A DNA stretch of 64,000 bases from Nitrospirota bacterium (GTDB taxonomy: Bacteria; Nitrospirota; UBA9217): contig CAVWHO010000021.1 of assembly GCA_963754875.1 (NCBI GenBank), positions 1 to 64,000 of the forward strand, written 5' to 3'. Shown piece after piece: positions 1 to 64,000 of the stretch. The stretch's first letter is position 1. Every line of letters starts with the position of its first letter. The notes under the pieces were generated by a model. That model was not told the origin of the DNA. It saw nothing but the letters and a program-made list of their open reading frames with translations, and ran no database searches. Position numbers and translations under genes: made by a program.

Positions 1-1309
1 GCACTACAGGGATTTAAAGATATTTTGCCGGATGAGCAGCCTTACTGGCGTCTGGTCGAAAAGGTCGCGGTTGAGGTCGCGGAGACATTTGGGTATCGGC
101 GCATTGACACGCCGACGTTAGAGGAGACATCGCTGTACCGGCGGACCTCTGGCGAGGGTACAGATGTCGTGGAAAAAGAGATGTATAGTTTTAATGATCG
201 TCCAGACAAAGAGGGTAACAGCACGAACGTCACTCTGCGCTCTGAAGGTACAGCAGGCGTTGTGCGGGCTTACCTGGAGCATGGTATGTTCCAGTTAGCC
301 CAGCCGGTCAAGCTCTACTACTTGAGTGTACCTGTCTTTCGTCATGACAAGCCCCAGGCTGGCCGGTTGCGTGAACACCATCAGTTTGGTGTCGAAGTGT
401 TGGGGGACGGCGATCCGGCCATTGATGCTGAGGTGATTGGCCTGCTCTACCAGGTCTACACGCGCCTGGGTCTGAAAGGCGTGCGCGTGCGTCTGAACAG
501 TATTGGCGACGGCAATTGTCGTCCGCAGTACATCGAGACGCTCAAAGATTACTACCGTCCGCTGCTGGACGATTGTTGCGATGATTGCAAGGTGCGCTTT
601 GTCAAAAATCCTCTGCGTCTACTCGATTGCAAGGAGCCACGCGATCAGGCCAAAATCGCTGCCGCGCCCAGAATCTCGGATCATCTTTGCGATCCCTGTA
701 AAGAACACTTTGCGGCGGTGCAGCGTTTTGTCAAGCTCTACGGCGTGCCGCTGGAGCATGATCCGTTGATCGTGCGCGGACTCGACTATTACACGCGTAC
801 CGTCTTTGAGTTCACGCCCAGCAACGAAAATATCGCACTCAGTGGTGGTGGACGCTACGACGGGCTGGCCGAAATCCTGGGTGGCGCGCACACACCAGGC
901 TTCGGCTTTGGCGCGGGCATTGAGCGGATTATTCTGGAACTGAAAAAGCGTGACATTCAGCCCCAGGTAGAGGCGAAACCGCGTGCCTTTGTGGTCAGTT
1001 TTGGCAAAAGCGAGGAGTACCAGGGATGCCAGTGTCAGCCTGGTCGCGGAACTGCGTCAGGCCGGGATACGCGCCGAGATGAGTTATGGCGGGCGCAGCG
1101 GCAAGGCACAGATGAAGCAGGCCAATGCCTCTGGCGCGGCCTACGCCCTGTTGTTGGGAGATAACGAACTGGCTGGTGGCTTTGTCACCGTCAAAGATCT
1201 CCAGGCTGGCGGGATGGGTACTGAGAAAAAGCAAATTGAGGTGAAGCGCGTGGACCTCGTGGAATTTTTCTCGCGCGCGAGCGAGCCGGTAGGGCAAGGA
1301 AATACATAG
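1..1309 (+). CDS. hisS: Histidine--tRNA ligase, 5'-truncated by window edge, single-base frameshift near 1021
   Basis: GFKDILP, KEMYSF, LRSEGTAGVVR, RGLDYYT and GGGRYDGL motifs; the anticodon-binding domain (ELRQAGIRAE..KAQMKQAN..VTVKDL) continues in another frame after 1021. Confidence 0.95.
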
Positions 1310-1310
1310 T

Positions 1311-2111
1311 ATGGGAGAATTTCGCGATCAGCATTATCTTCTGAACAGTCAGTATAAAGATGCCACGAATTTCAGCGCGCGCGTCGCTTTGCACCGTCGC
1401 TTTAGTACCAACATTTATGACTGGCATCACTGGGTCTTCGATCAGTTGCAAATAGGCGAGAATAGCAGTGTGCTGGAACTGGGCTGTGGGCCGGGCTGGC
1501 TCTGGTCCAGTAATCGGCAGCGTATCCCGGCGAGCTGGCAGATTACCCTCTCTGATTTTTCGCCGGGTATGCTTCAGGAGACTCGCCAGCGGCTGGGGGA
1601 GCAGCGTTTTGCTTATCAGGTGATTGATGTGCAGGCCATTCCCTTTGCCGATGCCAGCTTCGATGCCGTCATAGCCAACCACATGCTCTATCACGTACCG
1701 GACCTACCGCGTGGATTGGCCGAGATCCGGCGCGTACTCAAGCCGCGTGGACATCTCTACGCCACAACTATTGGGCGCGAACACATGCACGAACTGGACG
1801 AACTTGTGCGTCGCGCGTGGCCGAGTGTCTCCTGGCCGGGTATAGGACAGCGTTTGCCCTTTGTGCTGGAGAACGGACAGGAACAGCTCGCTCCATTTTT
1901 TGCTTCCTGTGCGTTGCTCACCTACGAAGACGCGCTCGAAGTCACCGAAGTAGAGCCGCTGGTCGCGTATGCACTCTCAGCCAGCACTGGCTCGCGGCTG
2001 AATGCAGAGCAACAGATGCCGTTGCGACTCGCAATTCAGCAAGAACTGGCAGCGTATGGAACAATTCATATTACTAAAGCATCGGGGATGTTTGTCGCGG
2101 GAAGGATGTAG
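1311..2111 (+). CDS. Class I SAM-dependent methyltransferase
   Basis: VLELGCGPG motif I; FADASFDAVIANHMLYHVPD..RVLKPRG. Confidence 0.9.
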   Translation: MGEFRDQHYLLNSQYKDATNFSARVALHRRFSTNIYDWHHWVFDQLQIGENSSVLELGCGPGWLWSSNRQRIPASWQITLSDFSPGMLQETRQRLGEQRFAYQVIDVQAIPFADASFDAVIANHMLYHVPDLPRGLAEIRRVLKPRGHLYATTIGREHMHELDELVRRAWPSVSWPGIGQRLPFVLENGQEQLAPFFASCALLTYEDALEVTEVEPLVAYALSASTGSRLNAEQQMPLRLAIQQELAAYGTIHITKASGMFVAGRM

Positions 2112-2170
2112 ATGACGGATGTAGCGGGAATATTTGGTGTGGCGAGGAATATGTAGTGTATTTGTGACGA

Positions 2171-2198
2171 GTGGAGGATGTGTGGAGGATGTGTGGAG
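2171..2198. repeat. 11-bp tandem repeat (GTGGAGGATGT x2.5)
   Basis: Read directly in the intergenic region between convergent genes. Confidence 0.7.
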
Positions 2199-2270
2199 AC
2201 GGAGGCAAGCTCCGTCTCGATTTTATGATGTATAGCCTGTATTACCCCATCGTATTATCAGCTATATTTC

Positions 2271-2931
2271 CTATTGTACTACCAGCACATCCAGGGTGCG
2301 CGGGCCGTGAACACCCTCGACGCGGTTTAGCTCGATGTCTGAGGTCGCGGAGGGGCCGGAGACAAAGGTGAGGGGTCTGTGGTGCAGCCTGACCGCATCA
2401 GCTCAAACGGGTAATAGCTTCGGGTACCAGGTCCACGATCTGCTCCTCGTGAATGATGCAGAGATGATAATCGGGTAGCAGGGTTAGCACGCGGCGACCT
2501 TGAGCAAGGCCGCCGTCCAGTACAAGCGTACCCGTTTGAGCAATACCCAGCGCGCAGCCTGTCAGCACGCCATCGCTGGTATCCAGTTGCTCATTGCTCA
2601 GAGGCGGATCATCGCGCAACAGTTCAACCTGTGCAGGGAGCCAGGAAGCAGGCAGGTCAGCCGGAACGACCAGGCGATGTATGCCTCGTTCGGTGCAGGT
2701 TGAGGCAATTGCCTGGGAGAGCGTAGCCGCTTCCACGCGTTGAACATGGACCTTGTAGTCAGCTACTCGCTCGATAAAGCGGTCAATCATCTCCGTGTGC
2801 TCAGCCGTTCCGCTGTGGAGATAGGTGCGCGCAACCGTAACCGTCTCTGGTTGCTCGTTTGTCGGAACATCCTGGAGTGCTTCGCGGATACGGCCCAGGA
2901 CTGCCTCGCGCGCGTTTGTTCTGCTATTCAC
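2271..2931 (-). CDS. lutC: Lactate utilization protein C (LUD domain), frameshift near 2403
   Basis: GTG start overlaps the lutB stop; [23 protein letters not shown]; after the shift [34 protein letters not shown]. Confidence 0.88.
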
Positions 2932-3455
2932 GCCTGCTTCTCCTCGCCGGTCTGTTTTGTCTCGCGTTCGCGCCACCACTCGCGAAAACTCTGGGCAGGT
3001 ACCGCCGGTATATCGCGCATAAGTGTCCAATTGCCTAATTCGCCAGGGAGCCACTCGATGAAATCGCCATGTTTCAGGGGTAACTGGCCGAGTTGAGCCA
3101 GCTTCTGAGCCTGCTCGTAGCGGGCGCGATTCGCAAACGTGCTTCGCGATTATCCGCATCGCGATGGCTTCGGGATTTGCGCGGTCGCGCAGGCGGCGAC
3201 TGCGCTGCTTCTGGCGGACCGCTCGTCCGCGTAAATAGATCAGGATTTGGGGAATATTGATTTTCACCGGACAGACATCGTAGCAAGCACCACAGAGCGA
3301 CGAAGCATACGGCAGCGTACTGGCCTGCTCGATGCCCAGCAATTGAGGCGTCAAAATCGCCCCGATCGGGCCGGGATAGACAGAACTGTACGCGTGTCCT
3401 CCTGTGCGCTCGTAGACCGGACAGATATTCAGACAGGCGCTACAGCGGATGCACG
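2928..3455 (-). CDS. lutB: Lactate utilization Fe-S protein B, C-terminal part only (contig break), frameshift near 3144
   Basis: [46 protein letters not shown], ending SFREWWRER. Confidence 0.88.
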
Positions 3456-4337
3456 AGTGTGGAGTTGTTTACCCGCTATTTGGAACAGCGGCACGGCCGG
3501 CTGGATATCCTGATCAACAACGCGGCCCAGACCGTAAAACGGCCTGTTGGTTTTTATGCTCATCTCATAGAAAACGAAAAAAACGGACTGAGCGCACTGT
3601 CCCCTGACGCACACAAGCTTCTTCTTGACCACGATACCTGTAAACAACAGCTTGTTTCGATTGGCACGACTTCGTCCAACCAGGAATTCGCCCTTGCAGC
3701 CTCATGGCAGGACCGAGGCCCCGGCATTGGCCTCCGGGAATCGGCTCAATTATCACAGCTTTCTTACGGTAAGGATGATTCTCTGGTTTCCGAGGAACTG
3801 TTCCCGAAAGGCAAACTTGACTGCGACCTGCAGCAGGTGGATCTGCGGAAGACGAACAGTTGGCGGTTACGGATGGGCGAGATACCTGCCATGGAAATGC
3901 TCGAAGTGCAGCTGGTGAATGCCGTGGCGCCCTTTGTGCTGTGCAACAGGCTGGTGTCCCTTATGCGACGGGATTACACCGGACAGAAACATATCGTGAA
4001 CGTGACGGCCATGGAAGGAAAGTTCTTCAGGTTCAGGAAGGACGACCGGCACCCGCATACGAACATGGCGAAAGCGGCCCTGAACATGATGACCCATACG
4101 TCAGCAGAGGACCTTGCCAAAGACGGCATTTATATGAATGCGGTGGATACCGGCTGGGTCACTGATGAAGACCCGGCTGAGCTTTCCCAATTCAAACAGA
4201 AGGTCCATGACTTCCAGCCTCCCCTTGATATCGTCGATGGGGCCGCCAGGGTCTGCGATCCTTTCTTCGACGGCATCCTGACAGGCAAACACTGGTGCGG
4301 GAAATTTCTCAAGGACTATTTTCCGATTGAATGGTAG
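3456..4337 (+). CDS. SDR-family oxidoreductase, C-terminal part (5' end missing at contig break)
   Basis: [50 protein letters not shown]; no N-terminal Rossmann GxxxGxG. Confidence 0.85.
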
Positions 4338-4513
4338 GTGTTCACCACTGAGTAGAAGCGTCAATCGCTTGTCGGGAATCATGTTGCCGTACAACGGGCT
4401 GGGGAGATACGATTCGGACAAGCCGTGAAGGACTGAAGCTCCTCTGCTTAAGAAGCGATTTCGACTTTAAGTTACGAAACCATCAGGTGACTTACGACTA
4501 GCTTCATCTCCTC

Positions 4514-5160
4514 TTACATTCCCCTCTCCTTCTGCATCTTTTCCACGAGCCCGATAATCATCTGCTGTGCCGCTTCAAAACCGGCAGCAGCCGCATCGAT
4601 GGAGAGGTGATAATTCCTCGCATCGTACCGGTCGGTGCCGGTCATGGTTTTGAGGAATTTTTCCCTCTGGTGGTCGGAATCCGTTATTTCTTCCGTGCCT
4701 GTTCTGCTGAAACATCGTGAAACTTCTGAAACCGTTTGATGCGAAAATCCATAGGCGCGTGGATAAATACGTTCACTACGTTCGGTCGTCCGCGAAGCAT
4801 GAAATATCCGCCGCGGCCGACAATGACCGCATTATACTGGTCCGCAATCGCCGTGATGATCTTTGATTCCGCTTCGAAGAGTTCCTGATCATAGACAGGC
4901 CGCCTTGAGGGAGGAACGTAGGCCGCTTCGGGTGTGCCGAAGACAAAGCTTTTCATGAGATTTTCAACAAAACCCGCGTGGCGTTCATCGAGTTTGGAAA
5001 GGTCGGAGATGTCAACGCCCAGTTCCTTGGCCGCGGCATGCAGAATTTCACGTTCAACGTATTTGTAACCGAGCTTTTGGGCAAGCAGATGGCCGATGTA
5101 AGCGCCGCCGCTCGCCATTTGGCGTGAAATGGTGATCACGATCGTTTGTTGTACTGGCAT
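4514..5160 (-). CDS. Cytidylate kinase-like family protein, frameshift near 4693
   Basis: VITISRQMASGG P-loop-like, VIVGRGG, VFIHAP; the other frame continues DSDHQREKF..DARNYHLSID to TAA at 4514. Confidence 0.85.
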
Positions 5161-5428
5161 GATCTTCTCCTGAAAAGAAACAGACCTTGATGGTAAACGT
5201 TTTGCACAATGAGGCAAGAATGAGTGGCTTACAGAAAACCTAAAACTGTAAGGGGAAAGGGGGAATTAAAATGCGAAAGGGGGAAAACAAACCATTCAAA
5301 AAGTCTTTTCCCCCATTTCCCCGTTTTTTTCTCCATTTCTCCAATAAAGGTTTTCGCGGAATTAAGATCAACCAATTCGATCAACTCTATTACGACAATG
5401 CCAAACAGTACTTGTGATTTAAAAGGCC

Positions 5429-6982
5429 TTACTCCGCGATGATCTCTTCAATACCTTCCTGTTTTTTATTCGATTTTAACAGAAAGATGAAGGGCATTGA
5501 AATAATGAACAGCACCGTCACGAGCAGAAACATATGATTGTACGCCATCATGCCGGCCTGCCGCGTCAGTTCCCCGTCCATGAGCGTTAACGCCATTTGT
5601 TTGCCTGTTGCCGGATCGGCTCCTTGCGCCTGCATGCCTCCGGACAGGGACTGCATCCACGCCGAGGTGGCAGAGCTGTAATCAGTCACCTTCTCTGCGA
5701 GGAGTGCATGGTAGGTGGTTTCGGATTTCGTAAGCTGCGATGCGGCTACAGCGATGCCGATGCTGCCGAAGACTTGCCGGACAACGTTGTAGAGACCGGC
5801 AGCCGCCGTGAGACTGCTTCTTTCAACCGTTGAGAGTGCCGCGGTGCTCAAAGCCACGAAGATCATGCCGAATCCCGCTCCTTGCAACAGCTGCGGGAAG
5901 AACACATCGAAATATCCCATGCTCAGGGATAATCGTGATAACTGGTAAAAAGACACGGCAGTTATAATAAGCCCAGTCCCGATCAGGATACGCGGACCTA
6001 ATCTGTTGTATAATTTCCCGCCCAACGGCATGGCAATGGCCATGGCAATGCTTCTCGGCATCTGGATGAACCCGGAATCCAATGCAGGGTAACCCAGGAG
6101 CTGCTGGAGGAACATGGGTAACAGGAAGAGGCTGCCCATGAGCCCCATGCCGAGGAAGCCTCCGATGAGCGACCCTGAGGCGAAGTTCACGTCTTTCAGG
6201 ATCCTGAGGTCAACAGCCGGCCTGTTGCACGTGAGTTCGCGCCAGATGAAGAGAATGATCCCGGCTACGGAAGCAATCATGAGGTAACGGATCATTCCCG
6301 ATTCAAACCATGCTTCCCGCTCTCCTTTTTCAAGCAGGATCTGGAGCGCACCGAGGCCGACCATCATATAGATAAGACCGAGGAAATCAATCTTGCCTTT
6401 TTCACGCACAAGGTAGTGAGGGTCTTTAATGAAGCGCATGACCATGAGCACGTTGATGATCCCGATCGGCACGTTGATGTAGAAAATCCAGGGCCAGGAA
6501 TAATGGTCTGTAAGCCATCCGCCGATGGTCGGCCCGAAGGCAGGCCCCAGAACGACGCCGAAGCCGTAGAGACCCATGGCCATGCCCTGCTCTTCCGGAG
6601 GAAAGGTCTCTCGCAGGATCGCTTGGGACACGGGGATCATCGCGCCGCCGCCGATGCCCTGGATCACGCGGAAGATGACCATGGACGTGAGGTCCCAGGC
6701 CATGCCGCAGAGCATGGAGCTGAGCGTGAAGCCGACGATGCTAATGAGGTAGAATTTCTTGCGTCCGTAACGCGCGGAGAGCATGCCCACGATCGGCATG
6801 ATGATCACGTTCGAAAGGATGTATCCCGTGGCGACCCAGGTGATTTCCTCGATGGTGGCGCTCAAGCTGCCACGCATGTAGGGCAGCGCAACGTTCACGA
6901 TGCTCGAATCGAGGGCGCTCATGATCGTGCCGATCATCACGGTGATGGTGATGATCCATTTATCGGCTTTCGATGAGGTCAT
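5429..6982 (-). CDS. emrB: DHA2 (EmrB/QacA) MFS efflux permease
   Basis: ALDSSIVNVALP, RVIQGIGGG, GPTIGGWL, WPWIFYINVPIG; about 14 TM segments. Confidence 0.92.
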   Translation of the reverse strand: MTSSKADKWIITITVMIGTIMSALDSSIVNVALPYMRGSLSATIEEITWVATGYILSNVIIMPIVGMLSARYGRKKFYLISIVGFTLSSMLCGMAWDLTSMVIFRVIQGIGGGAMIPVSQAILRETFPPEEQGMAMGLYGFGVVLGPAFGPTIGGWLTDHYSWPWIFYINVPIGIINVLMVMRFIKDPHYLVREKGKIDFLGLIYMMVGLGALQILLEKGEREAWFESGMIRYLMIASVAGIILFIWRELTCNRPAVDLRILKDVNFASGSLIGGFLGMGLMGSLFLLPMFLQQLLGYPALDSGFIQMPRSIAMAIAMPLGGKLYNRLGPRILIGTGLIITAVSFYQLSRLSLSMGYFDVFFPQLLQGAGFGMIFVALSTAALSTVERSSLTAAAGLYNVVRQVFGSIGIAVAASQLTKSETTYHALLAEKVTDYSSATSAWMQSLSGGMQAQGADPATGKQMALTLMDGELTRQAGMMAYNHMFLLVTVLFIISMPFIFLLKSNKKQEGIEEIIAE

Positions 6983-7015
6983 AATTGTTTCCCGTAACAA
7001 CGATAGGCAGGAATA

Positions 7016-8131
7016 TCAACGGGCCTTTTCGGATGTGGCTACCGAAGGATAGACCGAAAGTCCGGGCCACAGGGGATGGGCGGGATCGGGCTTCGAATCG
7101 ATCAGGATCTTGACTGGTACGCGCTGAACGACCTTTACGAAATTGCCCGTCGCATTCTGCGGAGGTAGAAGGCTGAATACCGCGCCCGTGCCTGGCTGAA
7201 AGCTGTCGACATGCCCCTTGAAGGCAACACCCGGATAGGCGTCTACGGCGATGTCTACTGCCTCTCCGGTCTTCATGTGCGTGATCTGGGTTTCTTTGAA
7301 GTTTGCGACGATCCAGAGGTTGCTGTCATCCACGATGGACATGAGCGGCTGGCCCTGCTGGATGTATTTTCCTGCGTCCACGTTCTTCTTGGCGATCCTG
7401 CCCGCTACGGGCGCCGTAACAACGGTCCTGCTGAGGTCAAGCTTTGCAAGCCCGGCTGTTGCCTCTGCTTCCTTGATCTTGTAGGCCTGGGTCGTAAGCT
7501 GGGCATTCAAGGCCTCGATCGCAGCCTCGGTTTCGGCCACCGCTGCTCGTGCCGCTTCCCTGCGCGCCGAGGAAGCCTTGAATCGCGCCTCAGCCCGGTC
7601 GAACTGGCTCTGGGAAATGACCTCTTTTTTGCGCAGATCCGTGGCCCGCTGAAGGTCCTTTGCCGCAAGGGCCGCGTCGGTGCTGGCGGCATCCATGTCC
7701 GCACGGACCCGCGCCAACCCCATAATTTTTGCTTTAATGGTCGCCTTCAGTTCCTGTTTTTCCGCGCCAAAACGGGCAAGCGAGCTTTCTTTTGTCTGGA
7801 CAACACGCGAAAAATCTTCCTGGAACACTTCGAGCAGAACGTCCCCCTTCTTCACATACTGGTTGTCGTCGACGAGTACTTTTGTTACCTGTCCTTTGAC
7901 TTCGGAACTGATCGGCACGACCACGCCTTCCAGGAACGCATCGTCCGTGCTTTCATGGGTCAATGCGTACGATACTTTATGAAAAGCATACACCGCGCTT
8001 ATTGCCAGAACAATAACGACGGCAATCCGGATTCCCCATGTTCGCAGCCACACCTGATACGCCGGGACTGATTCGTTTTCGATAGTTATACGCCCTTCCA
8101 TACTGATACTCACGACCTCCTGCTTGTTCAT
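7016..8131 (-). CDS. emrA: HlyD/EmrA membrane fusion protein
   Basis: ESTDDAF, ANFKETQI, FSLLPPQNATGNFVKVVQRVPVKI. Confidence 0.93.
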   Translation of the reverse strand: MNKQEVVSISMEGRITIENESVPAYQVWLRTWGIRIAVVIVLAISAVYAFHKVSYALTHESTDDAFLEGVVVPISSEVKGQVTKVLVDDNQYVKKGDVLLEVFQEDFSRVVQTKESSLARFGAEKQELKATIKAKIMGLARVRADMDAASTDAALAAKDLQRATDLRKKEVISQSQFDRAEARFKASSARREAARAAVAETEAAIEALNAQLTTQAYKIKEAEATAGLAKLDLSRTVVTAPVAGRIAKKNVDAGKYIQQGQPLMSIVDDSNLWIVANFKETQITHMKTGEAVDIAVDAYPGVAFKGHVDSFQPGTGAVFSLLPPQNATGNFVKVVQRVPVKILIDSKPDPAHPLWPGLSVYPSVATSEKAR

Positions 8132-8259
8132 TATTTAATATTTGTGACTTCGTCAATAAGCGAGTGGAACCATAGGCTGGGGTGGTAATGACGTTTTATA
8201 TATTCTCTCACTATTCAAGTTCCGGTGGTTCTAACTCAACGTACATGGCTGGCAAAAAA

Positions 8260-9489
8260 CTACTCATACCGCAGCGCATCAATCGGGTTCAGCAGCGAAG
8301 CCTTGTAAGCCGGGTAAAAACCAAAAAAAATCCCGATGAATCCTGAAAAACCGAATGCTAGTAAAATTGAAAGCACGGATACGACCGTTGGCCAGCCGGA
8401 GACGGAAGAGAGAATCACTGCAGTAGAAACGCCGACAATGATGCCGATGACACCGCCGATCAGAGACAGCGAAAGTGCCTCGATGATGAATTGGAGTCTG
8501 ATGTCCCAGGTTTTGGCTCCGATGGCCATGCGAATGCCGATCTCACGCGTGCGCTCGGTCACCGACACGAGCATGATGTTCATAATGCCGATGCCGCCGA
8601 CCAGAAGCGAGACGGATGCGATCGCTCCGAGCAGAAGCGTCATGACTTTTGTGGATTGTTCCGCGGCCTGCATGATCTGGGTGAGGTTCCTGACCGTGAA
8701 GTCGTTTTCCTGTTTTTGGGCCATGTGATGCCGTTGCCTTAAAAGCTCGTTTATCTGCTGCTCGGCCGAAGCGAGGTCCGGGGCGCTCTTTGCCTTGACC
8801 AGGATGATTCGGACCATGCCGGGGAACTGGGCCCCGAAAAGCTTCTTCTGTGCCGTCGTGACCGGAATGAGGACTGTGTCGTCCTGGTCCTGCCCTTGGG
8901 CAGACTGCCCCTTGGGAGTCAGCAGACCAATCACGATAAAGGGAACGTTCTTGATCCTGATAGTCTGGCCCACGGGGTTCTGGTCCCCGAAGAGATTATA
9001 TGCAACGGTCTGGCCGAGCAGGGCCACCTTGGTCGCGCTCTTTACGTCCTGTTGCGTGAATGATCTGCCGGAAGAGAGGTCCCAATCCCTCACGTTCAGA
9101 TAACCCGGCGTTGTCCCGTTCACGCCGGTAGACCAGTTCATATGGCCGACCACGATTTGCCCCACGCCGCCCAGCATGGGGGCGTCATCCTCCACAGAGG
9201 GGCATTCTTTGATAATGGCTTCTGCGTCGCCCAAGGACAACGTGGGTTGCGAGCCCGCACCCATCCTGACGCCGCCGGACGTCGTCGATCCGGGCAGAAT
9301 AATGAGAAGATTGCTCCCCATGCTCGATATTTGCGCGGCAATCTTCTGGCTCGCGCCGGCGCCCACGGCAACCATGGCAATCACGGCCCCCACGCCGATG
9401 ATGATGCCCAGCATGGTCAAGGCCGAACGCATTTTGTTCACCCGGAGGGCACGGAATGATATTTTGAATGTTGAAGGGATATTGATCAT
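8260..9489 (-). CDS. MacB-type ABC transporter permease
   Basis: RSALTMLGIIIGV, GGIGIMNIMLVSVTERTREIGIRMAIGA, PIDALRYE. Confidence 0.93.
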   Translation of the reverse strand: MINIPSTFKISFRALRVNKMRSALTMLGIIIGVGAVIAMVAVGAGASQKIAAQISSMGSNLLIILPGSTTSGGVRMGAGSQPTLSLGDAEAIIKECPSVEDDAPMLGGVGQIVVGHMNWSTGVNGTTPGYLNVRDWDLSSGRSFTQQDVKSATKVALLGQTVAYNLFGDQNPVGQTIRIKNVPFIVIGLLTPKGQSAQGQDQDDTVLIPVTTAQKKLFGAQFPGMVRIILVKAKSAPDLASAEQQINELLRQRHHMAQKQENDFTVRNLTQIMQAAEQSTKVMTLLLGAIASVSLLVGGIGIMNIMLVSVTERTREIGIRMAIGAKTWDIRLQFIIEALSLSLIGGVIGIIVGVSTAVILSSVSGWPTVVSVLSILLAFGFSGFIGIFFGFYPAYKASLLNPIDALRYE

Positions 9490-10175
9490 TTTTTCACCGC
9501 TTCATCGCTCATAATATGACCGTCCAAAAAACGTATGATCCGTTTGCTGAATGCTGCGATGTCGGGTTCGTGGGTGACCAGTATGACCGTTATACGGGAT
9601 TCCCGGTTCAACCTCACAAAAAGTTCCATGATCTCGACACTCGTCTTCGTGTCGAGATTTCCCGTGGGTTCGTCCGCGAGGATGATCGGAGCATCGTTTA
9701 CGAGAGCCCGGGCAATGGCGACCCGCTGCTGCTGGCCGCCGGAGAGCTGATTCGGGTGGTGGTCTTCCCTGCCTTCGAGTCCCACGCTCTTCAGGGCGTT
9801 CCGCGCCCGCTCCTTGCGTTCATGGACCGACACGCCGTTGTACAGCATAGGAAGCTCCACGTTCTCAATGGCCGACGTGCGGGACAGAAGATTGAATCCC
9901 TGAAACACGAAACCGAGCTTTTTATTCCGTATGTCGGCAAGGTCGTCACGGGAAAGTTTTCCGGTATCGACACCGTCCAGAAGATAATGGCCGGTGGTCG
10001 GTGTATCAAGGCAACCGAGCACGTTCATGAACGTCGATTTACCGGACCCTGAATGTCCCATGATGGCGACGAACTCGCCATTTTCTATGGTCGTCGAAAT
10101 GTCGTCGAGCGCCCTCACCTCGACGTCGCCGAGATTGTACACCTTACTCAGTTTCTGTGCCTCGATAAGCGCCAT
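9486..10175 (-). CDS. MacB/LolD-type ABC ATP-binding protein
   Basis: GHSGSGKST, LSGGQQQRVAIARAL, ILADEPTGNLD. Confidence 0.95.
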   Translation of the reverse strand: MALIEAQKLSKVYNLGDVEVRALDDISTTIENGEFVAIMGHSGSGKSTFMNVLGCLDTPTTGHYLLDGVDTGKLSRDDLADIRNKKLGFVFQGFNLLSRTSAIENVELPMLYNGVSVHERKERARNALKSVGLEGREDHHPNQLSGGQQQRVAIARALVNDAPIILADEPTGNLDTKTSVEIMELFVRLNRESRITVILVTHEPDIAAFSKRIIRFLDGHIMSDEAVKK

Positions 10176-10176
10176 C

Positions 10177-11367
10177 TTAGAACATCCTCGGTCCTGATGG
10201 GGATTGCGACTTATTCTTTTTCAGCGCCTCAACAATGACGCTCTGCCCCTCTTTGAGGTCGCTGGACACGATTTCCGTGTATACTCCATCGCTGATGCCG
10301 GGCGTGATGACCACACGCCGAGGCTTGCCGTTCTCGAGAATCCAGACCGAGGGCCCCTTCTTTTCCCCAGTGCCGACCGCTGCACCGCCAGCCGTCGCGG
10401 GGCGTTCTGACATCCGGAACCGCATAGCAGCATTCGTAATCCTGATAACGTCATTCCGCGTTTGAATGACGATCGAGACGTTCGCCGTCATGCCCGGCAT
10501 AAGTTTCAAATCCTTGTTGTTCACCTGGATTACGACATCGTAGGTCACGACATTCTGCACAGTTATGGGAGCCTGTCTGATCTGCCACACTTTGCCCTCG
10601 AACGTTGTGTCGGGATAGGCGTCGACGGTAAAATCCACTTTCTGTCCGAGTTTGATCACGCCGATGTCAGACTCGGCAACGTTCGTGTCAATCTGCATCT
10701 TCGTAAGGTCCTGGGCGATCGTAAAAAGTGTCGGCGTCTGGAAGCTCGCAGCCACAGTTTGCCCTACATCCACGTTGCGGGAAATGACGACACCGTCCAC
10801 GGGCGAAATGATCTTGGTGTAGGCGAGGTTCTGCTTCGAGTAATCGAGCGATGCTTTTGCCTGCTCGACCTGGGCCTTGGACACCTCCACCTGGGCCTTA
10901 TCGGTCTGGTAGTTCGTCTCCGCAGTGTCCAGATCGCTTCTCGGAATCAGATTTTTTGCGAACAGCTCTTTGTTCCGGTCGAAGGTCCTTTTTCCGTCTA
11001 CCAACGTGGCGTCGGCCTTTTGGAGGCTCGCCTGCGCGGAAAGTAAATTCGCCTGCGCCTGCTGGACCTGGGCCTCGAAGGTAGACGGGTCGATCTGAGC
11101 GATTATCTGTCCCTTCTTCACCCGGGAATTGAAGTCTACATAGAGGGTTTTGATCGTCCCCGACACCTGCGTGCCGACCTGGACTGTTGTCACGGCATTG
11201 ACCGTCCCGGTTGCCGTCACCGCTTGCTCGATGTTACCCAGCGTGACCGGATCAGTCCGGTATGCAGGGCCATCGCCCTTGCAGCCAGTGAGGAGAACAA
11301 CTATCATGCTGATAATTGATAGACCACGAGAAACCGTCACGCTTATTTTTTTGCTCATTATGCTCAT
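10177..11367 (-). CDS. MacA-like periplasmic adaptor (possible lipoprotein)
   Basis: LLTGC lipobox-like; VGTQVSG, GQTVAASFQTPTLF, FTVDAYP. Confidence 0.9.
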   Translation of the reverse strand: MSIMSKKISVTVSRGLSIISMIVVLLTGCKGDGPAYRTDPVTLGNIEQAVTATGTVNAVTTVQVGTQVSGTIKTLYVDFNSRVKKGQIIAQIDPSTFEAQVQQAQANLLSAQASLQKADATLVDGKRTFDRNKELFAKNLIPRSDLDTAETNYQTDKAQVEVSKAQVEQAKASLDYSKQNLAYTKIISPVDGVVISRNVDVGQTVAASFQTPTLFTIAQDLTKMQIDTNVAESDIGVIKLGQKVDFTVDAYPDTTFEGKVWQIRQAPITVQNVVTYDVVIQVNNKDLKLMPGMTANVSIVIQTRNDVIRITNAAMRFRMSERPATAGGAAVGTGEKKGPSVWILENGKPRRVVITPGISDGVYTEIVSSDLKEGQSVIVEALKKNKSQSPSGPRMF

Positions 11368-14300
11368 CCTTTTTGCCCCATGACTGGTTGTTCTCCGCGC
11401 GTCCGGAAAAGAGCGAGTCTGCCGAATCTCTGTTGGAATGTATCCAGGTACGTATAGATAACCGGTGTAATATACAGGGTCAGCAGCTGCGAAAAGAGCA
11501 GACCGCCGACCACGGCAAGCCCGAGAGGCCGACGCGCTTCGGCGCCCGCGCCTAAGCCCAGCGCAATCGGAAGCGTGCCCATGAGGGCCGCCATCGAGGT
11601 CATCATGATCGGGCGGAACCTGACAAGGGCCCCTTCGAAGATCGCGTCCATGGGTTTTTTCCCTTCCTTCCGCTCGGCTTCGAGCGCGAAGTCGATCATC
11701 ATGATGGCGTTCTTCTTCACAATGCCGATGAGCATGATGACCCCCACATAGCCGTAAATATTGAGCTCCTTGCCGAAAATCAGGAGGGTCACTAGCGCCC
11801 CCACACCCGCGGCAGGCAGGCCCGAAAGGATCGTGAGCGGATGGATGAAGCTCTCGTACAGGACGCCGAGGACGATGTAGATGACCAGAACAGCCAGGAT
11901 CAAGAGAAGGAACAGACCCTGCGTGGATGACTGGAACGCCTGAGCGGTCCCCTGGAAACTGGTCGTGATGGACTGCGGCAGCGTCTGCCGGGCGGCTCTA
12001 TCCACGTCCCCAACGGCTTCACTCAGGGACACTCCCGGTTTCAGGTTAAAGGAAAGGGTCACCGCAGGGAGCTGTCCGAGGTGGTTAATGAGCAGCGGAC
12101 CCGTTGCAACGGTCTGCTTGGTAACCACATTAAGCGGCACGAGTTTGCCGGAGGACGAGCGGATGTAGAGCATGGTCAATGAAGACGGGTCCGCCTGATA
12201 CCGGGGTTCCAGCTCCATGATGACCTGGTACTGGTTGGTCGGCGCCAGAATGGTGGATACCTGCTGCGAGCTGTACGCCGCGCTGAGCGCGCTTTCAATC
12301 TGCTGCGCCGTGACGCCGAGCGCCGCCGCCTTGTCGCGGTCTATCTCGAGGTTCACCTGCGGGTTTTTTATCAGCAGGTCGGTGTTCACGTCCTGGAGCT
12401 GCGGCAAAGCCCGAAGTTTTGCTTCGAGGGCAGGCGCCGCTTTATACAGTTCGTCCGTGTCCGGGCCCTGGAGCGTATACTGGTACTGGCTCTTCGTTAG
12501 CATGCCGCCGATGCGGATGGGAGGCAGGTTTTGCATGAAGATTCTGATGCCGATCACGCCCGCGGTTTTTGCGCGCAGTGTCCTGGATGATCTGGTCGGC
12601 GGACATTTTGCGCTCGGAACGGGGTTTCAACCTCATGAAGATTCGGCCGGCATTTGCAGCAGCGTTCGGACCGCCCGCGCCGATGCTCGACATGAAGGCC
12701 TCCACGTTCGGGTCCTGGGCAATGATGTCTGCGATCTCCTGCTGGTGTTTTTTCATGTCATCAAAGGATATTCCCTGCTGGGCCTCGGTAATGGCAAAGA
12801 TCTGGCCGGTGTCTTCGGTCGGGAGAAAGCCTTTCGGTATGATAATAAAGAGCGCAAAGGTCACGGGAATAAGCAGAATGGAAATCATCAGCGTGACAAA
12901 GCGGTGTTTGAGCACCCACGTTAGACTCCTCTCATAACCGTCCCGCAGGCGATCGAAAAATCTTTCCAGAACCATGTAGAACCGGCCATGCCGCTCTTTG
13001 CCGGGAGGCCGCAGAAAACGGCTGCAGAGCATGGGGGTCAGCGTGAGGGATACTATGCCCGAAACAAGAATGGCTACGCTGATGACGACGGCGAATTCAT
13101 GGAGCAGGCGTCCGAGGATGCCGCCCATGAAGAGCACGGGGATGAACACGGCGACCAGCGAAAACGTCATGGACAGGATCGTAAAGCCGATCTCCTGCGA
13201 CCCCTTGAGCGAGGCCTCAAGCACAGGCTCTCCGTGTTCCATGTGCCGGACGATGTTCTCGAGCATCACGATGGCGTCGTCGACCACGAACCCGACGGCG
13301 AGGATCATCGCCATGAGCGAAAGGTTGTCAACGCTGTAGCCGAGCACGTACATGGCCGTGAACGTACCGATGATCGACATGGGGAGCGCCAGGCTCGGGA
13401 TGATCGTGGCCGAAAGGTTGCGTAAAAAAAGGAAGATAACGAGTACGACGAGTACGATCGCAAGCATCAGGGTCAACTTGACATCGCCGACGGATTCACG
13501 TATGGACGTGGAGCGGTCGAAGAGAATATCCAAATTGACCGATGCAGGCATCTCCGCACGGAATGTCGGTAAAAGCTTCTTAATAGAATCCACGACCTCG
13601 ACCGTGTTCGTGCCGGGCTGACGTTGAATGGCCAGAATGACCGACCGGATCTGTCCCTTCGACGTCACAAACCAGCTTGCGATCTTATCGTTTTCCACGC
13701 TGTCGATGACGCTGCCCAGCTCATGGAGCCTAACAGGATTGCCGTTGCGGTATGCCACAATGAGGGGGCGGTACGACTCTGCATTCATGAGCTGGCCGCT
13801 CGTTTGTATGGTGAACGACTTCGTTGCCCCTTGCAGGGTCCCGGTCGGCAGGTTCACGTTCCCGTTCGCAACCGCGTTCGCCACTTCGTCGATGCCTATT
13901 CCGCGTGAGGCGAGTGCGCGGGGATCGAGCTGAGCGCGGACCGCGTACTTCTGGGAGCCGAATACCTGCACCTGGGCCACACCGCTTATCATGGAAATGC
14001 GCTGTGCCATCGTGGTCTCGGCGTATTCGTCTACGGCTGAAAGCGGAAGCGTGGGAGAACTCAATGCGACATAGATGATGGGCTGGTCCGCGGGATTGAC
14101 CTTCTGGTAGGTCGGGGGCGTCGGCATATCCGGCGGGAGCAGGCGCGCGGCCTTGGCGATCATGGCCTGGACGTCCTGGGCAGCGGCATCTATGTTCCGG
14201 CTGAGGTTAAATTGAAGGTTGATCTGAGTTGAACCGAGCGCGCTCACCGACGTCATGTTATCGAGGCCGGCGATGGTGGAAAACTGGCGCTCGAGCGGCG

Positions 14301-14493
14301 TTGCCACGGCAGAGGCCATCGTCTCCGGGCTGGCACCGGGCAGCGTGGCGCTCACGACGATATTCGGAAAATCCACATTCGGCAGATCGCTCACGGGCAG
14401 CAGACGGTACGCCATGATTCCGAAAAGAAGAATCGCGCTCATGATCAGTGTCGTCATGACCGGTCTTCGTATAAAGGGTTCTGCGATATTCAT
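11364..14493 (-). CDS. RND efflux permease (MdtB/MdtC-like), frameshift near 12580
   Basis: FIRRPVMT, GFVVDDAIVMLENI, GIVKKNAIMMIDFA, RFRPIMMT; two overlapping ORFs join into one protein of about 1040 aa. Confidence 0.92.
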
Positions 14494-14570
14494 CGGACAT
14501 TCCTTGGTTTGTGAAAAAGTGAATTCGAGACGCGAGCTTCGCGGATCAGCAGCGACTGCACGGCTGTTGT

Positions 14571-15780
14571 TTACTTTTCATTTCCGGCTTTTTGCTTTTT
14601 ATTCGCCTGGTCGGTTTTAACCTGGTCGCTGTTTGTCTGCCCGCTTTTTACCGGTGCATTTTGAGGTTGTTCACCTTTCAACTCCACATGGACTCCGGTA
14701 AGCAAGTTGAGTTGCCCGTCGGTCACTACTTTTTCTCCCGGCGTCACGCCTTGAGCAACTACGGCAAGATCACCGAACGTCCGCGCGACCGTCACCGGCC
14801 GTGACTCAACCGTGAAGTCCGGTTTCACCACAAACACATACTGCCCGAGCTGGCCTGTCTGGAGCGCCGCTGCGGGCATGACCACGGCGTTTCGCTGGGT
14901 GGTGAGCGTCAGGACCACATTGATGAACTGTCCCGGCCAGAGCCTTTTGTCCTTGTTCTCGAAGGTGCCTTTCAGCTGGATGGTCCCGGTGGCAGCATCC
15001 ACGGCATTATTAATAAACGTGAGCTTTCCGTGCGCGGGCCGTTTCTCGTCTCCCGGGAATGATCGCATCCACCTTCAATGATCCTTCAGCCATATATTTT
15101 TTTATGTCCGCAAGGTTCTGTTCAGGTATGGAAAATGTCACATAAATCGGGGCGATCTTATTGATCGTGACCATGGTCAGATCATTCGCTTTAATGACAT
15201 TGCCCTTGTTAATAAGGACGCTTCCCACGCGGCCGTCAATCGGAGATTTGATCGTGCAATAGGCCAGCTGCAGCCTGCCGTTCTCGACATTCGCTTTGTC
15301 CGCCTGGACCGCGGCCGCCAGAGCGTCCGCATTGGAGCGAAGCTGATCGTATTGGTCCTTGGAGACATAGTCTTTTTGGACAAGGATCTCGTATCTCTTG
15401 GCCTGCTCTTCCGCATTTTTTGCTTGCGCGGCGTCGCGTGCGAGCTGGGCCTCAGCCTGCTTGAGGGCCGCCTCATAGGGCCGGGGATCAATTTGGAAGA
15501 GCACGTCGCCCTGCTGTACATCCTGGCCTTCCCGAAATTGCACACCGATGATTTCCCCGCCTACCATGGCCTTCACGGACACGGTATTGTACGCCTCGAC
15601 ATTGCCGATGGCATTGAGCTGCACAGGGACGCTCTGTTGCATCACATCGCCTATTTTTACCGGAACGATTCTTTGCGGGGACTGTTTCGCCCCGCCGTTG
15701 GAGGAGCATGCACCGAGGAAAGCGAAGAGCAGAACCATTGCGATAAGTTTTGTCTGTACTCTAAACGATTCGTATTTCAT
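14571..15780 (-). CDS. RND periplasmic adaptor (MdtA-like lipoprotein), frameshift near 15053
   Basis: FLGAC lipobox; IDPRPY, IKSPIDG; the second frame has NNAVDAATGTIQLK..LWPGQF. Confidence 0.9.
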
Positions 15781-15889
15781 ATTATTTTGCGGCCTTCCTT
15801 TTTTTCATTTTGTTTCCCAAAGGCGGTTACGCTCTTTTTGCATGAGACGGTTACTTTGCCTTTCACCGTACCTATCTACATCCAGCATG

Positions 15890-17272
15890 TTACCGCGCAC
15901 CCATTGCTTTTTCAATGCTGGCTTGCGCGGTCTTGTAATTAGCCAGGGCCGTGGTATAGCTGGCCTGGGCCGTGACATAGGTGGCAAACGCATCGGAGAC
16001 TTCGATCGGGCTTCCCACACCCGCTGCGTACCGGCCGTTCGCCAGGTCCAGGTTTTCCTTGGCCTGCTTAGAGGCTAGTTCTGCAGTTGCGATGCTGGCC
16101 TCCGCTGCCTGCAGGTTAAGGTAAGCCTGCCTGACGTCGAGCAGTATCTGCTGACGTAAAGATTCTTCATTGGCTCTCAGGGTGTAGAGACTTGATTTGG
16201 CCTCTGCTACCTGCTGCTGCGTCAGGAAACCGCTGAACAGGGGAACGGTCAGCACCACCCCGGCATTCCAGCCGTGCTCCATCGAGGAGGTTGTTTCGCC
16301 TATCCAGTTGTAGTTTGCGACTCCCGATAAACTCGGGTAATAATTTGAACGCGCGAAACTGACATTTTCATCTGCTGCCTGCCTTTTCGCGATGGTCGAC
16401 TTGAGATCGGGCCTGTTTTCAAAGGCGCGCGCCGTCGCCTCCTCCAGAGTGATCGCATATTTTTGGAATGAGAGGTTGTCCTCAATCGTGTATTCGGGCG
16501 GATCAGGCGTCCCCATAGCGTTGTTCAGGGTAACCCAGGCTATCTTGAGCGCATTCTCGGCATTGATGAGGCTGAGCTGCGCGTTGCTCAGATCGACTTC
16601 CGCCTTGATAACATCGATCTTCGCATTCGTGCCGACCGCATAAAACCCTTTTGCCTGGTCCAGGTGGAGTTGAAACTGTTTTATGACGTCTGCGGCCACA
16701 TCACGATTCCGCTTGGCCTGCAAAACACCGTAATAGGCCTGTTTCACGCTCAGAATTATCGTATCCTGCGTTGTATTCAGATCTGAGCGGGCGGACACGA
16801 GATTATACTTCGAAATATCGACCTGTGACGATGTCCTCCCGAAATCATAAATATTCTGGTTGAGCGATACGCTGCCCGTGTACTGTTCGTAAGTAGTAGT
16901 TGACGTCGCAAATGACACCGGCTGGATCCTGTCGTATGCTGCCGATGCGCTCAGCTGCGGATAATAGGAGGAGCGCGCCTCGCCGACCCTGCTCCGGGAG
17001 ACATCCACACCATACATCGCAGCAAGGATGCTCGGGTTTCTCCTGAACGCTATGTCGATGCATTCGTTCAGCGTGAGCATCGTGACGGTCGGCGTGCTTT
17101 GCACCGCCGCAGCATCCTGCTTCGGCGGATGATCCAGTGGAGTCGGATTATTCTGAGCGGAGGCAGCATCTTCTGCCGCCGATGCCGACATTAAGAAGAA
17201 CGGTGCCCCCCCTATCAGAATTACGAGAATCAGCACCCGAGACGCGACCCTGAATCTAACATGCCAACTCAT
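15890..17272 (-). CDS. TolC-family outer membrane efflux protein
   Basis: Signal peptide and two OEP repeats (YYPQL/YYPSL, VKQAYY/VRQAYL, RYAAGV). Confidence 0.92.
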   Translation of the reverse strand: MSWHVRFRVASRVLILVILIGGAPFFLMSASAAEDAASAQNNPTPLDHPPKQDAAAVQSTPTVTMLTLNECIDIAFRRNPSILAAMYGVDVSRSRVGEARSSYYPQLSASAAYDRIQPVSFATSTTTYEQYTGSVSLNQNIYDFGRTSSQVDISKYNLVSARSDLNTTQDTIILSVKQAYYGVLQAKRNRDVAADVIKQFQLHLDQAKGFYAVGTNAKIDVIKAEVDLSNAQLSLINAENALKIAWVTLNNAMGTPDPPEYTIEDNLSFQKYAITLEEATARAFENRPDLKSTIAKRQAADENVSFARSNYYPSLSGVANYNWIGETTSSMEHGWNAGVVLTVPLFSGFLTQQQVAEAKSSLYTLRANEESLRQQILLDVRQAYLNLQAAEASIATAELASKQAKENLDLANGRYAAGVGSPIEVSDAFATYVTAQASYTTALANYKTAQASIEKAMGAR

Positions 17273-17297
17273 ACCTTGGTTTCTCCTCGCATTTCGT

Positions 17298-17897
17298 CTA
17301 ATTATTTTTCATTGTACCGTGAATAAAGATATCGACAAATTCCCGGACATTCTGTTCCATGCGTTTTTTCGACGTACCGTTCTCTTTTATCATCACTTCC
17401 GTACGGAAATAGTTGAAAAGCATGCCCATAAAGGCCCGGACAGCGCTTTCCGGAGGGACGCTTCTCATCACGCCTTTTTTTTGCAACGTCGTAAAATAGC
17501 TCCCCAGCGTGGCCCTACTCTCATTCACAATAGCACTATACGCATTTCGAATTTTTTCAGGATAAAGATGAATTTCCGTCAACAGTATCTTTATCATGGG
17601 CTTTCGCTCTTTCAGCGTCAGCAGAAAATTCATCGCAATCAAAGTGAGCGCATCTTCATAAGGAAGCTGGTCCAGCTCAGGGAGAATCTCTTTGAGCCTC
17701 GGCAGAAAGGTATAACTATTCAGCAGTTCTTCAAATAAACGCTCTTTGGTGCCGAAGTGGCGGAACAACGTTAGTTCGGTTACGCCAGCCTGCCGGGAAA
17801 TCTCGCGCGTTGTGGCTCCGAGGTAGCCTTTTTCGGATATTAGTTTGAGCGTTGCTTCTAAGAGCTGTTGCTTTGTCGTGGTTTTCCGTGTCGTCAT
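17298..17897 (-). CDS. TetR/AcrR-family regulator
   Basis: KGYLGATTREISRQAGVTELTLFRHFGTKE helix-turn-helix. Confidence 0.95.
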   Translation of the reverse strand: MTTRKTTTKQQLLEATLKLISEKGYLGATTREISRQAGVTELTLFRHFGTKERLFEELLNSYTFLPRLKEILPELDQLPYEDALTLIAMNFLLTLKERKPMIKILLTEIHLYPEKIRNAYSAIVNESRATLGSYFTTLQKKGVMRSVPPESAVRAFMGMLFNYFRTEVMIKENGTSKKRMEQNVREFVDIFIHGTMKNN

Positions 17898-17914
17898 GAT
17901 TGACCGCAGATTAT

Positions 17915-17958
17915 TGTAAGTACGTGCTTACATTACAACACGCCACCGTCGATGTCAA
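17915..17958 (-). promoter_or_regulatory. Sigma-70 promoter of the tetR/efflux operon with overlapping palindromic operator
   Basis: Minus strand TTGACA (17958-17953), 17 bp, TAATGT (17935-17930); palindrome TGTAAG-TACGTG-CTTACA at 17915-17932. Confidence 0.72.
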
Positions 17959-17987
17959 GCAAATATCTGAATTTGCCCTTTTTCCCC

Positions 17988-18016
17988 TTGCATAGGCAAT
18001 CATGTTATGGTATCCT
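17988..18016 (+). promoter_or_regulatory. Sigma-70 promoter for rpmB
   Basis: TTGCAT, 17 bp, TATCCT with extended TG. Confidence 0.55.
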
Positions 18017-18065
18017 GTGAACTGCATTGAAACCAACTATCTTGTTTTTTGTGGAGGATTTTATC

Positions 18066-18260
18066 GTGGCGGGTACGTGTCAAATCTGCGGAAAAGGCAA
18101 ACTCAGCGGCAATCAGGTCAGTCATTCGAACAATAAAACGAAAAAAGTATCGAAGCCGAATTTACAATCGGTAAAAGCGGTGGGACCTCACGGCGCCCAT
18201 GTGCGGATTCACGCCTGTACGCGCTGTATCCGGTCCGGCAAAGTTAAAAAAGTCAGCTAA
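18066..18260 (+). CDS. rpmB: 50S ribosomal protein L28 (Cys-containing form)
   Basis: GGAGG RBS, GTG start; [32 protein letters not shown]. Confidence 0.95.
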
Positions 18261-18272
18261 CAATGGATTGAC

Positions 18273-18306
18273 CGTCCCCGCCTTTCTTCGGGCGGGGATA
18301 CTTTTA
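18273..18306 (+). terminator. Intrinsic terminator after rpmB
   Basis: TCCCCGCC-loop-GGCGGGGA followed by a T-rich tail. Confidence 0.75.
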
Positions 18307-18513
18307 CTATTCAGAACTCTTCTTCAGACAGCTTCATCTACTTAATACTTCCGAAGCACATTATCGTGCGTTAACGACGAACGACTCCGTTAACGTGGCC
18401 ATCCAATTACGAATGATGTCACCTTATCTTCTTACGGCACAGTAAAACGCACTGGACTGACACACATGACAGCAAATTGTGATGAATGTAAAGTGTAAAG
18501 TTACAATTTGAAG

Positions 18514-18542
18514 TTGACACTGTTCAAACGCTGTACTATTAT
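18514..18542 (+). promoter_or_regulatory. Sigma-70 promoter of the propeller gene with an FNR-like TTGA-N6-TCAA box over the -35
   Basis: TTGACA (18514-18519), 17 bp, TATTAT (18537-18542); TTGACACTGTTCAA at 18514-18527. Confidence 0.6.
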
Positions 18543-18738
18543 AACTCTGTCAATAAATTCATGGGAATTAGGCCTTAAAAATATATGTACTTATGTTCAT
18601 TATTCCCCGTCTTGGCGGAGAAGGAGGTGGACAGAAGAAGGTCAAAAAACATTTTTTATTCAGTTGCCAGGTAGTCGAAACGTGTGGGTCAGGGAGCACC
18701 TGTCGTGCTCAACTTCAAATTACCTAAGGGGAGGAACT

Positions 18739-19881
18739 ATGAGTTTCATGAAAAAAAATGTTTTGGTCGGGTTGGTTGTTCTGAGTGTCTTTGCGCTGTT
18801 CCTGAGCTTGTCCCTGCGTCCTGCAGTTTATGCTGCATCTGAGACCGTCGTCGAAGCAAAAGTCGTGAAAGAGGCCAAACCCGTGACGTTCGACGGGAGA
18901 GCGTATATTGCTGGCCACGGCGGACATCTGGCAATCCTCGACTTAAGGACAATGAAGTCACCGTCAGACGTTGAGAGTGACAGGATCGTCCTCACCGAGG
19001 CCGGCTCCGAAATGGAGGGCAAGGTCGCGGGCATCAGCTTTGAACAAGCCAAAAAGTCAGGCGGTTCCCACGGACAGACCCTCATGATGGAAAAGGGGCA
19101 TAAAGTCCTTGTCGCCGGCACGCTTGCCGGGAACGTGTACAAGGTTGAGATCGATAAGAACGGCAGGGCCATGAAAAAGGAAGGGCCCTTTAAGGTCGGC
19201 GAGAAATTCTGCGGCGCCATCACCGGTCCGGATGGCAACGTCTATTTCGAAGACATGACCGATGGAAACGTCTATGTGTGGAACCCGGAAAAGCTCAAGC
19301 TGGTGGAAAAAATGCCGGCTGGTATGGCCGTGTGCGGCATTCAGTGGACCAAGAACGACCAAAAAGCATATATTAGCGACATGCCGGCGGGCAAGGTGTA
19401 TGTCTATGACTGGAAAACCAAGAAGAAGATTAAGGAAATATCGAGCCCGGAAATGACCTTCATCCACCAGATCCGCATGACGCCTGACGGCAAATACCTT
19501 TGGGTAAGCGCTCCGAATGAATTCGAGCTGAATCCGTCCGGTACGGCCGGTACCGCCAGCGTACTCAAGGGCGGAACCAAGGCGCACCAGGTGATCATCA
19601 TCAGCACGGAGACGGACTCCATCGTGAAGCGCATCGTGCTCCCGAGCAACCTCAGCCCGCATGACTTCGCGTTCACGTCGAACGGGTACGTTCTTCTTGC
19701 ATCCAGATCGTACGGCAGCGACGACAGCTTGGTGGCGGTCATGAATATGAAAAATGACAACATCGTCGAAGAAATATCCGTGTGCGCATCATGCCATAAT
19801 CCTAATGGAATAAAGGTCGCGATCGATTCGGGATCCCCTCTACTCTGCGGCATTACTGTCGATTGGCTGAATAAGAAATAA
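18739..19881 (+). CDS. Secreted YncE-like beta-propeller with one c-type haem motif (CASCH)
   Basis: GGAGG RBS; Sec signal peptide ending AVYA; blade motifs (GPDGNVY, TPDGKYLWV); CxxCH near the C-terminus; 380 aa. Confidence 0.82.
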   Translation: MSFMKKNVLVGLVVLSVFALFLSLSLRPAVYAASETVVEAKVVKEAKPVTFDGRAYIAGHGGHLAILDLRTMKSPSDVESDRIVLTEAGSEMEGKVAGISFEQAKKSGGSHGQTLMMEKGHKVLVAGTLAGNVYKVEIDKNGRAMKKEGPFKVGEKFCGAITGPDGNVYFEDMTDGNVYVWNPEKLKLVEKMPAGMAVCGIQWTKNDQKAYISDMPAGKVYVYDWKTKKKIKEISSPEMTFIHQIRMTPDGKYLWVSAPNEFELNPSGTAGTASVLKGGTKAHQVIIISTETDSIVKRIVLPSNLSPHDFAFTSNGYVLLASRSYGSDDSLVAVMNMKNDNIVEEISVCASCHNPNGIKVAIDSGSPLLCGITVDWLNKK

Positions 19882-19898
19882 TCGTTATCTGTCTATAA

Positions 19899-19926
19899 CC
19901 GGAGGGTGGCGGCCTCGCCCTCCGGC
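19899..19926 (+). terminator. Stem-loop after the propeller gene (terminator or mRNA stabiliser)
   Basis: CCGGAGGG...CCCTCCGG followed by a pyrimidine-rich tract. Confidence 0.6.
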
Positions 19927-20010
19927 CTCTTTACTTCCCCGCCTTTTTTGTGGTATATTATTAATGTTTCAAAATTTGTCTCTCCAATCCAAAGGAAAAT
20001 CACTGACATT

Positions 20011-21207
20011 ATGAACGTTCCTTACGTCGCTCTGAAGAACCTGAAGAGAAAGCTGACGAGGACATGGCTTTTGTTCGCTATCGTCGCCGTCGTATCGTGC
20101 ACCTTATTTACAGCCACCCTCTTTCTGAAGAGCATAAACAACGCGCTTAAGATCGGTACCTACCGCCTCGGCGCCGATATACTCGTAGTCCCTGCGAGCG
20201 ATGAAGCCAAGGCCAAGTCCGCGCTCCTCTCAGGTGAGCCGACCCAGTTTCTGATGGACCGGTCGGTGCTCGATCGCGTCAGACATGTCGAGGGGGTGAA
20301 AAGCGCCACGCCCCAGCTCTTTATCAAGCCGACAAGCTTTACTTGTTGTTTCAACGTCGACGTGTTCCTTGTAGCCTTCGATCCTGAAACGGATTTCACG
20401 GTAAGGCCCTGGCTCGAGAAAAACCTCAACCGGAAACTCGGGACTAACGAGATCATCACCGGCAGGGCCGTCCCCGTTATCGTGGGGGACATGATCCCCT
20501 TCTTCGGAACCAGTTTCAGGGTCGCAGGGACCATGGAACCCACCGGCATGGACTTTTTCGACCGGGCGGTTTTCATGAGCCTGGACGCAGCCTATAAAAT
20601 GGCCGAGGATTCCAAAACCAAGGCGCTCAAGCCCATCGATATCGGGAGGGACAAGATATCAACGGTCCTCGTCCAGGTGAATGACGATATTACACCGGAC
20701 CGGGTCGCCGTCAGAATAGAATATGCCATCAGCGGGGTAAAGGCCCTGGTGTCCGACAAGGTCATCAGCACGGTGAGAAATCAGCTCTCCGGTCTTATTC
20801 GCGCGATAATCATCATCAGCATCGTCCTGTGGTTTATCGTCCTCCTGATCATGGCCTTCGCGTTTTATATGATCGTAAACGAACGGCGCCGGGAAATCGG
20901 CCTTCTTCGGGCGATGGGTGCGAGCAAAAAACATATTTCCGCAATCCTTCTGTCCGAGGCATCGCTGCTGTCGGTGGGGGGGGGCGCAACCGGTGTCATT
21001 CTGGGTTTCGGATTGCTCATGAGCTCTAAAAACCTCATGTTGCACTATTTAAAACTTCCATATCTGTTCCCTTCGCCCGCGGATTTGACCGTTCTGATCG
21101 CCGGCGCGATCGTTTTCTCCCTTGCCACCGGTCTGCTGTCCGCCTTCTTGCCGTCCCTTGCCGTTTTAAATATGGAACCGTATGAAGCCATAAGGAGGGA
21201 AGAATAA
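20011..21207 (+). CDS. FtsX/MacB-type ABC permease with a periplasmic Cys-Cys motif
   Basis: RLGADILVVP, SFTCCFN, NERRREIGLLRAMGA, EPYEAIR. Confidence 0.9.
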   Translation: MNVPYVALKNLKRKLTRTWLLFAIVAVVSCTLFTATLFLKSINNALKIGTYRLGADILVVPASDEAKAKSALLSGEPTQFLMDRSVLDRVRHVEGVKSATPQLFIKPTSFTCCFNVDVFLVAFDPETDFTVRPWLEKNLNRKLGTNEIITGRAVPVIVGDMIPFFGTSFRVAGTMEPTGMDFFDRAVFMSLDAAYKMAEDSKTKALKPIDIGRDKISTVLVQVNDDITPDRVAVRIEYAISGVKALVSDKVISTVRNQLSGLIRAIIIISIVLWFIVLLIMAFAFYMIVNERRREIGLLRAMGASKKHISAILLSEASLLSVGGGATGVILGFGLLMSSKNLMLHYLKLPYLFPSPADLTVLIAGAIVFSLATGLLSAFLPSLAVLNMEPYEAIRREE

Positions 21208-21824
21208 TGCCGTTGAAGATGTCCATAATCTTGATTGCCGTCGCGTTGCTCACCGCATGCTCTCAGGATAACGAAAGGCCCTCTGTCCAGGTCGCCCCGC
21301 AAAAATCCGATATCCAAGTGCTCAGGGAACAAGTCGCAAGCAATCCCCGCGACACCGAAGCATTATTTCACCTCGCGGATCTCTACGACCGGGCCAATAT
21401 GTACCCGGAGGAGATCGACGTATTCAATAAAATCATCGCCCTCAAGAAAGTTGTCGCCCTCAAACCGAAAGAAATCGGATACGCCTACGAGCAGCTTGGC
21501 ACGGCATACAACAGGCTCGGCAAGTATCGGGAGGCGGTAGAATCCTTTCTGAAGGCCGGGGAATATTCCCCCAAGAACCCGGTGATTTACAATAATCTTG
21601 CAGCGTCATACGGCATGATCGGCAAAACAAATGAGCAAATCGCCGCGCTCAATAAAGCCGTCTCCTTACGTCCGCGTTACGCTACGGCCCGATATAATCT
21701 GGGCATCGTATTGCTCAAAAAGGGTCGGCGCGCAGAGGCACTGAAGCAGTACAGCGAACTCCAAAAATTCGATGAAGGGACTGCGCAAGACCTTAAGAAA
21801 GAAATAGATACAAAGGGGAAATGA
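21207..21824 (+). CDS. TPR-repeat lipoprotein
   Basis: LLTAC lipobox; TPR units (AYEQLGTAY, IYNNLAASY, ARYNLGIVL). Confidence 0.88.
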   Translation: MPLKMSIILIAVALLTACSQDNERPSVQVAPQKSDIQVLREQVASNPRDTEALFHLADLYDRANMYPEEIDVFNKIIALKKVVALKPKEIGYAYEQLGTAYNRLGKYREAVESFLKAGEYSPKNPVIYNNLAASYGMIGKTNEQIAALNKAVSLRPRYATARYNLGIVLLKKGRRAEALKQYSELQKFDEGTAQDLKKEIDTKGK

Positions 21825-22036
21825 AGCGACGTTGCTGCTGAAAGAGCCACCGGAGATCATCAGCGGTCCAAGGCATTGCCCTCCGACTCCCGGAGTAGTT
21901 TGCCCGCGGCCACAGTTCAAAACCTGCAATTTACGGAATGGTGCCGGGCATCAGGTTTCTTGCCGTTGTCGACATTTTGATCGTGCTGATTGAGGTAAAC
22001 GCATCGTCGAGATCGCCTCGAAAGAAAGGGATTCCA
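21821..22036 (+). pseudogene. Degenerate remnant of a Cys-containing membrane protein (DUF4418-like)
   Basis: ATG overlaps the TPR stop; across frames it reads GVVCPRPQFKTCN/YGMVPGIRFLAVVDILIVLI, like the GxC..xC..P+TM C-terminus of DUF4418, which typically lies beside such ABC genes. Confidence 0.45.
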
Positions 22037-22699
22037 TTGATTGAATTGAAGTCGTTGTCGAAAAGCTACCGGGTCTCGGGGAATGTTATCAAAGCGGTAC
22101 AACCCCTTGACCTCACCATTTCCCGCGGAGAATTCGTTTCCATCGTGGGCCACTCCGGGAGCGGCAAAAGTACGTTTCTCAGCCTCGTCGGCGGAATCGC
22201 ACGTCCCGACACCGGAACCGTAAGCATCGACGGTGCAAATATTTGGGGATTTAACGACAAGGGGCTCTCCAAGCTCAGGAATGAAAAATTCGGGTTCGTG
22301 TACCAGTTTGCCAGCCTTATCCCCACCCTTACGGCGACGGAAAATGTCCTTCTCCCGACTGTTTTCGGCGGCCGCAAAACAGCGAAAGACGCTGAAAACC
22401 TCCTCACGTTCGTTGGGCTCGGCGATAAGACGGGCCGATACCCATCGGAGCTGAGCGGAGGCGAACAGCAACGGGTAGCCATTGCCAGGGCATTTATTAA
22501 CGATCCCCAGATCATTCTTGCCGATGAGCCCACCGGTGATCTCGACGAAGAGACGGAAGCTGAAATCATGACCTTTTTCGAGAAGGTCAACCGTGAGAAG
22601 AACGTCACCATGATCATGGTGACCCACAGCTCCGAGATCGCCCTCCGCGCCACATCTCGAATGCGGATGAAGCACGGGGCATTGGAAAAACTCAACTGA
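22037..22699 (+). CDS. ABC ATP-binding protein (LolD/MacB type)
   Basis: TTG start after GAAAGGG; GHSGSGKST, LSGGEQQRVAIARA, ILADEPTGDLD. Confidence 0.93.
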   Translation: MIELKSLSKSYRVSGNVIKAVQPLDLTISRGEFVSIVGHSGSGKSTFLSLVGGIARPDTGTVSIDGANIWGFNDKGLSKLRNEKFGFVYQFASLIPTLTATENVLLPTVFGGRKTAKDAENLLTFVGLGDKTGRYPSELSGGEQQRVAIARAFINDPQIILADEPTGDLDEETEAEIMTFFEKVNREKNVTMIMVTHSSEIALRATSRMRMKHGALEKLN

Positions 22700-22748
22700 T
22701 TCGACAGATTGAATTTGTTCCTCATCCCGAACCAAAAAGAAAACAATG

Positions 22749-22780
22749 CAAAACGGCGGCCTCTCGGGGCCGCCGTTTTG
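22749..22780. terminator. Bidirectional intrinsic terminator
   Basis: CAAAACGGCGGCC-TCTCGG-GGCCGCCGTTTTG flanked by A- and T-tracts between convergent genes. Confidence 0.85.
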
Positions 22781-22815
22781 TTATTTTCTTTTCACTTCGG
22801 TCGTTAAGCTGACCA

Positions 22816-23523
22816 TTATTTTTTCTTCTCGTCTCCGTAAAGATAATTGTATTCGGCCGGATGATGGTGTTTGAGTTGTTCCGTTGACATCTTCCCGGTG
22901 AGCCACATCCAGTTCATGGGAAACACTTCGGAGCGAAGGTGCTCGTTATAGAAGTGGAAGATCAGGATGAACACAATTGCCAGGAGCGCTTCATCGCTAT
23001 GCATGACAAAGATCACGTCCCAGATCCACTGTAGCGACCATGTGGGGAACAGCGACGATACCGTAACCGGAAAAGCAAGGAAGAACCCGGATGCACCGAT
23101 GATAAACATTCCCCAGTAGACCGCCCAGTAATCGAACTTCTGCATATAGTTAAATTTTCCAAAATACGGTTTCTCTTTCCTGAAGCCGAAGAAGTACATG
23201 AAATTGTGAAACAGGTCAACAACGTCCTTCGGCATGGGAACGAGCGTAGGTCGCATCCCGCCTTTGCGCAACTGGTTGATGAGGTAGAACTGGTGATACA
23301 CGAAATCGAGCAGCATGGTGATGCCAGCTATGCGATGGATGATCCCTGCCGATTTAGCGCCGCCCCAGAACGAAATCCAAGCACTCGCCGGTTCCTGATA
23401 TGCGTATTTGAGCCCCCATCCAGTGAAGGACAGAATAAGAAACGTCGTGAACATAATAACATGCTGAATCCTCGCGGAGAAATCGAACCTCTCGATTTCA
23501 GCAGGTATGGTTTTATTATTCAT
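22816..23523 (-). CDS. cbcB: Di-haem cytochrome b (FdnI-like, CbcB-like) quinol oxidoreductase subunit
   Basis: RIQH, IIHRIAG, GKFNYMQKFDYWAVYWG, MHSDEALLAIVFILIFHFYNEH, HHPAEY; 4 TM segments. Confidence 0.82.
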   Translation of the reverse strand: MNNKTIPAEIERFDFSARIQHVIMFTTFLILSFTGWGLKYAYQEPASAWISFWGGAKSAGIIHRIAGITMLLDFVYHQFYLINQLRKGGMRPTLVPMPKDVVDLFHNFMYFFGFRKEKPYFGKFNYMQKFDYWAVYWGMFIIGASGFFLAFPVTVSSLFPTWSLQWIWDVIFVMHSDEALLAIVFILIFHFYNEHLRSEVFPMNWMWLTGKMSTEQLKHHHPAEYNYLYGDEKKK

Positions 23524-24415
23524 GGCTACCCCCTTTCTTGAACAAGCGGTCGCGAATGTCCGCGTAGATATCGAGTAGAACGTGAACGCAAATGAACAGG
23601 AATACACTCACCGTGAGAATGATCAACGTGATCTCGGTAAAATGCGCGATGGGATGCGGCGGCTTGTGCGTGATGGCGGCTACAAATTTGGAAGTGGCCC
23701 CGCTGTGGCATTTCCCGCACGTTGCAATCTTGTTCGTCCCGAAAACGGGTGACGAAGGATCTTTGACGTTCTTGATATCATGCGCTCCGTGGCAGTCCGC
23801 ACATGAAGGTGCACCGCTGTGGCCTAACTTTAATTTTCTTCCATGAAAGCTCTCTTTATATCGTTCCATGACATCCGGACTGAGTCCATATTTTGCCACC
23901 ATCATCTTCTCTTCATGGCAGACGCCGCAAGTCTGTACGATATTGAAGTGATTGACTGCGGACTCTTTGCTGGTTTTTGGCTTAATGTAATGGGGGGAAC
24001 CGTGACAGCTCGTGCAGACAGGGCCATCGGAGGACTTTTGCACCATAACGTTCTGACCATGCACGCTTGTCTTGTACTCCTCATAAATATCGGGATGGCA
24101 GCTAACACAGGCTGCCTGCGCCAAAGGGTCGATCTTGCTTTTTGACGTGAGTAAATTCGCCAGCGTCTGCACGGCCTTGTCAGGTTTCACTCCGGACAGT
24201 CCCTGGTGCTGGGCTCCTTTTAATACCATATGGCACATGACACAGTCGAATGAGCCGTGAACGGATTTTGAGAACTTTTCCTGGCTTACATTGGTGTCTC
24301 CTTCCATTGAACCGTGGCAACCGAGACATGTCGCCGCATCAGAAGCCGCACCGGCTGCGGGCACCACAACTAGGCTGCACAACAGCAACACTACAATGTT
24401 CATCCAATTCCTCAT
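23516..24415 (-). CDS. cbcA: Heptahaem cytochrome c with C-terminal membrane anchor (CbcA-like)
   Basis: Signal peptide; 7 CxxCH (CLGCH, CVMCH, CVSCH, CTSCH, CGVCH, CADCH, CGKCH); S(V/F)HG distal His motifs; C-terminal TM ending HVLLD. Confidence 0.82.
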   Translation of the reverse strand: MRNWMNIVVLLLCSLVVVPAAGAASDAATCLGCHGSMEGDTNVSQEKFSKSVHGSFDCVMCHMVLKGAQHQGLSGVKPDKAVQTLANLLTSKSKIDPLAQAACVSCHPDIYEEYKTSVHGQNVMVQKSSDGPVCTSCHGSPHYIKPKTSKESAVNHFNIVQTCGVCHEEKMMVAKYGLSPDVMERYKESFHGRKLKLGHSGAPSCADCHGAHDIKNVKDPSSPVFGTNKIATCGKCHSGATSKFVAAITHKPPHPIAHFTEITLIILTVSVFLFICVHVLLDIYADIRDRLFKKGGSHE

Positions 24416-24614
24416 ACTCTCTCCTTTCACAATATTTTTAATATTTTGAGAAAACTGCAAAGCTGCACACAATGTTGGTCAAGCGAAAATACTAAAGTGA
24501 GTAGGTGTCGGCCAAGTAGTAATCTGGCCATTATTCCGGCAATAGCAGGCATAACTGTCAAAGTCAATGATACTATTGAAATTTGATTATGTATCTCGAT
24601 CTCTGCAAGATTAC

Positions 24615-24631
24615 TGCACGTATCATGCCAA
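24615..24631 (-). promoter_or_regulatory. Sigma-54 (-24/-12) promoter upstream of cbcAB
   Basis: Minus strand TTGGCATGATACGTGCA: GG-N10-GC spacing, matching TGGCAC-N5-TTGC. Confidence 0.72.
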
Positions 24632-24733
24632 TGAAAACTCATTGATTTTATAAGATTGATTGTGCTAGCGTATTTGCAAGATTGAGAATATGGGTAGTAT
24701 TATATCATCTTTGCAAATATCTGGGGGAGGATT

Positions 24734-25480
24734 TCATTTGGGGTACGTAACGTTGACCAAGTAAAGCCCGCGAGACGGGGCTGTCCTGCCAGCTTCTGTC
24801 CTGTCGCGCGACTCTAAAATTCGTTTTACATCTTCAGGGCTGAATCTTCCGAGACCGACTTCTACCAAGGTGCCGATGATGTTGCGCACCATATATCGCA
24901 AAAAAGCATCGGCTTCTATCCAGAGTTCGATAAAATCGCCTCTTTTTTTTATACCGGCAGATTTTATGGTTCTCACTGGCGATTTGGCAGTGCACCCGGA
25001 TCCTCGAAAAGCGGAAAAATCTTGTCTGCCAACGAGGAATGCAAGGCCCTGCCTCATGCTCGTAATGTTAAGCGGCACATTAATATGCCAGGCATAATTC
25101 CGGTAAAGAGCGGTCGGCTGTCGTCTCCGTAGGATACAATATCGATAGGTTTTTCCCAATGCGGAATAACGAGCATGAAAATCAAGGGCAACGTCATCGG
25201 ATGCAAGCACCCTGATGTCGGCAGGAAGCAAACGGTTTAGTGCCGGCGCCCAGGCCGCGGCGGGAATGGTGGCTGATGTCTTGAAATTTGCAACGTGCCC
25301 CAGCGCATGCACACCGGCATCGGTCCGGCCCGATGAATAGATATCAATCTCTTCCTGTACAAGTTCTTTGAGGGCATGTTCGAGAGCTTCCTGGATGGTA
25401 GGTTTTCCGCTGCCGGTTTGCCTTTGCCAGCCGTGATAATTCGTGCCGTCGTATTCGAGGATGAGTTTGATGTTCCGCAT
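24734..25480 (-). CDS. truA: tRNA pseudouridine(38-40) synthase
   Basis: YDGTNYHGWQRQ, SGRTDAGVHA, FHARYSA, FLRYMVR, TAPSRGLYL. Confidence 0.96.
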   Translation of the reverse strand: MRNIKLILEYDGTNYHGWQRQTGSGKPTIQEALEHALKELVQEEIDIYSSGRTDAGVHALGHVANFKTSATIPAAAWAPALNRLLPADIRVLASDDVALDFHARYSALGKTYRYCILRRRQPTALYRNYAWHINVPLNITSMRQGLAFLVGRQDFSAFRGSGCTAKSPVRTIKSAGIKKRGDFIELWIEADAFLRYMVRNIIGTLVEVGLGRFSPEDVKRILESRDRTEAGRTAPSRGLYLVNVTYPK

Positions 25481-25550
25481 AAAACAGTGGGCAGCAGGTA
25501 ACAAACAGGAAAATTCAATTCTTTTTGTTTTCCGCGTACTGTCTGCCTGG

Positions 25551-26252
25551 TCAATCCCCCAGGTACGCTTTCTTTATGCCAGGGTCATTTTCCAGGAGCG
25601 ATGCTTTGCCCTGCATAACGATCTTTCCGGTCTCCAAAACATAGGCCCGATGGGCCAATCGGAGCGCTGCCTTTGCGTTCTGCTCCACCAGAAGAATAGT
25701 CATTCCCTGCTGGTTGATCTCTTGAATGATCCTGAATATCCTGGCCACTATGATCGGGGCAAGACCGAGAGAAGGTTCATCGAGGAGCAGCAGTTTTGGC
25801 CTGGACATGAGCGCCCTGCCGATGGCAAGCATCTGCTGTTCCCCACCCGAGAGCGTCCCACCGAACTGTCTGCGCCGCTCGGCAAGCGTGGGGAACAAAG
25901 CGAACACACGCTCGATTCCTTCGGAAAGTTCCTGACTGTTTCTCGAAAAAGCGCCGATCTCAAGGTTTTCGTTCACGGTCATGCGGGGGAAAATACGCCG
26001 GCCTTCAGGCACCTGTGAAATACCCATTGTGACGATCTCATGCGCCTGCCTGCCGGATATTTGGGTGCCGTTATACGATATCGTTCCGCGCCGCAGCGCA
26101 GTGACACCGGATATCGACATGAGCGTCGTGGATTTTCCAGCGCCATTCGCTCCGATAAGCGCCACGATCTCGCCCTTTTCAATTTTCAAGCTAATGCCCT
26201 TGAGTGCGTCAATCATGCCGTAAGAGACGGTTGCATCCAGGAGCTCAAGCAT
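25551..26252 (-). CDS. livF: Branched-chain amino acid ABC ATPase
   Basis: GANGAGKST, VPEGRRIF, LSGGEQQMLAIGRALM, LDEPSLGLAP. Confidence 0.93.
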   Translation of the reverse strand: MLELLDATVSYGMIDALKGISLKIEKGEIVALIGANGAGKSTTLMSISGVTALRRGTISYNGTQISGRQAHEIVTMGISQVPEGRRIFPRMTVNENLEIGAFSRNSQELSEGIERVFALFPTLAERRRQFGGTLSGGEQQMLAIGRALMSRPKLLLLDEPSLGLAPIIVARIFRIIQEINQQGMTILLVEQNAKAALRLAHRAYVLETGKIVMQGKASLLENDPGIKKAYLGD

Positions 26253-27015
26253 GCAGTTGCTCCTTGCCGAGATAGGCCTCGATCACGTCAGGGTTGCTCT
26301 GGATATCCTTCGGCAGCCCCTCGGCGATTTTCACCCCATGATCGAGTACGATCACGCGATCTGATATGCCCATGACGACCTTCATGTCATGCTCGATTAA
26401 AAGAACGGCAACGCCGTTGTCCCTTATCCTGCGTATCAGACTCATCAGGTCCTGCGTCTCGAGCGGGTTCATACCGGCAGCCGGCTCGTCCAGGAGCAGC
26501 AGGTGCGGCTCCGTCCCGAGCGCGCGAGCAATTTCCAGTCGCCGTTGGGCGCCGTAGGACAGGTTCGCCGCAAGGACATCATGCCGGTCTTCGAGCCCCA
26601 CAAACTTTAAAATGTCCGCGGCACGGTATCCCATGTCACGCTCTTCTTTTTTGACCCTGCCCGTCCGGAAGAGCGCACCGAAAAATCCCGCAGTCGTCCG
26701 GCAATGTGCTGCGACCATGACGTTCTCGGCGCAGGTCATTTCCTTGAACAAACGGATATTCTGAAACGTCCGCGCAATGCCGAGCGCAGTGATCTCATGT
26801 GGCGGCATGGCGGTAACATCCCGGTCGTGAAAGACGACGTCCCCTTTCGTCGGCCGATACATTCCGGTGATGCAGTTGAAAAACGTGGTTTTGCCTGCGC
26901 CGTTCGGGCCGATGATGCTCACTATCCTCTCACGCTCGACGCGCATGTTGATCCCATCGAGCGCTTTGAGCCCGCCGAAATGCCTTGTCAAATTTTTCGT
27001 CTCTAATAGCAACAT
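26245..27015 (-). CDS. livG: Branched-chain amino acid ABC ATPase
   Basis: GPNGAGKTT, ARTFQNIRLF, LSYGAQRRLEIARAL, LDEPAAGMN. Confidence 0.93.
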   Translation of the reverse strand: MLLLETKNLTRHFGGLKALDGINMRVERERIVSIIGPNGAGKTTFFNCITGMYRPTKGDVVFHDRDVTAMPPHEITALGIARTFQNIRLFKEMTCAENVMVAAHCRTTAGFFGALFRTGRVKKEERDMGYRAADILKFVGLEDRHDVLAANLSYGAQRRLEIARALGTEPHLLLLDEPAAGMNPLETQDLMSLIRRIRDNGVAVLLIEHDMKVVMGISDRVIVLDHGVKIAEGLPKDIQSNPDVIEAYLGKEQLHA

Positions 27016-27046
27016 ATCGCTTCAACCGATTCAATTTTTTGAACGT

Positions 27047-28201
27047 TTAAACTGTTTTTTTCATAGAGCCTAGAAGACCTTGCGGCCTGAATACCATCAT
27101 AAGCACCAGGGCCGCGCCGAATGCCAGCATGCGGTAATCCTGAAAATCACGAAATACCTCGGGGAGCGTGATCAGCAGAAGCGCGCCGAGAATGATGCCG
27201 GGAATGCTGCCCATACCGCCGAGGACGACCATGCAGAGGATCATGACGGACTCAAAAAAAGTAAAGCTTTCCGGCGATACAAATGCCATTTTTGCGGCAA
27301 AAAAAACGCCGGTCAAACCCGCCCATGCCGAACCGAGCACGAAAGCGAGCAGTTTAAGCCGGAAGGTATTGATCCCCATTGCCTCAGCCGCAATCTCGTC
27401 TTCGCGGATCGCGATCCATGCCCTGCCGATTCGTGACGACATGATTCGCTTCATTGCAAACACTGTTCCTACGGTCATCAGCAGAATGAGATAGTAGAAA
27501 TCGAACGTCGTATGAAGCACGTACCCTGCAAGTACCGGTCTTCCCACTTGCGAGATACCGTTCGGCCCGCCGGTCATGCTGTCCCAATTATTCAGTATGA
27601 TACGGGTTATCTCCCCGAGTCCGAGCGTGACGATCGCAAAGTAGTCTCCCCGCAATCTCAGCGTCGGCGAGCCCAGCACTACTGCAAAGACGGCGGCCAT
27701 TGCAGCCCCGGCCCCAAGACCGGGCCAGAATGAAAGTCCGTATTTTGTCGATAAGATCGCATAGGTATAGGCACCGATCGCATAGAACGCTACATATCCC
27801 AGGTTCAAAAGACCCGTCTGACCCACTATGATATTCAAGCCCAGTGCGAGTACGATATAGATACAGGTCAAGGTCATGATATCCCGGTAATAGTCATTCA
27901 GAAAAACAGGCAGGATGATCAGGAAAAGTAGTATGAACGCCACCGTAAAAGGAGAATCGGCAAATCGGGTTAACGATGCGACGTGTGATGACACTTTAGC
28001 GAATATGGCTGAAAGCGACTTGCGGGGGGACGTGACAACCTCATGTCTAGACAGGCGCAAAAGGAGCATGACAACGAATGCTACAGTGAAAATGAGAACT
28101 GCGTTGCCGATACCGGTAAACGGCAAAGTCAACAAACCAGCCCAGAGCGGAAGCAGAAGGATATTAAAATGTTTTTTAAATGGAGTACGAAGTATGGCCA
28201 T
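27047..28201 (-). CDS. livM: Branched-chain amino acid ABC permease
   Basis: LRLRGDYFAIVTLG, TGGPNGI, AIREDEIAA, MVVLGGMGS, RPQGL. Confidence 0.92.
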   Translation of the reverse strand: MAILRTPFKKHFNILLLPLWAGLLTLPFTGIGNAVLIFTVAFVVMLLLRLSRHEVVTSPRKSLSAIFAKVSSHVASLTRFADSPFTVAFILLFLIILPVFLNDYYRDIMTLTCIYIVLALGLNIIVGQTGLLNLGYVAFYAIGAYTYAILSTKYGLSFWPGLGAGAAMAAVFAVVLGSPTLRLRGDYFAIVTLGLGEITRIILNNWDSMTGGPNGISQVGRPVLAGYVLHTTFDFYYLILLMTVGTVFAMKRIMSSRIGRAWIAIREDEIAAEAMGINTFRLKLLAFVLGSAWAGLTGVFFAAKMAFVSPESFTFFESVMILCMVVLGGMGSIPGIILGALLLITLPEVFRDFQDYRMLAFGAALVLMMVFRPQGLLGSMKKTV

Positions 28202-28455
28202 TACGGTAGGCGATTATCGCACAAAATGTACGGAATTTCAAGGCATTGTTGCACGGAAGATAGGTAAAACCGGGACAGCGCCCGTGGAAGATCGCACAGG
28301 TTACTTGAGACCGTCACGGCTTTCTCCGTACGGGCCAGCGGGAGAGCGTATGAGCTACTCGTCAGGCCTCTTTTTCGAGCGATACTGCAAAAGCATAAAA
28401 TTTGATTAACTTTATCATAAAAAAAGGACCAAAATAACTTAAAAAGGAATCGTGT

Positions 28456-28484
28456 TTGACAATACCGGATTTTACAGTTAACAT
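28456..28484 (+). promoter_or_regulatory. Sigma-70 promoter
   Basis: TTGACA, 17 bp, TAACAT. Confidence 0.6.
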
Positions 28485-28517
28485 GGTGAAGAAAAAAACT
28501 TATTCGGTTCGCCGCGC

Positions 28518-28870
28518 ATGCCGAGAAAAATCATCAACATACTCATCCTTCTCGTCTGGTTTGTCATGCTCGGCTTCCTCCTTGATCGGACCTACCTCCG
28601 GTCAACAAAGGTCATTGCCCTTGACGTAGTGACGGAACAAGGTGTCGGTGCCATTGACGAGTGGTTCGGCATCTATCAGCAGGGGAGGAAAATCGGGTAT
28701 GCCCACAGCCAGATCAGACCTGAAGCTGAAACGTATCACCTCCTAGAAGAATCCGAGATGGAGATCCTTGCACTCGGTGCAGTTCAGCGCGTAAAAACAA
28801 CCATTAACATTTATACGACAAAAAACTTTCTGCTCAAATACTTCTATTTTGCCATGCAGTCGGAAATGAC
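28518..28870 (+). CDS. N-terminal part of a membrane-anchored protein (resembles N-termini of transglutaminase-like proteins), truncated at a probable contig break
   Basis: N-terminal TM, EWFGIYQQGRKIGYAH; the sequence becomes AT-rich and non-coding-like after about 28870. Confidence 0.55.
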
Positions 28871-29144
28871 TTGTAATCGCCGTCAATATTCTGGCACTTA
28901 TATTACCCATGAGAATAGGTTTTAAACGCCTATCCGAGCGAAGTATAAGGCACTCATAAGCACAATATATTGTATAGATAAAGTGTAACAATACCTTACC
29001 TTGTTATTTTTCCCTTTACAAATGTCCCTGCTTATGATATAAACCTCTACATTAATAGTAAATTGTGATTCACCGGTCCCTCCATCCAGTTAAATATAAA
29101 CTTTAGCTTTTAAAACTATCCTTACTTCTTCATGAGGGAGGCCT

Positions 29145-32100
29145 ATGCAGCTCAAGACCCTTGAAATGATCGGCTTCAAATCCTTCTCAGACAAGACAAC
29201 GATCACGTTTCAACCCGGCGTAACTGCAGTGGTAGGCCCGAACGGTTGCGGTAAGAGCAACATCTCGGACGCCATTCGGTGGGTCCTCGGCGAACAGAGT
29301 GCAAAGCACCTTCGTGGCGACAAAATGGAAGATGTTATCTTCAACGGGAGCGAAAACCGCAAACCTCTCGGCATGGCCGAAGTGACCCTCCGGCTCTCGA
29401 ACATCGGCGGGAACCTGTCATCGGAATTTGGACAGTACGAGGAAATCGAGATCACCCGAAGGCTCTACCGATCCGGGGAAAGTGAATATCACATCAACAA
29501 GATCCCCTGCCGCCTCAAGGACATCCGAGATCTCATGATGGATGCCGGAGTGGGAGCTCGAATCCACGCCATTATCGAGCAGGAAAAAGTGGACCACATT
29601 CTGTCATCAAAACCCCAGGACCGCCGCTTCTTGTTCGAAGAGGTTGCCGGGGTAATGAAGTATAAGGCACGCCGCCAGGAGGCGCTCTCAAAACTCGAGT
29701 CCACTCAGCAGAACCAGCTGCGGGTCAATGACATTATCATAGAAGTGAAACGCCAACTCAATTCACTTGATCGTCAAGCGCGAAAGGCCGAACGGTATCA
29801 GAAGATCCGGGGCGAGATGAAGGACCTGGACTACCGCCTCGCCTCGGTCGAGTACTCCACGCTTGGGAGCGAGTGGAAAACCGCGACCGAAGAATTCAAG
29901 AAAGCGGAAGATGAGATCACCGAACTGCATGCTGCGCTCAGCAGGATCGAAGCAGCCATTGAAGAGTCGCGGGCAGATGCCCTCGCGGCCGAACAGGAGC
30001 TTTCCGCACTTCAGCATAAGATCCATGAAACCGAGACCTCGCTCAGCCGCGCAGAACACCGCGTCGAGATGTCGAAGAGCCAGATCGCCTCACTCACTGA
30101 ACAGCGGGACCGCGACCTCGCTGACAGAGACTACCTGAAACAGGAAACGGTCCGGATCGCAGAACGGAAGGCGCAGCACGAGGAAGAAACGCGCGGACTC
30201 GCAGTTTCGATCGATGAAAAGAACGCCGTAGTCGCCGAGCGGACGGAGAATCTCGACGCGCTATCCCGTTTGGTCCGTGACAAGGAACTCTCGCTCGACG
30301 AGATGAGGGCCGGGATTCTGAACGCCATGACCGCTTCGGCAAACGAAAAAACCAGAATGTCGAACCTGCAGACCCGAATTTCCCAGATCGACGAACAGGA
30401 TGCACGGGCGTTGAAGGATAAACAGGAACTGATGCAGAAGATCGAAGAGCTCTCAATCCAGCTCGTTGCCAGGGAGCGTGAACTCGAGGAAATCCTGTCC
30501 AGGAAGTCGGCGGCCCAGGAAGAGCGAGCACAGGTCAGTGAGCGGCTCGAACAGGCGCTGGTAAAGAAAAAATCGGTTGAGACGGGACTAAACGAAACAA
30601 AAAATAGGCTCGCGGCGCAGAACTCGCGTCTCCGCTCCCTGATCGAGCTGGAACAAAGCCTGGAAGGCTATCAAAAGGGCGTACGGACCGTTATGTCCGC
30701 CAGAAAAGAGGCCTCGGCGAGCGAGCGTCTCGGCACGATCCACGGGCTCGTGGCGGACATGATTGAGACCGAGCCGCAATATGAAGTGGCGATCGAGGCG
30801 GTGCTGGGCGAACGGCTTCAGTACGTTGTCGTCGATTCCCAGCACGATTCACTCAAAGCAATCGACTACCTGAAAGCAAAGAGCGGCGGAAGGAGCACGT
30901 TTATCCCGAAAAAGCCGCGCGAGATCAAAACCGAGCTTTTTGTCAAGAACGGCCATGCCGGCGTTATCGGATCAGCCCTGAACATCGTCCGGTATAACGA
31001 AAGCTACGGCAGCGTTGCCCAGTACCTCCTTGGCGACGTGGTCGTTGTCGACACTATGGACACAGCGCTCTACCTCTGGCAGAAGAACGGCATACACAAG
31101 ACAATTGTCACTCTTACGGGAGAGATTCTGGATCCCTGGGGTGCGGTCACCGGAGGTACCGTCGAAGCGGTTGGTACGGGCATGCTCACAAAGCGGCGCG
31201 AGATCAAAGACCTGGAGCATGAGATTGCAGAGCTGACGATCAGCGCGGCAAAGCTAGAATCTGAGCTCACGTCCCTCGACGCGACGATAGAATCGGACCG
31301 GAAGATAGAGTCCGACCTCTCCCAGCAGATCCACAGCGCCGATCTCGAGTTCGTGAACAGGGAAAAAGACCGTCTTGGCGTCCGCGAGGAGATCGGCCGA
31401 GCCGAGGGGCGTATCAAAACTCTCGATTCAGAGGCGTCAGAGCGCACCGTGCTGAGATCGGATCTGAATGCCCAAGTTGCTGTTTCATCCGAGGTCCTTC
31501 GCCAACTCGAAGCCGGTCACTCAAATGCACAGGCAAACATCGAGTCGCTCCAGGCCGAACTTTCCGCCCAAAAAGAAACCCGCGAAAGGGCACTCGCGGA
31601 AATAACCGAGATCAAGATGGAGATCGCAGCGCTCCAGGAAAAGCAGTCTGCCGCTTCACGGGGACTCGAATCCCTCGTGCAGACAGAAGCAGACCTCGCT
31701 GACCGCCTCGCTAAGCGCGAAATAGAGATTGCAGCCATTGCAGGGAAGCTGAGCGAACTCGATTCGCTCATTACTGAAGCCGAGGCCGAAATCAAGGGTC
31801 ATATCGACATTCTCGAATCTGAGCGGAAGGTCCTCGTTTCGCTGCAGGAAGCGCATTCCGTAAAAAACCAGGCCCTCCAGACGTCGGAGGAACAGGCGAG
31901 ACAGATCAGGAATGATAGTGAGGCCGCACAGAAACGACTTTCCGCGAACGAGGTGAAGCGGACCGAACTCCGCATGAAGATCGAACATTTGAAGGACAGG
32001 ATCTGGAGCACCTATCACGCCGAACTCGAGTCCGTGGTCACTGAACTCGGCCAGTTCGAGATCAATCTCGATGAAGCGGGGCTTCAGCTCGATGAATATC

Positions 32101-32732
32101 GCCAGAAGATCGACCAGATGGGGCCGATTAATGTCGACGCCCTCCAGGAATACAATGAACACAAGGAGCGATATGATCTCCTTTCCGCGCAGCAGACCGA
32201 TATTAATGATTCCATCAATAATCTGAAAGCTACTATCGCCAAGCTGGACGGAGAGACCATTGAACTCTTCACAGAAGCATTCCATTCCATCCAGGAGAAA
32301 TTCAAAGAGGTCTTCTCCCTTCTTTTTGAAGGCGGTCGGGCAGAAATCGTCCTCCTGGAGCCGGAAAACATCCTCGAATCCGGAATTGAAATCATTGCCC
32401 AGCCGCGCGGGAAAAAGTTCCAGAGCATCACGCTCCTTTCGGGCGGCGAACGGGCGCTCACAGCCATCGCCCTCCTGTTCGCGGCCTTCCTGGTCAAGCC
32501 GAGCCCCTTCTGCATGCTTGACGAAGTCGATGCCCCGCTCGATGAGGCTAACGTGACGCGCTTTACGCGCCTTATCCGCGAAATGAGCAGCCGATCTCAG
32601 TTCATTACGATCACGCACAACAAACGGACCATGGAGATGGCCGACGCACTTTACGGCATAACGATGGAGGAGCCCGGCTGTTCCCGCGTGATCTCGGCAA
32701 AGCTCAGGGAGACTGAGACGGTAATGGCATAA
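29145..32732 (+). CDS. smc: Chromosome segregation protein SMC
   Basis: GFKSF, GPNGCGKSN, hinge (GxxG motifs), LSGGERAL, LDEVDAPLD, ITHNK. Confidence 0.97.
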   Translation: MQLKTLEMIGFKSFSDKTTITFQPGVTAVVGPNGCGKSNISDAIRWVLGEQSAKHLRGDKMEDVIFNGSENRKPLGMAEVTLRLSNIGGNLSSEFGQYEEIEITRRLYRSGESEYHINKIPCRLKDIRDLMMDAGVGARIHAIIEQEKVDHILSSKPQDRRFLFEEVAGVMKYKARRQEALSKLESTQQNQLRVNDIIIEVKRQLNSLDRQARKAERYQKIRGEMKDLDYRLASVEYSTLGSEWKTATEEFKKAEDEITELHAALSRIEAAIEESRADALAAEQELSALQHKIHETETSLSRAEHRVEMSKSQIASLTEQRDRDLADRDYLKQETVRIAERKAQHEEETRGLAVSIDEKNAVVAERTENLDALSRLVRDKELSLDEMRAGILNAMTASANEKTRMSNLQTRISQIDEQDARALKDKQELMQKIEELSIQLVARERELEEILSRKSAAQEERAQVSERLEQALVKKKSVETGLNETKNRLAAQNSRLRSLIELEQSLEGYQKGVRTVMSARKEASASERLGTIHGLVADMIETEPQYEVAIEAVLGERLQYVVVDSQHDSLKAIDYLKAKSGGRSTFIPKKPREIKTELFVKNGHAGVIGSALNIVRYNESYGSVAQYLLGDVVVVDTMDTALYLWQKNGIHKTIVTLTGEILDPWGAVTGGTVEAVGTGMLTKRREIKDLEHEIAELTISAAKLESELTSLDATIESDRKIESDLSQQIHSADLEFVNREKDRLGVREEIGRAEGRIKTLDSEASERTVLRSDLNAQVAVSSEVLRQLEAGHSNAQANIESLQAELSAQKETRERALAEITEIKMEIAALQEKQSAASRGLESLVQTEADLADRLAKREIEIAAIAGKLSELDSLITEAEAEIKGHIDILESERKVLVSLQEAHSVKNQALQTSEEQARQIRNDSEAAQKRLSANEVKRTELRMKIEHLKDRIWSTYHAELESVVTELGQFEINLDEAGLQLDEYRQKIDQMGPINVDALQEYNEHKERYDLLSAQQTDINDSINNLKATIAKLDGETIELFTEAFHSIQEKFKEVFSLLFEGGRAEIVLLEPENILESGIEIIAQPRGKKFQSITLLSGGERALTAIALLFAAFLVKPSPFCMLDEVDAPLDEANVTRFTRLIREMSSRSQFITITHNKRTMEMADALYGITMEEPGCSRVISAKLRETETVMA

Positions 32733-32735
32733 TTC

Positions 32736-32794
32736 AGTACGGGGTACAAAGTCCACAGTAACGGCGTGTGTGATCTGCACTCTGTACTTTGCAC
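32736..32794. repeat. Degenerate heptanucleotide tandem repeats in inverted arrangement
   Basis: AGTACGG-GGTACAA-AGTCCAC ... TCTGCAC-TCTGTAC-TTTGCAC. Confidence 0.55.
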
Positions 32795-32829
32795 TTCCCT
32801 TACTTTATTTCCTGTGTTATGCTCCGTTC

Positions 32830-33840
32830 ATGCTTTGTCGTAGAAGAGCTATCTTCAAAATACAAACCGTTACAGTGTTTTTCCAGCTGTTATTCCTTTT
32901 CTCATGGACGCGCCACTACCCGCTTTTGCCGGACCCACCGACACTCCGACCGAGAAACCACAGCCACTTTCGAAACAAGCGGAGGCATCGGAGGCATTCA
33001 GACGTTTTGAACTCGTCTTCGAACCTGATGCCTACTACACGGATCTCGATCTCATCATCAGCTTGACCAAATCCCCGATCCCGCAGCTCGGAGAAATGAC
33101 GGAATCGGAAATTTACGGCAAACTCCTCTCCCGAGCAGCCTTGCTCCCACAATTTCTCGTACTCGAAGCGAGCATCAATCCCATGCCTTATCTCGGGACC
33201 TACATCAGGGAACACAATGAGCATTTCTATGATGATGCGCAGATATCCGGGAGCCTTAACTGGGTCAAGGCGCTTACTGCCGGTTTCGAGGAACCCTATG
33301 CCGTTTCGCTCTTCGCCGGCAATGTCGTCGGGTTCAGCGTTCCCGGAAGCAGGGAGATCGCGGGAAATGGTTACAGCGGGTACCTCTTCAGCGCGGGCGA
33401 CTACCAGATCAAGGACAACACGCTGATCCATGATCGTTGGATGGAGTTTGAGTGGAAAATGAAGGGCGACTGGAAGTCCCCGGTCAAGAAGCTGAGTTGG
33501 AGCTTTCGCATCGGCAGCCAAGCTACACGATAACCCGGACATCACCGACATCGTATATCTCTCGTTCAGGAGAAGCAGGCTCGATTACAAACCGGAGGGA
33601 TCATCGATTTTCAATAACAGCGGGTTTGAATATACCTATGACATGGACCGCCGCACCTTCTCCGCAATCCGCCATTACTTTTATGTGGATAAGAAGTGGC
33701 CTTTTCAGAACAGACGGATGGCTTTTTCGCTTGCCGTCGGTTTTGTGTGGGAATCGGCGAAAAAATATACCGGTGTGCTTGCCTCGGGCCGGGAAAAAAA
33801 CGACTTCCAATTCATTTTACGGCCCAACATCGAGTTCTAA
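32830..33840 (+). CDS. Probable outer-membrane beta-barrel protein, frameshifts near 32911 and 33516
   Basis: Signal-like N-terminus; alternating beta-strands (WMEFEWKMK, LSWSFRIG, FSLAVGFVW); ends FQFILRPNIEF* with a C-terminal Phe. Confidence 0.62.
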
Positions 33841-33853
33841 GGGGATCGGGGCG

Positions 33854-35014
33854 TCAATGTCCGGGGGACGATGGGAGGATGATTTGGTCCGGTGTTACAG
33901 CTTCGACGGCTATTGTATTTACCGAATAATTCCCGAGGCCCGACAGGGGCAAGGACGAACCATACTTCTCCCGAAGTTCCGTTTCCCTGTCTTCGACGCA
34001 GACAATCGCCCGGATCCGTCCTTCCTGCTCTAAGACTGTAATGTGATCCGGATCTTTTGAAGCAGTACTCTCATAGGACGTTTCTTGGCGACACAGTTCC
34101 TCCTGGAGCGCCTTATCGAGGGTGGTTTTGATCGTCATGCCGCCCCGGTACAACTCACGTTCCCCGTAGATGTCCGCGAGCAGCTGTTCAAGAATGCGCT
34201 GATAGCAGGGTCTTCCCTTCACGCCGGTAAACGCAGTGAAATCAAATCTGTCTGTCCCCTCTTGCCGCAGTTTCAGCGGCGCAGCGAGGGCCGCCGCATA
34301 CTCCTCCTGGGTAATGAGTTTTGCCTGCTGCATATTAAACAGGACCCGCTCCTGACGCTCCCTCGCTTTTGCGGGCCTTTTAGCCGGGTTGTAGTAGCGC
34401 GGGTTCGGCAACATCCCAGCCAGCAGTGCAGCCTCGCCTATCGTCAGTTCGGAAGCATGTTTATCCAGGTAATACCGGCTGGCCGCTTCAATGCCGTAGA
34501 TGTTTTCTCCCCACTCGACTTCATTCAGGTATATTTCCAGGATCTGGCGTTTCGTCAGTATTTCCTCGGCTTTCCTGGCAAGCACATATTCCCGCAGCTT
34601 GCGGCTGATGGTCTTTTCCTTTGACAGGAACACGTTCTTTATCATCTGCTGCGTGATCGTGCTCCCCCCGCGGGCGAACCTGTGTTTTTGTACATCGAGG
34701 ACCAAGGCGTCCCAGGTAGCTTTATAGTTCACCCCGTGGTGCTCGAAGAAGGTATCGTCCTCGGCCGTGACAACGGCTTTTATGACGATATCGGGAAGTC
34801 CCTTGATAGGGACCCATATCCTGAATTTGCGGTCGAAATACTGGGTCAGGACATTGCCGTCCTTGTCCGACACTTCAGCCGCTGCTGCAGGCCGATAACG
34901 CTTGAGGAAAGCGACGTTGGGCAGATTGGTCAGGGTGGTTGTGACGAAGACAACAATTATTATAAGGACGAAAGCAAAGAGGATTGCAAGCCCAATGACA
35001 AAAAACTTTTTCAT
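33854..35014 (-). CDS. GT51 transglycosylase-domain protein without a recognisable transpeptidase domain
   Basis: TAEDDTFFEHHGV, GGSTITQQMIKN, RKLRE, ILEIYLN, YGIEAASRYY. Confidence 0.88.
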   Translation of the reverse strand: MKKFFVIGLAILFAFVLIIIVVFVTTTLTNLPNVAFLKRYRPAAAAEVSDKDGNVLTQYFDRKFRIWVPIKGLPDIVIKAVVTAEDDTFFEHHGVNYKATWDALVLDVQKHRFARGGSTITQQMIKNVFLSKEKTISRKLREYVLARKAEEILTKRQILEIYLNEVEWGENIYGIEAASRYYLDKHASELTIGEAALLAGMLPNPRYYNPAKRPAKARERQERVLFNMQQAKLITQEEYAAALAAPLKLRQEGTDRFDFTAFTGVKGRPCYQRILEQLLADIYGERELYRGGMTIKTTLDKALQEELCRQETSYESTASKDPDHITVLEQEGRIRAIVCVEDRETELREKYGSSLPLSGLGNYSVNTIAVEAVTPDQIILPSSPGH

Positions 35015-35023
35015 GAGAGAAGT

Positions 35024-35182
35024 CTATTTTTCTTCATCACGTTTGTGTTCGTGAAAATCATTATCCCTTCTACAGAAGGGCCCGGGGCCTTCTCCTCAAC
35101 CCAAGCCGATGCCCTTGTTGATTCTCCTGACAACAAGTACCACAGCCAAAAGAACAATTGTTATCGTTGTAAAATCGGCCAT
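35024..35182 (-). CDS. Candidate 52-aa membrane-anchored selenoprotein (UGA at 35098-35096)
   Basis: GGAG RBS 9 nt before ATG; MADFTTITIVLLAVVLVVRRINKGIGLG-U-GEGPGPFCRRDNDFHEHKRDEEK*; hairpin CCCUUC-UGUA-GAAGGG starts 15 nt after the UGA. Confidence 0.6.
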
Positions 35183-35244
35183 ACGTAAATACTCCAGCGG
35201 TAAAATGAGGTAATTGGCACAATACACTCTAGAAAAGTTGATGA

Positions 35245-35802
35245 TTATTTCATTGCAATAATGCTCTTAAGAATCTGCACTGTTTGGGGATCCATCCAGT
35301 TACGCGGGCCAATCACCTTGTATCGTACAACCCCCTGGCGGTCAATGATATAGGTTTCTGGAAATTTGTACGTTCCGTAGAGGCCTGCAATGGACCGATC
35401 GGGATCAAGGAGCACGGGTACCTTCAAATTGTTTTGCCGCATAAACGATGTTACGGCGTTCGCACCGCCTTCATCGACGCTTACTGCGAACATCTCGAAG
35501 TCTTTACCCGAAAACTCCGGATAGAGCTTTGCGAGGAGGGGCAGTTCTTCGACGCACGGCGGGCACCAAGTTGCCCAGAAATGAACCATCACAACCTTGC
35601 CCCGGAAATCTGAAAGACTAAAAAACCGTCCGTCCGGAGCGGGAAGCCGGAACTCGGGCGCCTGGTCCCCGTTCGTGATGATCTTATTCCGCAGAGGCCT
35701 GTTTTTAACCACATACCCTGCGACAAAAAGGATCACTAAAAAAACCAGAAGAGAGAAAAAAACGACCTGTTTTTTGCTGCGCTTCGCTACGCTGTCACTC
35801 AT
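35245..35802 (-). CDS. TlpA/ResA-family thiol-disulfide reductase
   Basis: N-terminal TM; GKVVMVHFWATWCPPCVEELP; FPETYIIDRQG. Confidence 0.93.
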   Translation of the reverse strand: MSDSVAKRSKKQVVFFSLLVFLVILFVAGYVVKNRPLRNKIITNGDQAPEFRLPAPDGRFFSLSDFRGKVVMVHFWATWCPPCVEELPLLAKLYPEFSGKDFEMFAVSVDEGGANAVTSFMRQNNLKVPVLLDPDRSIAGLYGTYKFPETYIIDRQGVVRYKVIGPRNWMDPQTVQILKSIIAMK

Positions 35803-36045
35803 GGCACTCGGCCCCTACCAATAAAAATTATTTGCTATTATACGGGTTCTCCCTTCCAGGCGCAAGAACAAATCCGTCAGGGGGAGCGGCGGGTTACCCA
35901 GGAAACGATTGCGAAATACCCCGATACCGACCATGCCGCAGCGCTCCCGATAGTGATCCCAACAATGAGGTTTTCTTTTTATTAATCACGACTGTCGTAC
36001 TTTTTTGATTTGAAAAAACAGGGCAGTTTGTTATAATGAAGCGAT

Positions 36046-37866
36046 ATGATTAGCGAAATTAAGCTGCACGGGAAAGCTAATGAAAAACTGGATTATTTCG
36101 TTACCATCACCGGCGCAGATTTAAGCAGCCGATACTGTTACGAGTCTCTTCCTGAGGGAGATCGCTTCTTTTCCGGGAGAAATGAGTTCATCATCTACCC
36201 GGATGGAATCAGCTATACCGGGACCGGCGGCAGCCTGTGTGAATACATGTTCGGCGTCGACCTTCCGCTGAAGGACCTTCTGCGGAAGGATGTTTCCAAC
36301 CGTCTCGTCATGTATGGAGCGTTCTATGACAAGTCTGACATCATTACGTTTACCAACAACACTGCGGGCAAAGAATCCTTCGACCACGTTTTTCTTACGG
36401 GCAACGCTGTTTCGAATTACTACTTTTTCTTCCATACGTCCCAAAAAACAGAGATCAAAGACATTCAGCGTGATATCCTGAAGAACATTGGCAAGCAACT
36501 GAAGCGGAGCACAACTGTCGGAGCCGGCAATGATACCCGGCTCTGCAGGGAAGTTTACGAATCTCTTGACGACCCCCGGGCACTCGTATTCCTTTTTCGC
36601 CTGCTCAACCGGCATAACGAAGAATATTTCCGCTCATTCAACAGATTTTATACTGAGCAAAAAACGCTTCTTCCAGAAGCACATGCTTTTCTCGACGACT
36701 TGGCAAAAAAATTCAACATCGTCCCCTACCAGCAGGAACGCATCAAGATCGACGGAATGTACAAACTTCCCGAAAACAAGAAGATCGTCGACGAATACAA
36801 GGACATTCTGATATCCGTATCTGAAAAAAGGCAGGTCAACCCCTCGGAACTTGCTAAGCTCTCCCGACTCCGCACGCTGAGCCTCCGACTCAACATCCCC
36901 CATACGCTTTTTGACACTCTCGACGAGCTTCTTCTCAAGGACACCAATATCGTCGAAGTCGAGGAGCCGGACTACGTGCGGGACAGCCGCGCAATCTTTG
37001 AAGGCCTGTTCTTTCATACCGACAAAATCAAAGGACACATCTCGCAGGAAGACCTCGTTAAGCTCTTAAAGGCCAAACAGAAATCGACCCTCGTCAGAGA
37101 CCAGGCATTCGAAGGCCTTCTGCTCGATACGGTCCGGGCCTGCGATGAACACGCGCGGGACCGCAACGACATGAGCGTTCTCGAAGCAATGAGTTATATT
37201 TTGACGTACTTCGATCGCTATGACAGCACTGCGACAATGATCAACAACCTTGCCTTCATGGAGAACTCGGCGCTGGGTGAAGACAACATACGCAGCATCT
37301 TCGGAAATAAGGAGGTCTTCGATCAGATCAGCCCCGAGCTCTTCCGCGAACTGTTTATCGGCGCGCTCCGGGAAAACCGATACCTGACGCGGTATGGCAG
37401 AAAAAAAGTAGATACGCTCTTTCAGGGGCTCCTGCAGATCAAGACCGGAGATACCACCTATCGCGAGCTTGCCGCTTCCATTTCAAAAATAAACGAAGAC
37501 GACAAAATGTATACTTCCATACACCGTTACATCAAAGACCGGTTCAGGAGCATTTATGCGGAGCTGAATTCAAAGGAAGACCAGGAAATATTCATTCAGG
37601 ACCTGAATCGCGAAATCCAGTCCAAAGAAATTATCCAGGGGCCGGTACCTCACGGCGTGTTCGAAGAAATCATCCTGGATATCAGAAAGGAATCATTTTA
37701 TCTGAACAATCTCCTGCCGCATATCATCGTGTCTCGGGACAATCGGGTGCGCGAAGACTTCCTGATGAACAGCGGTCTCGACCGTTTCTATGTAGAAGAA
37801 CTTGAGAAAGATTATTTTGAAATGAATAAAATCGAAAAAAACATCCTTGAAGAGATAAGAAAGTAA
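36046..37866 (+). CDS. TIGR04442-family protein (unknown function)
   Basis: MISEIKLHG, GGSLCEYMFGVD.PL.DL..V.NRLVMYGA, YQQERIKID, SGLDRFYVEELEK recognised as family motifs. Confidence 0.75.
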   Translation: MISEIKLHGKANEKLDYFVTITGADLSSRYCYESLPEGDRFFSGRNEFIIYPDGISYTGTGGSLCEYMFGVDLPLKDLLRKDVSNRLVMYGAFYDKSDIITFTNNTAGKESFDHVFLTGNAVSNYYFFFHTSQKTEIKDIQRDILKNIGKQLKRSTTVGAGNDTRLCREVYESLDDPRALVFLFRLLNRHNEEYFRSFNRFYTEQKTLLPEAHAFLDDLAKKFNIVPYQQERIKIDGMYKLPENKKIVDEYKDILISVSEKRQVNPSELAKLSRLRTLSLRLNIPHTLFDTLDELLLKDTNIVEVEEPDYVRDSRAIFEGLFFHTDKIKGHISQEDLVKLLKAKQKSTLVRDQAFEGLLLDTVRACDEHARDRNDMSVLEAMSYILTYFDRYDSTATMINNLAFMENSALGEDNIRSIFGNKEVFDQISPELFRELFIGALRENRYLTRYGRKKVDTLFQGLLQIKTGDTTYRELAASISKINEDDKMYTSIHRYIKDRFRSIYAELNSKEDQEIFIQDLNREIQSKEIIQGPVPHGVFEEIILDIRKESFYLNNLLPHIIVSRDNRVREDFLMNSGLDRFYVEELEKDYFEMNKIEKNILEEIRK

Positions 37867-37868
37867 CC

Positions 37869-39053
37869 ATGCTCAGAATCAGAATATTGGACCGGTATAT
37901 ACTCTACGAGATGCTCCCGCCGTTCTTCCTGAGCATGGCGGTCCTTCTGCTTGTCCTTTTCCTCGAAAAACTATTCAGGCTGGCGGATCTCGTCGTTTCG
38001 AAGGGCGTCCCCCTGCTGTCTGTTGTACGGCTCCTGGCCTACGCCATGCCCAGTTTCATGGTCATCACCCTTCCCATGTCTCTTGTCGTCGCGTCGCTGA
38101 CCGCTTTTTCCCGCTTGAGTTCCGATTCGGAGATAACCGCCATGAAGGCGTCGCGGGTCAGCTTGTACGGTATGATTCGTCCCGTCTTTATCTTCTCGAT
38201 ATTTACCTTTATCGTTACGGCGTTCACATCGCTTACTCTCGTCCCAGCCGCGAATGAGGCGTTCAAGGTTCATGTATTCAATATGGTTAAGTCAAACGCG
38301 GTAGTCGGAATCGAGCCCGGCGTATTCAGCACGACATTCGACGGCGTGGTTATTTACGTGGACAAAATGGTCTCTCTTGATAACATGGAAGGCGTATTTA
38401 TCTTCGACGAACGGTCGGTCAAAGAACCATACGCCATTGTGGCAAAACACGGCAAACTTTCTGCGGATCCGAAATCGCTCAACGTCACTCTCGCACTGCA
38501 GGACGGATCGATTCACACACCGACGACTGATGACCAGTCGTATTCACTCATTAAATTTGCCTCAGCGCACCTCTTCCTCGATATCAACAGTTCGTTGACT
38601 GGAAAGGGCGATTCCGGCAAAAGCCTCGAGGACATGGGAAGCGGGGAACTGCTCCAGGAAATCAGCAAAGCCCGGCAGGAAGGCAGGCCGACATACCCCT
38701 TTGAAACGGAACTGCATAAGCGGCTCTCGATCCCTTTTGCATGCCTGATCTTCGGTTTGATCGGGGCCCCGCTCGGGATCAGGAAGCATCGATCCGGGAA
38801 ATCAGCAGGCGTCGCTATTGCGCTTCTGGTGTTTCTCGTTTACTATATGATCCTTGGCTCTGCGGCCAATTTAGCACAGACCGGAACAGCGTCACCGTTG
38901 TTGGCGTTCTGGATCCCGAACATTCTCTTGGTAGTTGCCGCCTGGGTCTTCGTCGTCAGAAAAGCCAATGACACAAATTCCATGGTCTGGAACAGGATCA
39001 CGATGATGTACTACAGCGTGAAGGGCCGTTTTAAAAATCCGAGTCTGCCGTAA
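37869..39053 (+). CDS. lptF: LPS export permease LptF
   Basis: ILDRYI, RLSSDSEITAMKAS, ELHKRLSIPFAC, WIPN. Confidence 0.88.
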   Translation: MLRIRILDRYILYEMLPPFFLSMAVLLLVLFLEKLFRLADLVVSKGVPLLSVVRLLAYAMPSFMVITLPMSLVVASLTAFSRLSSDSEITAMKASRVSLYGMIRPVFIFSIFTFIVTAFTSLTLVPAANEAFKVHVFNMVKSNAVVGIEPGVFSTTFDGVVIYVDKMVSLDNMEGVFIFDERSVKEPYAIVAKHGKLSADPKSLNVTLALQDGSIHTPTTDDQSYSLIKFASAHLFLDINSSLTGKGDSGKSLEDMGSGELLQEISKARQEGRPTYPFETELHKRLSIPFACLIFGLIGAPLGIRKHRSGKSAGVAIALLVFLVYYMILGSAANLAQTGTASPLLAFWIPNILLVVAAWVFVVRKANDTNSMVWNRITMMYYSVKGRFKNPSLP

Positions 39054-39071
39054 AAAATACATATTTCTCAC

Positions 39072-40157
39072 ATGACACTGCTCAGCAAACATATATTCAG
39101 GGAATTCATCACGCTTGTCGCTGGCGTCTTGGCGGTCATCATCGTCGTGTATCTTTCGGTGGAGTTTTTGCAGAAGGCGGACCGCCTCATCAAATTTCAT
39201 GCGTCGTTTTCACAAGTTGTGCGGTATTTTATTTACAGTATCCCGAGCATGATTTCATTGTCGCTCCCGATGGCTACCCTCATCGCCTCGCTGCTCTCGC
39301 TCGGCAACCTGTCACGCCACAATGAAATCATCGCCATGCGCGCCAGCGGCGTCAGCCTTGCAAGAATCATCATGCCCATGATCGTGGGAGGAGTGCTGCT
39401 CTCCGCCTTGGGTTTCCTCAACACTGAATACGTCATTCCTGTGTATAGTTCTCGCGCCGACTACGTTCGAAACGTAGAGATCGAGAAGAAACAGCAGCGG
39501 GTCATGTTCCAGCAGCACAAGCTTTGGCTCCGCGGACCTGACAACAGTATTGTAAACATCGATCTGGTGTCTCCGAACAGAAATGAAATGATCGGCATCA
39601 ATATCTACAAGCTAAACACGGATTATTCGCTGCGCGAGCGGATCAAGGCTGACAGCCTCCTGTGGGAAAATGGAAACTGGAGGCTTAAGCACAGCCGGAC
39701 ATTTACGGTGGTCGACGATGAAATTCGCTTTCATGTCTCAGACGACGAGATTTTCAATATCGTAGAGAACCCCAACGACCTGGGCACGATCGTCAAGGAT
39801 TCCCAGGAAATGAATTTTCAGGAGTTGTGGGATTACGTTAAGCGGCTCAAATCAAGCGGCTATAAGGCCGCATCATATGAGGTGGACTTATACAATAAAA
39901 TCGCCTTCCCCTTTTCCAGCCTGCTTGTGGTCATGCTGTCGATCCCTTTTTCGATCCATAAAGTTCGGAGCGGCGGTGCGGGCAAAGGGATTGCCATCGC
40001 TGTGGTTATTGCCTTTTTTTATTGGACACTCATGAGCGTTGGAGGATCACTCGGCCGCTCGGGTATGCTTCCCCCCATGGTCGCCGCGTGGTTTGCAAAC
40101 ATCATCTTTGGGTTTGCGGCAATCGTCGTTCTGGTCCGCATACAAAAAACAACATGA
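39072..40157 (+). CDS. lptG: LPS export permease LptG
   Basis: LSRHNEIIAMRASGVS, KIAFPF, LPPMVAAWFAN. Confidence 0.88.
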   Translation: MTLLSKHIFREFITLVAGVLAVIIVVYLSVEFLQKADRLIKFHASFSQVVRYFIYSIPSMISLSLPMATLIASLLSLGNLSRHNEIIAMRASGVSLARIIMPMIVGGVLLSALGFLNTEYVIPVYSSRADYVRNVEIEKKQQRVMFQQHKLWLRGPDNSIVNIDLVSPNRNEMIGINIYKLNTDYSLRERIKADSLLWENGNWRLKHSRTFTVVDDEIRFHVSDDEIFNIVENPNDLGTIVKDSQEMNFQELWDYVKRLKSSGYKAASYEVDLYNKIAFPFSSLLVVMLSIPFSIHKVRSGGAGKGIAIAVVIAFFYWTLMSVGGSLGRSGMLPPMVAAWFANIIFGFAAIVVLVRIQKTT

Positions 40158-40272
40158 TGCAGCCTGTTGTGGAAACGCCTGGGGATTCCCGCAGGTCGTT
40201 TTTTTGCTCTGCTCCGAACTTCGGTTCAGCAAGCGCTCGCAGCGCTGAATTGCGATCAGTTGGCCAAATACC

Positions 40273-40632
40273 ATGAATAAACTTTTTTTCTCCCACCGCA
40301 TTCTCGATTCTCTTGTTGAAGAAGGCAGAATCAGACTCGATAAGAACATCCTTACGCTCCTGGATGGAGAACAGCTCTCTTTCGAGCTTGAACCTGCGTA
40401 CCGTTTCATTAAAACCGCGGACAACGGCCCCGACCCGCACAACCTTGTCGGCCGGATCAAGTACGAGAAAGAGCTCAAGGCAATGCGTGCCGAATTGTAC
40501 CTGAACTCCGTATTATACCGTGACACAGCCTACGAGGTGGAACCCGGGTTTATCGGCGAAAAAAAGGAGCTCCTGGACAGGCTTTCGGACACCGACCTCC
40601 TTGCCCGGTTTCTGCTGGAGGAACTGTTCTAA
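40273..40632 (+). CDS. Conserved hypothetical protein
   Basis: Coherent ORF (DPHNLVG..YEVEPGFIG..SDTDLLARFLLE) filling the operon gap. Confidence 0.7.
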   Translation: MNKLFFSHRILDSLVEEGRIRLDKNILTLLDGEQLSFELEPAYRFIKTADNGPDPHNLVGRIKYEKELKAMRAELYLNSVLYRDTAYEVEPGFIGEKKELLDRLSDTDLLARFLLEELF

Positions 40633-40636
40633 CATC

Positions 40637-41317
40637 ATGGTTAAACGAATCACAAAAATTTTGCTTGGACTGGCGCTGGTCCCCTTCTGCCTGGGCTATC
40701 TCTGGCAGTTCTTTTCGATGATTTTTTCCATTTCGTACAAACCGCTTACGCCCTACTATTTCGCCGGGGGAGCCATTGCCTATCTGGCGGTCCATGCTCT
40801 GTTCAAAAAGCCGATTCTTGCCTATGTTTTCGGACATGAGCTTACTCATGCATTCTTTGCCATGCTTTTTGGAGGCTCCTTGAAATCATTTCATGCCAGC
40901 GATCGAGGCGGCCGTGTGACCGTGACCAAGTCAAACTTCATCATTACCCTGGCCCCCTACTTTTTCCCTCTCTATACGTTCTTCATCATTGTCCTTTACC
41001 TTATCGCCAGGGCAGCGGCGGCAGGAAGCGCCGCTATCAACACCCTTATCTTCTTCTCGGGTGTAAGTTTCACCTTTCATCTCTTACTCACGTTCCTGTT
41101 TCTCCAGACAGACCAGAATGATATAAAAGAACAAGGGACGGTCTTTTCCTATCCTCTGATTTTCCTGTTCAACATCTTTTTTGCGGCCTTCCTGATCAAC
41201 CTGTACATGGCCGATCATGAGGACTACCTGAGATTTCTTGCAGGTGGTATAATAAAAAGCGCGAATATGATTGCATATGTATTCTCAATGGCATACGGGT
41301 TTATTCAAAAAGCATGA
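40637..41317 (+). CDS. Membrane metallopeptidase, M50B-like
   Basis: YVFGHELTHA (HExxH in a TM), ITLAPYFFP. Confidence 0.72.
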   Translation: MVKRITKILLGLALVPFCLGYLWQFFSMIFSISYKPLTPYYFAGGAIAYLAVHALFKKPILAYVFGHELTHAFFAMLFGGSLKSFHASDRGGRVTVTKSNFIITLAPYFFPLYTFFIIVLYLIARAAAAGSAAINTLIFFSGVSFTFHLLLTFLFLQTDQNDIKEQGTVFSYPLIFLFNIFFAAFLINLYMADHEDYLRFLAGGIIKSANMIAYVFSMAYGFIQKA

Positions 41318-41391
41318 AAAACGAGTCGGACCGCGCAAAACAAGGGGCACGCAGGTCCGCGGATAAGCGTTTTTCGACGAAAGGCAAACGG

Positions 41392-42003
41392 ATGCTGAAG
41401 GTAGGATTAACGGGCGGGATCGCAAGCGGCAAGAGCCTCGTCGCGCGAATTTTTAAGGACCTCGGTGCGCATATCATCGACGCCGATCGTATCGTCCATG
41501 ATCTGCTCGAGTTGGACCAAGAGGTCTACAAAGAGGTCCTTGACTTTTTCGGGAAGGACATCATGCGTGCGGACAAAAGCATTGACCGCCGGAAAGTAGG
41601 CGATATTGTCTTCAACGACGCTGAAAAACGGCAATGGCTCAACAACTGTCTGCATCCGCGGGTTTTCTCCGTGTATAACGAACAGGTACGGCTCTTATGC
41701 GACAGGCAACCCGAGTGTATTGTCGTGCTCGATGCCGCACTGTTGATTGAGACTGGGTACCATCGCGGAATGGACCGCGTCATTGTTGTCTACGCAGACC
41801 GGGAGCAGCAGGTGGAGCGGCTTACTGCGCGCGATAAATTGAGCCGTGAACAGGCTCTTGCCAGGATATCGAGTCAGATGCCGCTTAGCGAAAAAAGGGG
41901 CCATGCGGACTTCGTCATCGACAATACAGGTACCCGGGAAAGCACGGAACAGCAGGCCCGGGATATCTTTGACAAACTCAAACAGGACGCAGCACGAGCT
42001 TAG
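41392..42003 (+). CDS. coaE: Dephospho-CoA kinase
   Basis: VGLTGGIASGKS, IIDAD, LHPRV, SQMP, ADFVIDN. Confidence 0.95.
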   Translation: MLKVGLTGGIASGKSLVARIFKDLGAHIIDADRIVHDLLELDQEVYKEVLDFFGKDIMRADKSIDRRKVGDIVFNDAEKRQWLNNCLHPRVFSVYNEQVRLLCDRQPECIVVLDAALLIETGYHRGMDRVIVVYADREQQVERLTARDKLSREQALARISSQMPLSEKRGHADFVIDNTGTRESTEQQARDIFDKLKQDAARA

Positions 42004-42015
42004 GAGGATGTTCGC

Positions 42016-42471
42016 TTGATTCGGATCGTCCCGATGAAGCGTGCTCATATTCCGGCCTGCCGAAAGATTACGGCCGTCTCGGAACCGTGGAAGTCGCTGA
42101 ACGAGCAGATCGACTTCACCCGTTACATATCCCTGACGCAAGCCTACGTCGGCATTGACGCCGGACGAGTGGCTGGCTTCATTATTTTCACTCCCGAACC
42201 TGTATTCGCGAGGGGCGGCTATCTCCGGGCCATCGGTGTGGCGCCGGATATCCGCAGACAGGGAATCGGGCAAAAATTGATGGCTTTTGCGGAAACAACG
42301 ACTGCGCGCCGTTCGCAGAATTTTTACCTCTGTGTTTCTTCGTTCAACCGGAAAGCGCAGTCATTCTATAAAACCATCGGTTACAGAAAAGTCGGAGTGC
42401 TTCCCGGCTTGATCATGCCCGGTGCAACGGAATTCATTTATTGGAAGAGGCTGAAACATTCATCAAAATAG
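42016..42471 (+). CDS. GNAT N-acetyltransferase
   Basis: IGVAPDIRRQGIGQKLM, NRKAQSFYKTIGY. Confidence 0.9.
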   Translation: MIRIVPMKRAHIPACRKITAVSEPWKSLNEQIDFTRYISLTQAYVGIDAGRVAGFIIFTPEPVFARGGYLRAIGVAPDIRRQGIGQKLMAFAETTTARRSQNFYLCVSSFNRKAQSFYKTIGYRKVGVLPGLIMPGATEFIYWKRLKHSSK

Positions 42472-42490
42472 AGAGGATGGCAGACAACAC

Positions 42491-43168
42491 GTGATCACGA
42501 AAAACCTGAAAAAAATAGAATTATTCAAGAACCTCTCCGACGACGAACTCAAGGAACTCGATCCCTATCTGATGAAAGAAACAGTCAAAAAAAAGAAAGA
42601 GATTTTTACCGAGGGCGACCAGCCCGAATGGTTTTATATCGTGTCAAAGGGTAAGATTAAAATCACGAAACTCTCGCAGGAGGGAAAGGAAATCATACTC
42701 GAACTCATTTCACCTACGGACATCTTCGGCGGCGTAGCAGTATTGAGCAATTTCCCTTACCCCGCCAATGCCGTTGCCATGGAAGATTCAGAGATCCTGA
42801 AGATCTCGCGAAAGAATCTGATGCGCCTCGTGGACCGTTTCCCGAACCTCATGTACTGCATAGCGCTCCAACTCGGAGACCGGATGAAAAGTTCCTACGA
42901 CTCGTTGAAAAACATCGCTTTGGAGCGCGTCGAGGCCAGGATCGCGGCGCTTCTCCTGAAACTGGCAAACAAGGTCGGCGAAGAGACAAAAGAAGGCCTC
43001 GTGATCGACATGCGTTTGACGAAACAGGACGTGGCCGACATGGTCGGTACGACCGTCGAAACATCGATCAGGACCTTCAGCAAGTTCAAGAAGCAGGGCC
43101 TGTTGTCCGATACGAATGGAAAGATCATCATTAAGGACCGCGATGGATTGATGGCTTTCTCGTCTTAG
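42491..43168 (+). CDS. Crp/Fnr-family regulator (HcpR/Dnr-like, no Fe-S Cys cluster)
   Basis: cNMP-binding domain and HTH LTKQDVADMVGTTVETSIRTFSKF. Confidence 0.92.
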   Translation: MITKNLKKIELFKNLSDDELKELDPYLMKETVKKKKEIFTEGDQPEWFYIVSKGKIKITKLSQEGKEIILELISPTDIFGGVAVLSNFPYPANAVAMEDSEILKISRKNLMRLVDRFPNLMYCIALQLGDRMKSSYDSLKNIALERVEARIAALLLKLANKVGEETKEGLVIDMRLTKQDVADMVGTTVETSIRTFSKFKKQGLLSDTNGKIIIKDRDGLMAFSS

Positions 43169-43189
43169 TTTGTTCCCGTAGGGAGCAAA
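43169..43189. terminator. Hairpin between convergent genes
   Basis: TTTGTTCCC-GTA-GGGAGCAAA. Confidence 0.5.
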
Positions 43190-43219
43190 GCACATCGAAC
43201 ATGTTGCAAATCCGCGCTC

Positions 43220-43633
43220 TCAGTGCGGCTGTTCTGTTTTCGCGAGCAGCGTCATCAACATATTATAGAAGAAGAGGAAAATCGCCACGGCCTGCGCCGC
43301 TCCCGCTGTGATGGTAATCATCCGGAAGGTGTCGTTTGCGCTGTATACGTTCAGAGTATAGAACACCAGCATCGCCACGAGCGAGATGTTTGCGAGATAG
43401 AACTGCACTTCTACGACTCTATTGCTGTACACCGGCCGCCCCATGAACCGCGGCAGGATGTGATACCCGACGCCGAAAATCATCATGGACACCCAGCCCA
43501 GCATATTGAGATGCGAATGCACGAATTTCATGGCCAGCATGTTCTGATTGCCCAGCATAATAATACCGAGTACGGCCGAGATACCGAGATACACGACGCT
43601 CATAACAATAAACCCTTTTACATACTTGTCCAT
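43220..43633 (-). CDS. 4-TM membrane protein with a haem-copper oxidase/NnrS-like His motif
   Basis: FVHSHLNMLGWVSMMIFGVGYHILPRF. Confidence 0.75.
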   Translation of the reverse strand: MDKYVKGFIVMSVVYLGISAVLGIIMLGNQNMLAMKFVHSHLNMLGWVSMMIFGVGYHILPRFMGRPVYSNRVVEVQFYLANISLVAMLVFYTLNVYSANDTFRMITITAGAAQAVAIFLFFYNMLMTLLAKTEQPH

Positions 43634-43694
43634 AGTGTATTGCCTCCGATCAATTTTTGCTGATCACACCATAGCGCCTTTATCGCCGGAACGC

Positions 43695-43744
43695 TATGAT
43701 ATGGCTCATAATTTATTATACTTCATAATATGATACAGGTCATA
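43695..43744. promoter_or_regulatory. Twin Crp/Fnr (HcpR-type) boxes TATGA-N6-TCATA for divergent class II promoters
   Basis: Boxes at 43695-43710 and 43729-43744; -10 elements TATGGT (minus, 43673-43668) and TATAGT (plus, 43766-43771). Confidence 0.8.
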
Positions 43745-43801
43745 ACAGGCAGGAGATCTTTTTGGTATAGTACGTTCAACAAATAACCAAGGAGGCCCCC
43801 C

Positions 43802-44014
43802 ATGATTACAGAAAAAAAGAAGGTAACGAAAGATTCCATTATTGGCGACATCATCAAGATGAGCCCCGGCGCGAAGGCGGTGATCCAGAAACATTTCGGA
43901 GGCGGCTGCTTCACCTGCCCGGGCATCAACATGGAGTCCCTGTCGTTCGGTTCAATGATGCACAACATGGACCCTAATAAAATCGTTGACGAGATCAACG
44001 CTCTGGAGGACTAA
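43802..44014 (+). CDS. DUF1858-domain protein
   Basis: VTKDSIIGDII..FGGGCFTCPGINMESLSFGSMMH..IVDEIN. Confidence 0.85.
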   Translation: MITEKKKVTKDSIIGDIIKMSPGAKAVIQKHFGGGCFTCPGINMESLSFGSMMHNMDPNKIVDEINALED

Positions 44015-44016
44015 AT

Positions 44017-44154
44017 ATGGCCGGAAAAGAACTGAAGTGTTTCGTATGTGGTTCTGATGACAAGACCAGGGTGTATCTCCCCTGTTACCATGAAGGCAAG
44101 GAAAAAGTGGTCTGCACCCGCTGCCTTCCCATGCTGATCCACGGGGCGCACTAG
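44017..44154 (+). CDS. 45-aa zinc-ribbon-like microprotein (below the ORF-track cutoff)
   Basis: GGAGG RBS; MAGKELKCFVCGSDDKTRVYLPCYHEGKEKVVCTRCLPMLIHGAH* with two CxxC. Confidence 0.8.
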   Translation: MAGKELKCFVCGSDDKTRVYLPCYHEGKEKVVCTRCLPMLIHGAH

Positions 44155-44225
44155 CGCCCCGCTTTCCTCCTATTTGGCTTCAGAATGCTGTGGAATTTTC
44201 GTCCCGACACTGGTAAACTGTTGCG

Positions 44226-44915
44226 ATGAAAAATGATCTTGCAATCGTCCTCGTGAGCGGCGGCATGGACAGCTGCGTGTGCGCGGCCATCGCACACAGC
44301 GAGTACCGGATCGCCTTCCTGCACGTGAATTACGGCCAGCGGACCGAGGCGCGGGAGCTTCGTGCGTTCAATGAAATTGCCGATTACTATAACGTAAAAG
44401 AACGCCTTTCCGTCAGCCTGGAACATCTCAGGATAATCGGCGGTTCGGCCCTCACCGATGCAACAATTCCGGTGCCTGACGCAGGGTCTTCGCAATCCGC
44501 ACTCCCCACTTCTCATTCAACAATTCCGATAACCTACGTTCCCTTCCGTAACGCTCACCTGCTTTCCATAGCCACGTCCTGGGCAGAGGTCATCGGAGCG
44601 AAAAAGATTTTTATCGGCGCTGTCGAGGAGGACAGTTCCGGCTATCCTGACTGCAGGGAAACATTCTATCAGGCATTCAACAAAGTCATCGAGATTGGCA
44701 CGAAGCCGGAAACACGCGTCGAGATAGTTACCCCGCTGATCCATATGAAAAAATCGGAGATCGTGAAGAAAGGCGCTGAACTCGCCGCGCCGCTCCATCT
44801 TACCTGGAGCTGCTACCAGAACAGTGAAAAAGCCTGCGGCAGGTGTGAGAGCTGCGCGCTGAGGCTGAAGGGGTTCAGAGAAGCCGGGGTGAAAGATCCT
44901 ATCCCCTATGAATAG
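44226..44915 (+). CDS. queC: 7-cyano-7-deazaguanine synthase
   Basis: SGGMDS, YGQR, TYVPFRN, GYPDCR, TWSCY..CGRCESC. Confidence 0.96.
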   Translation: MKNDLAIVLVSGGMDSCVCAAIAHSEYRIAFLHVNYGQRTEARELRAFNEIADYYNVKERLSVSLEHLRIIGGSALTDATIPVPDAGSSQSALPTSHSTIPITYVPFRNAHLLSIATSWAEVIGAKKIFIGAVEEDSSGYPDCRETFYQAFNKVIEIGTKPETRVEIVTPLIHMKKSEIVKKGAELAAPLHLTWSCYQNSEKACGRCESCALRLKGFREAGVKDPIPYE

Positions 44916-44968
44916 AAAATGATGGCTGCTCACAACGAATTTCCGTCACAGCAGCCTGATAAACGCCG

Positions 44969-45625
44969 ATGATCCTTTCAGAATTCATCAAGTCCTGGCC
45001 AATTCTTAAAAAACAGGTTAAAACCTTTAAACTCCCCTGGCTCGAAGGCTTTGTGGCACTTGATCGCGATCCCTTCAAGGTCCTCATTTCCTGCATTCTC
45101 AGCCTCAGGACCCAGGACAAGACAACAGGGGCCGCCTCGGAACGGCTCTTTAACCTGGCATCGACCCCCGAGGCATTGTTGCGCCTTTCCGCCAAAACCA
45201 TTGAAAAAGCAATTTATCCCGTGGGATTTTACCGGGTCAAAGCGCGAACCATTAAGGACATCGTCAGAGAGCTGACGGAAAAAAATCAATCGCAGGTTCC
45301 TGATACGCTCGAAGGTTTATTGACCTTAAAAGGAGTAGGGAGAAAAACGGCCAATCTCGTATTGACCCGCGGATTCGATAAATACGGCATTTGCGTGGAC
45401 ACTCACGTTCACCGGATCACAAACCGGTGGGGCCTGGTCGAGACGAAAAAACCTGATGAGACGGAACTCGTTTTACGCGAGATACTGCCCAGAAGATACT
45501 GGAAAGACCTTAACGCTGTCCTCGTTGCCTTTGGTCAACATATCTGTCAGCCTCTCTCGCCCTTCTGCTCCAAGTGCAAAATAAGGACGTATTGCAAGAG
45601 GTGCGACGTCAGGAAACACCGCTAG
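44969..45625 (+). CDS. nth: Endonuclease III
   Basis: LKGVGRKTANLV HhH, VDTHVHRI, C-terminal 4Fe-4S Cys motif. Confidence 0.93.
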   Translation: MILSEFIKSWPILKKQVKTFKLPWLEGFVALDRDPFKVLISCILSLRTQDKTTGAASERLFNLASTPEALLRLSAKTIEKAIYPVGFYRVKARTIKDIVRELTEKNQSQVPDTLEGLLTLKGVGRKTANLVLTRGFDKYGICVDTHVHRITNRWGLVETKKPDETELVLREILPRRYWKDLNAVLVAFGQHICQPLSPFCSKCKIRTYCKRCDVRKHR

Positions 45626-45667
45626 CAGAAAATGGATGAAGGCGAGACACGCCGACTGGCTGGCATA

Positions 45668-46495
45668 TTACCGGGAAAAAGATTTATCGAGCATGGAGGT
45701 ATGTTTTTGCATTATTTTTTCAAGCATACGAACGATTCCCGTGCCCGTAGCATAGATGGATTCAATTAAGAGGTTTTTTTCAGCCGTATCATCAAAGAAA
45801 AGGTGAAGTTTCGATTCCATATCATCTTCCGGCTTCCAATAGCAGATCATCATCGGCAGTTTCGGGAGCGGATATAAGATCACCGATATATCCGAAGCGA
45901 ATGCGCCCCCGGATGGCATACCACTGAAGATGCGGACCAGATCTTCAAAGAGGTCCCCATGGGTATCGGCGATGAGTTTCAGCGGCTGTTCACATTTTCG
46001 CTCAAAAAGAGGATTCCACGTCTTTCCGTTTTCCAGTTCCCTGAACGGAACCCATCGACCGGAAGTACCTTCCCCTTTGCTGAAGAGAATATAATGAAGC
46101 AGCGGTATCGTGAACCACGGATGGGTATGGCAGTGCGATACGACATTGCCCTTAACATCGATCTCGAAATCCCTTCCGAGACACTTTAGCAGCAAAGACC
46201 CTCCGTCAAACCTTGCCCCTATTCTTTCCGCTCTTGAAGCAAGATCGATATTTACGATCTTCTCTTTGAGGTCTTTCAGTGCATCTTCTTGAATGGTTTC
46301 CAGGTTAACTTGCCTATGAATTTTTCCGACAAATTGAGAAAGGGTGTTCTTGTCAAGGTGCAGGCAATCGGAGATACTTTTTTCTTCTTTCAGTACCGCT
46401 GCAGCAAAAGCCAAACAGGTTGAAACCTGGCACTGGCCGCAATTGGATTTCGGCAATAGTTTAAAAATTTCAAGTGGCGTCGTAAATTTGGTCAT
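45668..46495 (-). CDS. Fe-S domain + DUF3786 protein
   Basis: LPKSNCGQCQVSTCLAFA..C; LLHYIL, WVPFREL, PLPKLP..YW..LFFD. Confidence 0.8.
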   Translation of the reverse strand: MTKFTTPLEIFKLLPKSNCGQCQVSTCLAFAAAVLKEEKSISDCLHLDKNTLSQFVGKIHRQVNLETIQEDALKDLKEKIVNIDLASRAERIGARFDGGSLLLKCLGRDFEIDVKGNVVSHCHTHPWFTIPLLHYILFSKGEGTSGRWVPFRELENGKTWNPLFERKCEQPLKLIADTHGDLFEDLVRIFSGMPSGGAFASDISVILYPLPKLPMMICYWKPEDDMESKLHLFFDDTAEKNLLIESIYATGTGIVRMLEKIMQKHTSMLDKSFSR

Positions 46496-46637
46496 CGGGT
46501 GCTATTCTTTAAAATCCTAGGATTGACAGGTTACGAATTCACTCGCCTATTGTACGACGTCAAGTTGCTCCGATCAAGAGTAAATAGGCACTTCTTGCAG
46601 GAATGAGTACTCTAGGAGAGGTGAGCAGTGCGGCGGA

Positions 46638-47858
46638 CTACAGAAAGGACGTCACGAGAAGCGCAAGAGTCAATACGATCATGACCACGACCGTAGACCA
46701 GGCAATGATATCAAAGGTCCGCGAGTTGGTAAATTCTCCCATGATGTCCTTGTTGTTGATCAACACAAGCATAAAAATCAGCACAAAAGGCAGCATAACG
46801 CCATTCACAACCTGGGAGACGAGCATAATTGTAATGAGCGGCGCATTCGGTATGAGAATAATGAGCGCGCCGATGACGATGATGGCGGTGTAGAGCCACA
46901 TGAACTGAGGCGCTGTTTTAAAGTTTTTGTCAACGCCGGACTCCCACCCCATGCCCTCGCACACGTAATAGGCTGTGGCCAGGGGAAGAATGGACGCAGA
47001 GAACAGGGAAGCGTTTGCCAGCCCGATCGCAAAAAGCACGGAGGCGTGCGATCCTGCAAGCGGCGCGAGTGCGACAGCCGCATCTTTGGCATCAGTGATC
47101 TTTACGCCGTTCACAAAAAGTGTTGCGGCGCAAGCCACGATGATGAAGAACGCCACCACGTCCGTCATGATACACCCGACGATCACGTCCATGCGCGAGG
47201 CCCGGTAATTATCGATCTTTACGTTCTTCTCCACAACCGCTGATTGCAGATAAAACTGCATCCAGGGAGCGATGGTGGTCCCTACAATGCCGATCAGCAT
47301 CGTGAGATAGGACGGTTTGAAATTGAAGGACGGTTTAACCGTATCGAGCAGGATCCTGCCCCACGGCGGATGAACGAAAAAAGCCGAAAAAGCATAAGTC
47401 AGATAAACTGTACAGGCGATAAGGAATATTTTCTCAACGGCCCGGTAGGTCCCTTTTACCACGAGCAGCCAGACCGCGAAGGCCCCGATCGGCACAGATA
47501 TATACTTGCTCACCCCAAAAATCTCCATCGCCGAGGCCCATCCTGCGAATTCGGCCACCGTGTTGCCCATATCCGCGAGCAGCAGGCTCAGCATGAGAAA
47601 GAAGGTCATTTGCACGCCGAAATTCTCCCGGATCAGGTCAGCAAGCGTCTTGCCGGTCACCACGCCCATCCGCGCGACCATTTCCTGGACCACGATCAGC
47701 GCAATCGTTATAGGGATCAGCGTCCAGAGGAGCGAATAGCCGAAATGGGCCCCGGCCACCGAGTAGGTGGCAATGCCGCCTGCATCATTATCCACATTCG
47801 CGGTAATGATGCCCGGCCCGAGAACGGAGAGAAATACAAGTATTTTCCTTTTATTCAT
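46638..47858 (-). CDS. Nramp-related Mg2+ transporter (NRMT type)
   Basis: GPGIITANVDNDAGG (NRMT-type in place of DPGN), GTTIAPWMQFY. Confidence 0.88.
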   Translation of the reverse strand: MNKRKILVFLSVLGPGIITANVDNDAGGIATYSVAGAHFGYSLLWTLIPITIALIVVQEMVARMGVVTGKTLADLIRENFGVQMTFFLMLSLLLADMGNTVAEFAGWASAMEIFGVSKYISVPIGAFAVWLLVVKGTYRAVEKIFLIACTVYLTYAFSAFFVHPPWGRILLDTVKPSFNFKPSYLTMLIGIVGTTIAPWMQFYLQSAVVEKNVKIDNYRASRMDVIVGCIMTDVVAFFIIVACAATLFVNGVKITDAKDAAVALAPLAGSHASVLFAIGLANASLFSASILPLATAYYVCEGMGWESGVDKNFKTAPQFMWLYTAIIVIGALIILIPNAPLITIMLVSQVVNGVMLPFVLIFMLVLINNKDIMGEFTNSRTFDIIAWSTVVVMIVLTLALLVTSFL

Positions 47859-48010
47859 GCTGAATCTGACCTTTTCCAGACTGCCCTGACAAGGGAAAGT
47901 AATGAGTACGACCCGCAGTTCTGCTTTCTGTTCTCTCTCCCCGGCAAAGGGCGTAATGCGATACTATGCTTTCCCGGAGCTGAAGATGACGGAAAACAGG
48001 AAATAAACTT

Positions 48011-49276
48011 TTACCGTTTTCTCCGTTTTTTTCTGGATGCCGTCGGCAGGAGGAAGTCAAGCACGTCGTCAACCGTTACGATGCCTCGAAGCACGTTGTC
48101 CTCATCCACTACCGGCGCGGCAAGCAGGTTGTACTTTGAGATAAACTCAGCCACGTCCTTTTGTCCCGCCTCGAGGGAAAGGGCCTTCACCGGAGTTATC
48201 ATGATATCGCTGAGAAGCGTTTCCGGCATGGCCAGAATAAGATTTTTAAGCGATATGACGCCGACGATCCTCTCATTGCTGTCGAGGATGTAGAGGTAAT
48301 AAATGGTCTCGACATCCGGAGCTTCGAGCCGCAATTCCTTGATCGCCTCTTCCACGGTCATGTCCGGAGGAAAGGCGAGATATTCAGTGGTCATGAGACC
48401 GCCGGCTGTGTCTTCCTCATGTTCCAGAAGTTCCTGGACGTCCTCTGCCTCTTCCCTGTCCATGAGGTTGATCAGTTCCTGCGCTTTTGCTTCGGGAAGG
48501 TCGCCCAAAACGTCAGCAGCCTCGTCAGGAGGCATCCGCTCGAGGATGTCCGACGCCCGCTCTTTGGACATGTCGTCGATAATATCGACCTGGACGTGCG
48601 GTTCAAGTTCGTGGAGGGCCTCGGCGGCGGTGTCTACGTCCAGTGTGCCGAAAATCGCCGTCCTCTCCCGCTGGGAAACGTCGCTCATGATCTCAGCCAA
48701 ATCAGCGGGATGGAGGTTGGCAACCTTCTGGCGGGATACCGTAAGTGTTAGGCGTGAAAGTTTCGGTTCGATGGTTTGCAGATAGTGCCAGCCGATCAAC
48801 CGGTGTTGGAGTCTAGAGTGCACCAGGCTGAAAAGCTTTTCTCCGCGCGCTTCCACTCCGAGCCTGCGCAGGATCCCGCGCAGCCCGATGTCCGCGGCAA
48901 CCAAGCACAGTGCTCCCTTTACATCGGCAAGTTCGAGATCGTTGACCCGGACGAGCTTGGCGCCGTTGATGTCCACGATCTGTTTGTCGAGCAGATCGCG
49001 GTATACGAGGATGTCGGTCGGCGCCACAGAAGCGGGTCCGAGGTTTTTCGCGAGCACATTGACCGAGATGACCCGTTTATTAAAGAGATTGACTGATGCC
49101 CATGGAAGCAGGAAGGTATCTTTCCTCGAAGCGATGACCAGCGCGCTCACCGCGGGAAAGGGTTCCCCCCTGATGACGATGATGTCCTTGAGTTTGCCGA
49201 TTTCCTCGCCCGTTTGGTCAAGCACCGGTTTTTGAGATACCTCGCTGGCAAATATTTCTCCGGCAAAAAAGGGCAT
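48011..49276 (-). CDS. Soluble MgtE N-terminal/CBS domain protein with PRC barrels (no TM domain)
   Basis: LLDKQIVDING..VRVND, LHPADLAEI, EDTAGGLMTTEY, GIVTVDD. Confidence 0.88.
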   Translation of the reverse strand: MPFFAGEIFASEVSQKPVLDQTGEEIGKLKDIIVIRGEPFPAVSALVIASRKDTFLLPWASVNLFNKRVISVNVLAKNLGPASVAPTDILVYRDLLDKQIVDINGAKLVRVNDLELADVKGALCLVAADIGLRGILRRLGVEARGEKLFSLVHSRLQHRLIGWHYLQTIEPKLSRLTLTVSRQKVANLHPADLAEIMSDVSQRERTAIFGTLDVDTAAEALHELEPHVQVDIIDDMSKERASDILERMPPDEAADVLGDLPEAKAQELINLMDREEAEDVQELLEHEEDTAGGLMTTEYLAFPPDMTVEEAIKELRLEAPDVETIYYLYILDSNERIVGVISLKNLILAMPETLLSDIMITPVKALSLEAGQKDVAEFISKYNLLAAPVVDEDNVLRGIVTVDDVLDFLLPTASRKKRRKR

Positions 49277-49570
49277 GACGACTCCACGGCGCGGGATAGC
49301 TGAGATGGTTTAGGTTATACCAGCGGCCATGAGTGAAGTCAAGAAAAAACAGGCCGCGCGCGCGCAAAGTATGCTACAATAGGTATTAGGACGACCCGAA
49401 AGAGCGGAGCGGAAACGTAAAATAACGATGGGCGTCTCGGCTGCAGGAAAATGCCGCCTCGAAATAAATTTTGCTGGTCACTGCCCTTATTTTCTGCTAT
49501 AGTCTTTCGAAAATTGTCGAACAACCTGTCACTTAAAAACACGGAACGCCGTGAAAGGAGAACGCCTTGT

Positions 49571-50173
49571 ATGGCAGAACAGACTGTCAAAGACCTGAAG
49601 AAAGAAATCTATCTGGTAATGCATAAAGCTCAGTCCATGCTTGAACTTACGGAAGAGGGTTTCATGAAAAGCAAGATGTCTTCTCTGGACCAGGCGGATG
49701 AAGTTGCCAGGGAAATCCACGCAAAAGAGGACTCGCTCACCGCTGCCCTCGCCAAACTGGCTGCCACGAACAGTGAAGCGCGGTCGATGCTGTCTGTCCC
49801 TGCTTCGATCGAAAAAATAGCGACCTACATCCATAGAATCGGTGAAAACAGCCGCGAACGTATTAAGGACGGACTCTTGTTCAGCGACAAGGCGATTATC
49901 GAGAGCGGCAAGCTGTTTACCAAAACCAAGGATATCCTGAAAAAAGCCGGAGAAGCGGCCGTAACCAACGCTGCTGCCACTATTGATACGGTGATAGCCG
50001 AAACGGATTCCCTTGAACGCATGGCCAATGACTTTGCTACCGCCCATGAAGAAAGGCTCGTGACCGGCGAGTGTTCGCCCAAATCTTCATCGAACTATCT
50101 GTGCATCCTTTATGCCTTCGACGATATGGGGGAGCACATCAAGAACAGTGTAAAGAAACTTTCCGGGAAGTAA
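49571..50173 (+). CDS. PhoU-like helical protein (resembles the Na/Pi-cotransporter C-terminal domain)
   Basis: AAGGAG RBS; LLFSDKA, TAHEERLVTGECSPKSSS.YL. Confidence 0.7.
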   Translation: MAEQTVKDLKKEIYLVMHKAQSMLELTEEGFMKSKMSSLDQADEVAREIHAKEDSLTAALAKLAATNSEARSMLSVPASIEKIATYIHRIGENSRERIKDGLLFSDKAIIESGKLFTKTKDILKKAGEAAVTNAAATIDTVIAETDSLERMANDFATAHEERLVTGECSPKSSSNYLCILYAFDDMGEHIKNSVKKLSGK

Positions 50174-50280
50174 TCTGCGGCTCACCTGCCACGGGCAGGC
50201 ACATAACCTGCCCTTTCCCGTGCACATCGGCATGAGCAGTATACTGGTCTCAATGTCGTGCCACGCGATAGCGGTCGTTT

Positions 50281-51063
50281 ATGCCTCAATCATGGAAACC
50301 AATAATCGGCCTGGCCCTGTCAGGCGGTGCGGCACGCGGCCTTGCTCATATTGCAGTTCTGAAGACCCTGGAAGAAGAAGGCGTCCCCATTCATGCCATT
50401 GCAGGTACCAGCGCCGGCAGCGTTGTCGGCGCCCTGTACTGCGCCGGCGTACCCCTTTCCCAAATCGAGCGCCTCCTCGTCCATGCCAAGTGGACCGACA
50501 TCCTCAAGTTTACGATACCGAAACAGGGGTTTATCTCCAGCGAGGGAATTTACCGCTTTCTGGAGGACATCCTGCCGATAAAGAAATTTTCCGCTCTTCC
50601 CCTTCCCCTCGCAGTCGTGGCCACAGACCTCAAAACCGCCGAGAAAGTTGTGATAACGACCGGCTCCATTGCCCGGGCCGTTCAGGCCAGCTGCAGTGTT
50701 CCCGTTCTCTTCACCCCTACGGAGCTGAGTAAGAAAATGCTGGTTGACGGCGGCGTTTCCAGCCAGATACCGGTCCGGGCAGTCCGGGAAGAACTGGGAG
50801 CCAGGCACGTCATAGCCGTAAATGTAAATTACAAGGCAATGGAATCGGACCATTACGACAACATGATCAATATCGCCACCCACTTATCGGCGCTTTGGGC
50901 ATCAAAGAATGCCCGGGAAGAGGAAAAACTTGCCGATGTTGCTATTGATGTGAATGCAAAAGGAATCGCAATTTATGACCTTTCCAAGGCAAAGGAGCTT
51001 CTCCGTCGAGGCAAAAAGGCCACCATTGAGAAATTGTCGCAGATCAGGGCACTTCTAGACTGA
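50281..51063 (+). CDS. Patatin-like phospholipase
   Basis: LSGGAARG, GTSAG, LVDGG. Confidence 0.93.
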   Translation: MPQSWKPIIGLALSGGAARGLAHIAVLKTLEEEGVPIHAIAGTSAGSVVGALYCAGVPLSQIERLLVHAKWTDILKFTIPKQGFISSEGIYRFLEDILPIKKFSALPLPLAVVATDLKTAEKVVITTGSIARAVQASCSVPVLFTPTELSKKMLVDGGVSSQIPVRAVREELGARHVIAVNVNYKAMESDHYDNMINIATHLSALWASKNAREEEKLADVAIDVNAKGIAIYDLSKAKELLRRGKKATIEKLSQIRALLD

Positions 51064-51404
51064 TCAGATACTTATGGATGATAACCAGATTTTTTTACTG
51101 AAATCGACTTTGTTGAACGTTGATCATGACAAGTATCCTGGCGCTATATTTTTGCTTCATGACGAAAATATACCTTGAACCAGATTAGCCTCTTCAATCA
51201 CAAGATCTACTCCGCGGTAGTTTCGGCCTGTCGAAATTGCAAAGTTCGCTCGATTTTGTGACTTTACAATATTCCCTGATTACACCAGATGTTTTATCTG
51301 ATGCTATACTTTTAATAGTTGTGCAGGTACGACTTTGCAGAAAATAAATTTAACAAAATAAGGGACCCCATTCCTTCCGGGAGAATTTTACGGGAGAGTT
51401 TACG

Positions 51405-54344
51405 ATGCTCGATATAATGAATCCGGACAACTATATTTTCAATGGCTACGCGCTCCCCATGTTCATTGCCGCAGCAGCAATTGCTCTCCTTGGACTTTTC
51501 ATTCTCTTCCGTGAGCGGGGGTCAAGTGTCGGTTTCTCTTTCCTTTTCATGTGTCTGAGCGTCGGTCTTTATTTATTCGCTACCGGTGCAAACTATGCGA
51601 GCCGCGACGAGGGCCTGTCACTGCTCTGGATCAGGATCTCTCAATTGGGCTCTGTCTTCATCCCCACCACCATACTTCTCTTGACCGCGAACCGACTCAA
51701 CCTGATCCATCGGCGTCGTTTCGCCATCGCATCCAGCTTTGCTCTATCGACGTTCTTTGCTCTCGCGGCCTTATTCACCGATTTATACGTCAAGGGGAGC
51801 GCGCCGTTCTTCTGGGGAAGGTTTGTCCAGTATGGACCTCTGGGTTTTGTGTTCCTGGGATTTTTTTTCGGTATCATGGTTTTTGTTCTCCGCCTTTACT
51901 GGTTGGAATACCGGCAAAGTTCTACTGAGCGGCAGAAGAAAAGACTGAGAGGGCTGCTGATAGCCTTCAGCGGTGGTTACCTGGGCTCAGTTGATTTTCT
52001 TCCGGCTTTTGGCCTTCCTGTCTATCCGTTCGGATATCTCCCTATATGCTTCTTCGTTGTTATGAGCGCCTACGTTATCATTCGATACCGATTCACGGAC
52101 ATTACGCCCGAGCTTGCCGCGGACCGCATTCTGGAGACCATGCAGGGTGCGGTGATCGTTAGTGACCTTAAGGGCCGAATCCGGGTGATCAACTGCGTAG
52201 CCGAGGAGATGCTTGGTTATCAAAAAGCAGAACTCCTCGGCAGGGATATTGAATCTATACTTCCCTCTCTGGCAGTATTCAACACCACCTCTCTCTTAAA
52301 CGGTAAATCCTATTCTCATGAGATGACATGGCACAGCAGGAGCGGGCAGCAATTCGATGTAAACATCTCCGTATCCGCAATCACGAATTTATTGGACAAT
52401 GCACCAGTCGGGATCGTTTATACGGCATACGACATCACCGAGCGCAAAAAGGCGGAAGAGTCCTTGCGCCGCAGTGAGGAAAGCTACCGGGGGCTGTTCA
52501 ATGGCGTTGGGGAGGCGATCTTCGTACAGGACCGGCAGGGCCGGTTTCTCGATGTTAATGCGGCGGCGGAAAGATTGTACGGATACCCGCCCGAATATTT
52601 CATCGGAAAGTCGCCCCGTGAGGTATCGGCGCCCGGGAAGAACGATTTCAAAGCACTGGCTGTCGCGCTGGAAAAAGCATTTACCGGTGAACAACAGCGG
52701 TTTGAATTCTGGGGGCAACGTGCTAACGGCGAAGTCTTTCCCAAAGAGGTTCGTCTTGTGCGCGGCGCGTATGGCGGGCAGGATGTGATTTTCGCATCGG
52801 CAGACGACATTACCGAACGCAAGAGGATGGAGAACGCCTTGCAGTCGTCGGAAGCGCGGTTCAGAACCATTATCGAAAATGCTTCTACCGGCATCCTTGT
52901 CGTCGATGTCGAGACCAGGTATTTCCGGTATGCCAATCCAGAGATCTGTCGTATGCTGGGATATAGTCACGACGAGCTTATGGCTCTCGACGTAACGGCC
53001 ATTCATCCGATGGCGGAAAGGAGCGCTGTGATTGAGAAGTTTGCAGGTGACCAGAACATGCTGACCGTCTGCAACATGCAGACCGCTTGCCTTCGCAAGG
53101 ATGGAACGGTATTCCCCGTGGACATCAAATCGGCAATCCTGGAACTTGATGGAAAGTTGTGCCATGCCGGATTCTTCACCGATATTTCGGAAAGACGTCT
53201 GCTCGAAGAGGAACAACTGAAGACCCAGAAACTCGAAGCCATCGGCACGCTGGCCGGCGGCATAGCGCATGACTTCAATAACTTGTTGCAGGGAGTATTC
53301 GGCTACATTTCCCTCGCGAAAATGGTGAGGGATGATGGAGAAAAAACTTTTACTGCACTCGAACAGGCCGAGAAGGCGCTACACATGTCGGTTAGACTTA
53401 CAAACCAGCTTTTGACGTTCGCGAAAGGCGGCCAACCGTTGAAGAAACCGATCAATCTTTGGCCAGTCATTGAGAATGCGGCGAAATTTGCCCTGAGCGG
53501 GTCACGCTCCGATTACCGCATCGTCAGGGGCGACAATCTCTGGCAAGCAGAAGCGGATGAGGGCCAGATCGGTCAGGTGATTCAGAATATCGTGCTGAAT
53601 GCCGATCAGGCCATGCCGCAAGGCGGCCGCGTGGAGATTACAATAAGAAACGTTGATTCTTCTGTCAAGGATCTGCCGAAGGGTCTGCGGGCTGAGAAAT
53701 ACATCGAGATCGCCGTCAAGGACAACGGCATCGGAATTCCGGAACAGTATTTGGGCAGGATCTTTGATCCCTATTTCACGACCAAAGAACGAGGAAGTGG
53801 TTTAGGTCTCGCGACATCCTATTCCATCATAACAAACCATGATGGATTGATTGAAGCTAAATCCGAAGTAGGCAAAGGGACGACCTTCTTCGTATACCTT
53901 CCCGCGCTGGCAGCGACACAAAAAGAAGAGACGGACAAACCGATAACAACCGCAGTCCCGGTGCGTGCGGGGAAGATTCTGGTCATGGACGACGAACCGG
54001 TCATCCGGGCTGTTGCCGGGGAGCTGATCAGCGCTCTCGGTCATAGAGTGGAATTCGCGACCCGTGGTGAAGAAGCCATCGAGAAGTATGAGAAGGCGAG
54101 ACAGGAAGACAAAGCATATGATGTCGTAATTCTCGATCTGACGATACGGGGCGGGATGGGTGGCGCGGAGACGGTTCTGAAGCTGAAAGAAATCGATGAC
54201 AATGTCACAGCAGTCGTTTCGAGCGGCTACTCCGATGATGCCGTGATATCGCACTACCGTGTTCAGGGGTTCAAGGCCTTTCTTAAGAAACCCTATAATG
54301 TTGATGACCTCCGCAGAGTTCTTAATACGTTGCTAATGGGCTAG
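51405..54344 (+). CDS. Hybrid sensor kinase (7TM N-terminus, 3 PAS, HisKA, HATPase, REC)
   Basis: DITERK PAS ends, GIAHDFNNLL, FDPYFTTK..GSGLGL, ILVMDDE..ILDLTI. Confidence 0.93.
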   Translation: MLDIMNPDNYIFNGYALPMFIAAAAIALLGLFILFRERGSSVGFSFLFMCLSVGLYLFATGANYASRDEGLSLLWIRISQLGSVFIPTTILLLTANRLNLIHRRRFAIASSFALSTFFALAALFTDLYVKGSAPFFWGRFVQYGPLGFVFLGFFFGIMVFVLRLYWLEYRQSSTERQKKRLRGLLIAFSGGYLGSVDFLPAFGLPVYPFGYLPICFFVVMSAYVIIRYRFTDITPELAADRILETMQGAVIVSDLKGRIRVINCVAEEMLGYQKAELLGRDIESILPSLAVFNTTSLLNGKSYSHEMTWHSRSGQQFDVNISVSAITNLLDNAPVGIVYTAYDITERKKAEESLRRSEESYRGLFNGVGEAIFVQDRQGRFLDVNAAAERLYGYPPEYFIGKSPREVSAPGKNDFKALAVALEKAFTGEQQRFEFWGQRANGEVFPKEVRLVRGAYGGQDVIFASADDITERKRMENALQSSEARFRTIIENASTGILVVDVETRYFRYANPEICRMLGYSHDELMALDVTAIHPMAERSAVIEKFAGDQNMLTVCNMQTACLRKDGTVFPVDIKSAILELDGKLCHAGFFTDISERRLLEEEQLKTQKLEAIGTLAGGIAHDFNNLLQGVFGYISLAKMVRDDGEKTFTALEQAEKALHMSVRLTNQLLTFAKGGQPLKKPINLWPVIENAAKFALSGSRSDYRIVRGDNLWQAEADEGQIGQVIQNIVLNADQAMPQGGRVEITIRNVDSSVKDLPKGLRAEKYIEIAVKDNGIGIPEQYLGRIFDPYFTTKERGSGLGLATSYSIITNHDGLIEAKSEVGKGTTFFVYLPALAATQKEETDKPITTAVPVRAGKILVMDDEPVIRAVAGELISALGHRVEFATRGEEAIEKYEKARQEDKAYDVVILDLTIRGGMGGAETVLKLKEIDDNVTAVVSSGYSDDAVISHYRVQGFKAFLKKPYNVDDLRRVLNTLLMG

Positions 54345-54674
54345 TGTTCTCCTTCCCACGTTTCTTTACATAGCGACCTTGGGCACTATCTCCGATATGG
54401 CATTTGAAAGCTTCAAATCGAGGCATATTCAAAGCATGCCACGATGGAAGTAGCATTCGAAGCCACTTCTTCGAACATGACATTGCGTTTTTAAGGTCAC
54501 GGTGCAGCAATAGTTTTTCTCTCACAACTTCGCCCTCACAATCAATACATTGTGTACGGCATGTCAAATGTATCACAGGGAATATGCGTACTGACAATAA
54601 GCTCCGATAGTGGAATACATCCTCAGTTATCAATAAAAATAACATAATCACTATCTATGGGCCATGATCGGACG

Positions 54675-54871
54675 CTCGCCGGAACACGCGCGAGCGCGCG
54701 TGATCATGAGGGAAATAGTCCTACGCCTCCCCGTTCTCGCTGTGGTCTTCGCGCACCGTGCCCCACTGGCGCTCGCTCACTCAAGTAGGGGCCCCAGTTC
54801 TTCCAGAAAACCGCATGCGCGGCGTTCTCGGCCAGGCGCTTGTCCTCGGCGGTGATATGCCCTTCATGCAT
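54675..54871 (-). pseudogene. 5' remnant of a GH63/MGH1-like glucosidase
   Basis: [46 protein letters not shown], with a 4-nt duplication frameshift, a TAG where Trp is expected, then truncation. Confidence 0.78.
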
Positions 54872-54958
54872 CAGCTCCTCCATTACATACCCTAAAGCTG
54901 CTGCCGATGATCAGCCCTGTGGAAAATCCCGGGGAGAGCGGCATGCCGCCGCACCGTG

Positions 54959-56485
54959 TTACGACCTCTGCCATTTGAGCCACGCCGTAAACATCTTCTT
55001 TACGAACGGAGTAAGACGCGTCCGATTATACGCATCGGCAAGCTTCTTGATTGCCTCCGCCTGGGTTGGATAGGGATGGATCGTCCGGCCAATCGCCGTA
55101 AGGCCAAGACCGGAGGTAATGGCGAGAGAAAATTCGTTGATCATCTCACCCGCGTGCCGGGCCACGATCGTTGCGCCAAGGATTCGATCGCCGCCCTTTT
55201 TGAGATGCACGCGGGCAAACCCTTCGGGTTCGCCGTCGAGCAGCGCCCGGTCCACGTCGGAAAACGGCACGGTAAGGGTCAGCACATCAATGTTCTCGCC
55301 CCTGGCCTCCTTTTCATACATCCCCACGTGGGCTATTTCGGGGTCGGTGTAGGTACACCAGGGGACGACGAGCGTTGAGGTTGTTTGTCTTGCCATGAAC
55401 AGGGCGTTTGCGATCAGGATGCGTGCCAGGGCGTCAGCAGTATGCGTGAATTTGTAGGGGTAGCAGATATCTCCGGCCGCAAACACGCGCGGATTCGAGG
55501 TCTGGAGCCGATCGTTTACCTTCACCCCATCACGAAGGTCATAGGCTATGCCCGCCTTCTCGAGTCCGAGCCCTTCAACGTTCGGGACCCTGCCCACGCC
55601 CACGAGAATTTCATCAACAGGCACTTCTACGGTTATGCCGTCCTCTTCAACGATGACGACTTTGCCATCCCTTTGCTTCTTGGCCCCAAGGATCTTTGCC
55701 TGAAGCCGTAGAGCGACCCCATCCCTCATAAGGGCCTTATGTATGATTTCCGCAGCATCAGCGTCCTCTCTCGGCAAAACATGTCCGCCGCGCTGGAGGA
55801 TGGTGACTTCGCTGCCCATGCGTGCAAAAGCCTGGGCAAGCTCGCAGCCGATGGGACCGCCGCCGATGACCGCGAGCCTCTTCGGAAGTTCCGTCAGCCA
55901 GAAAACGTTTTCATTGGTCAGGAAGCCGGTTTCTTCTATGCCCGGAATAGGAGGCGCTGCTGCACGCGCGCCGGCGCAGAGCGCGGCCTTTTTAAACCGA
56001 AGGCGCTTGCCGTCAACCTCGATGCAGTCCGGACCGGTGAATTTCGCGCCGCCAAAGAAAAGGTCCACTCCGAGTTCTTTACTAAAACGCTCCGCAGAGT
56101 CATGTGCACTGATCCCGGCCCTGATCCGGCGCATGCGTTCCATGGCCTTACCGAAGTCAATGGAAACATCCTTACCGTACCGTATACCGAACTCTTCTGC
56201 TGTCCTGACCTCGTAGGCTGCGCGGCTCGCCCTGATAATTCCCTTGGAGGGAACGCATCCGACGTTCAGGCAGTCGCCTCCCAGCATATGACGCTCGATG
56301 AGCGCAACCTTTGCGCCGAGCCCCGCAGCTCCTGCAGCAGTAACCAGTCCCGCGGTCCCCGCACCAATCACGACCAGGTTGTAGCAGGAAGCAGGTTCCG
56401 GGTTTTTCCATCCAGCAGGGTGGACGTTTTCGATAAGGGTCTTGTTGTTCTCGTCCTGCGGCAGTACCAAGGTCTGCGTTTCCAT
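54959..56485 (-). CDS. Class I pyridine nucleotide-disulfide oxidoreductase ('mercuric reductase-like', lacks the MerA C-terminal Cys-Cys)
   Basis: GAGTAG, GGDCLNVGCVPSK, GGGPIGCE, AAGD, IHPYPTQAE. Confidence 0.9.
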   Translation of the reverse strand: METQTLVLPQDENNKTLIENVHPAGWKNPEPASCYNLVVIGAGTAGLVTAAGAAGLGAKVALIERHMLGGDCLNVGCVPSKGIIRASRAAYEVRTAEEFGIRYGKDVSIDFGKAMERMRRIRAGISAHDSAERFSKELGVDLFFGGAKFTGPDCIEVDGKRLRFKKAALCAGARAAAPPIPGIEETGFLTNENVFWLTELPKRLAVIGGGPIGCELAQAFARMGSEVTILQRGGHVLPREDADAAEIIHKALMRDGVALRLQAKILGAKKQRDGKVVIVEEDGITVEVPVDEILVGVGRVPNVEGLGLEKAGIAYDLRDGVKVNDRLQTSNPRVFAAGDICYPYKFTHTADALARILIANALFMARQTTSTLVVPWCTYTDPEIAHVGMYEKEARGENIDVLTLTVPFSDVDRALLDGEPEGFARVHLKKGGDRILGATIVARHAGEMINEFSLAITSGLGLTAIGRTIHPYPTQAEAIKKLADAYNRTRLTPFVKKMFTAWLKWQRS

Positions 56486-56589
56486 GCGCACGGGCCTCTC
56501 TTTCGGTAGTCGGAAAAGCCTTCATAAATGTGCCGGCCTTCTACTTCCAGATGATTCTCGGGGTGATGTCGCCGCCGGTGTCTCCGTCA

Positions 56590-56803
56590 GGGATAAAAAT
56601 TGGCCGTGTTGTCTTTTTCACATTGCCTCGTATGGTGGAAGAATATCAGTATCGGCATAAAAGTCACAGAAAAAAGCGGCATCCAGTGTGATGAGTACAA
56701 AAGGGAAGACAGGAAGGAACCGGAGAAAAATTATGGAATTAAATCCTTGGACGGCAGCACCAATATTAAAGACTGCCAGTATCCTCAGCCTCCTGGTTTC
56801 CAT
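56590..56803 (-). pseudogene. Internally deleted TVP38/TMEM64 (VTT) remnant
   Basis: GGAGG RBS; GFNSIIFLRFLPVFPFVLI resembles the VTT motif; located between arsS and the oxidoreductase. Confidence 0.5.
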
Positions 56804-56825
56804 AATGCCTCCGGCGTTCTGTTTT

Positions 56826-56845
56826 CAGCAGACGACCGTCTGCTA
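56826..56845 (-). other. Bacterial SECIS hairpin of arsS
   Basis: UAGCAGAC-GGUC-GUCUGCUG beginning 15 nt after the UGA at 56863-56861. Confidence 0.8.
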
Positions 56846-57805
56846 CGCGACTGTTCCCACTCATGACGAGCCATGTCCGGCTGTGCATCCATAACAGTGG
56901 TCGCCGAACGAGATCGATCGGTTAGCCAAAGCAGCGTAGTCGAAATCGTCGATATGCTGGGGCGCGCGGGCAGCGGTTGCAAGCCCAAACACCTGGTTGA
57001 AATCACAGTCGAATAGGGCACCATCCCATCCGACGTTAACTATATGCCGACACATGATGCCGTCCAACGTTCCAGGATTGAATGCGCCTGCAAGTTTGTC
57101 CAGGTATTTATCAAGGTTCCCCGTCCTGACGAGATATTCGCGGAACCTGCCGATCGGCATATTCGTGAACGTGTACAGACGGGTAAAAGAGATGCCGAAA
57201 CGGTCCTTGAGTTCACGCCGATACTCCGTCTCAAGGGAGCACTGGGATGGCGAGAGGAACATCCCCGGGGGATTGTACACAAGGCTCAATGAAGGGCCTC
57301 TCGAATCAATGCCGTAACCCAAACCATTCAGGATCTTCAACGCCTCAATGCTTTTTTTATAAGTACCGTTCCCGCGGATCCTATCGACGCTGTCCTCCAG
57401 ATAATAAGGCAGCGAGGCGATCAATTCCACGCCCTGATCGCGGTACCACTCCGGATACGAATCAAGCCCCCGTTCGAAGAAGACGGTCAGATTGGTGCGC
57501 ACAATCACGCGCTTTCCCGACGTTCTCGTTTCTCTTATGATCGTCCTTAACGATGGGTTCAATTCCGGAGCTCCGCCGGTAATATCAAGCGTCTCAAAAG
57601 GATTTTCCGTCACAGCACGGATCACCTGTGCAGCTGTTTTTTGGTTCATGACCTCCCGGCGTCCCTGACCGCCGGAAACGTGGCAATGTTTGCATGCGAG
57701 ATTGCAAAGGAATCCCGTGTTCACCTGAAGGACATTGAGGTCAATTGCCTTTAACGATTGCGATGAAATTTCGCTGATTTTTTCCTTGAATGACTTCATT
57801 TCCAT
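56843..57805 (-). CDS. arsS: Arsenosugar-biosynthesis radical SAM selenoprotein (UGA at 56863-56861 read as Sec)
   Basis: CNLACKHCH, LDITGGAPE, DCDFNQ, HCYGCTAGHGSS-U-VGTVA*; SECIS present. Confidence 0.88.
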
Positions 57806-57837
57806 GGCCGTCGCCGCACCAATCCTGCAGATCAGTT

Positions 57838-58170
57838 TTATAGTGAGTTCCGATCGACCGTATTATGTGCCTGGAGGGTGTGAATCAACGATGCGCCTCC
57901 TCGGATCGCAGAGGCCACGTGGACTGCTTCGGTGATGTGCTCCAGGCTCATGCCTTCCTCCAGACAGGATTTTGTGTACGCATCGATGCAATATGGGCAT
58001 TGGATAACATGGGCCACACCCACGCCGATCAGGACCTTTTCCCGCTTGGTCAGCTTACCCGGCTCAAGAGATGACGTGTACCAATCGATGAATTTCTTAA
58101 AAAGCACCGGGTTATGCTTACCCACATCCCCGAATTTTTCTAGATCTTCTGCTTTGTAATATTCGGTCAT
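57838..58170 (-). CDS. CMD/AhpD-family peroxidase-like protein associated with ArsS
   Basis: LTKREKVLI..QCPYCIDAY..EAVHVASAIRGGASLIH. Confidence 0.88.
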   Translation of the reverse strand: MTEYYKAEDLEKFGDVGKHNPVLFKKFIDWYTSSLEPGKLTKREKVLIGVGVAHVIQCPYCIDAYTKSCLEEGMSLEHITEAVHVASAIRGGASLIHTLQAHNTVDRNSL

Positions 58171-58404
58171 TGCCCCTCTCCTTCTTTCGTTTAAATATTT
58201 CAGGATATCCTGCACGGCATAGGTACATATTTATTTACCTATCCAAATTGATCATCCAGAATGTCGTATCGTAGACAGCACTGACCTGTCTCGATAATAA
58301 GATATCATAGAATTGTTGAAATAAAAAACCCTCAAACTTCATCCATAGCTAATCCCGGATAGATCTGAGGGTACTCTCAATTGCATGTATAAATTTCCGG
58401 TTGA

Positions 58405-59697
58405 TTAATGTTTAAACACGCGCTGGCCGGTAAAGACCATGGTCACTTTGGGGTCAGCTTCATTACACGCGGTAATTGCATCGAAATCCCTGTCCGACCC
58501 GCCGGGCTGCACGATTGCCGATACGCCCTCTTTAATGCCAACGTCAACGCCATCGCGGAACGGGAAAAACGCATCCGAGACCATGGTCGAACCGATGAGG
58601 CCGCCCTTGTCCTTCCTGGTCTGCTCGTCAATCTCCCTGAGCGCACCCTTGTCCCGCTTTCCCTTGTTTGCTTCCAGCTCGAATTCTTTATAAGGAATAC
58701 CGTATTTCTTAAAACAGAGAGCGTCGGCATACTTCGTATAGGCCTTAAAGATTGCGATCTCGGCAACACCTACACGGTCCTGTTCTCCGGTCCCGATGCC
58801 GACGGTGACGCCGTTCTTCACATAAATGACTGAGTTCGACGTAATCCCCTGCTCCACGTTCCAGCCGAACAGCATGTCGTCATACTCCTGGTCCGTGGGG
58901 GTCCGTTCAATCTTGTACTCCCGGCTTTTATAGACGGTTTTCGCTTCCTGGAAATCCTCTTTCATTCTAATTGCGTTTTTCTGGGACTGCTGAACGATCA
59001 AACCGCCGTCGATAAGCGCCTTAAATTCCACAAAGCTCATGTCCCGGTATTTCGCCAGTTCAGCAATCTTCTCGAGTTTGATAATGCGCAGGTTTTTGCG
59101 TTTTGCAAGGATAGCCACTGTCCCTTCTTCGAAATCAGGGGCTGCAACCACCTCAAGGTAGTTTGCATTCGCCATTTCGGCAAGCTGTTTGTCGATGGAC
59201 CGGTTCACGCATAGACAGCCTCCGAAGGCTGCAATGCGGTCCGCCATGTTCGCACGTTCGTAGGCGTCCGCGACGGTCTTTCCGTAAGCAACGCCACAGG
59301 GGTTGTTGTGCTTCATAATGGCGGCAACAGGACGTTCGGTCAGGAACTTGAGGATATTCAACGCATTGTCAAGATCGGTGAAATTCGTTTTCCCCGGATG
59401 TTTGCCTGCCTGGAGCATCTGTTCCTCGGTGATACTGCTCACCAGGCCGTTACCGGGTTCTATGAACCGTGCCTTGGCAAGAACAAGGTTCCCGCTGACA
59501 AGCTGGTACATCGCCGCCTGCTGGTCGGGATTCTCTCCGTACCGCAGCCCTTTTTCGATGACCTCTCCCGTACTTTCATCCGCGAGCTTCCATGACCTTT
59601 TCCGGTAAACCAGTTTTTGCTCGCCGTAGGTGATGGTCATTTCCGCGGGAAAATTATCGGACATGATGGTTTTATACATTTTTTTGATATCTGACAC
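58405..59697 (-). CDS. purH: PurH-like AICAR transformylase domain protein lacking the N-terminal IMP cyclohydrolase (MGS-like) domain
   Basis: LRYGENP, MKHNNPCG, AFGG, SNSV..GIGTGEQDRV, SDAFFPFRDG, QPGGS..D, QRVFKH. Confidence 0.85.
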   Translation of the reverse strand: MSDIKKMYKTIMSDNFPAEMTITYGEQKLVYRKRSWKLADESTGEVIEKGLRYGENPDQQAAMYQLVSGNLVLAKARFIEPGNGLVSSITEEQMLQAGKHPGKTNFTDLDNALNILKFLTERPVAAIMKHNNPCGVAYGKTVADAYERANMADRIAAFGGCLCVNRSIDKQLAEMANANYLEVVAAPDFEEGTVAILAKRKNLRIIKLEKIAELAKYRDMSFVEFKALIDGGLIVQQSQKNAIRMKEDFQEAKTVYKSREYKIERTPTDQEYDDMLFGWNVEQGITSNSVIYVKNGVTVGIGTGEQDRVGVAEIAIFKAYTKYADALCFKKYGIPYKEFELEANKGKRDKGALREIDEQTRKDKGGLIGSTMVSDAFFPFRDGVDVGIKEGVSAIVQPGGSDRDFDAITACNEADPKVTMVFTGQRVFKH

Positions 59698-59726
59698 GAA
59701 GACCTCCCTACTAAGCTGGTTGAAAA

Positions 59727-60629
59727 TCAGACTTTATCCTCGGACTTTTGTCCGAGCAAGCCGGCAGGACGGATAATGAGCACAATGATCAGTACGAGAA
59801 AGGCAAAGGCATCCTTATACACGCTCGAGATGTAGCTTGCCCCGAAGTTTTCGATCAAACCGAGCATGAAACCGCCGAGCATCGCGCCCGGTATGCTGCC
59901 GATCCCTCCGAGCACCGCTGCAGTAAATGCCTTAATGCCGGCCAGATACCCCATGAAAAAGTGCACCACGCCGTAATACAGCGTCACCATGACCCCGGCT
60001 ACGGCAGCGAGCGCCGAACCGATCATAAAGGTGATGGATATGACCTGGTTGATATTGATGCCCACGAGGCCTGCCATTACGCGATCCTGAGACGTGGCGC
60101 GCATCGCTTTCCCAAGCCGCGTTTTCGCGACGAAAAGCTGGAGCCCGACCATGATAAGAACGGACGCAGTCAGAATGAATATCTGCGCCGGAGATACATT
60201 GGCCCCGAACAGGGAAAATCCTTCCGCAGGCAGCATGGGAGGAAGGTTCTTGTATTCCTTGCCCTGGCTCAGCATGACGAAATTCTGGAGAATGATCGAC
60301 ATACCCACAGCGCTGATGAGCGGCGCGAGCTTTGAGGCGTTCCTGATGGGACGGTATGCTACGCGCTCGATCACGGCCCCGTAGGCAGCGCAGAATGCCA
60401 TCGACACAAGGATGGTGACCAGAAGCGACAAGGGAAGACTGTAGGCCGTCAAGCCCAGATAAGTCAATAGGCCGAGTACGATGATACCGAGGTAGGCGCC
60501 GAGCATATAGACCTCGCCGTGGGCGAAGTTAATAAGCTGCAGAATGCCGTACACCATGGTATACCCGAGCGCGATCAGGGCGTACACCGCGCCGAGGGCC
60601 AGACCGTTTATGAGCTGTTGGGTGAACAT
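59727..60629 (-). CDS. livH: Branched-chain amino acid ABC permease
   Basis: YALIALGYTMVYGILQLINFAHGE, GKAMRA, KAFTAAVLGGIG. Confidence 0.93.
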   Translation of the reverse strand: MFTQQLINGLALGAVYALIALGYTMVYGILQLINFAHGEVYMLGAYLGIIVLGLLTYLGLTAYSLPLSLLVTILVSMAFCAAYGAVIERVAYRPIRNASKLAPLISAVGMSIILQNFVMLSQGKEYKNLPPMLPAEGFSLFGANVSPAQIFILTASVLIMVGLQLFVAKTRLGKAMRATSQDRVMAGLVGININQVISITFMIGSALAAVAGVMVTLYYGVVHFFMGYLAGIKAFTAAVLGGIGSIPGAMLGGFMLGLIENFGASYISSVYKDAFAFLVLIIVLIIRPAGLLGQKSEDKV

Positions 60630-60661
60630 AATTTATAAATGAGCAGCGACGCTGCCGAGGG

Positions 60662-61757
60662 TCATTTTACTTCCACAAATTTCCCGTCTTTGACCTGCCA
60701 GATCACATAAGGCGCCTTGGTCACATCGCCGTTCTTATCGAACGATATATCGCCGAATGCCCCATGGAAGTTGGTTTTGGAAATGTAAGCGGCGAGAATG
60801 TCACCGTCCGTGCTTTTGCTCTCCGCAATCGACGAGAGAATGATATTGGCCGCGTCATAAGCGTAGATCGAATACGGCCCCGGGTCCCCGTACTTGGCCT
60901 TGTATTTCTCCATAAAGGTCTTTGCCGTTGAAAGTCCGGCCGGTTCCTTCCCGAAGGTCACGTACGTCCCCTCGGCGGACTTGCCTGCAATGCTGATGAA
61001 CGTAGGGTCGAAGACCCCGTCGCCGGTGACCATGGGGATTGCCAACCCGATCTCCTTTGCCTGACGCACGAGCCTGCCCGCCTCGGGATAGATGCCGCCG
61101 AAGAAATAGACATCCGGCTTGTTCTCTTTGATCGTGGTTAACACGGCCTTGTAATCGGGGTCCCGCTGAATGATGCCGCCGTAATAGACCACCTGTACTT
61201 TTTCACCCAGCGCTTTCTTAAAATAATCCGCCAGCCCCTGGCCGTAAGCAGTTTTGTCATGAATAATCGCCACCCGGTTTGGATGAAGTTTGGTCAGGAC
61301 GAATTCTGCGGCAATGCGGCCCTGTTGGTCGTCGGTCCCACAGACGCGAAAAACTTTTTTGTAACCCTGGAGCGTAAACAGAGGGTTCGTCGTGGCCGGA
61401 GATATCATGACCATGTTCGCATCATTATAGTATTTCGACGTCGGGATGGAACAGCTTGAATTCCAGTGGCCGACCACGGCCACGGTCTTTCTGATTAATA
61501 AATTTGTTCGCTATGGAAACGGCCTGTTTGGGATCTGCCTGATCGTCGCCTGCCAGCATGACGATCTTCTTTCCCAGTACGCCGCCCCGGGCGTTCCATT
61601 CGGCTACGGCGAGCTCAACGGCATTCCTGAGGTCCACCCCCATTTTGCTCTGATCGCCTGTCATAGGTCCTGCTGCGCCGATTTTGATCACATTCTCATC
61701 CTGGTGGGTGCACCCCAGAAGGATCGTCAGCAGGATCATACAGAGAACTTTTTTCAT
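60662..61757 (-). CDS. livK: Branched-chain amino acid binding lipoprotein, frameshift near 61488
   Basis: LLGC lipobox, GPMTG, DDQADPKQA; the next frame has VVGHWNSSCSIP, ATTNP, FRVCGTDDQQG. Confidence 0.9.
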
Positions 61758-62391
61758 CGTGTCCCTCCCGAGAAAGAAATATCAGCTATCGCTTTTATCA
61801 TTGCTGCTGCAGCTTCGGCCGGATCTTCCGCACTGAGAATCGCACTGATGACTGCCACACCGTCTGCGCCGGCACGAATAACATCAGCGACATTCTCCTG
61901 CTTAATCCCGCCGATGGCTATGATCGGTATCGTAACCGCATTCCTGATGCCTGCCAGGCCTGCAATCCCTTGAATTGTTTCTGCGTCTTTCGTGGTGGTC
62001 GAAAAAATTGGTCCAAATCCGATATAATCCGCTCCCCGGCGTTCCGCTTCCCGCGCCTGCTCCAGGCTGTGCGTCGAGATGCCGATCAACTTCAGGGGGC
62101 CGAGAAGCTTTCGCGCCTGTTCAAGCGGAAGATCGTCCTGTCCCAGGTGCACGCCGTCCGCATCGACAGCCAAAGCGATGTCCGCGTGGTCATTTACGAT
62201 GAACGTCGCTTCGCTCTCGCGGGCGAGTTTGGCCAGTCGAAGTGATGTATCGTACAGTGATTTTCGGGAGCCTGTTTTATTACGGTATTGAAACAGCCTG
62301 ACGCCGGCAATGCGTGCCCGGGACATCGCCTGCTCGGGGCTTACGCGCAGTAGGCCCTGATCAAGAATCAGGCAGAGCCCTTTGAGTTCAT
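61754..62391 (-). CDS. thiE: Thiamine-phosphate synthase (probable 1-nt error just after the ATG overlapping the accC stop)
   Basis: [43 protein letters not shown]. Confidence 0.92.
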
Positions 62392-63734
62392 ACGGCCGGA
62401 TTGCTGTACCTCTCCATGAATTTCGTCGAAATATTGCCCTGCTGGAAATCAGGGTCTGAAAGGATCTTTTTATGCATGGGGATGGTCGTTTTGACGCCTT
62501 CGATGATGAACTCGTCGAGTGCACGCAGCATGCGCATGATGGCCTCATCACGACTTTCCGCATGTACGATGAGCTTTGCTATCATGGAATCATAATAGGG
62601 CGGGATGACGTATTTGTTGTATGCCGCGGTCTCCACCCGCACGCCGAGGCCCCCCGGGGGGTTGAACGTGGTTATCGTCCCCGGCGAGGGCGTAAATTTT
62701 TCCGGGTCTTCCGCGTTGATGCGGCACTCGATGCTGTGTCCCTTGATCCTGATCTGGTCCTGGGTGAACGAAAGCGGCAACCCTGATGCCACGCGGATCT
62801 GTTCCTTCACGAGGTCCAGGCCGGTTACCATCTCGGTCACCGGGTGCTCCACCTGGATTCGCGTGTTCATTTCCATGAAGTAAAATTTCTTGTTCTCGTC
62901 CATCAAGAACTCGATAGTCCCCGCATTGCGGTATTTGACGTTTTTCGCAATGGCAACGGCCATCTCTCCCATGGTTTTTCGCAGATTTGCATCGACGATG
63001 ACCGACGGCGCTTCTTCAATGAGTTTCTGATGACGGCGCTGGATCGAGCATTCCCGCTCACCGAGGTAAACGGCGTTGCCCTTGTCATCGGCCATGAGCT
63101 GGATCTCGATATGGCGCGGCTGGAGGATGTATTTTTCAATATACACGTCGGCGTTACTGAACGCAGCCAGCGCTTCCGTCTGCGCCATGACGAAGGCGTT
63201 GGCAAAATCGGCTTCATCCATGACGACGCGCATGCCCTTGCCCCCGCCGCCGGCGGAGGCTTTGACGATCACGGGAAATCCGAGTTCGCGGGCGATCTCA
63301 AGGGCGCTGTTTTCTTCCGTTACCACCCCGTCGCTGCCGGGCAATACAGGCACGCCAGCCTTTTTTGCGGTTTCGCGTGCCTTTGCCTTGTCTCCCATGA
63401 GCTTGATGCTCTCGGGACTCGGCCCGATGAACTTGATCCCGGTAGAACCGCAGATCTCGGCAAAGCTGGAATTCTCGGCCAGAAAGCCGTACCCGGGATG
63501 GATGGCTTCCGCATCGGTAATTTCGGCCGCGCTGATGATGCTCGGTACATTCAGGTAGCTGTCTGCGCTTTTCGGCGGGCCGATGCATACGCTTTCGTCG
63601 GCAAAACGCACGTGGAGCGAGTCGGCATCGGCGGTCGAATGAACGGCAACGGTCTTAATGTTCATTTCCTTGCATGCCCGGATGATCCGAAGCGCAATCT
63701 CGCCGCGGTTGGCGATCAATATCTTTTTAAACAC
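62388..63734 (-). CDS. accC: Acetyl-CoA carboxylase biotin carboxylase
   Basis: [43 protein letters not shown]. Confidence 0.97.
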
Positions 63735-63791
63735 GCGAACACCTCGTGTACAATATTTTCAAGTGATAGTTCTCCTGGTATGCGCGCAGTG

Positions 63792-64000
63792 CTACATCGG
63801 CTCGATCACAAAAAGAGGCTGGCCGTACTCCACCGGTGACCCGTTCTCGACGACGACTCTGGACGATCTTGCCGGCTGTTTCCGACTCGATCTCATTCAT
63901 CAGTTTCATGGCTTCAATGATGCAGAGCACCTGCCCCTTCTTGACGATATCGCCGACTTCCACGTAGGGCGGTTTGTCCGGGGAACTCGCCCGGTAGAAC
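63792..64000 (-). CDS. accB: Biotin carboxyl carrier protein, C-terminal part, frameshift near 63858
   Basis: [12 protein letters not shown]; the other frame has [21 protein letters not shown]. Confidence 0.93.

Follow-up and report, generated by a model that had tools for sequence, protein, structure and literature searches.

The window, a stretch of 64,000 nucleotides from the genome of a Nitrospirota bacterium, encodes a member of a real and uncharacterised family of secreted beta-propellers in which a ring of three His and three Cys is combined with a single CxxCH motif. The best reading is that this family works like the copper-cluster propellers NosZ and thiocyanate dehydrogenase but is neither of them, as conserved soft ligands at the blade starts occur together with copper chaperone and ABC genes. 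The window protein is probably a periplasmic copper-haem oxidoreductase, with a copper-thiolate centre that the ring and both Met loops would bind at one mouth of the channel. Sequence, conservation, co-variation, operon structure and distribution were read directly, the fold was predicted, and we infer from them the haem, the copper, the roles of the ligands, the maturation route and the catalysis.

The open reading frame at 18739-19881 on the forward strand (380 aa) is preceded by a ribosome-binding site and begins with a Sec-type signal peptide, and the motifs named in the original prediction (the ring strands, the GHGGH loop, two DM loops and CASCH) were all recovered in place:

18739..19881, + strand: propeller gene, encoding a secreted six-bladed beta-propeller of 380 aa with a His3Cys3 ring and one CxxCH
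18739..18834, + strand: predicted Sec signal peptide (residues 1-32), judged by eye from KK, a hydrophobic stretch and AVYA/A; twin arginine absent
18913..18927, + strand: GHGGH loop; His63 (18925-18927), which tracks CxxCH, is a candidate sixth haem ligand
19069..19071, + strand: His111, ring; 119/120 best matches, Asp in some distant members
19210..19212, + strand: Cys158, ring; 120/120 best matches, Cys in 119/119 of subfamily B
19255..19257, + strand: Met173, ring-face loop; 119/120 best matches, Met in 119/119 of subfamily B
19333..19335, + strand: Cys199, ring; 120/120 best matches, His in subfamily B
19381..19383, + strand: Met215, ring-face loop; 120/120 best matches, retained in haem-less relatives
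19465..19467, + strand: His243, ring; 120/120 best matches, Arg in subfamily B
19660..19662, + strand: His308, ring; 120/120 best matches, 119/119 in subfamily B
19783..19797, + strand: CASCH, likely haem c attachment motif; 183/183 close relatives, 119/119 of subfamily B
19846..19848, + strand: Cys370, ring, closing strand; 120/120 best matches, 119/119 in subfamily B

By residue number, the ring strands are SHGQTL (110), FCGAIT (157), VCGIQW (198), IHQIRM (242), PHDFAF (307), and LCGITV (369), and the further motifs are GHGGH (59), EDMTDG (171), SDMPAG (213), and CASCH (349). An AlphaFold2 model of the mature protein, built from 150 sequences (pLDDT 93, pTM 0.92), places His111, Cys158, Cys199, His243, His308, and Cys370 where six blades begin, each residue on its blade's first strand or immediately ahead of it, and CASCH in the linker helix leading to the closing strand. 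The top fold matches are six-bladed propellers of 8-19% identity, a likeness in fold only (e.g., nidogen, Z 24.7, rmsd 2.9, 255 aligned residues, 11% identity), and Foldseek and VIA-align searches with the model returned fold-level matches with no haem or copper propeller prominent among them. The model and the six-bladed matches agree with each other and with the blade number and ring register proposed at the outset. Because propeller topology places them there, the ring, the GHGGH loop, the Asp-Met loops, and the haem motif would share one face of the propeller. Six-bladed lactonases, PAL and regucalcins are also among the fold matches, and with the weak SGL/lactonase Pfam matches they would suit a hydrolase or lyase whose ring holds a metal that is redox-inactive or other than copper (Zn, Ni, Fe), the haem being a sensor or accessory. 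Cys/His rings are well suited to Zn. However, the likeness to these enzymes at 8-19% identity concerns the fold only, and the Met loops together with three separate copper-carrier families (see below) point to Cu(I), which makes a hydrolase or lyase unlikely.

A search at an E-value of 0.001 found 555 homologues. Among the best 120 of these, C158, C199, H243, H308, C370, C349, C352, H353, and M215 are present in 120/120, H111 and M173 in 119/120, and H60 and H63 in 119/119, and the second-shell residues Arg323, Asp309, and Glu261 match the ring in invariance. Poor conservation, which the original prediction had named as an outcome that would refute it, was not what we found: the pattern H-C-C-H-H-C is kept in 182 of the 183 relatives with at least 50% identity, and CxxCH in all 183. 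Below 50% identity (n = 74), a set that takes in unrelated YncE-like propellers, the ring pattern occurs in 15 and CxxCH in 38. Blade-start His alone is not diagnostic because the unrelated YncE-like propellers often start their blades with His too; at the level of sequence, it is the three ring Cys and their invariance that mark the family. One relative (P0126) has an additional cytochrome c domain within the propeller. Five others (P0122, P0123, P0130, P0143, and P0272) have a flexible tail ending in Gly-Cys that resembles a carrier arm, and in P0127 the propeller (residues 1495-1820) forms part of an archaeal surface protein of 2470 aa that has a PGF-pre-PGF domain.

The ring and the haem motif vary separately among the more distant branches. 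Subfamily B (652 matches) aligns to the window protein's subfamily A with an hhalign probability of 99.7%, has a predicted fold identical in type, and has no family match in Pfam, NCBIfam, or PDB sequence searches. Its ring reads H-C-H-R-H-C, accompanied by Met, the His63 equivalent, and CxxCH in 119/119 sequences, so that Cys199 is replaced by His throughout and Cys158 and Cys370 are unchanged. In distant members, His111 is replaced by Asp and Cys158 by His. A haem-less branch, sampled as eight complete genes from nine metagenome loci plus four proteins, retains H-C-C-H-H-C, both Met, and Arg323 in 12/12, and CxxCH and His63 are absent, while a degenerate branch retains CxxCH and His63 and has lost half of the ring. 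Because these three branches separate them, the ring forms one module and CxxCH with His63 another. The proposed site, a His3Cys3 ring beside a c-haem, thus holds for the conserved ring and not for its tie to the haem, as the 12 haem-less relatives keep the ring; likewise, the GHGGH loop is present, although in the haem-less and degenerate branches its second His follows CxxCH and not the ring. His63 is therefore the likely sixth haem ligand, and the haem would accordingly be an electron relay. The protein likely carries haem c at CASCH, as expected from its export, its CxxCH, and the cytochrome c assembly genes of the genome.

The same branches bear on whether the Cys merely form structural disulfides, in a simple mono-haem or binding protein with no second metal site, a case that the original prediction had recognised as fatal to its proposal. 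The protein is secreted and blade-start His is common in ordinary YncE-like propellers, both of which would be compatible with such a protein, but the three ring Cys cannot all pair, in the haem-less relatives as well, and the ring outlives the haem motif. Moreover, a disulfide partner cannot be replaced by His, so the exchange of Cys199 in subfamily B, with Cys158 and Cys370 staying, fits a metal ligand. Given this exchange and the haem-less relatives that keep the whole ring, structural disulfides are very improbable.

The propeller gene is preceded by putative regulatory elements and followed by genes of a MacB-type ABC system:

18496..18511, no strand: palindrome TAAANTT-NN-AANTTTA, likely operator, separated from the downstream -35 box by two bases
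18514..18542, + strand: sigma-70-type promoter (TTGACA, 17-base spacer, TATTAT); -35 conserved in relatives
18621..18629, + strand: Shine-Dalgarno-like AAGGAGGTG within the leader, not followed by a start codon; conserved in relatives
20011..21207, + strand: MacB/FtsX-type ABC permease (Pfam MacB_PCD, FtsX) with Cys112-Cys113 (20344-20349) in the periplasmic domain
21207..21824, + strand: TPR lipoprotein; 62/67 subfamily A loci
21923..22036, + strand: DUF4418 gene remnant (3' end); tblastn 45% identity, E 5e-7
22037..22699, + strand: ABC ATPase of LolD/MacB type, likely TTG start; 61/67 loci

The palindrome seed occurs in 50 of 73 upstream regions and in 0 of 219 shuffles, the seed having been taken from the same set, and it recurs independently in 11 of 12 subfamily B loci. 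No enrichment of FNR, CRP, Rex, or strict sigma-54 boxes was found in the propeller upstream regions, and a regulon scan of the genome with the palindrome gave no clear theme. A 13-haem lipoprotein gene of the window genome (C13:41395-43185) has the same palindrome and TTGAC upstream (C13:43233) and, going by these shared elements, is a possible co-regulated redox partner of the propeller. The AAGGAGGTG element is found in 60 of 73 upstream regions (shuffled mean 1.5), with an ATG behind it at 3 of 63 sites. Across the genome, 16 of 36 AAGGAGGTG sites likewise have no start codon, and the element may be a general mRNA-stabilising device. Between the propeller and permease genes, a GC-rich inverted repeat (19899-19925, identified by eye) is followed by a T-rich stretch and could keep the helper genes at a lower level.

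Among subfamily A loci (67 of 82 were counted, leaving out 15 with less than 3.5 kb downstream), the permease and the TPR lipoprotein each follow the propeller gene in 62, the ATPase does so in 61, and NosL-family and DUF4418 genes are present in 24 and 14. The same permease type is present in 12/12 subfamily B loci; the TPR lipoprotein was not seen in subfamily B operons. The Cys-Cys pair of the permease is invariant (18/18 and, in a wider count, 66/66). At the seven haem-less loci that reach the permease (L118-L123 and L125, e.g., L122:8935-8940), the Cys-Cys site is in every case an in-frame TGA-TGY with a conserved hairpin just downstream, a selenocysteine signature, and the TGA-Cys MacB-type permease is a probable new selenoprotein family. 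If so, it would be a transporter selenoprotein that the accessible part of a 2026 review does not name. In the part available of a study of an unrelated MetI-type system, CC/CU motifs were read as heavy-metal contacts (Haft and Gwadz, 10.1101/2022.07.06.499078). No substrate-specific neighbour gene is conserved among the 82 propeller loci, and NosD-like proteins are absent from their frequent neighbours. A 7-haem cytochrome and an FdnI-like cytochrome b (22816-24472, - strand) are convergent with the operon and occur in 18/82 loci; a functional link to this pair was rejected as local.

Copper is indicated by the carrier genes that accompany the propeller. In subfamily A, the NosL genes counted at 24 of 67 loci lie within 4.5 kb downstream and have the CxxCxM motif, a count that excludes overlapping open reading frames without the motif (raw count 30); CxxCxM is described as the clade II NosL motif in the accessible part of PMC6530538. 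PCuAC is encoded upstream in 10 of 12 subfamily B loci, all five of those tested exceeding the Pfam cut-off, and a cupredoxin-fold gene, in which the usual type 1 Cys is absent, accompanies 8 of 9 haem-less loci. As NosL, PCuAC, and cupredoxin-fold genes have joined the operons of different lineages independently, the originally proposed soft-metal site (Cu, Ni, or Zn) can be narrowed, with the gene context favouring copper over Ni or Zn.

In the window operon, the NosL-like gene of relatives is absent, and DUF4418 is gone except for its remnant. A close relative preserves a decaying NosL remnant (L003:11139-11234), in which a TGA at the first Cys of the motif is followed by a deletion. Elsewhere, the window genome encodes NosL, PCuAC, and the cytochrome c assembly genes. 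It also has two further propeller genes. A close paralogue (C16:170844-171953; L002) with the full ring and CxxCH has no permease; its neighbours on the two sides comprise two CRP/FNR-type genes, a gene for a CBS protein, and an insertion sequence. The other (C2:41125-42894) is a divergent member, a lipoprotein that carries an Ig-like domain together with a CX6CH motif, and its cluster encodes porins, a YtkA-like protein, and a MacB permease that bears Cys. A separate module of the window genome (C10:279538-289578; L083-L085) comprises two NosL genes, a small membrane protein, a MacB permease, an ATPase, and FtrD-like and thioredoxin-like proteins, and this metal-handling module recurs beside PCuAC in genome G013. 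No NrfA match was found in the window genome, and a link to NrfA was dropped for this reason.

Of 191 genomes from the host phylum Nitrospirota, 44 encode subfamily A, and DsrA is over the cut-off in 41 of these 44 and a split gene in the other 3. Within the Dsr-bearing host family, 38 of the 46 genomes examined carry subfamily A or B. Full-length subfamily B occurs in 2 of the 26 genomes that have A and in 12 of the 20 that lack it (these 20 are among 24 A-negative genomes in all, and kin genomes are not independent). This near-exclusion suggests that the two subfamilies, which have the same permease and upstream palindrome, are interchangeable in function. By record names, relatives also occur in archaea, Acidobacteriota, and deltaproteobacteria. 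Both subfamilies are rare in the phylum of G191 (A in 0/300 and B in 5/300 genomes); a role in core sulfate reduction was rejected on these counts and on the presence of DsrA in propeller-negative genomes. Among 64 genomes, nosZ matches were found in 3 and clade III nosZ in none, the latter search having a working control (9/401). Three propeller operons were counted in the closed genome G013 (stop codons interrupt one A-type copy), which also encodes PCuAC and has two genes for NosL. The only COX1-family gene there carries the HLWVEG motif and is a cNorB; CuA, multicopper oxidase/NirK, cupredoxin, NosZ, and clade III NosZ had no match in this genome. Genome G012 (96% complete) has the propeller and neither NosL nor PCuAC.

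These distributions also bear on the possibility that the propeller is not the client of the ABC system but its soluble metal-handling subunit, which captures, stores, or reduces copper and hands it on, with the haem as a one-electron relay. NosD and the iron-uptake protein FetP/p19 are the proteins to which such a subunit is likened. Nearly every propeller copy precedes a permease, the divergent third member is a lipoprotein in an uptake-like cluster of porin, YtkA, and ABC genes, and a COX1-family gene is present in 59 of 64 genomes; in the one genus that has neither propeller, three of the four genomes show just a long match of qNor size. However, the operon is also retained in G013 and in G157 (100% complete), where there is no CuA, multicopper oxidase, cupredoxin, or NosZ for it to serve, paralogues each tend to bring their own permease, and the invariance of Arg323, Asp309, and Glu261 suits a catalyst. 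A metal-handling subunit is the chief rival reading, though a clearly less likely one.

Comparison with known families is in line with the original prediction, in which no characterised enzyme of this architecture was recognised: no characterised match was found in Pfam, NCBIfam, PDB, or the literature covered. Pfam, NCBIfam, and PDB sequence searches with the window protein gave generic propeller matches below the cut-off, marginal SGL and MRJP scores excepted, and the best two Atlas clusters were the propeller family itself under automatic names. Scores of 20.9 against a cut-off of 400 bits (NF052280) and 43.8 against 287.3 bits (TIGR03866) place the protein outside the YncE/PQQ-associated families. 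A literature search limited to papers free of subscription, which the original clade III NosZ paper is not, found no description of the family, no family model or structure of it was found either, and three supplementary files of the Sulfobium paper gave no match to guessed tags and terms, although the proteome table may be in another file. YncE/YVTN, cytochrome cd1 (NirS/NirN/NirF), and hydrazine synthase propellers are distant matches below the cut-off and the source of the automatic names, but they have seven or eight blades and none has a His3Cys3 ring with a CxxCH in the closing linker.

The family resembles NosZ of clades I and II in being a secreted propeller with soft-metal ligands at the blade starts and in having an ABC machine and a NosL-family chaperone in the operon. 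In NosZ, seven His in the middle of the seven-bladed propeller hold CuZ, and NosDFY passes Cu(I) from NosL to the enzyme (from the accessible part of PMC13685413). In contrast, the window protein has six blades with His3Cys3 and Met and a built-in CxxCH, it ends 10 residues past Cys370 with no Pfam match to the C-terminal CuA domain of NosZ, and its operon consists of a MacB-type permease, TPR protein, and ATPase with no NosD, unlike nosDFYL. The clade III NosZ model (NF052460), which has true matches in other Nitrospirota, scores the window protein at 38.5 against a cut-off of 700 bits, with an hhalign probability of 99.2%. In this alignment, H111, C199, and H243 fall on His of the clade III model matches (three of five aligned blades), bearing out the proposed NosZ analogy in register, while Cys158 falls on Asp and His308 is one residue off a His. 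Clade III NosZ has a cupredoxin domain that the window protein lacks. The clade III cluster is reported to include a MacB-type transporter (in the accessible part of PMC13685413), but a profile of the propeller-operon permease matched nothing near clade III nosZ at the eight loci examined. Loci L161-L163 encode clade III NosZ-like propeller-cupredoxin proteins (408-464 bits) that are missing several conserved His and lie beside multihaem genes.

A PDB profile search gave a weak match (E 2e-7) to entry 8q9x, which we take to be thiocyanate dehydrogenase. Thiocyanate dehydrogenase is a Tat-exported enzyme of aerobic sulfur oxidisers with a His-based tricopper site and no haem, whereas the window protein has no twin-arginine motif and six blades rather than seven, and does not belong with it. 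The copper site of MccA, a sulfite reductase that combines haem c and copper, is ligated by Cys. Judging from the title of its paper, MccA is similar to the proposed enzyme in having haem c with a copper site, but it is an octahaem protein of NrfA-related fold with no propeller. According to the accessible part of PMC6504805, thiocyanate dehydrogenase is a copper-dependent seven-bladed propeller whose flanking copper-handling genes vary by lineage.

As a copper-haem oxidoreductase, the propeller protein would be exported by Sec and haem c would be attached at CASCH, with His353 and His63 as ligands, so that the haem would relay electrons to the cytochrome pool rather than form the catalytic site. 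NosL, PCuAC, or the cupredoxin-fold carrier would bring Cu(I), and the MacB-type motor would load it via its Cys-Cys (or Sec-Cys) pair, in the manner of NosDFY-NosL with NosZ. Counted against this reading are the loss of NosL and DUF4418 in the window operon, the lack of NosL and PCuAC in G012, the Arg at one subfamily B ring position, the paralogues that have lost half the ring, the lack of a conserved substrate-specific neighbour, and the absence of the permease at the eight clade III nosZ loci.

Such an oxidoreductase would most likely act on a small inorganic compound of sulfur or nitrogen. The Dsr-bearing hosts, YeeE-like genes beside four loci, and two pentahaem genes resembling ExtKL/MccSep beside one locus lean towards sulfur. 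The NosL genes, the CuZ-like register, and the NO reductase (cNorB) without nosZ in G013 lean towards nitrogen. A sulfur species ranks first, short of an even chance, followed by N2O, then by some other substrate, and lastly by nitrite or NO. The accessible part of PMC13510729 does not mention a propeller.

NosZ and thiocyanate dehydrogenase each brought a new cofactor and a new step of the nitrogen or sulfur cycle, and the propeller family is new relative to these copper-cluster propellers in its ligand set, integral haem motif, and loading machine. The protein is small and soluble, so that its metal content and activity are directly testable. Tentatively, the ring could be a copper-thiolate cluster new to biology, wired by haem and loaded by a Cys-Cys/Sec-Cys MacB system, in an unrecognised respiratory enzyme of anaerobes that acts as an N2O reductase or in periplasmic sulfur conversion. 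If it is an N2O reductase, its cofactor would be unrelated to CuZ, in hosts that have NO reductase but mostly no nosZ; if it is a sulfur enzyme, it would supply a missing step of periplasmic sulfur conversion.
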